Assembly: GCA_030390025.1 (NCBI GenBank)
Contig: CM059432.1
Coordinates: 82,090,001 to 82,154,000 of the forward strand
From: Squalus acanthias
Taxonomy: Eukaryota
Reading direction: 5' to 3'
Length of the DNA stretch: 64,000 nucleotides
Below are positions 1 through 64,000 of the stretch, piece by piece; positions within the stretch are counted from its first letter, which is position 1; each line of letters opens with the position of its first letter. Below the pieces are notes generated by a model. It had not been told where the DNA came from. It searched no databases and saw only the letters and a program-made list of their open reading frames with translations. The position numbers and the translations under genes were made by a program.

Positions 1-158
1 TCGGTAACATCGCCTGGCGCTGCTGTGGGGCGCGAGGGGGAATTTTTCTCCCGAGGCGCTACCGGGGCGCTGCGCCTGGAGATGACGTCATGATCTCTGG
101 GTGCAGAAGATCAGGGCGATACCTGATAGCGCTGCCGCTAACCTCCCGCGGAATTTCG
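1..158. mobile_element. Partial GC-rich Harbinger-type non-autonomous element, same family as 60579-61470
   Basis: ccggggcgctgcgc...gatgacgtcatgatct...gaatttcg aligns by eye with about 61270-61370; the terminal repeat is missing. Confidence 0.65.
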
Positions 159-570
159 TCTCTCCGGCTCTGCAGGATGTAACTGTTACCATCAGGTCTG
201 TCCTCTCGCTGATCAGTTGGTACTGCAACTTTCTCTTCCCATATGGCTCTACACAGCTGGTGATTGAAATCAATGGATCCTTGTCACAGTACATCTTTCA
301 TTATAGGGAGCTTTATGGCTGTCTCTGAAGCAGTGAGTTACAGGGAGGTGAACTGTACCACAATGGTACACTAATTGTTCCCATCATAGCTAGTGACACA
401 TCACTGGAATAATCTTCAAATGTGGCAACAGATGACATTCCTGTAGTTCAAAATCATATCCTTCTGGCCCCAAGATTTATTTCTTAAGCATATAACAAAA
501 TACTTAATGTTGTTTTCTTATTTAAGAAAACTTAAATAACTTAAAATGAATTTCAATTATATGAATAAAC

Positions 571-660
571 GACGAAGGGTCATCGACCTGAAACGTTAAC
601 TCTGTTTTTCTCTCTACAAATGCTGCCTGACCTGCTGAGTATTTCCAGCATTTTCTGTTT
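571..660 (+). mobile_element. Penelope-like terminal fragment with 5'-clipped hammerhead core
   Basis: gacgaagggtcatcgacctgaaacgttaactctg...ccagcattttctg is flanked by a 14-bp direct repeat TTATATGAATAAAC (557-570 and 661-674). Confidence 0.8.
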
Positions 661-829
661 TTATATGAATAAACAGATTAGTTGGAATAGGGTTTGTTTT
701 TGTTAGCTTTATCGACTAAAAACCAATAGATCCAGAAGTTACTAAAATAGACTCTGATGAATACTGAGAGCACTGCACAACTTGGAGAAATTGAACTGGA
801 AATGCAGCAATTTGTGGAGGTGCATTTCA

Positions 830-1060
830 TAATAATAATAACAACTTGTATTTATAAAGCACCTTTAAGGTAGTAAAAAGTGCTTCATAGAGGTGAAAAT
901 GAATGCAGATCAATGGTGGGTTGGTTAGGGGAGGTGACTGAAGGTAAAGTCAAAGGAGTTAAGGGCGGAGTGGAATGATGCTTCAGAGGTGGAATTAGGC
1001 GGTCTTGGTGAATAATAGAATATAAGATTTGAAGCTCAGCTTAGGGTCAAACAGAATTCA
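830..1060 (-). mobile_element. Degraded L2-type LINE 3' end
   Basis: Reverse strand reads aaaggtgctttataaatacaagttgttattattatt, an L2-like tail also seen at about 28200, 35270 and 62940. Confidence 0.5.
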
Positions 1061-2387
1061 GTTTAACGTAGTTTAAAAAAATTACAGTAATTTACAGGGT
1101 GGTCTGTTTTCTTTTGCTCCATTATTCATGAATTACCCAGTCTACCGATGTGGAGATAGGTATATCATGTAGTGTAACAGTATAGCTTTCACTGGTGAGG
1201 AACGTCTCATAATGCACAATGAGCTTGCCGGTAATCCTTACCTAAGAAATATTTAAACTGTGTTTTAAAGTCACTATACAGGTACCAAAAGAAAATCAGT
1301 CAGTGACCTTTGGAAAACTGTTAACTTTATCTTAGTATTTTATAGTGCAGTTACAGTACATGCACCAGCTTGATTCCAGTGCTATTTTTAGAGCAGTGCA
1401 AGTGGACAGTGGGGAATTATTTTGCCCTGTCTGCACAGCTCCCTTAGGCAAAATACAGCTCTGTGTATGTATTCTTCCATGTGCAGTTCTGTGCACATGT
1501 ACTTTAATGCATACCTCTGTTCATTTCTACTTAAAGAACCAACTCTATGTATGTAGACTTTACTACCTGGCTGTGTTCATGAGTACTGTAATACACAGCT
1601 CCAGTCCTGTGTACCTCAGTGCACAGTTCCCCATGCACATGTATTTCAACATGAAGTTCTATTCATGGTTATTTTAATTACCAATTCCGTACACGCGGAC
1701 TTCAATATGCAGCTTTGTTCATATGTATTTCCCCATGTCACTTTCACAAAGTTAAATTGTAGTTATACTGTTCATCTTGTACTGGTGTGCTGCAAAAGCT
1801 ATCTCACACCAATGACTGATGTTCACTATAATAATTCTTAAATACATAAACTGTTTTATGATGACTTGAAGACGCTGCTGTGAATTCAGAACAGGTCTAT
1901 GTTACCATAAAAAAAAATGTTGGGCTGGCTGAAATATCATCTTATGTTACACAAAAGATTCTGAATTCTTCCGTGATTCACCCTCCAAGAATGCCAGATA
2001 TTCTGTGAAGCCACAATCCCGATCTTCTGAGAGGTCCTATGCTATGTAAATCACAAACCTAATATTCTGCGAGGTTTTGCACCATTTTTCATCATCACCC
2101 GAAAGCAGCAGCAAAAAGGTAGCAGCAGCAACAGCAGAAGTTAAAAGATAACATCAAAAAGTACTGAAGAGGTGTCAGAGGATTACAGCGGCAATTCAGT
2201 CTTTGAGTTTGGATTACCCCCAGTCCTCTGAGGCTTCACCCTTGCGATGTACAGTATCATCTGAAACCCTCCACTCCCCATCCTTCCAGTACATAACAAA
2301 GGCTGAGTATGCTATGCCCTTTATCACATAGTCAAATAAAATCAAAATCACTACAGTTAAAATCATATGATATTGAAGCACTTTACT

Positions 2388-2741
2388 TCAGATCACAAAA
2401 TAATTATGGATGAAGAAGGCCATTCGGCCCATCTTAATTCCTCCAATTAGAATGACCCTCATTACAACATCTAATTGTTTCTTAAATGTCTTGAGGATTT
2501 TCAACTCCACCGCTCTGTCTGGGAATCCATTCCATATGTTGATCACTCTTTGTGTGAAGAACTTCCTGATATCAGTCCTAATTGTGCCATTTATGAATTT
2601 GCAGCTGTGGCCTTTTGACCTATTCTTACAATTTAATTTAAAGTAGTTTTCCCGATTAACATTTTCCATTCTCTCGATTATCTTATATACCTCAGTAATA
2701 TCACCTGTCAGATGTTTCCTTTCAAAGGTGAATAGCCCAAT
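2388..2741 (-). mobile_element. Older CR1 LINE 3' end; continues at 4260-4405 beyond a nested insertion
   Basis: Reverse-strand translation GLFTFERKHLTGDITEVYKII...RKFFTQRVINIWN matches the CR1 ORF2 C-terminus. Confidence 0.85.
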
Positions 2742-4259
2742 TCCCCTGGACCTGATGGCCTGCATCCTAGGGTCTTAAAAGAAGTGGCTACAGAGATAGT
2801 GGATGCATTGGTTGTAATCTTCCAAAATTCCCTTGACTCTGGAAAAGTTCCTGCGGATTGGAAAACTGCAAATGTAATGCCCTTATTCAAAAAATGCTCG
2901 AATCCATTATTAAGGAGTAGTAGCAGGGCATTTAGAAAATCATAATACAATCAAACAGAGTCAACATGGTTTTATGAAAGGGAAATCGTGTTTGACAAAT
3001 CTATTAGAGTTCTTTGAGGAGGTAACGAGCAGGGTGGATAAAGGGGAACCAATAGATGTAGTGTATTTGGATTTCCAAAAGGCATTCGACAAGGTACCAC
3101 ATAAAAGGTTACTGCATAAGATAAGAGCTCATGGTGTTGGGGGTAATATATTAGATTGGATAGAGGATTGGTTAACTAACAGAAAACAGAGAATCGGAAT
3201 AAATGGGTCATTTTCAGGATGGCAATCTGTAACTAGTGGGGTGCCACAGGGGTCAGTGCTGGGGCCTCAACTATTTTCAATCTATTTTAATGACTTGGAT
3301 GAAGGAAGCGAGTGTATTGTAGCCACATTTGCGGACGATACAAAGATAGGTGGGAAAGCAAGTTGTGAGGAGGACATAAAGAGTCTGCAAAGTGATATAG
3401 ACAGGTTAAGTGAGTGGGCAAGAATTTGGCAGATGGAGTATAATGTGGGAAAATGTGAAGTTATCCACTTTGGTAGGAAGAATAGAAAAGAAAAATATTA
3501 TTTAAATGGAGAAAGACTACAGAATGCGGCAGTACAGAGGGATTTGGGTGTCCTCGTACATGAAACACAAAAAGTTAACATGCAGGTGCAGCAAGTAATT
3601 AAGAAGGCAAATGGAATGTTGGCCTTTATTTCAAGGGGGATAGAGTATAAAAGTAGGGAAGTCTTGCTACAACTGTACAGGGCGCTGGTGAGACCACACC
3701 TAGATTGCGTACAGTTTTGGTCTCCTTAATAAAGGAGGGATATACTTGCATTGGAGGCAGTTCAGAGAAGGTTCACTAGGTTGATTCCTGGGATGGAAGG
3801 GTTGTCTTATGAGGAAAGGTTGAGCAGGTTGGGTCTATACTCATTGGAGTTTAGAAGAATAAGAGGTGATCTTATTGAAACATATAAGATTCTGAGGGGG
3901 CTTGACAGGGTAGATGCAGAGAGGATGTTTCCCCTCGTGGGGAAATCTAGAACTAGGGGGCATAGTTTCAGGATAAGAGGTCGCCCATTTAAGACGGAGA
4001 TGAGGAGAAATTTCTTCTCTCAGAGGGTCGTGAATCTTTGGAATTCTTTACCCCAGAGAGCTGTGGAAGCTGAGTCATTGAATATATTCAAGGCTGAGAT
4101 AAACAGATTTTTGAGCAACAGGGGAGTCAAGGGCGATGGGGAACGGGCAGGAAAGTGGAGTTGAGGCCAAAATCGGATCAGCCATGATCTCATTAAATGG
4201 CGGAGCAGGCTTGATGGGCCGAATGGCCTGCTCCTGCTCCTATTTCTTATTATCTTATT
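2742..4259 (+). mobile_element. 5'-truncated CR1 LINE (RT domain pseudogene plus 3'UTR and tail)
   Basis: PGPDGLHPRVLKE...VVYLDFQKAFDKVPH...GVPQGSVLGP...FADDTK...CVQFWSP. Internal deletion near 2895, stop/frameshift at 3727, tail ctcctatttcttattatcttatt. Confidence 0.95.
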
Positions 4260-4405
4260 TTCTCTAGTCTTTCTTCATAACTCTGACCTCTAAGACTAGA
4301 AATCAGCCTGGTTCTTCTCTGCCCTTTCTCCAAGGCTTGAATGCTTCCCTTATGTCTCGGTGACCAGAACTGAACCCAGTATATAAGGTATAGTCTGACC
4401 AGAGA
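4260..4405 (-). mobile_element. Upstream continuation of the minus-strand CR1 at 2388-2741
   Basis: Reverse strand carries the VQFWSP-encoding segment (ggttcagttctggtcaccg) that precedes the 2388-2741 piece in CR1 ORF2. Confidence 0.75.
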
Positions 4406-5629
4406 TTGAATCCTTGGAGGTTTGGTCTAGCAGGGCAGTAACTATGTCAAATAACCTAGACCGGTAGAGTGGTCCTCACCTATGAGGCCTTCCTCTTCAG
4501 CCAAGCATTGAGCTGCAGGAGGGAACAGGCACGGAGCTGTGCGGAATGGGGGCATCCACCTAGCCAGTCAGATCAGCTGAATCAAACCTAGCAATCGATA
4601 GGATGAGAGATGTCACAGCCAACTTGCCCTCACACCTGGTCTGTGAACCGATTGCAGGGACCTGCCATGATACACGCTGCCAACAAAAAATAATTTGCAG
4701 GAAACAGAATAAAATTATCCCTCACAAACTCCAGCTTGTGTGCATTATGTGTATTATAACCCAGTCTTCAAGGATATAACACATTTAAGGGTTGAGATGG
4801 TGTTGATAAACTGATTTAGTTTGTGCCTTAATGTGTTACAGTACTGCCTTGTAACACTCTCCAATCTGTGTGTTATGAGTCATATTATCTAGAGGATGGT
4901 GAACTCTTTTGTTTAAATTCACCATCTAAATTAATAAATAATGGTCAAATGTCATGGCCCTAAAATCGGAAGAATTGGCAGTGGCTAAAGTAAAGGTAAT
5001 TATAATATATATTATGGTGGACGCTGGGCAGAAATTATTGTAGTAATCTAATTTGAAGGTTTAGACAATGAACAGGCTGCTCAAATTTGGCTCTTATAAT
5101 TTATATCACTTGAACCCCCTCTGGCATCACTCATCCACTCCCCTTTATATCATATACACTGCCTATACAACTTCCTGGCACCTAATGATCACACAATAGA
5201 CTTGCACTGATCATATCACAATTGTCAGTCCTTCATTGAAGGCATTATCATACACTACTGTAACTATAGAGTATCCTGGCTATCAATGCCACCATCAGCC
5301 AGCAAAAAAAATATATAAATAGAGTAAAACTATTGTAACTGCACAGAATGTTATTAGAAGCAAGCATTTAATATCTTCTATACATTTCATTGATAAGGCA
5401 TCATCACATGGCATAATAGTGGATATGTCATACAATATGATAAACATAAAATATGATAAACATACAATATGATACACATATCCACAATTGAGGCTGCCCA
5501 CACAATTTAAAAATGATGAAATTAACATTGAATTGTGCTTAATCTCAAGATCACATAAATTTACATTTTATATGGCTGGCCATGATATTGACTGTTTATA
5601 TCATTTGAGCATTTCCAAAAGGAAAGATT

Positions 5630-7386
5630 GGGGGAAATTTTTCAGGGGGTCAGTTTGGTGATGGGTCAACTGGGAAAAAATTTTTTGACAGCGGGTAGGG
5701 AGCCCACTGTCAACCCACCTCCTAGTCTCCCAGATGTTGGGTCTGTCAACACGGAACAGACCCGACACCAAGCGGCGGGGGAGGCAATTGACATCATTTG
5801 AGAGATAGTTAAGAGGCAATTAAATAGTATTTTAAGCTTACCTTTAGATTTTTAGAGTTCGCCAATGGCTTCCCCGCTGCTCGGGGATCACGTCAGGTAA
5901 GGAGGTCGGGTGTTGTGTCAGCATGGGATGATTTATTTACTTGACAGCTACAAATGGTCTATAAAAGCTCCCATCTCACAGCTGTTCACTTTGCAAGGTT
6001 AGAAGCTGTTGCTTACTGCATTTGGAAGACAGATTGAGGTTTAGGCAGCTTGCAAGTGTTTGGAGCAAACTCTGTATCCAGTGTCACCTCACTGGAACAA
6101 CCTCTCTCACCATTGACAGATCGCTTCTGTCATCTCAACCTCACCTGCCATCTATTCCATCAGCATCGGTGCCCTTGAAACTATCTCACCTTGGTCCTCA
6201 GAATCCCACCACAATCAGCCCCAACACCAGCAGCACCAGGCACACCAGCAGCACCAACAACAACACCAAACTTCTCCGCAATCACTTGATGCTGCACAGG
6301 ACACAGGGCATCAGCACCTGACCACATTGCTGCCTGGGAGGCCAGGGATGGCCTCACCATGGCCAGATTTACTTCACTTGATGCTGTAAACCCTGGCTGC
6401 CACATGATGTGCCAGGTTGACACCACCCCACACCAGCACCCTATAAAGCATCCCTACAATGCCCAAGCCATTCCTTTCATACTCATCACCATTGCGGGGG
6501 GTACCGTTATGTCTCACCATTCACTGCAACTCACTAAGCCACTTCCAAAGGTGCACACAAATCTGTCCAAGAACGCAAAGTGTTGAAAATAAAGATTTCA
6601 ATGTTTGACAGCACATTAACAGAAACTTCACATGAACATTGGCTAAAACACCCAAGTGCCTATCTTTGTGTGTTGTTAGTTGATATGATTGGACTAGGAT
6701 GAGGGTGAGTGTGAGGGGTGGCTAGTGAGATGGGGAAGTGATAATGTAGATAGGGAGGGATGGCTGAAGTTGCAAGGTATGTTGGTGTGAGTAAGGATTT
6801 GCAGGAGTAGGGTAGGGAAGGCAGAGTGATGGGGATGTGATAGGTCGCACAGCAGGATGAGGTTGAGTGTGGCTTTGCAGTAATGTTTTGTGATCTACTG
6901 AGATCATTGAAACGTTGGCGCCACTGCAGCCTGGTCCTCCTGACAACATCCCTGCTTGTGTCCTCCTCTGCAATGAGCAATGTGCAACCAGGCTGCATTG
7001 ATCTCCTGGGGAGGTCTCTTCCGCTCATGGGAAGGGAAGAGGACCTCCCTGTTTGCTGTGACTGAGTCATGGGAGAGCCTGGGTGCAGCCGTGCACCTCT
7101 GTGCAGTGCTTGTCAGTGTTTGCAGCACCTCAATGCTGTAGAACACTGACAGCAGAACTGTCAAAATCAATTTGCGCATGGTCCCTTTAAGGAATCCGGC
7201 TGATTACACGTCATCAAATGACGTCATCAGACCCGCTTCCTCTAATTGGCCGGGAAACACGCTGGGTGGGCTTAACAAGCCCAATCATCGTAAAATTAAT
7301 TTCACAATGCGGGCTGGAGCCAGTAGCGGGGTCGCACCCCGCCACCGACCCCAGCCGCACCAGACTCGGTCTGCAAAATCATGGCC
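5630..7386 (-). mobile_element. Non-autonomous PIF/Harbinger derivative (about 1.75 kb) with Myb/SANT-like ORF remnant, copy 1
   Basis: Closely similar along its length to 28676-30415. Minus strand encodes AAPRLSHDS...RKRPPQEINAAWLHIA...RDVVRRTRLQWRQRFNDL, a Myb/SANT (MADF-like) signature. Confidence 0.8.
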
Positions 7387-7711
7387 AAAGAGTCTTTTGT
7401 TTTCAGTCTATAAAGATCCATATAAGCACTGGATAACAGGCACCCCATCTTTCTCCAGTCAAAGATCTGAACACAGCTATGTATATAACCCTAATGCAGT
7501 GTATTTAATAATAACCAGTAATAATAGTACAAGCCTGCAACAGCACTTCACCTTCCATCTTACATCTCTGCCTCTCACTCGCCACAGAAACATCTAGCTT
7601 TATTTCTTCTCTTCCCGGGGAGAGGAATAAGCCTCAGCTCCACCTCCCAGTCACTCAAGATCCTTGATGTTGCAGAAAAACGAATCAGAAATATATTATT
7701 TCATTCACCTT

Positions 7712-7925
7712 GATGGTTCAGTGGGTAAATGCAGTCCATGGTGTTATGCTGAGTAATGATCTCAATCAGTGCAGTGGCTGGACTCAGCATGTCAGGGCGG
7801 GAGAGGGGAAAAGATCAGCCAGGCGCAAGCTCTCAATCACTATGCATTGTGCATTTGTGGCCATTAGGGGAGACCGGATAAGACTCATCTCCCATTCTCC
7901 TCACCGACAAATAGCTTGCCAACAC
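7712..7925 (+). mobile_element. Old tRNA-headed SINE-like fragment
   Basis: Begins tggttcagtgggtaaatgca (A-box-like). Related degraded pieces lie at about 19070-19290, 28380-28530, 30450-30680 and 42000-42305 (minus) and 62995-63240 (plus). Confidence 0.4.
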
Positions 7926-8744
7926 GCAAGCCTAAATTTCCTCTTCTTCTGCTCTCGACCTTTGGCAGGGTCGAGGGCAGAAGGAGAGAAGGTGGAGAGC
8001 ATTGGAAAGGAAGAATATTTGATACAATTGCAAAAACCGCACATATGTAATGCCAAATTGTATCTTAAGGTGCAATTAGTAAATTTAGACAGTGGGTAGA
8101 TTTATGAGGGGGTACTTTAATTTCCATTTGGCCTGTAGGAGATCAGTTCATTTTGAGGGCTGGGCCTCATTAACATACACGCAGCAAACTGCAGACCCAG
8201 AGCAGACGTCCCATGCAGCTCGGCAGCACCGGGCCAGGGCAATATGGGGCGGCCCAGGAACTTGGGAGGTTGCAATCATGGGGGAGGGGGAAGGGGTGGG
8301 GAGCTTAGATGACATTGGCCCACATTATTCTTGTGGCGTCTGGAGCTACTCCTGACTCCACAAAAATGATTTTAACATTTACGTCTTTAGACATTTTCTT
8401 CTTGCCCCTAAATTTACCGAGTGGTGTGTTAACTCCGCTGCAACCCAGTTTCTGCTAGGCGGAAGGAATTAAGATTGTTTCCTGCAGTATCCTTTAGTTA
8501 TAGGTTTGTAGTGGACATTTTGCTCATCAGCAAAACGCCAGATTCTAATCTTCTATTGGTTTAATGATCCATTAAAAAGATATTTGCAGTATTTACAGTG
8601 TCTTATGTTGTTTCTTCTGTTACAAATGTGTGTGGATTTTGCTTGTTTCATTTTAATTCAGGTTTAGATAATGGTAAGTAGTCAAAAGATCAATTGGAGT
8701 CCTTTGAACGCAGATCAGATTAGTTTGTTGATTTTCTTGCTAAT

Positions 8745-8880
8745 AGCTCTGACGAAGGGTCACAGACCTGAAACGTTAACTCTGTTTCTCTCTCCACGGA
8801 TACTGCCTGGCCTGCTGAGTGTTTCCAGCATTTTCTGTTGTTATTTCAGATTTCCAGCATTCGCAGTATTTTGCTATTGT
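8745..8880 (+). mobile_element. Penelope-like terminal fragment with minimal hammerhead motif
   Basis: agct-CTGACGA-A-GGGTC-aca-GACCT-GAAA-CG-TT-aact, followed by the same downstream sequence as 571-660 and 34044-34107. Confidence 0.8.
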
Positions 8881-9751
8881 TAAGAAAGAACTTGCATATA
8901 TACGACTTCAGGGTTTCCTATATCTGGGCAAACTAAACCATTGATCCACAGGAGTTCACAGCAGAAAAGGAAGCCATTCAGCCCAAGATGTCTGCGCCAG
9001 CTCTTTCCAATGCACGTTTCTTGTACGACAATCTCAAGTCATACTGTCTCTTGGTGGGAGGTGGGGAGGGGGTGGTTGTTAGAATTTTGCTTTGGAGAGA
9101 AGGAAAAATGGTGGAACACCATTTTCTGACACCTCCTGAGCAATGTACCCTCTAATGTTTTGAGCGGTCCATTTAAATTTCTACATATGTGCGGTTTTTC
9201 CATTGTGAAGCCGGCAAGCGGCCTGCGCGGGACCTCCAGAGCGCTGCGCGAAATTGCTCCTGAGCACTTCTTGGCTTCCAGTTTAACATTACCAGTGACC
9301 GGACAATACATTGACTGCCCACGTTCTCAGCCGGTAAATGGTACATGTCATGGTGAAACTTGAGCTGGGGAAGAAATTTTTAATCAAAAATGAACGGGGG
9401 GACTTTATTTGGGATGGAGTTATCTTAGGTAATACACTTCATTCTGTATTTGTGATATAATTGTGAGTCAAAGGAATGAAAGAAAACTGCTTGTAAATAC
9501 AATAAGGGAAATTGCTAATGACAATAATGAAGCAATAAAACTTGGGCTTTTCTCCAGATTTCAGCAAACCAGCCTGGCAGCAGTGGACATTACTTGTCAA
9601 CAGAAAAATCCAGTTCCATTCTTCAACCCATTCACATTGCCACTGATGTCATCACAACTAAGATTACATATGTTGCTCTCAGTCCATAAACAACAAAAAA
9701 ACAGGTATCCCAAATATTTTTCATGAAGTGTGTGCCCCTTTAAGGTACAAA

Positions 9752-10416
9752 GGGGCAAAAATTGGGTCGTGCCCCCTTTGGGGCGCTTACTTCGCCGGGG
9801 CGCTACTTTTAGCGCCCCGAAAAAGTTAGTGCCCCCGCACCGGAAATTAAATGGTAGCGACCCAAGCAGGAGGCGGGGCGCTACTGGAAGCACTCCCCCT
9901 CTCTTTTGGGGCGCTCTCATTGAATATCACGGCGCTACGTTGCACTGCGCAGCGCCATGCGCGTCGGCACGTCGCGCCGCGGTACTACAGGCTTGCCTCC
10001 CCTGATTAAAGGGGAGGGGCCTAGCACAGCGTGCACCGGGGCCCTTCTGGACCACCGGGGAGCGGGGTGCCGGCAAAAGAGCCCGGCACTCAAGAGGGGT
10101 GCCGGGCTGACTGATCCTGGCACCTGCCCTTAAATTTGCGCCGCCCCGGCCACAAACGCAGCATCCTGACCCTGTCGGACACAGCGTCCGGCGGTAGGTC
10201 AGAGGGCGCGAGCCAAGTTTGCGGCCGGGGTGCTGCGCACGGCAATTACGTCATTGCCGGAGGCGCAGCGCCGTGGGGCGCTACCAGCTACCGCCGTTGC
10301 TAACCTCCCACTGATTTTTGCGGGAGGTGTCAGCGGCGCCGCGCTCGGGCGCTAGGTGCTTTGCGCCCCATTAGCGCCCCCTAACAGGAGGCGAAAAGCA
10401 ACCGAATTTCCCCCCG
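9752..10416 (+). mobile_element. GC-rich Harbinger-type MITE (family A)
   Basis: Imperfect TIRs ggggcaaaaattggg / ccgaatttccccccg and probable AAA TSD. Reverse-complement homolog of 20054-20757 and 26981-27669. Confidence 0.8.
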
Positions 10417-13400
10417 AAATATTAGCTTTGAGCAGTACTAGGTATTTCACACATAGGGTGTTTATGTATGTATTGGGTTTTGCTGCTACAGTCAATGAGG
10501 CTTTTCCTATTAAAAGTGCAATAAGTTTTTCTCCAAAAGCTTGACATATAAGATAAGCTTCAAAGAACAAAGGATGATTGAAGTGTTTTTAAAATGTATA
10601 AAAAAATATATAGTTTTTGGAAAAATGGGAGTATATTACAATGTAATATCTCATTGTACGTGAGGTAGAACAGTGACCTTGGTGGTTGCTAAGGTTTGTG
10701 AACAAATTCTGTAACTAGGTATATTGTTTGGATGAGACAGCAGTAAATAATTACAGTGCAGTGTTGGCAGAATTACCTCAGATTGTTGCGATACTGTTAT
10801 CTGTCCATCACTGACTTGGTTTTTGAGTAAATTTTCTAGCTGCAAGGCCATTGTTTGACAAGCCGTCAGTATTTCTGCTGTCATTTAAGGGAATGGGTTT
10901 CAGAGACTTGTGAAGTGCCAGAAGGCTGTTTCATAGAATCCTGCACAAAAATACTGACATTCTTGTCCCTGAAGACAAGCACAACACTTTGTCAGTATTA
11001 ATTCTGCAGCTTTATTTCTACTGCAGCAGGAAACTAGTCTGTGTGGGGATGTCAGGTTTGAAAAGGTCAGCACTGAATGGAGAATTGTCCATGCTTGAAG
11101 ATGAGTGATATGGATCTTCGTCTCTCACAGCTGAACAACTTCATCCCAGGTATCTCTGGCTCTCCTCCAGCTCAGAAATGATGCGTCAGGCTGCAGAACT
11201 GTACGGCTGAATTAGAAAGCCTAAAGCCAGTTGCTTTGGCAATGATGTTCCTTTCTTTCGCATTGTCACTGAGGTAAAGTCATTGGTGCCAGTGTTTACT
11301 CAATGCAGTCTGAATAACTGCAGTAGTTGGGTCAACAGTGTCTGCAAAGTTTGCTGTCCATCACTAAATGCAGGCAGTGAGGCCCAGCTCACCCAGCGAC
11401 TGAGGGTTTCATTCCCAGAAGCCTGGTTTATTTTCTTAGAGTGAGTGTTATTGAAGAATCTTACACTTAGTTTTCTCAGCATCTTGGTAATTTGTGAGTA
11501 CTGTACTGACATTTGCCGGGCTTTTTTTGCAGTCCAGATTTATGCTGAAAATACTTCTTTGTGTTATTGTAAAGCTGTGTTAAGTGAGAGCTTTCGGAAT
11601 TGTCTTGTACAGTAGTAAACTGCTAATCTTGCCTTGGCTGCAGCCACAGTATAGCTCTTACAGTAGAATAATGTGCAGCAATAGTGTATGCGTGCTTTTA
11701 TTTATCATCACAAACCATCAAGTAAATGCTTTAACACTTTAAAGTGGTTGTTTTTCGCAGAGCAGTGTCCACCGACAGTACTTTCACACAGATAGCGACA
11801 TTAAATGGAGAATTTAACACCCACTCTCTGTGTTAGGAGATACCATGTTGAATTTTTTTTTAACATTTATTAGATTTTTATCCCTTCCTTTATGCATTTA
11901 AAAACTTCTAGGACACTGTTGTGTCTTGCCCCGACTGCTGCGTTCATTACTCAAGTAGTTGCTATACTGTATAAAAGCCACTAGCATCAATCACTTAACC
12001 ATTAAGTGCAAGGCAGTCTGCTTGACCACTGAAGCTTGTAGAATGGGCAGTGATCAGCCCTGCAATAGCTACTGCATGCAGTGCTACTTAGTAATGCAGC
12101 TGTAAAAATAATGTGTTCCAGATTTTCAGAATCTTTACAGACCTCCTACTGTAAAGCTTCCTGGGTTTGAAATTCCGTTAAAAAGAACTAAAGGTAATGG
12201 AGAATCCACAAAGATGGAGAGATTTTTCTTTTGCTGTCTTAATGAATCAGGTCATCTCTTTCAGTAATGCACTCTGCTGCAATTACACGTATGCTGGCAT
12301 CAATTTTTTTTAATAATGGTATTCTTGGTACAAGCTGTCTGTTTTCTTTTCCTTTTATTTAAGTAGCTTTGATCTCTCAGCGCTGGCTGCTGTAATAACG
12401 GCTATTCAAACTAGAGCACAAGGGCAAAATCCCAGGTGTGAGAACCCGGTCTTCTGATGAAACTCATTAAATGTTCATTTAGACCATTTGATTGAGAATC
12501 TCATGTGCCATCTCCTAATTACTATGCTTGCAAATGTTAAATTATAATGGACTTCTGCCTTTTGAACGGAAGTGGTATAAATGTGCGTACTGGCCTTAAA
12601 TGTCTTTGTTAAATAGTCTTTTAGTAAGTCACTAATCACTTTGAACTATACACGCATTCAGTTTTCAATCCAAGTGAATTCTTAAATGTGTAAAGCTGCC
12701 AGCGTGACAGCTGAATGCAGGAAATGTCAAAGTGGAGTAAGTTACCTTTGGTCTTAGGCCCCATCAATCAATTCTGGAGCAGATGGATTTAGATGGATTG
12801 TGGCTAAATCAGCCACCTTCCCCCCTCCTGCGCATATTAGGACTCATGGAACTAAGGCTCTTTGAATGGTAGGAGCTGAGGGAGCTCTGATTATTGTATG
12901 TGTATATATATGCGAGTGTGCATATATGTGTGTAGAGTCTGCACGTTACCTTAAAATGACAGGAGCTCAGCAAAAGTTCATTGCATTGTGAGTTAATGTT
13001 GACTGGATCGTTGCTTGGTGATGTACAGTTGGAGGTTTCAGTAATATGGAGAAAGGCGATCACTGTCACTCGATGTGTTTCTTGTGGGAAAGGTAGTTTC
13101 AGAATGTTCACCACTGCATGATTGGACTCGAGTCATGAAACAAGTTATTTGTGCTCCATTGAAAGTACTGATTTTGTGCAGGTGCAAAGCCGGGGTTCTG
13201 ACACTGAATATCAAAGACCTTCTGAAGATTCCAGTTACCACCGCTTATTAAGTATTTCAATGTAAGATCATAGCCATAGCTATAGATTCATAAAAGTGAT
13301 ACATTTTCAGGTGTTTGGTTAAAAAAGAGAATTGTTCAGTGAATCGTGAATATTTTTAGTTAATTAATCTAAAACATATGTAACCTATTTCCTGGCTTCA

Positions 13401-13812
13401 TCTTGGTCTAAGGAGTAACTCAATTCTCTGCTGTAGCTCTACACTGGCCGTTGCTGTGTTTCAGTGTCACTGCAACCTGACAAAGATTTTCTGTAATAGA
13501 CATTTTGCAATGTCTATTCCTGTTTCTTGTTTATTGTGGTGTTTTTTTTATATACAGCGTCTCACATCACAGCTGCTCTTTAATAAAATGATCACTTTCA
13601 AGGGCAACTCTTCTGTGGCTAAAAAAGCTTGAAACTCCAGAAAATGTCTTCATTTTAAGATGCTATTAACCTCTTCATGTAGTTCATAAGTTTCATTTTA
13701 TTCAAGCTTACTCTTCTAATTTGTTCCACTTTAATTACAGATCACTTGGTAAGAGGCGGTGAAATCAAAGATACACTTGTTTCCTTATTGTGATCTCAAA
13801 CAAGCTGACATA

Positions 13813-13984
13813 ATGAAAATCTCGCCACTTATTCTGCTTTTGGTCATGCTGAGTGCTGAATTGATAGGAGTCCTCAGCTCAAGCTTAAAACCACAGCGGT
13901 TTAAAGGACGTGTGCAGCGTGACCGGAGAAACATCAGACCCAACATTATTCTTATTATTACAGATGACCAGGATGTGGAGCTTG
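13813..13984 (+). CDS. SULF1: Extracellular sulfatase (SULF1-like), first coding exon; exon starts at 13741 with 72 nt of 5'UTR
   Basis: Acceptor ttaattacag| ends at 13740, ATG at 13813, donor CTTG|gtaagg at 13984/5. Encodes [58 protein letters not shown]: signal peptide plus the sulfatase RPNIIL..TDDQD metal-binding motif. 172 coding nt; the MK.S...ELIG N-terminus resembles SULF1 more than SULF2. Confidence 0.93.
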
Positions 13985-14118
13985 GTAAGGAAGTTTTACT
14001 TTTATTTCTTTGCCAATTTTCTCCGCATCTCCTCGCCTGTAGACACACATCTACAGGTGCCAGGTGCCCACTGATATTAATATGTGAGCATTGGCAATTA
14101 GTATTGCCAGGCTGTTTT

Positions 14119-16548
14119 ACATAGGATTACATAGGTTATACAGCACAGAAACAGGCCATTCGGTTCAACCAGTCGGTGTTTATGCTCCACTCGAGCTTCC
14201 TCCCGTCTTTCCTCATCTAACTCTATCAGCGTAACCCTCTATTCCCTTCTCCCTCATATGCTTATCTAACCGCCCCTTAAATGCATCTATACTATTCGCC
14301 TCAACCACTCCCTGTGGTAATGAGTTCCACATTCTCACCACTCTCTGGGTAAAGAAGTTTCTTCTGAATTCCCTTTTTGATTCCTTGGTGACTATCTTAT
14401 ATCGATGGCTTCTAGTTATGCTCTTCCCCACAAGTGGAAACAATCTCTCTGTATCCACTCTATCAAAACCTTTCATGATTTTAAAGACCTCTATTAGGTC
14501 ACCCCTCAGCCTTCTCTTTTCAAGAGAAAAGAGACCCAGCCTATTCATCCTTTCCTGATATGTATACCTTCGCATTTCTGGTATCATCCTTGTAAATCTT
14601 CTCTGCACCCTCTCCAGTGCCTCTATATCCTTTTTATAATATGGCGACCAGAATTGTACGCAGTACTCCAAGTGTGGTCTAACCAAGGTTTGATACAAGT
14701 TTAGCATAACTTCACTACTTTTCAATTCTATCCCTCTAGAAATAAACCCTAGTGCTTGGTTTGCTTTTTTTTATGGCCTTGTTAACCTGTGTCGATACTT
14801 TTAGTGATTTGTGTATTTGTACTCCGAGATCCCTTTGCTCCTCTACCCCATTTAGATTCTTATTTTCCAAGTAATATGTGACCTCCCTATTTTTCTTACC
14901 AAAATGTAATACCTCACATTTCATTTGCCAATTATATGCCCATTCTGCAAGTTTATTAATGTCTTCTTGTAATTTGTTGCAGTCCTCCTCAATATTGACT
15001 ATCCCCCCCAATTTGGTGTCATCCGCAAATTTAGAAATTGTGTTTTTGATTCCAAAGTCTAAATCATTAATATAAATTGTGAACAACAGTGGTCCCAGCA
15101 CTGATTCTTGTGGACCACCACTTTCCACCTTCTGCCACAGTGAATAGCTACCCTTTACCACTACTCTCTGCTTTCTGTCTTGAAGCCAGCCATCTATCCA
15201 TTCTGCTACTTATCCTCTGACTTCGCATTCCCTGACCTTATTCATTAGTCTATTATGTGGTACCTTATCAAAAGCCTTTTGGAAATCTAGGTAAATTACA
15301 TCTACAGCATTACCCTTGTCTACTCTCTCTGTTACCTCTTCAAAAAATTCAATGAGGTTGGTCAAGCAAGACTTTCCCTTTTGAAATCCATGCTGACTAT
15401 TAATTATTATATTTTTGGTTTCTATGTTCTTCCATTTCTCCTTTAGTAGGGATTCCATTATTTTTCCAACACCAATGTTAAGCTGACTGGTCTATAGTTC
15501 CCTGGACATGTTCTATCTCCCTTCTTAAATATAGGTATTACGTTAGCTATGCACCAGTCCTCTGGCACTACACCTTTTTGTAACGAATTATTAAATATGT
15601 ATAGTAATGCCTCTGCTATCTCTTCCCTAAATTCTTTTAAAATGCGTGGATATAATCCGTCTGAACCAGGGGTTTTATCCTCTTTGAGTTTCATTAGTTT
15701 AGTTAATATATCTCCTCATTTTATTTTAAATGCAGTTATCTCATTAATAATCTCATCATCCGATGCCATCTCCACCTGTTCTATCTCCCTGGTAAATACT
15801 GAAGCAAAGTAATTATTTAATATCTCTGCCATCCCTCTATCATTGCCTGTGGTACTATCTTGTCCATCCCTTAGTGGCCCTGTTCCCATCCTGACCTTCC
15901 TTTTTTTATTTATATGCCTGTAAAAAATTTTACTATTTTGTTTTATGTTCCTTGATAATTTAATTTCATAGTTCCTCTTTGCCTTCCTAATTGTTTTTTT
16001 TTACTTCTCTCCTAATCTCTTCGTATTCTCTCTTGTCATGCTCTCCCTTGCTGCCCATGTACTTAATGTATGTCTCTTTCCTTACCCTCAATTTTTCCCT
16101 TATGGCTTTATTCATCCACGGTGTCTCATTAATTTTTAGCTTGTTTTTGTTTTTTGGGAATATATTTTTCCTGGACTCTGTTGAACACCATTTTAAATGT
16201 TTCTCATTGCTGGTCTACATCATTGTTTGCCAATATTGTTGTCCATTTTATTTTCCCAAGTTCTATTCTCAGCCCCTCAAAATCAGCTTTTCTCCAATCT
16301 ATTACCCTGGTCTTATATTATGGTCACTATTGCCTAGATGTTCCCCTGCTTTAACTTCCCTTATCTGCTCTGATTCATTCCCCATTACTAGATCCAATAG
16401 TGAATCCTCCCTTGTTGGACTTTCTACATATTGGGTTAGAAAGAAGTCCTGTACACATTGTAGGAACTCCATTCCTTTATCCCCTTTACCTACCTCTTCT
16501 ATCCAATTAATATCGGGGTAGTTAAAACCCCCATGATTATTATTCTAT
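14119..16548 (-). mobile_element. CR1 LINE, 3' part of a near-complete ORF2 pseudogene (RT plus tail)
   Basis: ORFs 15458-15694, 15210-15458, 14736-15161 and 14213-14725 give TPGSDGLYPRILKE, YLDFQKAFDKVPH, FADDTK, CVQFWSP. Tandem tail reads tacataggattacatagg on the + strand. Confidence 0.95.
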
Positions 16549-18464
16549 GGGGGAGAAATTCGGTATAGCCCCATTTGGGGGCAGTAACTGAATTAGCGTC
16601 AGCCATTTAGCGCCCAGCGCGGGAGTACCACCCCAGCCACTAAATTGGGCTTACTGTCGTGGCAAGGCAGCGGAGCACTATCTTGGGCACTCCACTTCCT
16701 CTCGGGGTGGTGACTGGGGCACGAAGCACGGTAGCACCGGAGCACTATGCGGCTGCTCCGCATAGCGCTGATGCGTTTCAACGCCCCATCCCTTCTATTA
16801 AAGGGGACGGATGCTGCGCACACTGCAGGTTGTTTGACAGCCTTCACTTGCCCACCAGGGCGGCGTGGTGCCATGGCTGCAGCCCAGCACTGAGACGCGG
16901 TGGCTGGCTGCGCGATGGCAACCACGGCCCACGCCACTAACAAGAGGCACAAACCAACCCAATTTTCCCCCCATAAAGTTGAAAAATTAGTGCCAGGCGC
17001 TAATCATTCTCGCCTCCTGCAAAATTCAGTTTTAGCGCTCCAAGAGGGAAGTGGCGCACTAAATCAAGCGCTAAACACTTCTCTTAGGGTGCTAAAGGAA
17101 GACAGATTATTATCTGAACGGCAATAGATTGGGAGAAGGGGAAGTACAATGAGATCTGGGAGTCCTTGTGCACCAGTCGCTGAAGGTAAGCATGCAGGTG
17201 CAGCAGGCAGTTAAGAAGGCAAATGGTATGTTGGCCTTCATAGCGAGAGGATTCGAGTACAGGAGCAAGGATGTCTTGCTGCAGTTGTACAAGGCCTTGG
17301 TGAGACTACACCTTGAGTATTGTGTGCAGTTTTGGTCGCCTTATCTGAGGAAGGATGTTCTTGCCATGGAGGGAGTGCAGCGAAGATTTACCAGACTGAT
17401 ACCTGGGATGGCAGGAATGAGGTATGAAGAGAGATTGGGTCGATTAGGCTTATATTCGCTAGAGTTTAGAAGAATGAGAGGGGATCTCATTGAAACTTAT
17501 AAAATTCTAACAGGACTAGACAGACTAGATGCAGGAAGGCTTTTCCCGATGGCGGGGGAATCCAGAACCAGGGGTCACAGTCTAAGGATAAGGGGTAAGC
17601 CATTTAGGACTGAGATGAGGAGGAATTTCTTCACCCAGAGAGTGGTGAACCTGTGGAATTCTCTACCACAGAAGGCAATTGAGGCCAATTTATTAAATAT
17701 ATTCAAGATGGAGATAGATATATTTCTTAAGGCTAAAGGGATCAAGGGATATGGGGAGAAAGCAGGGACAGGGTACTGAATTTGGATGATCAGCCATGAT
17801 CTCATTAAATGGCGGAGCAGGCTCGAGGGGCCAAATGGCCTACTCCTGCTCCTATCTTCTATGCTTCTAAAGTCCAAGAGCGGGGCAGCAGTGGCAGAGC
17901 GCTAAACAATTTTGATTGCATTGTGAACAGCACTCTTTCATCACAGAGGTTGCTTCCCTCGATTAAAGGGAAGGGCCAGTGATGCTGCACAAGCTAGTTT
18001 TTGTCAGTTCTGTTTTGCAAGGCGACCTGGGTGACTGCCATTACAGTGGAGGGTTTGGACATCTTGCACCAATGAAACATTAAAAACTTTGCGCAGGCAC
18101 CAGACTGGTGCAAATAATAAAGGTTGCGCGAGCTGAAAGGCATTCCCTTTAATTACCACCCCCGAAGCGGCCAGCCGAGTTCACAATGCCTCCTCTTGCT
18201 GGCGTTGTCAGCGCGAGGCAATAAAGCAGGGGGCGCGTGTGAATTATCCATCCGGGGCGATAATGGGGCGCTGCACACTTTATGACGTCACGATCTGCGA
18301 GGCGCTAGAGGCCCAGGTGCTAAGACTTAGTGCCAGCGCTAAACCGGCACTGAAGTTCGCGGGCGTTGCTGCATTCGCTGCACCCGGGCGCTAACCCCTT
18401 AGCTCCCCATTAGCGCCCCTGCCAGGCAGTAATGGGAGGCGCTAACATACTGAATTTCTAGCCC
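16549..18464. mobile_element. Harbinger-type non-autonomous element (family B) inserted in the CR1
   Basis: TIRs gggggagaaattc / gaatttctagccc and TAT TSD (16546-16548, 18465-18467). Excision restores the CR1 reading frame EMSKRHR-IIIMGGFNYP. Confidence 0.9.
17098..17866 (+). mobile_element. 5'-truncated CR1 LINE nested in the Harbinger element
   Basis: Open ORF2 C-terminus 17168-17779, 3'UTR and ttctatgcttcta tail; CTAAAG direct repeat at 17092-17097 and 17867-17872. Confidence 0.93.
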
Positions 18465-18880
18465 TATGTCTTTTACTCATTTCCCTAATTTGTTTGCCTA
18501 TTTCTTCCTCCATCTCCCTTCCACTATTAGGTGGTCTGTAGACTACCCCTGTTAGTGTGATTAATCCTTTATTATCTTTTATCTCTATCCACATGAATTC
18601 TATTTCTGTTTTGCTGATAGCTGCGTCACTTTTTTCTACTGCCATTATGTTATCCCTAATAAGTACAGCTACTCCACCTCCCCTTTTTCCCTCTCTATCT
18701 TTTCTAAATATTTTATAACCTGCAATGTTTAATTCCCAGTCCTGATTTTTCTGTAGCCATGTCTCAGTAATCCCTACTATGTCTGGTTCCTCGCAACGCA
18801 TGGTTGCCTCCAGCTCCCCTGTGTTATAACGGACAATGTGTGCATTGCTGTACAGAGAGTTTAACTCATTTTTTAACAGC
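18465..18880 (-). mobile_element. CR1 LINE 5' part of ORF2 (APE endonuclease domain), same element as 14119-16548
   Basis: PDIVGITETWL...GYKIFRKDREGKRGGGVAVLI...GVVYRPPNS are APE endonuclease motifs. Confidence 0.92.
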
Positions 18881-19291
18881 AGTTCCTTGCACTTTATTTA
18901 ACCATCTTTTTACACTCCTGTTCTATAACTCTATTTATTCCCAGGCCATCAATGTCCTCCCTTACTTTACTCATTCCTATGCTCTCTTTTCCTGTTTTGT
19001 CTATATTTAGGCTGGTTTCATTTCTTGTAGATTCCTCTATGGGAAGCACCACAGCTAAATCTGATCCCATTTTCACCCAATATCTACATATGCAGTTCCA
19101 GCAGGGGGCTCTGGAAAGTGATCAGAAGCAGGAACCGTAGCTGATTTATGTTCCTTAACCTAGAGGCACTGAGGCCAACACTAGCATTCCAACTGGCACC
19201 CTGACTGAAATCAGCAAACTCAGCACAAACCAGGACTTGAACCTGGGACTTTCAATTGTCTATGCCTTATTTATTCATTGGCTAGGCTCAC

Positions 19292-19466
19292 AGGGTGATT
19301 TCGATAGTGTAAAACGAGTGATGTTGAATCAGCAGCCCGTTTAATATCTCTCCTGGTTTTTCTTTCCATTGAAGTCAATCGAAATAAAAATCAGGAGAGA
19401 TGTAAAACTGGCTGTCGATTCACTATCACACGCTTTACACTATCGCACAAAATCAAAATTACCCCA
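19292..19466. mobile_element. Short palindromic (hairpin) MITE
   Basis: Arms cgatagtgtaaa...tctctcctggttttt and aaaaatcaggagaga...tttacactatcg surround the centre cattgaagtcaat. Confidence 0.7.
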
Positions 19467-20053
19467 GTGAGTCATCAGCGGAGCCTAGAAGAAATCTCGG
19501 ACTCGATTTTAACTGCCAATGGAAAGGAAAATCAGGCGGGGTGTAAAATGCGTGGTCGACCCGTTGCTGCCTTTCTATCCTGGCAGAAACAGTTATTATT
19601 ATTGACCTCTTAATTTTCTTTTATGAATTTTTCTATTTTATTCACACATATAAACTAACTCAGGTCCATACACATCTTGTAGCAAAATAGATCTATATAA
19701 ACTATCTAGACTGGTTATAGTCATATTCTCACACACTGTACATGTCTTCTGCTTGAGGTAATCATGAGGTCATCTGAAGTGTGAACCTATCAAGCTTGAC
19801 ATTGATCCATACAGGTGTCATTTATAGTATTTAAGTACAACATTCTGTCTCTACACTGACACGGCTCTTGATATATTGTTATTATCATCCCCATCAGCAC
19901 TGGGAATTTGATGCTTTAGTCCTGACACTGGAAAACTGTCAGCATTGATTCGAACTCTGAAATATTGATTTTTTTCTCCATATGTTGATATATAAAGATG
20001 AATTGATGCTAAAATAATAGCCTATATGGATAGTTCAAATATCCAAATATCTC

Positions 20054-20757
20054 GGGGTGAAAATTGGGTTGCTTTGTGCCTCCCGTTAGTGCCCCAAGGG
20101 TCGCTAACGGGGCGCAAAGCACCTAGTGCCCGGGAGGGGCACCGCTAACACCTCCCGTGAAATTCAATAGGAGGTTAGCGGCGGCGGTAGCCGGTAGCGC
20201 CCCGTGGCGCTGCACCTCCGGCGATGACATCATCGCCGTGCTCAGCGCCCCGCTCGCAAACTTCGCTTGTGCCCCCTGATCTATCACCAGACACTGTGTC
20301 CGACAGGGTCAGGATGCCGTGTTTGTGGTTGGGGCGGCGCAAATTAAAGGGCAGGTGCCGGTTGGCCATTTTTTTGGGCCGCCTGCCAGCACCTGCCCTC
20401 TTTCGCCTCCTCCTGTGGGGTGCCAGCCGCGATCGGTCAGCCCAGCACTCCTCTTGAGTGCCAGGCTCTTTTGTCGGCACCCCGCTCCCCGGTGGTCCAG
20501 CAGTGCCCTGGTGCGTGCTGCGCTAGGCCCCTCCCCTTTAATCAGGGGAGGGAGGCCTGTAGAACCGCGGCACGACGTGCCGATGCACGTAGCGCTGCGA
20601 TATTCCATGGGAGTGCTCCAAGAGGGAGGGGGAGCACTTCCAGTAGTGCCCCGCCTCCTGCTTGGGGCGCTACCATTCAATTTCTGGCGCAGGGCCACTA
20701 ACTTCGCCGGGGCGCCACTTTTAGCACCCCAAGGGTGGCGCGACCCAATTTCCCCCC
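20054..20757 (-). mobile_element. GC-rich Harbinger-type MITE (family A), inverted relative to the 9752 copy
   Basis: TIRs ggggtgaaaattggg / cccaatttcccccc; CTC TSD at 20051-20053 and 20758-20760. Confidence 0.88.
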
Positions 20758-21342
20758 CTCACCTCTTAATGTACATGGTATAGAGTCTGGTGATCAGCTT
20801 GGAAAGTGTTGCTTGCTGAATGTTGGAGGATGCTTCCAATTGTGTGCGAAGTGGAGCACATCAGAACAAGGGCTACTCAGGGATGTATTACAAGGGTGTG
20901 TGCAATTCTGAGCTAGTCTGGGCCTTGTTGATATAAATTGTGGTATTACATCCCTACCTAACCTTTGTTCTTTCTTATATCACATTTGTTTGTCGTGTCC
21001 ATCTATACCTCTTGTATGTTTTGGTATCTGTGGATTTATATATTTATTTGAGTATCTATATAACATATACATGTCAGACATAAAGGTAGATTTTACAAAT
21101 TTGCACTCTGTGTGGAGCGCCGCATGCCAGGAGTGCATATCATGTGCCGAGGTCAATTACCAATATGCACTCCTGGGTCAATAGACCCACAGGACTTTGT
21201 GTGATCTGAAAAACCTGTGTGGACCAATGATCCCCACATCTGAATTCCTGATATGCGTCCCCTGCGTGAAATCCACTCTTAATTCTCTCTCTGTCTCAGT
21301 CACTTGTGGAAATGTGATTTACGACAAGATCACAAGATAAGA

Positions 21343-21557
21343 GTGAGAAGTCGCACAACACCAGGTTATAGTCCAACAGGTTTATTTGAAATCACAAGCT
21401 TTCGGAGCGCTGCTCCTTCGTCAGGTGAAGTCCACTTCACCTGACGAAGGAGCAGCGCTCCGAAAGCTTGTGATTTCAAATAAACCTGTTGGACTATAAC
21501 CTGGTGTTGTGCGACTTCTCACATTTGTCCACCCCAGTCCAACACCGGCATCTCCAC
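21343..21557. mobile_element. Penelope-like terminal insertion forming a perfect 89-bp-arm palindrome
   Basis: 21343-21431 is the exact reverse complement of 21434-21522 (loop CC). 15-bp direct repeat ATCACAAGATAAGAG at 21329-21343 and 21558-21572. Confidence 0.88.
21437..21473 (+). ncRNA. Minimal type-I hammerhead ribozyme motif (mirror copy on the minus strand at 21392-21428)
   Basis: Stem I TCAC/GTGA; core CTGACGA plus one extra A; stem II GGAGC-agc-GCTCC; GAAA; minimal stem III within the palindrome AAGCTT; predicted cleavage after CUU (21469). Confidence 0.8.
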
Positions 21558-21804
21558 ATCACAAGATAAGAGGAGGGAAGGCCATTTGGTCCATCTGAGC
21601 TTATACATCCACAACAAACCATCAGTCCTTCTTATAATATAAATCCGGTCAAAATACATAAGGAGTTAAATAAGGCACCTACAGCCAGTATCTTGTCCCA
21701 AACTTAGCTCAATACAAATATTTCAACTTTAGTTTGGTTGCCTGCAAAGCTGAGGGAGGAGCCAAACTACTTTTGAACAGATATAAATTGTATGATTTAC
21801 ACGT

Positions 21805-21965
21805 GTCGTCCTTCTCGACTTCTCCACAGCATTTGACACAGTTGACCATGGCATCCACCGCCAACACCTCTCTGTTGTCCACCTCTGTGGCCTGCCCTTG
21901 CATGATTCTATTCCTACCTATCCGAACGTATACCGTCCATTTCCAGCAGTGACTTCTCTTCTGTG
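21805..21965 (+). mobile_element. Degraded L2-type RT fragment
   Basis: cttctcgacttctccacagcatttgacacagttgaccat translates to LLDFSTAFDTVDH. Confidence 0.65.
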
Positions 21966-22224
21966 CCGTGCATGCTTCATAAGATGGTGAGCAGCCTAAT
22001 CAGTGGTCCTTAAAGGCCGCTCCAAAAATGGCCTGGGGAATTTTTGTGGAGGTAGGAGGAGCAGGAATACCTCCCACACCAGCTGTGCCTCGACCTTTTA
22101 GACCGCCAACTTCCACCGCGGCTCGCTCATGGAACCACTGGATTTTTGGCTCCTCGTTTCGGCGAGCTGCTTGGACACGCTAAGTGGTCTATTAGCATCC
22201 CCTCGCCCCCTCCCCTATTTCTTT

Positions 22225-22890
22225 CAGCTTCACAACATTCATAAAGCATGCATGTCAACTATCATTTTTTCCACTGTGCAATATATTACACTTATCTTGT
22301 TGAATTTCATGAATATAGTCTGCCCACTTGTAGATTTTGGCCAACTCATTTTGGAGTTCCTTGGCTGCCTCTTCAGATTCAATTGCACGTGCATTCCAAT
22401 TTGGTATCGCCTGCAAATTTGACTGACATGCATTGATCTTCTGAATTCAAGTCATTAATATAAATTAGAAACAGTAGGGGTCCCAGCACCAATCTCTGAG
22501 GCAATAGATTCAGTATTCCCTCACCTTAACACCCAACATCACTTCTTGAACTAATATCTGCTGCTTCATACCGTTTAACCATATTTTTAATCCCTTTTCA
22601 GCTATTTTTTGGAAGTGTAGTTACAACACTTTCCACAGTTCCAATTGGGATATCACTTTCTCAAAAAAGTCAAGCAAGCAGATCAGGCAGGGTCTACCCC
22701 TTCTGGTGCCATATTAACTATGTTTTGCTAGGTTGTTGTTATATGGGTGATCCAAAGTTTATTGCTAATAATTGGTTCTAATGTTGTACCCATTACTGAT
22801 GAAAGGCAAATAGGCCTGTAATTGCCTGGGTCTGTTTTGCCACCTGTTTTGAAAATGGGCATTGCATCAGCTTGTTTCCAATCTACTAGG
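22225..22890 (-). mobile_element. Old degraded CR1 RT fragment
   Basis: Reverse-strand remnants of NYRPICL, VLGPLLFLIYINDL and FAGDTKL. Confidence 0.7.
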
Positions 22891-24578
22891 TCACATGCTG
22901 GTCATTTATTAAAATTTACTCACACCAACAACCTGTTAATGGAAAGAAAACTATAGAATGTACTTCATACAGAAGCAATGACAGCTAATCAATTTTCAAG
23001 ATATCGATCAGTGGTGTGATGACGTAGTTGTACCTAGTGTTGCAAATTTACCTACATTGAAAAAGTTTGCTTTGTAAAACTTTGCACTACAGCAGATACA
23101 GTGGCAGCATAAACTTACCTCCGAGATCAATATGGTGGTATGGTGTGCTCCTGATTGTCTGGCATTGCCAGCTTGACTCAATGACATTGTCAGCTTGGTG
23201 GTAACACTGGCCCAGAAGATGGTGGGTTCAGCCCTGACCACAAGGACTTGAGCTTTTCTGCCCTGATTTTGTGATACCAGCAAAATTGGTTTTATGCCTG
23301 TAGTTTTGAAGGACTTTACGATGCAGTATCACAAATAAAATGCACAATTGCGTAGATGGTGTTTATAATTAAAAACAATGGATAATAACATTGAAGGATA
23401 TTATTTATACTTATAGGTATAGTTATTCCAATAACATTATAGAGAAAAATATCACCCCATATGTCTCTTAAGGGGTTTAACATGTTAACCTCTTTTGCAC
23501 TACAAACACATTTAATTACACACCAGGTTACTTATCCAGGTACAGTCAGGCTCGAGGGGCTCCTGAGGGGTTTACTCTGCAGCACCATTTCCAGGTCTGG
23601 CATTTTTATACATCACTGATTCACACAGAGTAAAACTCTGCTCACTGGGTTTATTAAGCATATCAGGCTTAATATGTCATGGTCAACATAGTACATAGCC
23701 TAATATATGTTAACAATCAGTTTTGTTCTATGTAAATCTATGAAGAGGCAGAGTTTAACTATCCTACTCAACAAGGTGAAACTGCTCTATAACGTAGAGT
23801 GATTACAAACTGGTTTCACTCTCGCTGAGAAGAATGGGTAAACCCAACCTCCACTAATATAACATTGGGCTATTTGGACAGACGTGAAGAATGGTCTCAA
23901 AAATATAGCTATTTTCACAAGAGCTCTGATGTGGGCAGATTGGGTCTGATAATGTGCAGCCTGTCATCAGTCCAGAAATTGTTCCCATAGGAGACCACAT
24001 AGAGTCTGCATAGCCCAAGAGTTACTGTAAATAGTGAAATCCAGAAAGAGCTGTGGAGGTCTTGGAAAGCAAGGACATTCCAAACCAAATGTTATGCTGC
24101 AGCAGATATAACATCTCTTGCAGGAACTTATGCAGCCTGAAAATATTCCCTTGAGGTTGTTGTGTCACTGGAACACAATTCCTAGTCGCAAAGCACCTTG
24201 GGTTTCAGAGAGCAGTGGTTTTCAAACTGGGGTCTGGGGTCTCTTGAGGGATTTTCAGGGATTCTGTGAGATCATTGGCACCAAGGTTACCAACAAATAT
24301 TTTGAAAATAGAATTTTAAAAGTTGGGCAAAGTCACTACAAGCTTAACCCTAGCATCCTAACTCTCCTTTTTAATCATTCTGAATATTAACCAATGAGAC
24401 AACAACAGGGGTGCAGATGTGTTATGCCTTAACATATGGGCTGGCTCACAATCTCATTGGCTTACTTTTCTGTAGCATGCTTTTGCACCTGATCTATCAG
24501 TCATCAATGTGCATTCCCAGTCTGAGCCCATTTACTGTCTTATTATTGATATTACTAGGAGTGTATTGTTAATCCATT

Positions 24579-25342
24579 GGCCCGGATTTTGCGATACGAT
24601 GACAGCGTACGTCGTAAGCCTTGTAAAAGGCCCCGCAAGTTTGGGGTTTCCGCATGCGCTGCACATGCGCGAAAACCCGGAACCTGCGATCTGTCACGGT
24701 TCGCCTTGACTGATCTACCGCACCAACCCAAAAACCACTTTCGCTGGCGCAGAGTTGAGCTATTTGCCCAACTACTGCCCAGCAAATGCCCACGAAACCC
24801 TTACACTAGGTAAAAGCAGACGTAGGGCCTGCTTTCACCAGCATAAGGGTTAATATAAATCTTAAATCTTAAATAAAAAAATAAAAACTCATGCACAAAC
24901 ATTTAAAATTAATTTATGTAAATTTTGGCCTGGATTAAAAAAATTTAAATTATTTTTCAAAACATTATTTTTATTGTAAATGCTTCATTGAAGGGACTTT
25001 TATTTAAATTGGAGAATGGGAACATTTACTTTTATTCCAGTTGTATAAATTATTTAATTATTTGGGGATTCCTCAGATGCTGATGGGGATTCCGTTCGTA
25101 AATGGAATCCCCATAAGCATATGAGGGATCCTCCTTTCTGATTGGAGGACCTGGCCCACGTGATCCTAAGGACGCTTCCGAACCGCCTGCGCCCCTGGGA
25201 TCCGTGGACCTTTACGCAAGCGTACACCTGCAGGCCCAGGACCTGAAGTCTCCGAAGCCCTTTAGCCTGAAGGTAGGTGCGGATTTTTTTATCGGGTCGG
25301 AGGCGTACTCCAGAGGTACGCCTCCGACCGCAAATTCTGGCC
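24579..25342. mobile_element. Harbinger-type MITE (family C) with AT-rich core
   Basis: TIRs ggcccggattttgcg / cgcaaattctggcc. The internal block taaaagcagacgtagggcctgctttcaccagcataag is reverse-complement-homologous to the 31705-33204 elements. Confidence 0.75.
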
Positions 25343-26392
25343 CACGGTCTTCTGTCTAACATACCGTGAAAGTTTTCAAAACCAACATTACTGATAATTG
25401 TGATTTCTGGGCCTCCAACCTGACGATTCCAATCGTCAACCTACACAGTGAAGAAAGAACAGGCATTATTTATAATACAGACTATCATGGGCTGTGGAAA
25501 AACTCCTTATTACACATTCAGACAAGGATCCTTCCAGCTGAAGGCATATGCACATAAAAACATTTATGGAGGCAGCACTTGGATTAACCACAGCATGGAA
25601 CTGGCCTGTACAGCGTATACTAATTAATTCCTCAGCATTATTTTGTCCGTACAAGAGAGTCTACAGGAGCATTTAATATGGTTCCCCCAAACAGTAAAGT
25701 TCAAAATCACTCATAGAGCAGCTTGAATTCAGCTCACCTGAAAGGGTGGTGAAAAAATGTGTGATTTGCAGTTCTCTCGCTCTACCCCCCCACAAAGAGT
25801 ATGTAGCAACAGACTCCTCACTCTTGGTGAAACAGCAGGGAACTTATCTGTGCAATTTAAAAGGACAGGCAGCCACAGCTGAACATTTCACATAATTCAA
25901 CGCAGTAAAGTCACACCACCATTTTTGTTTTAGAAGCAGTGTATAACTTTACAGAATGCACAATGCTTACTTCCTCTGCCGATTTTACTGTGGAATTTGG
26001 ATCTTTGATTTAAACAGTATTATCATTACTGCCGTCAGGATTTTTATTCCCTGTTGTAGAAAATTCATTAAAAAATGATGGTCACAGTTTTACGTGAGTG
26101 AATAATGAAAGGGCCATTCTCTAGTACAGTATCTTGAAAGTCAATTTGTCTGGTTATTTAAGAAAGGAGAATGAGACAATGGAATTGCTCACAATAACAT
26201 CATTCATTGCCAGTAACATCTGGCAATAATATATTATTTTTTGTTCTGTTTTAACATAAACTAAGATAAAGATGCCAAACCACATTGTAAATGTTTTACT
26301 GCAACAGATATAATGTGGTCGCAAGAACTGACGCTGCCTGGAAATGGCCCATTTGAAGCCTTAATGTACCTTTAACACATAAATTTGTTGAA

Positions 26393-26470
26393 ACATAAAC
26401 AGAAAATGCTGAGAATACATTGTACGTCAGTCAGCATCTGTAAAGACAAAAGACAAATTAACGTTTCCAG
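26393..26470 (-). mobile_element. Degraded Penelope-like terminal fragment
   Basis: acagaaaatgctg...cagcatctgt...ttaacgtttc is the reverse complement of the 571-660 family. Confidence 0.55.
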
Positions 26471-26980
26471 TATAACCCTTTGGGAATTTGCTGAAATTCC
26501 TATTTTTGTTTAGATAGCATAGGCAATTTTTTTGTTGCGTAACTGCTGAGATCTTATATAACTTATAAAAAAAGATTTCCTGGACTTTATTGGCCTTATT
26601 CCTTGTATTTCCTGATTTCCATGAACATCTCTGAAAATCCAATATTGGCCAAATAGCTATCCTAACATCTGCTGCTCCCTTTGTGCTCCTTCAGAAGAGT
26701 GTTTTCTTAGTAAGGATCCATGCTTGTGTTTTTGTGGCCACCCCAGTGGATCTTCCAACAGCAGCCCAAACAATTCAGCTGTGCTTGCTGACAACCTCTG
26801 ATCAGCTTCTACACCGTTTGTTCCTTACCAACACACTCAACAGAAAGGTTAGATTCTGTAACAGCAGTGAAAATAGCACTATGTACTAAGTAGGAAGGGA
26901 GAGGCTGTAGCTGTCCAGTTGTTCAAGTCTGCTTGCTGGGGAAAGAAGATATATTGCTGAATCATTTGTATTGTAGTCAT

Positions 26981-27669
26981 GGGGGCTAAATTCGGTTCAT
27001 TTGCACCTCCTAAGAGGGCGCTAACGGGGCACAAATCAACTAGCGCCCGGGCGTGGTTTCGCTAACGCCTCCCGTGAAATTCAGCAGGAGATTAGCGGCG
27101 GCGCTAACCGTTAGCGGCGCGCAGCGATGATGTAATCACCGTGCGCAGTGCCCCGCTCGCGCCCCGGCTGTAATATTGGGTGTTGCCCCCCCGACTTACC
27201 GCCAGACGCTTTGTTCGATGGGTTCAGGGGGGCCTACCTGCGGCCGGGGCGGCGCTAGTTAAAGGGGAGGTGGCGGGCGGCCATTTTTGTTGCTGGCCGC
27301 CTGCCAACACCTGCCCCCGTTGCTGTCCCCGGCCCCCGTGAAGCCCCCCCCCCGTGGAGTGCCGGCTGCTCTCCATGAGCCCGGCACTCCTCTTGAGTGC
27401 CGGGCTCATTTGCCGGCACTCCCGATCCGTGGTGGCCCAGCTGGGCGCCGGGACACGCTGCACCAGGCCCCTCCCCTTTAATAAGGGGAGGAAGGCCTGC
27501 AGTACTGCGGCACATAGTGCCGCGATAGTGGCTCGCAGTGCCCAAGAGGGACATGGGGCGCTTCCAGTAGCGCCCCTCCTCCCTCTCGGGGCGCTACCTG
27601 GGAAAATCGGTCGCTGGGGAACTAACTTTGACGGGGCGCTAAAATTAACACCCCGGCGAATTTTTACCC
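26981..27669 (-). mobile_element. GC-rich Harbinger-type MITE (family A-related)
   Basis: TIRs gggggctaaattcg / cgaatttttaccc; CAT TSD at 26978-26980 and 27670-27672; colinear with 20054-20757. Confidence 0.85.
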
Positions 27670-28675
27670 CATTATATTTTCAGAGGGCTTTTAGTTCCAC
27701 TTACTTTAACCAACAAAGAACTCATCAGTGACTGGATTTAAAATAGAAAAAATAAATAGGAATTTGCTCCGTGTACTGGCAGTCTCAGTAGTGAGGTAGC
27801 TAATCTCTCAACAATTTCCCATTTATCTCTGACATCTTAACCTGGTCCCTGTTGGGTTTTTTGCTGATATAAACGGAAGAGACTTCTGAAAATATAGTTA
27901 ATATAGCATGAATGATTCAGAAATAAGCTGAACAGCAACAAAGTCTCCCTTTACAACACACCCGGTTTTCTCCTCAGGCACCAGCAGTGGGTTCACTGAG
28001 CAGCAGTGCTGGGGGTAAGCCCATTGTCACATCATTTCAGCATTTTCCACTTGCACTGGTGAATACCCCTGCCTTGCTTCATCTCTCTCCACCTTTAATA
28101 GCCTCCTCAAAACCTACCTCTTTAACCTCCTCATTTCCCCTAATTTCTGCTCAGTGTCTCAATGCCCCACCCCACCCTTGTGAAGTACCTTGGGATTTTC
28201 CATTACATTAAAAGGCGCTACATAAGTGTAAGTTGCTGATAATCAGTTTTGCTGAGTGCGGTTGCAATGTAGGGACAAATCTGTCTTACTGGGGAAGGAA
28301 TTTGTTTTTGATTTTTTTTTCTCAACAATTTTCTCCCTTCCCCACTGCTCCAAAAAGCATTGACTCCTTGCTTGGATAGATTCCATGGCCAATTTTTCTT
28401 CTCCCTAACCCGGGGCAGTCAGGTTAACTGTAGCACCCTGACTCGGCTTGTCTGAGATCAATCAAGTCAACACATACTGGAGATCAAACTTGAGACATTC
28501 CTGGTCTTTATGGCTCAGCTGCTCACTGGACGACTGCTGGAGTTTGTGTTTGATTTGTGTATAGATACTAGAGACTGCCCTGATAATGGCAAGACTTCAT
28601 CACTTTATAGTGATGGAAAGAATTACATTAGCTTTCTCCCCTTCCACTTTCTCCCTGTGCAAGACGAGACAGTGA

Positions 28676-30415
28676 GGCAGGAATTTTTTGGGGGGTCAGC
28701 GGGCGCATTTGGTGGCGGGTCGGCTGGGAATTTTTTTTGACTGCGGGTAAGGAACCCGCTGTCAACCCACCTCCACACTAGTCTCCCAGATGTCGGGTCT
28801 GTCATCGCTGAACAGACCCGGCACCAAGCGGCGGGGGAGGCAATTGACATCATTTGAGAGATAGTTAAGAGGCAATTAAGTAGTATTTTAAGCTTACCTT
28901 TAGATTTTTAGAGTTTGCCAACGGCTTCCCCGCTGCTCGGGGATCACGTCAGGTAAGGAGGTCGGGAGTTGTGTCAGCATGGGATGATTTCTTACTTGAC
29001 AGCTGCAAATGGTCTATAAAAGCTCCCATTTCATAGGTGTTCACTTTCCAAGGTTAGAAGCTGTTGCTTACTGCATTTGGAAGACAGATTGAGCTTTATG
29101 CAGATTGCAAGTGTTTGGAGTAAACACTCTATCCAGTGTCACCTCACTGGAACAACCTTCTCTCACCATTGACAGATCACTTCTATCATCTCAAGTTCAC
29201 CTGCCATCTATTACACCAGCATCGGTGCCCTTGAAAAATTCTCACCTTGGTCCTCAGAATCCCACCACAATCAGCCCCAACACCAACAGCACCAGGCACA
29301 CCAGCAGCACTAACACCACCACCAGCCTTCTCCGCAATCACCTGATGCTGCACAGGACACAGGGCATCAGCACCTGACCACATTGTTGCCTGGGAGGCCA
29401 GGGATGGCCTCACCATGGCCACATTTAATTCACTTGACACTGTACACCCTGGCTGCCACATGATGCGCCAGGTTGGCACCACCCCACACCAACACCATAA
29501 AGCAACCCTACAATGCCCAAGCCATTCCTTTCATGCTCATCACCATTGCGGGGGGTACCGTTATGTCTCACCATTCACTGCAACTCACTAAACCACTTCC
29601 AAAGGTGCACACAAATCTGTCCAAGAACGCAAAGTGTTGAAAATAAAGATTTCAATGTTTGACAGCACATTAACAGAAACTTCACATGAACATTGGCAAA
29701 AATACCCAAGTGCCTACCCTTGTGTGCTGTTAGTTGGTATGGTTGGACTAGGATGAGGGCGAGTGTGAGGGGTGGCTAGTGAGATGGGGAAGTGATAATG
29801 TAGATAGGGAGGGATGGGTGGAGGTGCAAGGTAAGTTAGGTGTGAGTAAGGATGTGCAGGAGTAGGGTAGGGAAGGCAGAGTGATGGCGATGTGATAGGT
29901 CGCACAGCAGGATGAGGTTGAGTGTGGCTTTGCAGTAATGTTTCGTGATCTACTGAGATCATTGAAAGGTTTGCGCCACTGCACCCAGGTCCTCCTGATG
30001 ACATCCTTGCTTGTTCCCTCCTCTGCAATGTGCAACCAGGCTGTGTTGGTCTCCTGGGGAGGTCTCTTCCGCCCAAGCATATGGAGGGAGTCATGGGAGA
30101 ACCTGGGTCCAGCCGTGCACCTCTGTGCAGTGCTTGTCAGTGTTTGCAGCACCTCAATGCTGCAGAACACTGACAGCAGAACTGTCAAAAACAATTTGCG
30201 CATGGTCCCTTTAAGGAAAACGGCTGATGACGCGTCATCAAGTGACGTCATCAGACCCGCTTCCTTCAATTGGCCGGGAAACACGCTGGGCGGGCTTAAC
30301 AAGCCCAATCAGCGTAACATTCTTTTCACAGAGCGGGCTGGAGCCAGCAGCGAGGTTGCACCCCGCCACCGACCCCGGCCGCACCGGATCCGACTCGGAA
30401 GGTGAAATCGCGGCC
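28676..30415 (-). mobile_element. Non-autonomous PIF/Harbinger derivative with Myb/SANT remnant, copy 2
   Basis: TGA TSD at 28673-28675 and 30416-30418. Minus ORF 29748-30308 includes GPRFSHDSLH...ETNTAWLHIAEEGTSKDVIRRTWVQWRKPFNDL. Confidence 0.85.
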
Positions 30416-31704
30416 TGAGTGTTCGTAGGCTATACAACTACAGGGAGTATCCTGCCCTTATCTGAACTTCACACATATACTAGTTCCAGCAATGGTCACT
30501 GGATAGTGACCAGGATTGGGAACCATAGATGATTTTCCTCTTCCTAGCCCATGGGCACTGAGACCAATTGTAGCATCCCTATTGTGATTCAGTTATGTTG
30601 ACTAATTTAACACAGACTGGAAGCTAGGACCTTCTGGTCAGAATAACTCAATTACACATTGCCTTTATTAACTGAGCCAATGACAGAGCCCAAGACTAGT
30701 GTCTAACTCATCCTCATCTACAGCAGCAATGACAGTTAAATGTGAAGACTGGGAAGTGGGTCATTGTCACTGCCAGTTGAAGCCTGGGAGTAACTCCCTA
30801 CTGGTGATAATCTGTGAACAGATGGAAAACAAGTTAAGTTATGTGAATTTTTCTTCATAACTTGAATCCCTAAGCTCCAGAATTGTTATTTGCACTCCAC
30901 TGTTCTCAGAGCCTTCTCCAATACATCAGTGGCCTTTTGACGGTCAGGTTCCCAAAACTAAACCTAGTATTCCAAAATGGCCTCACCAATATTCTACAAA
31001 GGAGGGAGGGGGTGGGGAGGGGGAGATAATTGCTCTGGTCACTACGTATAGCAACACTGTAGATGCATTCAAAAGAGAATGTTTTTACAATATCATTACA
31101 CTGAGAATCTGGAGCAATTCTTCCTTCAAGGTTGGAATATCTTGTTTCAATGAATAATTAGATGTCTTTGAGATGAATCCTAATATTTGATTGGTTTTGT
31201 TGGTATGACCTTCACATTCACCAGACATTTTCAGTTTAGTAATCATATCCAAATCATTTTCCTTTTCTACCTTTGCAATTGGGCATCCATTCATTATATT
31301 GATTTGATATTTTCCCTTCTAATGTACATAATCTTGCATTTAGCCACATTAAAATTTTATTTGTTAACGCATCAATATGTTTGGCCTAAATCCCTTTGAA
31401 TGCTAAAAACTTCTGTTATGCTTGTCATCAGCAGCAAATTTCCTAATATTATAAGAAGTACTTTCTCCCATATCATATATAATATGAAATGCAAGGAACT
31501 CAGATGTACCCTTCTGAAACCCCACTATTCACTGGCCTCCAAAAGGCAATTTTTCTATTTATTATCACCTTCTGTTTTCTATTGCTAAGCGAGTTTTCAA
31601 TCCAACTAGCTAAGTTCCCATTAATTCCAGAAATTGAAATCTTCATTTAAAGCCTTACATGTGGAACTTTTATCAAATACCTTCTAAAAATCCGAGTAGA
31701 TATT

Positions 31705-33204
31705 GGGCCATATTTTCCGATCGGAGGCTTCCTGCGTGCGGAGGCCTCCGATCTGGAAAAAATCTACGGACTTACCTGAGGGCTCCCGAGGTCCAGACAC
31801 TTCCTCTCATGGGCTTCTCCAGCTCGAAATGCGCAGGGCCCACGTATCCCAGAGGCGCATGCGGTTCGCAAGCGTCCATGGGATCATGTGGACCATGGGG
31901 AGCCAATAGGAGAAGGGAATCTCCCTTCATACACTTGACAGATAGACCTGTCAAATATATGAATGGAGATCACCCCAAAAACACTGTAAAACATTAAATA
32001 ATTTTTTTTTTTAAATCACATTTTTTAAATGAGTTGAAATTACAATAAATTAAATGGCCCAGATATTCCGATCGCAGGCCTCCTGCGGGCGGAGGACTGC
32101 GATCTGGAAAAATCTGCGCCCTTACCTGAGGTCTCCCAGGATGCACACGCTTCCGCTCCTGGGCCTCTCCAAACTGCAAGTGTGCAGGGCCCACGTATCC
32201 CAGAGGTGCAGGTAGTTCGCAGCGTCCCTGGAATCATGTGGGCCATGGGGAGCCAATCACAGAAGGGAATCTCCCTTCATACATTTGACAGGAAGACCTG
32301 TCAAATATATGAATGGAGATCACCCCCAAAACATAGTAAAACTTTAAATAATTTTTTTTTTAAAATCACATTTTTAAAATGATTTGAAATTACAATAAAT
32401 TAACTATTTTAAACAAAAATTAAAATTTTTGAAAAAAATAATTGAAGTTTTTTACGGGGCTAAAAATAAACTTACCTTTTTTTAAAGTATTTTTAAATGA
32501 TAAATCAGTGAATTTTTTTTAAAACTTTTTTCGACTCTTATCCTGGCAAAAACAGGCCTTACGCCTGCTTTTACCAGGCACAAGAATTGTAAGGCGGGCG
32601 GAGGGTCTCCAAAAAGCGGAACTATCCGCCCGCAGAGGCCCTTCTCTCGGGCAGCCAGAGGATCTGTCAAGAGCTTTCTTGACAGATCGGAAATGCTGGT
32701 TTCCAGCACATGCGCTGTGCATGCCTGAAACCGGCATTTCCGATGTCCCTACGGGTGGGTACACAGCGCGTACCCACCCGTAGGGATCGGAATATCCGGC
32801 CCAATATTTTAAACAAAAATTTAATTAAAAAAAAAATTAATGTTTTTTACGGGGCTAAAAATAAACGTACCTTTTTTAAAGTATTTTTAAATGATAAATG
32901 AGTGAAATTAAAAAAAAACTTTTTTCAACTCTTATGCTGGTAAAAGCAGGCCTTATGCCTGCTTTTACCAGGCGTAAGATTTCGAAGGGTTTTCTGCGGG
33001 TGTAGGTTCTGCAGAAAGCGGAACTATCCGCCCGCAGAGGCCCTTCTCTAGGGCAGGCGTCCGATCTGTCAAGAGCATTCTTGATAGATCGGAAATGCCG
33101 GTTTTCAGCACATGCGCTTGGCATGCCTGAAACCGGCATTTCTGATGTCCCTACGGGGGTGTACACAGCCCGTACACACCCGTAGGGATCGGAATATCCG
33201 GCCC
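31705..33204. mobile_element. Harbinger-type MITE (family C), outer copy
   Basis: TIRs gggccatattttccgatc / gatcggaatatccggccc; split at 32055/32803 by a same-family copy. Confidence 0.85.
32056..32802. mobile_element. Harbinger-type MITE (family C), inner copy
   Basis: TIRs ggcccagatattccgatc / gatcggaatatccggccc; AAT TSD at 32053-32055 and 32803-32805. Confidence 0.88.
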
Positions 33205-33604
33205 AATATTTTCTGGATTCCCTGTGTCAACTTATTTAGTTACTTCCTCAAATAATTCCAATAGATTTTTGATGCATAACCTGTTGCTTTGTGTTACAGC
33301 CTGTATGTTCTTTACATGAGCATTATTAACATCCCTTAAATGTTCTCAATCATGTTTTTCATTACCTCTGTTTCATTGATTTCAAATTTCCAGGTTCATG
33401 CTATCAGAATATGTACTGGCAGAATTCCACATTTAAGCCATCAAAATATGCCTTATTTATTCTAAAGGGACTATATTTACAGTTGCAAACTGGATCCAAA
33501 CCAGAATTCTTTCCCCAGTTTGTTAACAAATCATAACTGGAATCCCATGCAGTTTAACTCCTGCCATATTTGTGCTACGTACCTCAACTTAGCTACATTG
33601 AATT

Positions 33605-34107
33605 CCTCGGCCTATTACACTGTTCCACGGAAGCGCAGCATAAGCTCGAGGAACAGTACCTCATCTTTCGTTTAGGCACGCTACAGCCCTCTGGACTCAA
33701 TATCGAGTTCAACAATTTTAGATCATAACCTCAGCCCCTATCACATTTATGTTTTATTTTTTCATCCACCCTTTTGTTTGCCCGCCCCCTTTTTTTTCCT
33801 TCCTAGAAGCTGGCAGCTGTCCTTCATTCTGCCAGTGCATTTTACACTTCTTTTAGTCTCAACCTGTTACATTAACACCACCTCTTGCCTTGATCATCTC
33901 TTAATGTCTCTTAATGTCTCTTATTCTCTCCTTTTGTTCTTTCATCTCCTCCCCCTTTTCCCAGCTTTATCCTTGCCTTAAATCTATTTCATTTCCTGCT
34001 ATTTCCAGTTCTGACGAAAGGTCTTCGACCTGAAACGTTAACTCTGTTTCTCTCTCCACGGATGCTGCCTCGCCTGCTGAGTTTTTCCAGCGTTTTCTGT
34101 TGTTATT
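33605..34107 (+). mobile_element. Penelope-like retroelement 3' end (ORF C-terminus, 3'UTR, hammerhead)
   Basis: 33606-33728 encodes LGLLHCSTEAQHKLEEQYLIFRLGTLQPSGLNIEFNNFRS*, resembling the end of a PLE GIY-YIG domain. TTGAATT direct repeat at 33598-33604 and 34108-34114. Confidence 0.85.
34007..34043 (+). ncRNA. Minimal type-I hammerhead ribozyme motif
   Basis: Stem I AGTT/AACT; CTGACGA plus A; stem II AGGTC-ttc-GACCT; GAAA; palindrome AACGTT; predicted cleavage after GUU (34039). Confidence 0.78.
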
Positions 34108-35009
34108 TTGAATTGTTGAAGTGTTCTGTCTTGGGATCATCCTGTGCATGTACAATCATCAGCAACCATGTTAGGTATCATTGCAGGAGGTAAAGGTGCA
34201 CCATTCTGAGCTATTGTATTTAAAGTTTGGATTTGTGGGATAGGCAAAACAGTCTTACTGCAAGGAATTCTTTGTAATGCCTCAAAGCCACCTTCTGACT
34301 GCTCCAAGCAAACATACTTCCTATTTGTATTTATACCAACATTAGCAATTCAAAAGACGTTTATATAAGAAAGCGTTTTCTGTAGAGTATTAATAGAGCT
34401 TTCATGCTGGTAGACTCTTCTCAGTGTAAACGGGCCTATAGTCACAAATAAAAGCCTGCAAAAGGTTTGAGTAGCCTGGGAAAAAATGAATAAATTGTAT
34501 TTGCGATTAGTTTGGACTGTCTGCCTTTGCAGATGGTAAAACAGTCTGAAGTTGCTGCTGAAGTCTGAATGTCTTTCAGACTTACACAGAACTATGGGTG
34601 ACTCTGAAAAGATTTGGTTTACTTTTCACATCATTCTTTCTTATTATGTTAAAGATTCCCAGAGGGACTGTTTGTTATTCATAAAGAAATGCCACACACA
34701 ACGAATAGGCCAAGATTGCAGGCTCATGTTTTACAATGAATTTAAATTCAAAGGGGTTACTTTGTGTTAGCGGAATCTTAACAGGGAAGGTTTCCTATGT
34801 TCGCTATTTCTAGCGAAATCGTAAAAGTATTGGGAGGAGATCTTCTCCAACAAGAGAACAATTATGTGTAAAACACAAACCTGTATTGAGTAAAAAATGT
34901 TTTATAGAAAGTGCAGTTTATATTAAATAACCCATAATATTTGTAGCTACTTCATAGGGTGATTTGGGGTCAGAATGGTGTCTTGGCATTAACTGCTTGC
35001 ATGGAATTT

Positions 35010-35300
35010 GCAGGGGAGTTCTCCCTGGTGTCTAGGCCAATATTTATCCCTGAACCAACATCACTAAAACAGATTATCTGGTCATTATCACATTGCTGCT
35101 TGGGACCTTGCTCTGCGTTAATCTTCTGCTCGAGCGGTCCCAGGACAGTTCCACCAGCTTCTCTTCTGTTTGAGTGGTCCTGCCGCGTTTCCTACCAAAC
35201 AACAGTGAGTACACTTCAAAAGTACTTAATTGGTTGTATAGCACTTTGGAATGCCCTGAGGTCATGAAAGGCACTATATAAATGCAAGTCTTTCTTTTTC
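35010..35300 (+). mobile_element. DeuSINE-type SINE (SacSINE1/AmnSINE1-like), 3' half
   Basis: ggggagttctccctggtgtctaggccaatatttatccc...cagattatctggtcatt resembles the Deu domain; L2-type tail gaaaggcactatataaatgcaagtctttc. Confidence 0.7.
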
Positions 35301-35411
35301 TCTTTCTTCTCAATATTTATATTCATTACAAACAAACAGGCACTGTAATCAACTGAAAAGTGATACTAAGCGATTTGTAAGGACTGCGTCTTTCCATTAC
35401 TGTTTTACTGA

Positions 35412-35672
<261 letters not shown>

Positions 35673-35760
35673 TAATATCATCAGTATTCTGCTCATAGAG
35701 AACTTTTGCACTTAATGATTTCAATATATAACATTACTTTTAGTACTAAATACAAATAAT

Positions 35761-37810
35761 GGGGGAAACAGTTGTGTACGCCAAGAGAATTGCCGGTGTC
35801 ACTGGCAACTGGAGTTAACGGCCGCTGAAAATGGCCGCAGCGCTACCGGGCAAAAATTTGCGCTGGGGGCTGGCGATGTGTAGCACAGCGCTAACTTACC
35901 ATGCATCGCCCCCCCCCCGGTGGCATTAGTGGAGGCCTCTGACCCAAAGTTCCCGTCCACAGTCGGCGTTGCTGCTTTTTACTGCCTCTGGGAGCGAGGC
36001 TGTGGAGTTAGCAAGGAATTGTGGGCAATTAAAGGGGCTATGAATTAAAGGGGCAATGCATTCAAAACTAATAAACATTAAAATCAAGTGAAAAAATGCA
36101 GCTTTCAGCCATTACTGCCTTTCAATAAAAAAATTACCACTAAAAAGAAGTCCCAAATGGGATTCTTCAGCACTTAAAGCTGAATTCCCTTCCGAACCTC
36201 AAAAAATGGGAAAAGTGCTTCAGCACTAACACAAATGGTTCAGCAAGCCAGGGTTTCGCACGCAACACTTCAGCTTTGTGCAGAGGGTCAACACTATAAG
36301 TGAAGTCCTCTACCACAGGGGCCAGGAGGCCCTCCAGAAAGAACGATGTGGGACCACATCACAGAGGCCATCACTGCCAGCAGTGTCACCCCCACCACGT
36401 GGATCCAGTGCCCAAAGAAGCTTCATGACCTCAGACCACTGGTCAAGGTTAGTGAATGCACCTTCAAAAACGATCTCCTACTCACTGCACCACTAGCCTA
36501 ATACACTGCTCAATGCACGACCTTCCCCCGCCCCCCCCCCCCCCACCAACAATCACTCACTTACCAACAATCTACACCAATCACAAGGCAGCTCTCCCAT
36601 TCCTAGCCTGACCTCACCCCCTTGGAGGAGATGGTGCAGGCCATTCTTGGCAGGGGCATGGCTGAGCCCTTGGCCAGCGGCGGGGCTGAAAGGATACAAG
36701 ATGCTGATATCCTCATACATTATCCTCCTTCTGGCTTGCACCTCTTGCTTTCCTGCCCTCCCCTCACCACAACTGCATCCTTGCGCCTTCCTCATTTCAC
36801 ACACCCAAGAAATGCAGCCTGACCATCCAGTGGGTGACCAAGAAGAGGGAGAGGAGAGTGAAGAAGCAGAAGAAGATTGATTTCACAGTCCCAGACACCA
36901 GCTCCTCAAGGTCAACCAGCAAGACCATTTGCAGTGTCCCCCACTGGAAGTCAGCGGCCTTCCACCAGCCATGCTGCAGCCACTGGGGTAGCACTGTGTG
37001 ACATCAGTAGGATAGGCAAAGGCACACACAAAACAGTCACTAAGGGAATGCATAAGGGCGATGAGTTGATTTCTTGATGTCATATTGGATGGATAGATGT
37101 ATAAAGTTGGGTTGGAAAGTGTGCTTTGTGGTGGCTTTTATTCCAGCATGATGGCCAACAGGACGCTGTGATGGTCAGTAACAGAGGGAAGGTAAGGTGT
37201 GGGACTAATGTTGAAAGGGGAATTGGGGTGGTGTTCAATGGTACCGCAGGCGGTTGATTCCATCCCAGATATCCCAGCCAGAAAGGGGCTGCCTGGGATG
37301 TATCAATCCTTCTGTTTCTTCCTCTTCTGCGTCTTCCTCTTCCCTCTGCGAGTGGATGCTGTAAATCAGAAATGCCAGCATAAAATGCTGGAAATACTCA
37401 ACTGGTCAGGCAGCTTCTCGACCTGAGACGTGAACTCTGTTTCTCTCTCCACGGATGTTGCCTGACCTGTTGAGTATTTGCAGCATTTTCTGTCTTCTCA
37501 GAGGCCTTCCTTTCCCATTTGAGGCCTTGCAAGTGCCCTAGCAGCACTCCCTACACTCTTAAAAAACTTTTAACATCTATTGCAGTAAGCCACTACTTCA
37601 ATAAAATCAAAAAAAGTCCAAAAGTTTAATTGCAAACTTACCTGAAAGATGTGTGTATCCCTTTAAGAAGTGCTGACAGCAGTCTCGGTCAGTCTGCTTG
37701 CATGCTGGGTTTCCCTGACGTGGTTATGACCCAGCACTGAACTCAGCTCTAGGGTCGAAGTTCGCAGTGGTGACATTAAGTCGGACGCCGCTCTTTCACC
37801 ATTTTTTGCC
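35761..37810. mobile_element. Decayed PIF/Harbinger element with + strand Myb/SANT gene remnant
   Basis: About 36250-36450 encodes ...TASSVTPTTWIQCPKKLHDLRPLVK|gttagt, then LTPLEEMVQAILG. GC-rich left subterminus; boundaries approximate. Confidence 0.6.
37352..37493. mobile_element. Penelope-like terminal fragment with inverted duplication; hammerhead core lost
   Basis: aaaatgctggaaatactcaactggtcaggcagc (antisense) is joined to cgacctgagacgtgaactctg...cagcatttt (sense). Confidence 0.7.
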
Positions 37811-39539
37811 AATATTTTAAGTGTATTGAGTGCACTGATCATTTAATTAAATAAAGAAAATAGAATGGACAACATATGATGACGTTTTGAAACTATTCCA
37901 ACATGTGGGCTTCAAGGGAAAAATTAGGATCTATCAGATGAGGAAAGATTGATGCTCTCACTCAATTGAAGCGTTACATAACCAGCAAATTCACTATGAC
38001 TAATCCCTATCTGCATATAAGTTTTTATCCTCATGCTTCTTTATTTTGTCCATTTTAGAGTCTCATTCTTGTCATCTGAAATGGAGGGCATTTTTTATAT
38101 TTAGAGATCTAAAGATTAATAATTTATGCGCTTCTATTATGTTTGATTAAAATATGCTGTCTTTAGGAAAAAGGGAACATATAACTTACTTAGTTATTTC
38201 AAAAATATAATTATTATGAAGGAAGATTCTTTCTCATTTACTTGTGTTTCTCACTCAATGCTTGTTGCCTTTCATGAACTCCAACTCATCCAAAACACCA
38301 CTTCCAATATTCGATCCTGGGCTAAGTCCCACCGCATTGATGGTATCCCAAGCAGAACTCCACAAAGTGTCTTGTTCTGGGCTACTGCTATATTCTTGGG
38401 TCTTATTAAATCTTCTTACCCTAGATCATTTTAGAGTGATCTCATGGGTGAATCCGAAACTCCCCATGCCTTCAGAAGTGTCTATCTTTGCCTTTTGATC
38501 AAGGTAAGCTTTCAGTAACATACCCGGAAAAATGAACCACAAACCTTGCTTGGTAATTGCTGTTTAGGTACTGAACTATCTTATACCTCCATAAGATCTC
38601 ACTTCAGTCTTCAAAATCAGTAGAGCATCACACCAGACCTTGTTTTTAGTTAAGGTACCAAGCAAATTTGTTAAAAATATACTGAACAGGTGAATAATCT
38701 AACAGTGATATAATGCAGTTAATTATTTGCAGAACAAGGTCTTTTATCTAACTCCTCAAGGAGCTAATAAAAGAGTCACAAGGGTAGAAATTCTGGCAGT
38801 GCCATTTTACAGTTGGAAGTGCAGCAGTGTTGAAATTTTGACTCTCACTTTGGCCTCTCTATGACCCTGTCTCAAATCCCAAGGGTGGGTCATTAATATA
38901 TTGGGGTGGGGGGGCTGCCCACACCTGTAGCAGCACAACAGGGGAGTCCACCTACGGATCACGCGGAGTAGCCAAGTGCAGCAGGCACTCATAATTAGAA
39001 CTTTAGCTCCCATGCTGGCAAACCTTCAATCAAACAACGCTATTCAATTCTTTCCTGGTGGAGCCCACTTGTAGCCCAGAAGAGAACCTGTAGGTACCAC
39101 TAGATCTATTAGCAGCATGTATGGCAGGATTGCCGGGGTAGTCCCGGAAGGCCCCAGACAGCAGTCGGAAGGAGCGTGGGTAGGAGAATCGTATGCCCTC
39201 CTCGATCGAAATAGTCTCTTCCACACTGAAGGTACAGGAGCTCAGCGGAGTTGAGATACACCAGGAAATGTACAGATATCACCCTTTATAATATTTAGGA
39301 TTATGAGGAGGGAAATCAATAGGTTATTTTTCCCTTTTAAATTGGGAATAAAATGATGGAAAAATTATTTTTTATTCAAAAGAACATGCTTGATAGCTTT
39401 CGTTAAAGAAGGGTGATGCACATTCTATTTGAACATGAGGTGTTGAATTTTAATGTGGAAAGAATTCAAGATACAAAAGGGACCAGAAGCCTTTCACCAT
39501 GAATATTCAATAGAGTGGTAATATGGAGGCCTTTATATA

Positions 39540-39870
39540 CCACCCAGATTTAGGTGTTGAAAGATCACTGGGGTTGGCATAGAAAATTAATATTGGTGGC
39601 ATTAGCTGTAAAGTTAATGGAGCTTTGAGATTTATACAAAGAAACATTTACCAGGCAACAATTGAAGTGAAGCAATTAGCATACTGCACACTGGTTGGAG
39701 TTCATTTAGCGTGCGCTAGCACAGACGGGGATCTGGGAAGGGTAGTACAAATAAATTAACTTGACAACATACAAAGGAGATTCATTCTAAAGGATTATTC
39801 GAGTTACAGTAGTGTCAATAAAATTCAGCAAAACCTGATGGGAACCATCTGAAAGAAGGCAAAACAGAAT
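39540..39870 (+). mobile_element. Old LINE ORF2 C-terminal remnant
   Basis: Translates to ...VNGALRFIQRNIYQATIEVKQLAYCTLV..., typical of CR1-group C-termini. Confidence 0.5.
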
Positions 39871-39992
39871 GACTTGGTCTGTGGAATATTTCAAATACTC
39901 ACATCAACCAAGGCTATTGGCAATGGCATGAATGCTACAAAGTCCAGTTTAGAATTAATGTCCCATAATTTGCGGTCAGCAGCGAAGTAAAG

Positions 39993-40302
39993 GGTGCGGT
40001 AACATAGTGGATTATGTTACTGGACGAGTAAACCAGTGACCTGAACTAATGATCCGGTGACGTGAGTTCAAATCCCATCATGGCAGCTGGGGAATTTAAA
40101 TTCAGTTCCCTCTGAAATGGTCTAGTAAGCCCACTCAGTTGTACCAAACTGCTACAAAGAAGTATAACAGCACTGTGGGAGTACCTTCATCACATGCAGT
40201 GGTTCAAGAAGGTGGCTCAGCACCACCCTCTCAAGGGCAGTTGGGGATGGGCAATAAATGCTTGCCAGTGACGCCCACATCCTGTGAACAAATAATAAAA
40301 AA
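39993..40302 (+). mobile_element. tRNA-derived SINE with LINE-derived 3' tail
   Basis: A-box-like taacatagtgg and B-box gagttcaaatcc. Tail ggttcaagaaggtggctc...gggatgggcaataaatgc is shared with the LINE end at 44995-45300. Confidence 0.75.
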
Positions 40303-40729
40303 AGATCGCCACTGGCCCCGAAGTAAGCTTCCCACAAAGATCTTGTGATCTCTATGGCGAGAAGTTCGACTTTTCCGATGTGGAGTTGAAATCAATGTAG
40401 TTTAGTGGGAATCCCATAGTGCGAGCTGCTGTGATGGCAACAAGCTGTCTAAGCAGCCAATCACAATACAGAATTCTCACAGACCGGGAACCAGGAAATA
40501 GAAATTACTAATAATCACTTTTTAAAAATTTACAGAGAGCGAAATAAAGATTGGGACATACACATTGGGTTAAGGTAGAAGCTGAAATATCATGAACAAA
40601 CTTTTAAAAATATATTATTTTTATTACTTATAAAATCTAATAATTTTTAACTTAATGGAGAAATTTGACATTCCACTAATATAAAATTAGTTTTTCAGGG
40701 CAGCAATGGTTGTTTATCAGTAGTTATTA

Positions 40730-41198
40730 CAGGAAACTCTCGTTTAAACAGTACCTAAATATCCAGAATTCTCTAATAACCGGCAAAATTCATACTCCGA
40801 AAACAACACCTCAATAACTGGAAATGTTGCCGAGCCCAAGTCCAAGTCTCCCGTGGTGGCCGAGTTAATCAGTGGGGGTAGTTCTCCAAACTGCCACTAC
40901 TCGGCTTCTTGGCGCTGTCGGAAGTCTTTTCTGATCCGAACACCTCAATAACAGGAGTCTGACTCTCCCGCACTGGATTACCCTCAACTGGCAGTACTGT
41001 ACTTAATCAAACATCTTCCACCATTCATTTAACACAACATTCTGTAGGGGAGTACCCAATTATACTGCACATTTCTTGATTTTTTTATTTTTGTTTGTTA
41101 AAAATAGCCTCGGTAGATATACCTCTCCGTTATCCGGAATTTTAAATCAACCGGCACCATCCCGGTCCCGTCGGTGCTGGATACGAAAGAGTTTCCTG
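40730..41198. mobile_element. Tc1/mariner-pogo (Tigger-like) MITE
   Basis: TA|caggaaactct...agagtttcctg|TA: TIRs with TA TSD. It sits inside another repeat spanning about 40310-41540. Confidence 0.8.
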
Positions 41199-42799
41199 TA
41201 CTCAGATCGCCGTTAAAAACCCAGTTAAACCTTATTTGAATGGGTCTAACTTTTTATGGGGTTTCTAACAGCAATATTTTTTCGGGAATATAAAGGGGAC
41301 GTTTTCGTCAGATCAGCGATTTCATGAACTGTCGGCTCTGGCGGGGGGTGGGGGGGGCGGGCGGAAGGGCGCGGTTGTGTCCACAGTGCAGCCTGTGTTG
41401 GAGCAGTGAACGACAGACCACAACTTCAGGATTTCTGTGTTAGGCTGCCCATGCGCTAAATCCTGAAGTTGCAGTCAGTTTCAATGGCGAAATGACAGCG
41501 AACGCTGCCAGTTCACCGTCATCAGGACCGCGTGTCCTGGGCCAATGTCTTTGGGTATAATGGTCTGGAAATTTTACAGTTGTAAAATAAGTGTCCAATA
41601 TGCCAGGCAGCGTGTGCACGCTCATTTCATGGTGGAAATGCGGCCTCCGGTATATTGGTATTGGTATAGGCATCAAAAGAGGCATCCAGGGCCCATACAG
41701 GTGTTAGGCCCTTTGCATTTGCAAATCAGGGACCTAATGCCTATTTGATGCATCCTTTACCAAATTGGTTTGCACAGAACGCAGCCGGCACCGGCAGGCT
41801 CCCACAGCTCGCTGGTCTGATGTAAATGAGGCCCAATATCTGGTGGGCCTTGGGCCTATCCGTTCCGGTGTTGGGATTATTCCCTACTCTAAGAGCTTTT
41901 ATTTTTTTCTGGGTTTCTCCCGTCCTCTCCTGAAGGCAATGACTCATGTTGGGCTATTATTCCATGGGCATCATTGGCCCACTGGTACCTCACCTGACAG
42001 CCTAGTCGTCTAGTGCAAGCCTAAATAGTGAGTGATGGCAGGCTGTTGACTAGGAAGGACGACACAGCTGAATATGGTATCATTCTCATGCATGAGCATT
42101 TCCCAACAGGAATCACAGGAGCCGGAACCGTGGCTGATATTTTCCCCCTAATTTACAGCCATTCAAGTAAACTAAAGTGCCATTAGCGCAGTCCCAGCTA
42201 AGACCAACTAACTCGGCAGAGTCCAGCAACCAAACCTGGGGACTTCTTGTTTGGTGTGGTTCAGTACCACACTAGGCAATGCAGTTACGCACTGAGCCAT
42301 TTGGGGGAGCCAATAACTTTTATATTTCTTTAATACAAGTTCCTTATATTAAATCACAGACCAGTTGTATTAGTAGCAAAATATTTTCTTGCTTGCTATG
42401 CTACCATTACATGACACAGTACCTTGAATAATTAATGTGATTCATCAATGAAGCATCCTATCTTTATTTAACCTATAGCTTGCCATCTCCTGTGTTCCCT
42501 CTACTCCCATGGTCCAATGGTCTTGCTCACTGACAAGGGCACCTCCAACCACTTCCTTGTATACCCCACCATTCATAGCCCTCATCCCCTCTAACCCCAC
42601 TTCTTTCTGCATCTGCCCTTGGGAAAAAACCTCTCCTCTAAGCCACTTACAATTGCATTCTTGAACTCTGCGCTGCCTAGCCTTTGGCCTTCTATTTACC
42701 ATAATACATCTGTAGCTATTGATTGGCTCAACCACCCCATCACCTTTGATGCTCTGTTCCCAGCAAAACCTCACTGTTCCCCAGGTACCGCCCTCACCT

Positions 42800-44040
42800 T
42801 CATTCCCTCAAGTCCAAGAGATGCAAACATGAATATATCTGGCACACAACTGGCTTAGCCATCCATTGCCAGATCTAGCTTGATCACATCAAGCTCTACT
42901 GCACACAACTCTCCTCTGCCAAAACTCTACTACTCTAGCACATCCTGGAGATGAAAGATTACCCTTGAAAGATTTCCTAGATTACAACAGCGACTAGAGT
43001 ACTTCATTGGCTGTAAAGCGCTTTGGTACGTCCTGAGGTCTTTTACCCTATGCCTCTTTTCTCCACTACCAACCACCGTCCTCAACCTCTCTCCTCTGTC
43101 CCTCCATCCTCACCTCCAGCAACAAGTGAGGCGAGCTCATGGACTTCTTTGTCACCAAGATAGAGACCATCTAATTAACTAGGTCTGTTGCTTCCATCCC
43201 TTTGTCTAGCCCACCAAGCCAAACCACCCTCCAAGCCACTTCCTAACCCAGCCTTGAGAATACGTCTCTCTATAGTTTCTCTCCCATCTCCCCATGTCCA
43301 TGCCAAGCTCATCTCGTGCATGCAAACCACCTCGTAGTCCCTTGACCCTATTCCCACTAAACTGCTAACAACCAGACTTCCGTTCCTGGCCTCCATGCTA
43401 GCTGATATTGTAAATAGCTCCCTCTCCTCAAGCATTGTCTTCTCACCTTCAAAACTGCTGTCATCACATCCCTCCTCAAAAAACACACCTCAACCCCTCT
43501 GTTCTTGCAAACAACTGCCCCCTCTTCTAAGTCTTTGAATGTGTTGTCACCTCTCAGATCGATGGCACTTTTTCTCACAACTCCCTGTTTGAGTCTCTCT
43601 AATCAGGTTTGCATCCTGAAATGGACCTAAGCCAAAGTCACAATCAACATTCCTTGTAACTGTGGTACATTATTCCTCCTTGTCCTCCTCAATCTACAGG
43701 CTTTGATTGGTCAACCTCATCATTCTCCTCCAATGCCTCTTCTGCGTTGTCCAGCTGAGTGGGACTGACCTCGCTGGGCTCCACTCTTACCTCTCCAATT
43801 ATAGCCAGAGCATCTCCACCAATGGCTTTGCTTCCCACTCCTGCACCGTCACCTATGGATTCCCCCAGGGAACTATGCCCCCTCCTTTCATTAACTACAG
43901 CCCTTGGTGACAACATCTACAGACATGGGATCAGCTGATGATATTCTCTTCATCATAAAAATTGCTTACTTCCATTCTCCATAACACCAGCTGCCTCTAC
44001 TCCTACCACAGCGCATCTGCTCATCCATGCCTTTGAGATA
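42800..44040 (+). mobile_element. Degraded L2 LINE RT fragment
   Basis: Translates to LDPIPTKLLTTRLPFLASMLADIVNSSLSS...FKTAVITSLLKK; pyrimidine-rich L2-like composition. Confidence 0.8.
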
Positions 44041-44719
44041 TTTCGATAATAAAAATATTTTCAAACAAAAGGTAAATCAAGCATTGGAGTCCCAGCAAGT
44101 GGTCTAGTTGAACTCTTGGCCATTTAACTGGGTGAATTTAGCCAGTTTTTGCACAACCGCTGAATTGAGCACTTTTGTATTCTGGGACACTCACTTATTG
44201 TGATGTTTTACTGCATATTCATTTAATCGCACATGAATCTCTGGAACCAATCTATTTTCATTTAACAATATGTGAAAATAAAATATTTATTTGCATAATT
44301 ACTTTAATAGTTGGGTTGAATTTCCTCTTCATTATTTTTAGCACACCAGTTGATGAGTTCACATCAATTCAACCTGCACTCTTTTGAATAGGAACTTATG
44401 CAAACAAATTAAAGGGCACTAAAAATAGTGCACATCATCAACATTTCGTATCTTCTCACTCTTCCCTTGGAGAACAGTGTGAAGTAGTGGAAGGATTCGC
44501 AGGCTGATTAACAGTCTGACTGGCCGCGTTAACGCTCCTTCCGTGGCCATAACCATCTTTATACCAGACGATAGGGTGGTTGGTCCTATACGGCGGGAGG
44601 GTTTTATGGGCTCCCACAACCTGTACAATGAAGGGGGGCCACCCGCACCCACCCACCAGACGTGAGTATCCCACTGGTTGTCAATCCAGAATTCAGAGTC
44701 AGAGCTCCGACTCCACTCG

Positions 44720-44797
44720 CAGGGACTGTCTGGAGTGGGATTCAAACCCTGCACCTTTTGACTCAGAGGTGGGAAATGCTAACACTGAGCCAAGGAC
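44720..44797 (-). mobile_element. tRNA-derived SINE head
   Basis: Reverse strand tggctcagtgttagc...gggtttgaatcccactccagac has A- and B-box-like motifs. Confidence 0.65.
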
Positions 44798-44947
44798 TAG
44801 CTCCAATAGTGCACAGAGGAAATTAAACTCCAATATTGGTTCAATTGAATAATGCATAATCTAGAGATCCTTAATGTTCTGAGATCATCATCTTCTGAGA
44901 ATGTTATGTACTGACTGGCTGCTGTATTTCAGCCAAAAAAATGTATT

Positions 44948-45305
44948 TAAGAACATAAGAACATAAGAAATAGGAGCAGGGGTAGGCCATTCTCACAATG
45001 TGGAGAACGCTGGCAAAGCTGCATTTATTGCCCATCCCTAGTCGTCCTGAGACGATGGTGGTGGACCTTCTTGAATCACTGCAGTCCTTGTGATGATAAT
45101 GATCCCACGATGGTATTAGGGAACTGCAGGTTAGTGACCTAGTGACATTGAAGGAACAGCAATATATGTGCAAGTCAGGGTGGCATGTGACTTGGAGGGG
45201 AACTTGGAGGCGTTGGTGTTCCCATTACATTGCTGCTCTTGTCCTTCTCCATGGTAGAGGCCATGGGGGTGGGAGGTTCTGGCAAAGTAACTTTTGTGCG
45301 TTGCT
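44948..45305 (-). mobile_element. CR1 tail stub (44948-44992) abutting another LINE 3' end
   Basis: taagaacataagaacataagaaataggagcagg is the antisense CR1 tail; gcatttattgcccatccc is antisense to the SINE tail at about 40245. Confidence 0.65.
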
Positions 45306-46364
45306 ACAGCGCTTTCTTAGGTACCCAAATTTGTTTGCATTAGTTCTACAGTCAGTAAGGTAAATGTCGGCGCTGGGAAGTCAGTGTGCACCCCCACCGG
45401 GAGGCCCAAGGCTGGCCCGAAATTGGGCTTTGGGCCTCATTTCAATAATCTGGGCAAACTGCCGGCACCTGTTGTGCCTCTGCAGGCAGCTCGCTCATCC
45501 TGAAAACGAACTTCAGGACGCTTGCCTCGCCAGCAGAGGCCCTCAGGTATGTGCTGGGAACTGGAGGGAGGACCGCGAGAGAGGGGACAATTACAGCTGG
45601 TGGCGACCATCAGGTGTGCCGTGAAGTCGGGAGCAGCACTCCAGATCCTGCTGGCTCGACATGAATTTTAAAAAATGTACTTACCTTTTTGGTGGCGGCC
45701 ACTGGTTTTTTGGCTGTGCTTTGTAAGAAATAAAGAGACATCCAGCAGTGAAGAACCTGTTGAATATATTGTGAATCAGAGACATCATTACACTACGTAC
45801 ATGGATTGATTTTTTAAATCACTTTATAGTCCATTATCTTGAATTTGAATATTTCCCATCATCCAAAATTCTTTGCATACAGTCTAAGCAAGGATTCTTC
45901 CAGTGAGATGTCAGTCTGAAAAGACGTAGTGAGGAAATATGGGGTGGTGGCAAAAGGATGTTCACCATCTGGTTCATTTAATTGACTTGTCCAGTTATTT
46001 GTATGAAGTTTTCTGATCCTAAAGCTGTGCAGTTAAATGGGAAAGACTGGAAGCTTGCCACATGTCAAGCAAACGGAAACACTGGTAAGACCTGTAATGC
46101 TCTTGCAGCAGTGCACGTCCAGTCATCATCAGCCAATTGCAGCCTAATTTTGATGGCAGCTGTGTGGAAGTCCACCTCTCAGCACCCTCCACAGTCCCAT
46201 CGAGCACTGTGCTGAGAAGTGCCAATAATTACCTCAAGAATGGGCAAATAGAGAAACAGAACTTGCTTAGTCACAAGGGAAGTGAAACACCTCGTACTAC
46301 TGTTTCAGGTGTTGTTTAAATCAAGTGCTACATTTTGACTGACCTCCATTTTGTTCTCTTCTAG

Positions 46365-46516
46365 CATTCTTTGGGAAATACCTCAATGAATATAATGGCA
46401 GCTATATCCCACCGGGGTGGCGAGAGTGGGTTGGACTTATAAAGAATTCCCGCTTTTATAACTACACCCTCAGTCGGAATGGCTTTAAGGAGAAGCATGG
46501 GTTTGATTATTCCAAG
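46365..46516 (+). CDS. SULF1: SULF1-like coding exon 3 (not in ORF track)
   Basis: ttctcttctag|CA TTC TTT GGG AAA...TCCAAG|gtatct; 152 nt. Encodes (A)[50 protein letters not shown]. Confidence 0.96.
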
Positions 46517-48994
46517 GTATCTGCTTCATTTGCTTGTAAATGTTACTTTTGTTCTACATTTAATAATAATTTGAATAAATGTATCATGCTTCCCCCCCTT
46601 CACCCAAAGCAACCTCACATTCCCAGTGAAAATGTTGGTAACTTTGAAATTTCCAGGTGGAACGAGAGGTTCATTGAGGACAGTTTAAGTAATACATGTG
46701 TAATGCAATAATATGAGATATTTAATCCATATTGAAAAATGTTTGCAAAATGATCACCCCTTTTGGAAAGCAATTTGAGATTTAATTCAAAGCATTTGCT
46801 TTATTTGCTTTTGCTGCAGGTTCTTCTGTGTGCATTCACCTGCACTGAAACAAAGCAAGCACCATTTTCCATTTTTTATAATTGATCCTGTGTTGTTAAA
46901 TATAAAAGTCTACAACAACAACACTTGCACTGACTGGGGGCTCATCGTTCAAAGCATATTCCATTTAATTGTGGGAAAAATAATTCCCTGTCAAAGATTA
47001 CACTGTAAGAGCAATGACAGACACCTGTAGTGTACATCTGGGATTCTGACATTCTTTCTGGTCTCTTTCTGAGAACGATGTGGCCTGTCTACTTCAGAAT
47101 AGCTTACTCCTGCAAATTGGAGATCCCATCTGTATTCAGCACATTCCCATAGAATTCACCTTAAATTTTTTCAGAAGGTTATAAGATTTCTTGTATTTTT
47201 TTTCTTTTTCTTTCTTCCTAGTTTCTCTCCCCTTCGATTCAGAAGGTGCTGACTCCTGCTGGGGTTCGATTCCATGGGGGCTGACAGCCCTCCAGTAGTG
47301 AATCCAAAATCCCTTATATGAGAGGCCCGACAGTGAGTGACAATAGGCTATTTGATTATGGAGGTCATCACAGATAAGATGGATCCTGGCCTTGCCTGAT
47401 GTCCACACATTCACACTTTCCATCATGATTCATTCACTGGGTAGTGTTCAGGATGAAGAGTGTTACTTATTATAAAATGATTCGATTTAAAGTGATAATT
47501 CTTTCTTTTTGAATCACTATTTTAAAATAATGCCTTAAGGAAACACCGTCTTTGCAAAAGAAGTTTGCAAGAAACTTTGGCCTAAAAATTCCTTTAGGCT
47601 GTTTTTAATGTGGTAAATAGGCGCAGGGAATAGTCCTTGCACCCAAAGACAGAGGTCTGAGGATTGCAAGAAATTGTCCTCAGGCCTCGTCTAAGTATTC
47701 AGGGCGAGCTGGCTGGCACCTGCCTTGCCTCTGGAGGCAGCTTGTCTGGCAGAAACATTCAAATTTGGGCCGAATGCCTTGCCTGTTTTAGGTGAGCGCC
47801 CCTTGTCCTTCTTGATTTCAAAATGTGGAGACACATCTGCCACTTCAACAAGCCAGCACAGGCATGATGGGCTGAATGGTCTCCTTCTGTGCTGCATGAT
47901 TCTATGAATCTAAGAGGAAGCCAGCCTTCATGAAGATGCACCATCGCTTGATCTGACCCTAGCAAGTACCAGCTGGGAGACTGGCACCATGGGTAGTTTT
48001 GAGGCTAGGATAGAAAATGGGTCTTCACGTGGTGAATCACCAGCCATAACTGTGCAGATGCTAGGGCAGGAGGGCTGGGATGCAGAGATACCAGCATGTT
48101 GGAGGGCGAGATCACATACTAGCTCTGCTGCAGAGGACTCAGATGCTCACTTTGAGGGCCCAAGCTACTGAAGAAAGTTTATGGGTGTACACCAGGAAAT
48201 TCTAGGACAGCCTGCCAGCAAGTTTGCACACAATGGCTCAAAGCGTGAAGGAATCCAGCTCCAACTTGTGTCGAGGCTTCGCGCAGAGCAAGGAGATCAT
48301 TCTGTCCAACATGGACCGAAGTGGTCAGATCCTGCTAACACTGCTGCCATGGAGGCTCAGACGACTGCAATCTTGGCTCTGGGGGCCAATGTTACCAGAG
48401 GCTTCTAGAGTGTCACATCACTCTTACACTCATCTTCTTGCACAGAGCCATAGGAGTGCTGAGGCACCGTCCCAGGAGAGTGGCCTTAGCTTCATAGGAG
48501 AGGCACCTGTAGTCCTCTCTCAGGATGAGAGCTTGCATGCTCCCCTGTCTCCCACTGCACCAGTGCTCTTGTTAGTGCTGCACAGCCAATTGTACCAGAG
48601 AGTCCCGGCACATGCCAAGGTGCTTAGTCAAGGCCTGGAGCTGCTCGAGTTCATCCACACGGCCATTGGAAGTGTCCTCAATGAAAGCTCAGCAGCCTTC
48701 TGAAACCTCTCAAGCTGTAGCCATTGGGATACACTTTGTAGGAGCACTAGGATAAGTAAGCACAGAAGACAGGCGCTAAGGGCTTGCACAAGGGTGATTC
48801 TTGATTATTTCTTTTAACTATTAGACACAGTTGGAATTCAATTGTTGGATAAATTTGTTTTTTGTTCTGGATTTGGTGTTGGTGTTAATATTTGTAGTGA
48901 AGTGAGAGCAAGACCCATAAGGCTGGACTGAAGGAAACCAGTGGTAGTGAGGACGGTGGTGATAAGGATTGTGGGACTGTTGGTGTATTGGGGG

Positions 48995-49219
48995 TGGGAG
49001 GGATGGTTCAGGTGCAGCACTCTTCAATGAGCTGCTCTCTGAGAGGGAGGGATGGGAGGGATGGTTCAGGTGCAGCGCTCTTCAATGAGCTGCTCTCTGA
49101 GAGGGAGGGATGGGAGGGATGGTTCAGGTGCAGCGCTCTTCAATGAGCTGCTCTCTGAGAGGGAGGGATGGGAGGGATGGTTCAGGTGCAGCGCTCTTCA
49201 ATGAGCTGCTCTCTGAGAG
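48995..49219. repeat. 58-bp tandem repeat, about 3.9 copies
   Basis: Unit gggagggatggttcaggtgcagcgctcttcaatgagctgctctctgagagggagggat starts at 48996, 49054, 49112 and 49170. Confidence 0.95.
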
Positions 49220-50150
49220 CTCTGGCAGCTCGAGGCACTGGTGGTCAATGCTGCTCCTCCTGCTGCCCTTCTTGCTTCCCAGGTGGTGGTGAGGGCTGGT
49301 TCCACATGATGCCAAAGTCATGGTGCAGGCAGCAGACAACCACAAAAATGGTAAAGATCCTCCCAAATGGGTCAGGCAGCGGAGACGTTGCTTGAGCACA
49401 CTGACTGTCTGCTCAGTTACATTTCTGGTGGCAACATGGCTTTCGTTGTAGGCCAGCTGTGCAGCTGTGCCCATGTTCCTGACAAGAGTCATGGGTCAAG
49501 TCTGAAGGGGATAGCCCTTGTCACCCAGTAGCCAGCCTGTAACCTGATAGCCTGCTTGGAACAATGGTGGCACAGAGGACTGGCTCAGGATGAATGCATC
49601 ATGACTGCTACCAGGAAATTGGGCACAGATCTGCATGATGCGCTGGCTGTGGTCACAAACCAGCTGGACGTTGAGGGACTGGTATCTCTTTCTATTGAAA
49701 TAGATGCCTGCCTGGTGATGGAGAGCACGCAAGGCAATGTAAGTGCCGTCTATGGCGCCTTGGACCCTGGGAAAGTTTGCCATGCATGTGAAGCCTAGTG
49801 CTCTCTCGTCCTTCGCTCTGTCCATGGGAAACGAGATGCGGACGTTCCTCCTGGTGTAGAGAGCCTCGGTGACTTCCCTGATACAGCAGTGGACTGTAAA
49901 CTGGGAGATGTCACTGATGCCACCTGCTGCAGCCTGGAAGGAGCCTGTTGCATAAAGGTTAAAGGCTACGGTGACCTTGACAGCCACAGACAGCGCTCTC
50001 AATGCCCTGGTTCAAGGCTCGAGTTGTGACTGCAGCAGGTGACATAGCTCGGTGCCAAACTCCTATGTGAAGAGAAGGCATCTGAGGCATTGCTCCTCAA
50101 TGAAGCTCAGGTTGGAGAAGTGCTTCCAGAAAACCCGCTGTGGGTATGGC
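49124..50150 (-). pseudogene. HARBI1-like DDE transposase pseudogene
   Basis: VAVKVTVAFNLYATGSFQ...FPRVQGAIDGTYI...NRKRYQSLNVQLVCD...FPGSSHDAFIL...LLGDKGYPL*...YNESHVATRNVTEQTVSVLKQRLRCL. In-frame stop at 49496-49498 plus frameshifts. Confidence 0.92.
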
Positions 50151-51906
50151 CTCCTGCGCAGTTCTCTCCTCCTCCTCCCTCCTCTCCCAGCTGCTCCTGC
50201 TCTCTCCTGTCTTCTTTGCTGCTCCCCTTGTCCCCAGCCCTAAAGGCAGCCCGACCTGACCACCCATGACTGCATGAAACTGTTTTCAAGGCAGCCAAAA
50301 GTAGTCCAGCACCAGCAAAAGCTTCTGCTTAGAGTTCAGAGTTAAGTTTTATAAGTCAGAAAACAGACCAAAAAACACTCTGAAGTTAACCAGTAGCCTA
50401 ACAGGATAAACCAGCAGCAGCTAACCTGTATGTAGTGGATGAGCCCATTAAACAGTGCTCTGAAAGGTCCTTCCTGCCTGTTAGCGCCATGAATTGCTGA
50501 GCAGGTTTATCACGTGGCGAGTCAGAAGTTGGGGCAGACCAATATCATTAAAGAGCCCTTCAGCAAGCCCTACCAGACCACCCATGACTGCAGTAAAAGT
50601 AGGACCCTTATTAAATATTTTAATAATCATTTAGCATACCTTCAGCGCAAGCCCTGGATACCTATGGAGCAGCCTGATCCACTGTTGCCGACAGCGCATT
50701 TCTGGCATGGAATAAGTGCGCATGTGCTGCCCACTGTATTGGATGCTTAGGTGCCCGTTTTATGCCCGAAAAACAGGCACGTGCCAACGAATTATTAGAC
50801 TATGGGATTCCTGAGAATTAATTTCAAATTTTCAATTTCCAAGTGCTAATGGAATCAGTCATTAATGTACGGTGGGAATGTCATCATGCATCAAGGACAC
50901 AGGGTGCAGTGGCAATCGCACGAGAAGAACTGGCACAGAAAGGATCCAAAAACCAACATGTAAAATAAAAACTGAACAATTATAAAAGTAACAGACACAA
51001 GGGAGTGATTTGAAGGCTTTAATCTTAGTTTAGTATTCAGATGATGGTTTTTGTAACATCACCTGGACCTCTCAATTGCAATAATGCCTTGTAATCACTC
51101 GTAGGTATGCATTGTTTAAAAGAGAGAAACTTAAGACCTAAAAATCTAGAGCACAAAAACATGGTTTCCATTAGTCGTTAGTATTGTATAAATCACTGCA
51201 GACTGCGGCTAGAAGCCATGTTTTAAAAAACATATCACTTATTTAAACCAGAATTTCATTCTAGTACTGGCATAGTTAAAAAAATGTTAAAAGAAGAAAA
51301 TGATTCCCATTTGGGCTTGTCATTAATGTTACTATAAACAATCGCCTTAAACTGCTCTCTCTGCAGAGCATAATTACAGTATTAATTTCCAGAAGCCCAG
51401 TGCCTGCTGAGATCCTGGTTTTGAGGGAGAAAGGACACAGCTGGTTGGCTTGTACTAACATTGACATGTGACGTGGAGTCTAGCCTCAGGCTGTGCCTTT
51501 GCAGCTGTGCTGCACTCTGTATCCAGAACATGTGATTAGTCATGCCCGTGAGTGCTTTAAATTATAAGGATTTCTTCAGCAGTTTCTCACTGATGCTTAT
51601 ATAAGGCATCAGGGTGAGTGATGAATAGCCAAGAAAGTGGCCTTTACTTCTGCTGAAGACAATGTTGTATGGCTTCTGCTCTTTGAGAGTACAGTAAACA
51701 GACTGTTGCCATGTACCATACGCAGTCCATGCTTTTGATATGGAGATTCTGTCAGAGCTAATTTAGGATTACTCTTTTGAACTAAACATTCCTGTTACCT
51801 TCCGGTGGCTGAATCTGGAAAATTAAACATTATTAAACAGAAATGGTGTTAGCAAATCGCTGGAAGAACTTTCGGCAAGGTTCAGATGTAGGAATATATT
51901 TATCAG

Positions 51907-52091
51907 GGTAATTTTATGAGTTTGTGCTCTCAGTGCCGAGTCTTGTCCACCAGGAGTGCATATCAGGAACTCGGGTGCCTCACCTCAAGATTTTATGTCC
52001 GTTAGGATCATTGGGCGGAAAGTCATAGAGGGGCACACGCCCAACTGAAATCCCAGTATGTGCTCCTAGTGCGCAAACACATAAAATTGCT
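51907..52091. mobile_element. Short MITE
   Basis: TIRs ggtaattttatgagtttgtgc / gcgcaaacacataaaattgc; a related copy lies at about 21085-21280 (shared ccaggagtgcatatca). Confidence 0.6.
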
Positions 52092-53237
52092 GTATAACCT
52101 TTACGAGGAATTGAACCTGTTTTTGCAATGTAGTTTCCACATTGTTCATTTTTTTCATAGGTTTTCATCTAATTTAATAATTTTTGCGCAACACTGTTTA
52201 CTCTCCATTGAAGGGTATGTACCTTCCCCACATTTTTTGTCCTTTTGCAGGGGCTTTCCCGGTTATCTGTTCTGTTGCCAAGAGGGCAGGTACGTGGCCG
52301 AGCATTGCCTAGGCCACTTGGTTGGCTGGTCACCAGGAGGCAAAAGAGGACAGCCTGGTGAAGATCCCCCTGTCCGCTTTTCTGTCCACCCATCACCTGC
52401 ATTCAGCAGTCCTTCACCAAGTGCAGCTCAGATTGGGACTTCAGTTGGGTGGCTGCCCCTCTCCACAGCCTGCACATTGGCACTTTGATGGCCAGTCCCT
52501 CGGCAGCATTTCCCATTATTATTCTTTCTATGTAACATGTTTTACCATCAGACACATGCAGGCACCAACCCCATCACTTATGATCCTCTTTATTTATGAA
52601 CTTGGTAAGTTGCCTTGTCAGACAACAGGGCAACAAAGCAGCTTTGAGACACTTGTATTCAGAGCATCGTGAAAACATTGACCCTTTTGTCCAGGCTTCA
52701 TAACAAATGTTCAAAAGGAGAAAATCCAGTTTGAGCATGCTACAGATTTTAAAAGCTGAGCTAATTCTCAAAGTTAAGCAATTATAGCTTTTGCCTTGAG
52801 TTCCCCAGTCACTGACTAAAATAGTTGCCACCTGAATCTTCTCACTTTTATTTCCCTCTGTCATAGGGGAGGTTTAGCCAGAAGTGGTATAAATCTTATT
52901 GATGTTACTGCTGTTGACAGCTTCAGTTTCACTGATTCTCTTATACTTTGGTAATGTTTCACACAGATGGAAGTTGTTTAAAGTCAAACGCAGCTCAGGA
53001 TTTCAGATCAAGGGCAAAATTATGTTACCACTGTTGGGTCTATCAGCAGGCAGCTACATTAGAATTTGCATCCAGTGAAACAGAACAGTTGAACATGGAA
53101 TCGTGATTTACTTATACTTCTGACATACTTTTGTACTGCTAGGATTCAAAGTGCTAGAAAGGGACAGCCGTGAACCCACTGAGAGCCAAATCAGACAATT
53201 TGAAAACCGTTTGAAAGTTCACAAAGTCTGCTCAGTT

Positions 53238-53492
53238 GCCCCCCCCCACACCCCGCCACCCTCCCGTTCCCCCCACCCCACCACCCTCCCGTTCCCCCCA
53301 GCCCCCACCCCACCCCACCACCCTCCCGTTCCCCCCCCACCACCCTCCCGTTCCCCCCAGCCCCCCACCCCGCCACCCTCCCGTTCCCCCCGGCCCGCCA
53401 CCCTCCTGTTCCCCCCGCCCCCCCCCGGCCCCCTCCCCCCACCCCGCCACGCTCCCGTTCCCCCCGGCCACCGCCCCCCCCCCCCCCACCCC
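53238..53492. repeat. C-rich degenerate minisatellite (core ccaccctcccgttccccc)
   Basis: Core repeated about 7 times, separated by variable C-runs. Confidence 0.9.
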
Positions 53493-54229
53493 AGTTGGCA
53501 ATGAGGGCGCTCAAATTCTTGGGGCAGAATGAGCTGAGTTTTCACACGTCCACTCACTTTGTCTGCAACCCAGTCCAGAATCCTGGGGTCAGCCAAATTA
53601 AATATTTGGGCAGGCTGCTTTGTACACCTAGGACACACGTCCCAGCAGGTGTGAGAGTGATTTTACTCCGATGCCTTGTCACAGCAATAGCAGGGCTGCG
53701 GGACTCTAGCAGACAAAGGAAATATTTCTAAAAATGTTCATGTTGGCTTCTTCTAATATTTTCAGCAATAAAGTTGATCATTCTGCGATCAATTGCATAA
53801 TCAAAGCCAGCCTTTGAATTTATAAAGTATCCTTCCCTACAGCCCTAACATTGTGGGCCGCCTGGGACACACAGGCATTCCTGAAATCCAACATCACTAA
53901 CGGGGCAACTCAGGCTTCATTCACATTGTATTATACAGTCACTCATTTGCAGGGTGGGCTTTTGTCCTGCCAGCAAAAGTGCCAGGCTTTCTGATGAGAA
54001 CAAGGAATGGTAGAAACCTGTCAGATCCAAGGTTCACCCCATATTAGATTGGGGGCCACTCGTGAGTGGCAAGCTTACGACTACAGGTGGCAATAATGCT
54101 GGGAGCTTGCTGAACATTTTAAAATTGAAGCAACCTGGATAATGTGCAAGGGATCAATGCCAAGTCCATCAGGAGGGTGAAAATTCCGCATGGCCTACCT
54201 TCGCTGGCAATCCCACCGTGGAGTAAAAT

Positions 54230-57200
54230 GTACAAACACTGACACACCCACAAACACTGACACACCCACAAACACTGACACACCCACAAACACTGACACA
54301 TCCACAAACACTGACACACCCACAAACACTGACACACCCACAAACACTGACACACCCACAAACTTTGACACACCCACAAACACTGACTAACGGACAAACA
54401 CTGACACACCCACAAACACTGACACACGGACAAACACTGACACACCCACAAACACTGACACACCCACAAACACTGACACACCCACAAACACTGACACATC
54501 CACAAACACTGACACACCCACAAACACTGACACATCCACAAACACTGACACACCCACAAACACTGACACACGGACAAACACTGACACACCCACAAACACT
54601 GACACCCGGACAAACACTGACAAACCCACAAACACTGACACACGGACAAACACTGACAGACCCACAAACACTGACAGACCCACAAACACTGACACACGGA
54701 CAAACACTGACACACGGACAAACACTGACACACCCACAAACACTGACACACCCACAAACACTGACACATCCACAAACACTGACACACCCACAAACACTGA
54801 CACATCCACAAACACTGACACACCCACAAACACTGACACACCCACAAACACTGACACATCCACAAACACTGACACACCCACAAACACTGACACATCCACA
54901 AACACTGACACACCCACAAACACTGACACACCCACAAACACTGACACATCCACAAACACTGACACACCCACAAACACTGACAAACCCACAAACACTGACA
55001 CACGGACAAACACTGACACACGGACAAACACTGACACACCCACAAACACTGACACACGGACAAACACTGACACACGGACAAACACTGACACACCCACAAA
55101 CACTGACACACGGACAAACACTGACACACCCACAAACACTGACACACGGACAAACACTGACACACCCACAAACACTGACACACCCACAAACACTGACACG
55201 GACAAACACTGACAGACGGACAAACACTGACACACCCACAAACACTGACACTCCCACAAACACTGACACACCCACAAACACTGACACACCCACAAACACT
55301 GACACATCCACAAACACTGACACACAGACAAACACTGACACACCCACAAACACTGACACACGGACAAACACTGACACACGGACAAACACTGACAAACGGA
55401 CAAACACTGACACACCCACAAACACTGACACACCCACAAACACTGACACACGGACAAACACTGACACACCCACAAACACTGACACACCCACAAACACTGA
55501 CACATCCACAAACACTGACACACCCACAAACACTGACACACCCACAAACACTGACACATCCACAAACACTGACACACCCACAAACAGTGACAAACCCACA
55601 AACACTGACACACGGACAAACACTGACACACGGACAAACACTGACACACCCACAAACACTGACACACGGACAAACACTGACACACGGACAAACACTGACA
55701 CACCCACAAACACTGACACACGGACAAACACTGACACACCCACAAACACTGACACACGGACAAACACTGACACACCCGCAAACACTGACACGGACAAACA
55801 CTGACAGACGGACAAACACTGACACACCCACAAACACTGACACTCCCACAAACACTGACACACCCACAAACACTGACACACGGACAAACACTGACACACC
55901 CACAAACACTGACACGGACAAACACTGACAGACGGACAAACACTGACACACCCACAAACACTGACACTCCCACAAACACTGACACACCCACAAACACTGA
56001 CACACAGACAAACACTGACACACCCACAAACACTGACACACCCACAAACACTGACTAACGGACAAACACTGACACACGGACAAACACTGACAAACGGACA
56101 AACACTGACAGACGGACAAACACTGACACACCCACAAACACTGACACACCCACAAAAACTGACACACCCACAAACACTGACACACGGACAAACACTGACA
56201 CACCCACAAACACTGACACACCCACAAACACTGACACACCCACAAAAACTGACACACCCACAAACACTGACACACCCACAAACACTGACACACGGACAAA
56301 CACTGGCATACCCACAAACACTGACACACCCACAAACACTGACACACAGACAAACACTGACACATCCACAAACACTGACACACCCACAAACACTGACACA
56401 CCCACAAACACTGACACACGGACAAACACTGACACACGGACAAACACTGACACACCCACAAACACTGACACACGGACAAACACTGACACACCCACAAACA
56501 CTGACACACCCACAAACACTGACACACGGACAAACACTGACACACCCACAAACACTGACACACCCACAAACACTGACACACTGACACACGGACAAACACT
56601 GACACACCCACAAACACTGACACACCCACAAACACTGACACACCCACAAACACTGACAGACGGACAAACACTGACACACCCACAAACACTGACACACCAA
56701 AACAAAGACTGACACACCCACAAACACTGACACACCCACAAACACTGACACACGGACAAACACTGACACACGGACAAACACTGACACACCCACAAACACT
56801 GACACACCCACAAACACTGACACACGGACAAACACTGACACATCCACAAACACTGACACACGGACAAACACTGACACACCCACAAACACTGACACACCCA
56901 CAAACACTGACACACCCACAAACACTGACACACGGACAAACACTGACACACGGACAAACACTGACACACCCACAAACACTGACACATCCACAAACACTGA
57001 CACACCCACAAACACTGACACACGTACAAACACTGACACACGGACAAACACTGACACACCCACAAACACTGACACACCAAAAGAAACACTGACACACCCA
57101 CAAACACTGACACACCCACAAACACTGACACACGTAGAAACACTGACACACGGACAAACACTGACACACGGACAAACACTGACACACCCACAAACACTGA

Positions 57201-58170
57201 CACACCCACAAACACTGACACACGTAGAAACACTGACACACCCACAAACACTGACACACGGACAAACACTGACACACGGACAAACACTGACACACCCACA
57301 AACACTGACACACCCACAAACACTGACACACGGACAGACACTGACACACGGACAAACACTGACACATCCACAAACACTGACACACCCACAAACACTGACA
57401 CACAGACAAACACTGACACACCCACAAACACTGACACACCCACAAACACTGACACACGGACAAACACTGACACACCCACAAACACTGACACACGGACAAA
57501 CACTGACACACCCACAAACACTGACACACCCACAAACACTGACACACGGACAAACACTGACACACCCACAAACACTGACACCCGGACAAACACTGACACA
57601 CGGACAAACACTGACACACGGACAAACACTGACACACCCACAAACACTGACACACCCACAAACACTGACACACGGACAAACACTGACACACCCACAAACA
57701 CTGACACACCCACAAACACTGACACACGGACAAACACTGACACACCCACAAACACTGACACACCCACAAACACTGACACACGGACAAACACTGACACACC
57801 CACAAACTTTGCACACCCACAAACACTGACACCCGGACAAACACTGACACACCCACAAACACTGACACACGGACAAACACTGACACACCCACAAACACTG
57901 ACACACCCACAAACACTGACACATCCACAAACACTGACACACCCACAAACACTGACACACCCACAAACACTGACACACGGACAAACACTGACACACCCAC
58001 AAACACTGACACACCCACAAACACTGACACACGGACAAACACTGACACACCCACAAACACTGACACACCCACAAACACTGACACACGGACAAACACTGAC
58101 ACACCTACAAACACTGACACATCCTCAAACACTGACACACCCACAAACACTGACACACGTACAAATACTG
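54230..58170. repeat. 18-bp minisatellite array, about 3.9 kb and about 220 units
   Basis: Unit ACAAACACTGACACA(CCC/CGG/TCC), with occasional 16-bp units. Confidence 0.98.
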
Positions 58171-59954
58171 GAATAGTGAGCTGTTTTGACAGAGGAGAGT
58201 AGGCCTCGATAGTGCTTTATGTGGTCCAGCCAGCTGTGGCTATGAATGGCTAAACCATTTTTTCACTATAATATTCAATTCTGCGTCCCTTGAATGTAAT
58301 TGAGTGGCGATGATGGCTTTACTGGGAGAATGACCGGATGAGAGAGAGTAATGGTTTTTTTGGGGTCTAGGACTTCAAAGCTGGAGGTAAGTGTGTGATT
58401 GAGCAAATTGGTAGCTGCAGAAATGTTGTGGTGAATGCAGAGCCAAAGGCTAGACTGTTGGGAATTTGAAATTTGTAAGTGACTTGGGGGAGATTTTTTT
58501 CCAGGGGCGGACACAGAAGGAAGTGGGGTTGGGAGGTTCGTATAAAAAAAATGCACAAATGTTCATTCATGTGCACAAAAAAGATAGACCCACAGGGGCA
58601 ATTTTCATATCCAGAATTAGACGGTGAATGAGGCAAGTACTCCGCCCACCCGAATGAGTCGATGTTGGGCCCATGCCATTTTCATGGCTGGGCCTCACTT
58701 CCATGAATCTGGTGAGCTGCTAGCACAAAATACACTCCCTAAAAACAGCCTCCTGATCTGTGGGGAAATCGGGCATGGTGACCGATTGTGATGCGGCTGC
58801 ACTACCACCTTAAAGGGGAAGGCTGATAGCATCGGGAGTACCATTTTTGCAGTGGCTTATAGCGACAGGGAAAATGTTTGCGTGCCTACGACAGCAAAGA
58901 GATTAATTATTGGAAATTTTTAAGACTTGAAACCCACACCGACTGCAGTGACAGTGAGTGCCAGCTTTTCCTGACTGCAGCTAAGGATCCCTTTAAATAA
59001 TGCTCAAAATAGTCTCAAATTGTGTCGGAGTTTGTGGCTAGTTCATCAGAGCCTGATTTGCATGTACTCATGAGGTCTTCATCCGTTTCTGGTGAGAGCT
59101 CTGTTCACCTAGATCAAGGTCCGCCCAATCGGATTTTTGGCTCACCCGTTTCCCAGGTGTGCTTGGTCCCGCTGCCGCTGCCCTGTTTTCAGATGGAAAC
59201 AGAGCAACAGGGACATGAAAATCGGACTATAGCACTACTGCCTTGCACTTGAATAAGGGAGTATTACTGAGTATCTGTTATATATTAAAGTCCCTCAGTG
59301 GGTCTCTGCATTCCACTTCCAAATGTGTGCGAAACCCCCACATGACCTGATATCTATGGGTCAATGCATTATAAAAGTGTCCCCATGTACCTGTCATACT
59401 TTTTATGCTAGGAGGCGGCACTCTGATGGAGGATTCCAATGTAATTAAGTGTTTGCTTGTGCTCTGCTTTTGAACTAACGTTATATATGACTCGCTCCCT
59501 TCATCAAGATTTAGCCCAGTGATGTCATTGTTTGAGCAGAACAGGTCCAGTAAGTGCCCTAAAAACAGGAGCAGGCAAACCCATGGAAATTATAAATTGT
59601 TTGTTGTCAGGGGATTGATCAGATAGCCTGTTTGTTCTTAAAATTGTAATTTTTTTGGCCATCTTGCCATTGTGTTGCACCTCTGGGCATCCCTTGCTGA
59701 CCCACTCCTGAGCCACCCATTGAAACTCACCTGAGAAGCTTTCCTCCTGCCAAGGTTATTTTGCACAGGCGCCCTGAATTATGCCCAACTGTCGCATCCA
59801 AAAAGTTCAATGTTCTGCTGGAAGAATTGAGAGTTTTTCCCCGCTGAGAGAGGTCACTGGGTCCCCTCTCCCCTCCCCCCCCCCCCTGCTCTTCTGAAAT
59901 ACTTTGCCACTTCCCCATTGAGAGAGTTTGCTGATGTTAAGGTAGTTTTCCTGC

Positions 59955-60250
59955 CTTTGCTCCCTCATCCCCATGCCCTCACCCCCTCCTTCTGCCCTGT
60001 GCCTCTCCTCTATCCCCTCCCTCCTTCCCTCTCGCTCTTTACCCTGGCAAATCTCCTTCCTCTCATCTGCCTCCTCATACCTCCCTCTTCCCTCTTCTTC
60101 CTGTTTCTCCCCTCCACCCTTCCTCTCTCCATCTTCTCCCTACCTCAATCTCCTCTCTCTTCCCCTCTCCTTCTCATTTCTCTCCCATTCCTTTCCCGTC
60201 CCTTCCCCTGCCTCTCCCCTCCCATCTACTTCCTCCCCCATCCCCACGCT
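59955..60250. repeat. Polypyrimidine low-complexity tract
   Basis: About 300 nt that is overwhelmingly C/T on the + strand. Confidence 0.85.
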
Positions 60251-60578
60251 CTAACCTTGCTTGGCCTAAATATTGCGGCTGGTCGTGACTCTCTGTGGGC
60301 AATGCCACAGGAGAGCGACGAGTAAATTCAATAGTTCCAAAGACTGGAATTTGACAACCTTTTGGTTCTGACATTAACTCATTGATAAACCAGTTTTGGA
60401 GTACTGACACACCTTTGTAGTGGACATATTTTCTATCTTATCCTCTGCTCAGTTCTATGAAATAGAATTCATTTGATATACCACAACAGAGAATCCTGTC
60501 TTTGTTGTTGAAGGAAACTAAACATTGCAATCTTCTATATTGTTTATAAAGTTACAGCCCTCAACACTTCAACACTTG

Positions 60579-61470
60579 GGGGGAGAAATTCAGTATCGCC
60601 CCATTTGGGGCGCAATTATCGGCCGGGCGCAAAGATTAGCGCCTGCGCTAATTATCGCCACCGACTGCAAACTTGACTTTTATCGCCCCTGGAGGTGATT
60701 GCAGCGCTATATCAGGCGCTTCACACCTGTCTTAAGGCGCAAAGGCCGAGGAGCGAGGCGCTACCTCAGAGCGCTGGCGAAGCTCATGTAATGTCAGTCA
60801 GCAATGGAACACACACACAATGGCACGGGCCAGTTCTTAAAGGGGATGGTTAATCTTGCTTTCCATCCACATCCTGCTCATTGCAGCCTTGAATCTCGGC
60901 CTGGAGAGACCTGCACATCAAATGTGCTGGAAAGAACAATGGAGAGTACCAGGCAAAGAGCTCAGAGTGCAGCCCCCACAGTCTCTGCTAAATCGATACA
61001 AGGAATGGCAAATCAAAATGAACCTGCAAAGTGCTGCTCAGTACCCAAAACTCCTTCACACAACGTTGAATCTCTCCAGAAGTCTCTCCCTCTCTCTCTC
61101 AGAATGCGTAGTTCAAAAATGGCACCAACAATAAAAGGCAGGAAGCGGTCACCTTTAAATAGCGCTCCCCCTTTCCCTTCATGACTGCAGAACGCTCCCC
61201 TCAACCTGTCGTTGCTAGCGTCAGGCGGTAAGGCAGGGGGCGCCACTCAATATCCGCTCCGGGACGATACCGGGGCGTTGCGCACTCGAGTGACGTCATG
61301 ATCTGCCGGCGCAGGAGATCGTGGCGGTAGTGTTTAGCGCCGCCGCAAAATGTCTAGTTAATTTCGCGAGCGGCGCAAACTTCTTCGCGCCTGGGCGCTA
61401 GATCCTTTGCGCCCCATTAGCGCCCTCTTAAGGTGCTAACGGGAGGCGCAACTAACTGAATTTTTCCCCC
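60579..61470. mobile_element. Harbinger-type non-autonomous element (family B)
   Basis: TIRs gggggagaaattcagt / actgaatttttccccc; TTG TSD at 60576-60578 and 61471-61473. Confidence 0.9.
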
Positions 61471-61586
61471 TTGACCTTTTGACAAGTGTTTCGGATTTCT
61501 AAAGGCCCCGCTGTGCTTGTTTAAAGTTGTGTAATTTTTCTGTGAAATCAAAAAGGATTTAGAATACTTGGGATTTTCTTTTTCAG

Positions 61587-61756
61587 GATTACTTTACAGA
61601 TGTGATTACCAATGACAGTATCAATTACTTCCGCATATCCAAGAAGATATATCCGCACAGGCCTGTGCTCATGGTCATCAGTCATGCTGCACCCCATGGC
61701 CCTGAGGATTCTGCACCACAGTTTTCGGAGCTCTTCCCCAATGCCTCACAGCATAT
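61587..61756 (+). CDS. SULF1: SULF1-like coding exon 4 (not in ORF track); gene continues beyond the window
   Basis: ttttctttttcag|GAT TAC...CAGCATAT|gtgagt; 170 nt. Encodes [56 protein letters not shown](I). Confidence 0.96.
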
Positions 61757-64000
61757 GTGAGTAAAAAGACTTACCTCAGGGACAACACAACCATGCATTT
61801 TCTGGTGTTATTTACAGAAGAGATAAATGTTCTGGCTTGTGGCATTTATCCTGCAAGTAACTAAACATGGAACATATATCATGTTTTGCTCTTTCATTCA
61901 TATTTATGCACAGTCATGGATGAGCAAAAAGTTAAATTGCAATATATTGAAATAGATCCCATGTTATCAGGTGCATTCAGGTGCGAGCTGAAACCAGATT
62001 TCAGGTACTGGCCTCACACTTCTGGAAGTTGGTTTGAGTCAAGCCCAGACTGATAGGATGAAAGTTCCCTCTCTTTGCTGCTTGTAAGGATCCTACATGA
62101 AATGAGTTTGGGCAGTCTCAATATAGTTCCTAGTATGCACGACCCCACACCACAAAGCTGCTCCTAATTTTGCATTAAGTTCGCAATCTGATTCAGGGAG
62201 GCTACAGGATGGCTACTATTGCAAATGGAAAAATGGTGCAACAGGAGGTGGTCTTCTGAAGTCAGGATGGAGGCACATTCTTGGGGCAGAGTTGAGGGAG
62301 GTTCACTCTGCACCTATAAGTGCTCTGTCTACCTTAGTGTGCATGATGCTGGCATTGGATGCCCTTAAAGGAAAGTTCAATTCCTCAGCTGATAGCACAA
62401 AAAAATTCACAAAACAAGGTTAAATTCAGTGAAGCCTTGAAAACTGAGCCCAGTTCCATTCCCTTATTCTTCAATATGTTAGCCTGTAGGTCTGATTATA
62501 CTCAGCAGAAGTGGCGGGTTTAACTTTGGCAGGAGTATTCTGCGGCCAGACAAGGAAACCTCGGCCTTCCCCTGCCCCAGGTATCCCTCCCCTGACTGCA
62601 ATCAACTACCGCCCTCCACCCCCCCGACTTACGTGACTGCCAAGGACTTGATCCCTGTGGCAGTCTCCTGCCCTGCTCATCCCAGGAGTTAAAACGGCCA
62701 AGGCTCATGTCACCGAGCTGGGGCGAGCCCAGCACTCACTCCACCAGCCCTAAGCTCACCCCATGTTAAGGTGCTTTATGTGCAATTCTTTCATTCTTCC
62801 TTTCTCCTTCCTTGAATGTCCCAGGTTGAGTTCCTGGTCTATTGCTGACATAGTTAATGTCAGCAATAGAAATACTACAAATGCCTTTGTGTCCATTTTT
62901 TGATTCCACCTCTCTGAAGTACTTTGGGATGTTTTTATGTGTAAAAGGCACTATATTAGTGCAAGTTGTTGTTGTCGTTGGAGTCGTTGTCTTTAGCATC
63001 CCTGGCCCAGGGAGGGGAAAAGGCAGCCGGACTTCTGCTCCTAATCACTATTCAGTGGCTTTTGCTTGACAGTGCATTGGTGAGAACAAGGTCAGCTGGG
63101 ATCCCTTCCACGGTCAACAGCTTGCTGATACCCACGGTCTAGGGTGACACATGAAGAATTGCCACTTGGGTGAATTGCCATAGCGCAGCCCTCACCTCAT
63201 GATTCATACCCCAATAGAACCAGCGTCTTTAGGAGAGTTAAAGTGATAAGTAGGAAAAAATAAAAATGTCCTATCCTCTCAAACGCAAGAAGAATTCTGT
63301 CTTTAGTGCTCAGTCAGTACTCAAAACACTGAATTGGAGCAACAAAATGAAACATCATTCATTGCAACCAGACTCCCACATGATAGCCTTGCTGCCATCT
63401 CCTTTATTTTGGCAGATGCCATGTTTCTCATCCAGTTGCTGCCAGAACCAAATGTGTTTTTGAATATTCTAATCTGATGATTACTCCTAGGAAAGGAAAA
63501 TAAACCAGATAGATTAACATCAGCAGTATCTCAGAACCGACCAACAAGGAAACTTTAAATCACAGTCCCTTGTACATTCCCTGTGTAGGCCTGGTTTAAA
63601 AGTCTTCCCATTGGTGCAGCATCACTTGTTTTATAGCATTATTAGATTTGATAATTTTTCCCTGTCATAACAGATAAAGAACATGCACAGCCTAGGGCAC
63701 TGAATCAAGCTGCTTTCTAATCTGTTTGTGATTGGGATTACAGTGATTGGCATTACAGTGATTGGCCATTGGGAGGTCAGTTGAATGTTTAGAAAATGAC
63801 CTAAAGCCAAATGATACGTCAGGATAAATTTTGTGAGGCTCATCACCACCAGCAGAGCTTTGCACACAGCCATCGCACATCGTCAAATCGCAGGCGTGCT
63901 GCTTGTGATGTTCCAATGTGTTGGCTGTGTGTGAGGCCTTACGAGGGCTGCAGGGCCTTGCAGAATTTACTGTATCATCTGCTTCAGAAAAATCAAGATA

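Follow-up and report, generated by a model that had tools for sequence, protein, structure and literature searches.

Within the analysed window, a 64,000-nt stretch of Squalus acanthias contig CM059432.1, a GT-AG intron on the plus strand (13985-35427) lies between exons of a sulfatase gene and holds a short insertion, as an earlier note on this DNA had placed it. Pfam gives only the Sulfatase domain for the host gene, which we take to be SULF. The insert is made of two copies of the 5' leader of a Penelope-like element (PLE), one with the element's tail and one without, inside a 15-bp target site duplication (TSD). The two TSD copies, ATCACAAGATAAGAG, are direct repeats on the plus strand at 21329-21343 and 21558-21572, and the sequence is single at the empty site. 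The tail-less left arm (21343-21431, minus strand) has its predicted +1, the A of ACTTCACC, at 21431; its inner end point coincides with a predicted second reverse transcription (RT) start site, and G21343 is shared between the end of this arm and the last base of the left TSD copy. The tail-bearing right arm (21434-21522, plus strand) is the same leader from the predicted +1. The arms are exactly complementary over 89 bp and enclose the junction CC (21432-21433, no strand); arms, 2-nt spacer and 15-bp TSD all agree with the earlier description. The first C of the junction is not native upstream sequence of the window's subfamily and was likely copied from an RNA cap, while the second is either the native -1 base or untemplated. 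An unpaired tail of 35-39 nt (21523-21557/61, plus strand) stands between the right arm and the right TSD copy, which its final ATCA overlaps. Because this tail sits on the right side only, the term palindrome, applied earlier, holds for the perfect arms and does not describe the entire insert. The window copy has no ORF. In the predicted leader fold (21486-21552, plus strand), TGTTGGACT pairs with AGTCCAACA of the tail and encloses the inner arm end point, resembling the AC-rich stem-loop at the reverse-transcription start of the Anolis element Poseidon_Ac (PAc). Two inverted repeats lie upstream of the insertion, at 21127-21176 with 14-bp perfect arms and at 20863-20971 with 29-bp arms at 79%.

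A hammerhead motif is present on each arm, as had been claimed. The plus copy (21437-21473) has its predicted cut after CUU at 21469, and its mirror on the minus strand (21392-21428) between 21396 and 21395. The plus motif comprises a stem I of TCAC/GTGA, the core CTGACGA, an unpaired A, a stem II of GGAGC/GCTCC, GAAA and the palindromic AAGCTT. Across 19 variants, 98.9% of cells are paired, with compensatory changes in stems I and II; none of 500 shuffles reaches that pairing level, a count that, the sequences being related, is not a probability. The kept core and the compensatory stem changes show that the motif is conserved in the parent element, and they support the proposed assignment to the minimal type-I hammerheads. 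Like minimal PLE hammerheads, it has a short stem I, an unpaired base before stem II, G10.1-C11.1 and a palindromic 15.2-16.2 (PMC4209133). Dual motifs on opposite strands are reported for the minimal PLE hammerheads of Schistosoma, where they lie 100-700 bp apart, whereas here the distance is about 10 bp and stem II has 5 pairs (PMC4209133). L040, L049, L071 and L081 represent subfamilies of which some carry a U4C core variant (CCGACGA) and others have CUC, not CUU, at the predicted cut site.

The hammerhead-model search recommended in the earlier note gave a negative result, in that no Rfam hammerhead family reached its gathering score or appeared when E was relaxed to 10; the insert matched generic hairpin (miRNA) models alone, all of them below threshold. 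Folding of a single arm was no better than that of shuffles (z -0.9 to -1.4), and cofolding two copies failed to produce the dimeric hammerhead structure, a result that is silent on activity. Genome-wide, arms end near the predicted cleavage site in 127 (-1), 385 (at the site) and 295 (+1) cases, and these counts are confounded: 9 of 30 site copies inspected by eye owe their end to a 4-nt overlap (GTGA) with the partner arm, and many matches at +1 of the cut site look like CpG decay of a variant. Minimal PLE hammerheads are reported not to cleave as monomers (PMC4209133), and PLE hammerhead cleavage is reported to need the element's protein (PMC11167929). Since they are inactive as monomers or protein-dependent, masking by a hairpin would add little.

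The Penelope-like origin suggested earlier is supported by tail-matched full-length relatives that encode an RT+GIY-YIG ORF. Their order is leader (with hammerhead and tail), ATG, RT+GIY-YIG ORF, a 3' region with a TATA box, and the leader again. In one relative, L182, the same leader and an identical tail run directly into the ATG of an 848-aa ORF that begins with Met and contains RVT_1 (Pfam, E 2e-9). Its 3' region has a TATATATG box about 30 nt ahead of ACTTCACC, followed by a second leader with tail, and these two direct leaders are accompanied by an upstream 5'-truncated inverted copy without tail. Another relative, L051, matches GIY-YIG at E 3e-4 with a score of 21.6, just under the curated cut-off of 22.6 (Pfam). 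The features of an endonuclease-bearing (EN+) PLE were found together, namely an RT+GIY-YIG ORF in the autonomous partner, direct and inverted pLTRs, a one-sided tail of 30-40 nt and a TSD. A Cys-rich RT-EN linker, C-x4-C-x2-C by eye, precedes the GIY-YIG motif. A Zn-finger-like Cys motif between RT and EN is described as marking the Neptune and Nematis clades (PMC8557442), and by its linker the parent protein would be of Neptune/Nematis type, a feature that sets it apart from the protein of PAc. The L182 ORF is frameshifted within EN, and one identical endonuclease-region frameshift is carried by L182:300-900 (inverted) and 5700-5770 (direct); the shared frameshift points to the same defective source for both copies, which likely moved in trans.

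EN+ PLEs with an inverted pLTR and a one-sided tail include D. virilis Penelope, A. vaga Pen2a and the Naiads (PMC2377424, PMC3846280, PMC8557442). As described there, these elements share with the present family an inverted 5'-truncated copy at the 5' end, a tail of 30-40 nt on one side, a TSD, a TATA/Inr-like motif in the repeat and a single RT+GIY-YIG ORF. Unlike in those elements, the arms here are reduced to the 5' leader with no ORF between them, and the family numbers tens of thousands of copies, so that junction types can be counted. In PAc, which was studied in vitro, the hammerhead is reported near the pLTR-ORF junction, as here, although the hammerhead and tail of PAc lie inside the ORF start and those of the present family upstream of the ATG (PMC11167929). 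A non-LTR retrozyme, which consists of head-to-tail repeats with same-strand hammerheads (PMC7229834), was rejected because the two motifs here lie head to head on opposite strands. Inverted pLTRs and opposite-strand hammerheads have already been published.

The positions at which arms end bear on the start of the element's RNA. In a position-ordered sample of the family, positions +1 and +2 of the predicted start together account for 21 of 108 arm ends, compared with about one per position just upstream. Among arms with the same stem-II type as the window copy, the genome-wide counts by last native position are 365 at -1, 2,348 at +1 and 1,476 at +2; a native subfamily variant explains 5 of 30 inspected +1 matches and 3 of 30 inspected -1 matches. 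Read by eye, the 100 matches listed have G before +1 in 67 cases, T in 21 and A in 12; of 25 true ends that were inspected, 17 have G there, against a G frequency of 24% in the partner strand. This G often coincides with a partner-arm G, which indicates that microhomology contributes. Before +2, C is found in 51, T in 26 and G in 23 among the matches listed (by eye), and the C fits the partner arm's extra base. In other retrotransposons, an untemplated 5' G has been attributed to cap copying (PMC3287187), and in the window the left arm stops at +1 and a non-native C comes next, which is what cap copying predicts. From the insertion ends and the TATA/Inr spacing, we infer a start at ACTTCACC and an RNA cap. 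A direct join to host DNA is seen in 14 of 30 arms that end at -1 (L244-L273) and in only 2 of 30 that end at +1 (L214-L243).

A 32-mer taken from the family's tail occurs without mismatch 32,808 times in the 3.7-Gb genome. The position-ordered sample consists of the first 90 of 100 listed tail matches, in contig order, from the first 8.3 Mb of one contig, and since an exact 32-mer was required, it favours young copies. An inverted tail-less copy lies upstream in 62 of the 90. Subtraction of 7 unresolved long junctions and 1 segmental duplicate leaves 54 resolved junctions, of which 27 show microhomology, 20 contain filler and 7 are blunt; 49 different arm-end pairs occur among them. The outer ends are nearly fixed, clustering within a few bases, and the inner ends are variable. 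Two duplicates were removed before the TSD and outer-end counts and before the arm-allele counts. A TSD of at least 8 bp is present in 72 of 78 family copies, with a length of 12-13 bp in 53 of the 72. The outer ends overlap the target by at least 2 bases in 32 of 72 copies on the tail side and 33 of 72 on the other side (L001-L150), which suggests short primer-template pairing; PAc, in contrast, is reported to prime without homology (PMC11167929). The window's rare AAACCTG variant marks a subfamily of 981 arms that has its own long copies.

An assembly fold-back artefact would be compatible with the finding that, in the sequencing runs examined, no one contig spans the entire palindrome, as expected anyway for a high-copy repeat. 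This explanation can be set aside with near certainty, as the insert has a TSD and a one-sided tail, and contigs of a second individual, from a separate study, cross both flank junctions. The empty site is clean in two related species, whose contigs cross it uninterrupted with the 15-bp target present once, at a flank divergence of about 3% (15/444 and 13/404 letters in one of them). Being filled in the second individual and empty in the related species, the site holds a real insertion younger than that species split. The absence of arm mismatches, which the earlier note ascribed to recent insertion or arm conversion, is a sign of youth; perfect arms are common (21 of 55 arm pairs), so conversion is unnecessary. 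The same note had raised a distinct non-autonomous palindromic unit, SINE- or MITE-like, that moves whole as a self-silenced ribozyme cassette. Such a unit would accord with 1,356 copies in which both arms end within about 12 nt of the window's centre, and with the best 40 matches, all near-identical units of 215-220 bp, although the latter uniformity is selected, the ranking having been by likeness to the query. It is nonetheless very improbable. The 58 inspected copies of that class have 30 different centres, the commonest occurring on 7 subfamily backgrounds and the window's own on 4 backgrounds in 5 copies, and the head-to-head architecture spans about 100 bp to more than 6 kb. The genome check for both-arm copies with identical junctions thus returned the variable inversion points that had been named beforehand as the refuting outcome. 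Together with the diversity of end pairs, both hammerheads being whole in only 21 of the 54 inverted insertions speaks against a ribozyme cassette, and a MITE or unit-moving palindromic SINE was rejected for want of a constant interior. Variable centres across subfamily backgrounds imply that each insertion forms its palindrome anew and does not take it over from a master copy.

The locus is read, with considerable confidence, as a short head-to-head inverted insertion of an EN+ PLE, likely made via twin target-primed reverse transcription of a capped 5' leader. A purified PLE is reported to cut the two strands of its target and extend them from two internal RT starts, one on either side of the tail, and is predicted to be dimeric (PMC11167929). 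Two such starts account for one tailed and one tail-less arm. The element's protein would cut the intron DNA with a stagger; cDNA synthesis from one DNA end would begin near the ATG, where the tail ends, and from the other some 35-39 nt more internally. The cDNAs would both extend to the RNA 5' end, where the cap would be copied as an extra C, and the two cDNA ends would then be joined head to head. In L1 twin priming, cDNA is likewise primed from both ends of the target, and microhomology joins the two products, which generates an inversion. L1 primes twice on one RNA at non-overlapping places, whereas here the two arms copy one and the same stretch from two fixed starts.

The same element could instead have inverted by self-priming, with one cDNA or an antisense transcript folding back and copying itself, as has been proposed for rotifer Penelope elements with head-to-head palindromic junctions (PMC3846280). 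Beyond being the published interpretation of such junctions, self-priming agrees with the microhomology found at half of the resolved junctions, some of which are centred on short native palindromes such as AAGCTT, and with arms that usually match, the rare allele included. Arm lengths argue otherwise: priming of a cDNA on the tail side could not leave the tail-less arm as the longer of the two, the arrangement found in 22 of 54 insertions (it is the shorter in 18 and equal within 3 nt in 14), and a cDNA begun on the opposite side has no source for the tail. Neither arms of mixed subfamily nor cap-like bases, which occur on one arm or the other or on both (L144), fit self-copying. Stem-II alleles differ between arms in 21 of 57 pairs, in 14 of which the differing alleles are each known elsewhere as matched pairs, and several diagnostic sites differ at once in L077, L113, L142 and L089. 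On balance, self-priming is unlikely, and the junction statistics favour two separately primed cDNAs on capped sense RNA.

How many RNA templates twin priming would use is a further question. At a second diagnostic site, arms differ in only 6 of 72 pairs versus 42% expected from random pairing; random pairing would give 42% and 80% discordance at the two sites, and most pairs match far more often. For most pairs, the window copy included, one template, or two from one source locus, therefore suffices, while in a sizeable minority of the family the two arms would likely derive from different template copies. Two templates are supported for that minority of pairs only, and the same pairs could also have arisen through ectopic gene conversion or through slippage, with the stem-II loop as its hot spot. 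Concordance of the rare ACC allele was discarded as evidence on one or two templates because single mutations from far commoner alleles can mimic discordance. The wider proposition that PLEs are two-template machines, in which a protein dimer with two capped sense RNAs would prime both ends of a staggered break from two fixed internal starts and the cDNAs would be joined head to head, is given an even chance. If true, it would overturn the antisense self-priming model, with tens of thousands of copies, their cap-marked ends and their mixed-subfamily arms as a countable record, and would mean that most insertions of such a retrotransposon create a fresh ADAR-edited hairpin.

Lacking a TATA box and an ORF, the window insert is likely a dead-end product. 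It would be transcribed only within the host pre-mRNA, where its hairpin would likely be ADAR-edited and the hammerhead would not fold. The long dsRNA hairpin anticipated in the earlier note is upheld as a prediction, at -174 kcal/mol. In contigs of three presumed-RNA runs from one study, A>G or T>C changes occur at six arm positions at 2-11%, compared with 0.08-0.75% in a DNA run from another animal, the coverage of the RNA runs being at family level with the flanks of the window locus uncovered. Two of the six positions are mirror images, no other change class is similarly enriched in these contigs, and none of the sites listed lies in the unpaired tail. The pattern fits ADAR editing of the inverted arms, and the suggested role as an ADAR substrate would stand at the level of the family. 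Heavy ADAR editing of a lizard Penelope, at more than 40,000 sites, has been reported (PMC5625713). This element and the palindromic frog Harbinger resemble the present family in placing a self-folding repeat in transcripts with A-to-I changes; the palindrome of the frog Harbinger is the consensus, whereas here it is likely rebuilt at each insertion (PMC5625713).

Taken singly, the locus is ordinary: a neutral-looking insertion, one of thousands, left by an element of a known kind. How inverted pLTRs arise has been described as unresolved (PMC8557442, PMC3846280), and short, young, high-copy insertions with known ends make the competing insertion models testable by counting. The family also points to a large load of self-folding dsRNA in the pre-mRNAs of this lineage. 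In the open-access literature (PMC, bioRxiv), nothing was found on twin priming or head-to-head microhomology joining in PLEs, on the PLEs of this lineage or on family-level PLE junction statistics of this kind; Repbase and Dfam probably hold the family. In an intron of the same host gene, positions 44489-44560 (minus strand) match the Rfam model of the CPEB3 (HDV-like) ribozyme at 39.9 bits against a gathering score of 35, a match that probably derives from a retroelement 5' end. A degenerate copy of 7SK RNA (Rfam, 102 bits) lies at 4365-4637 on the minus strand.
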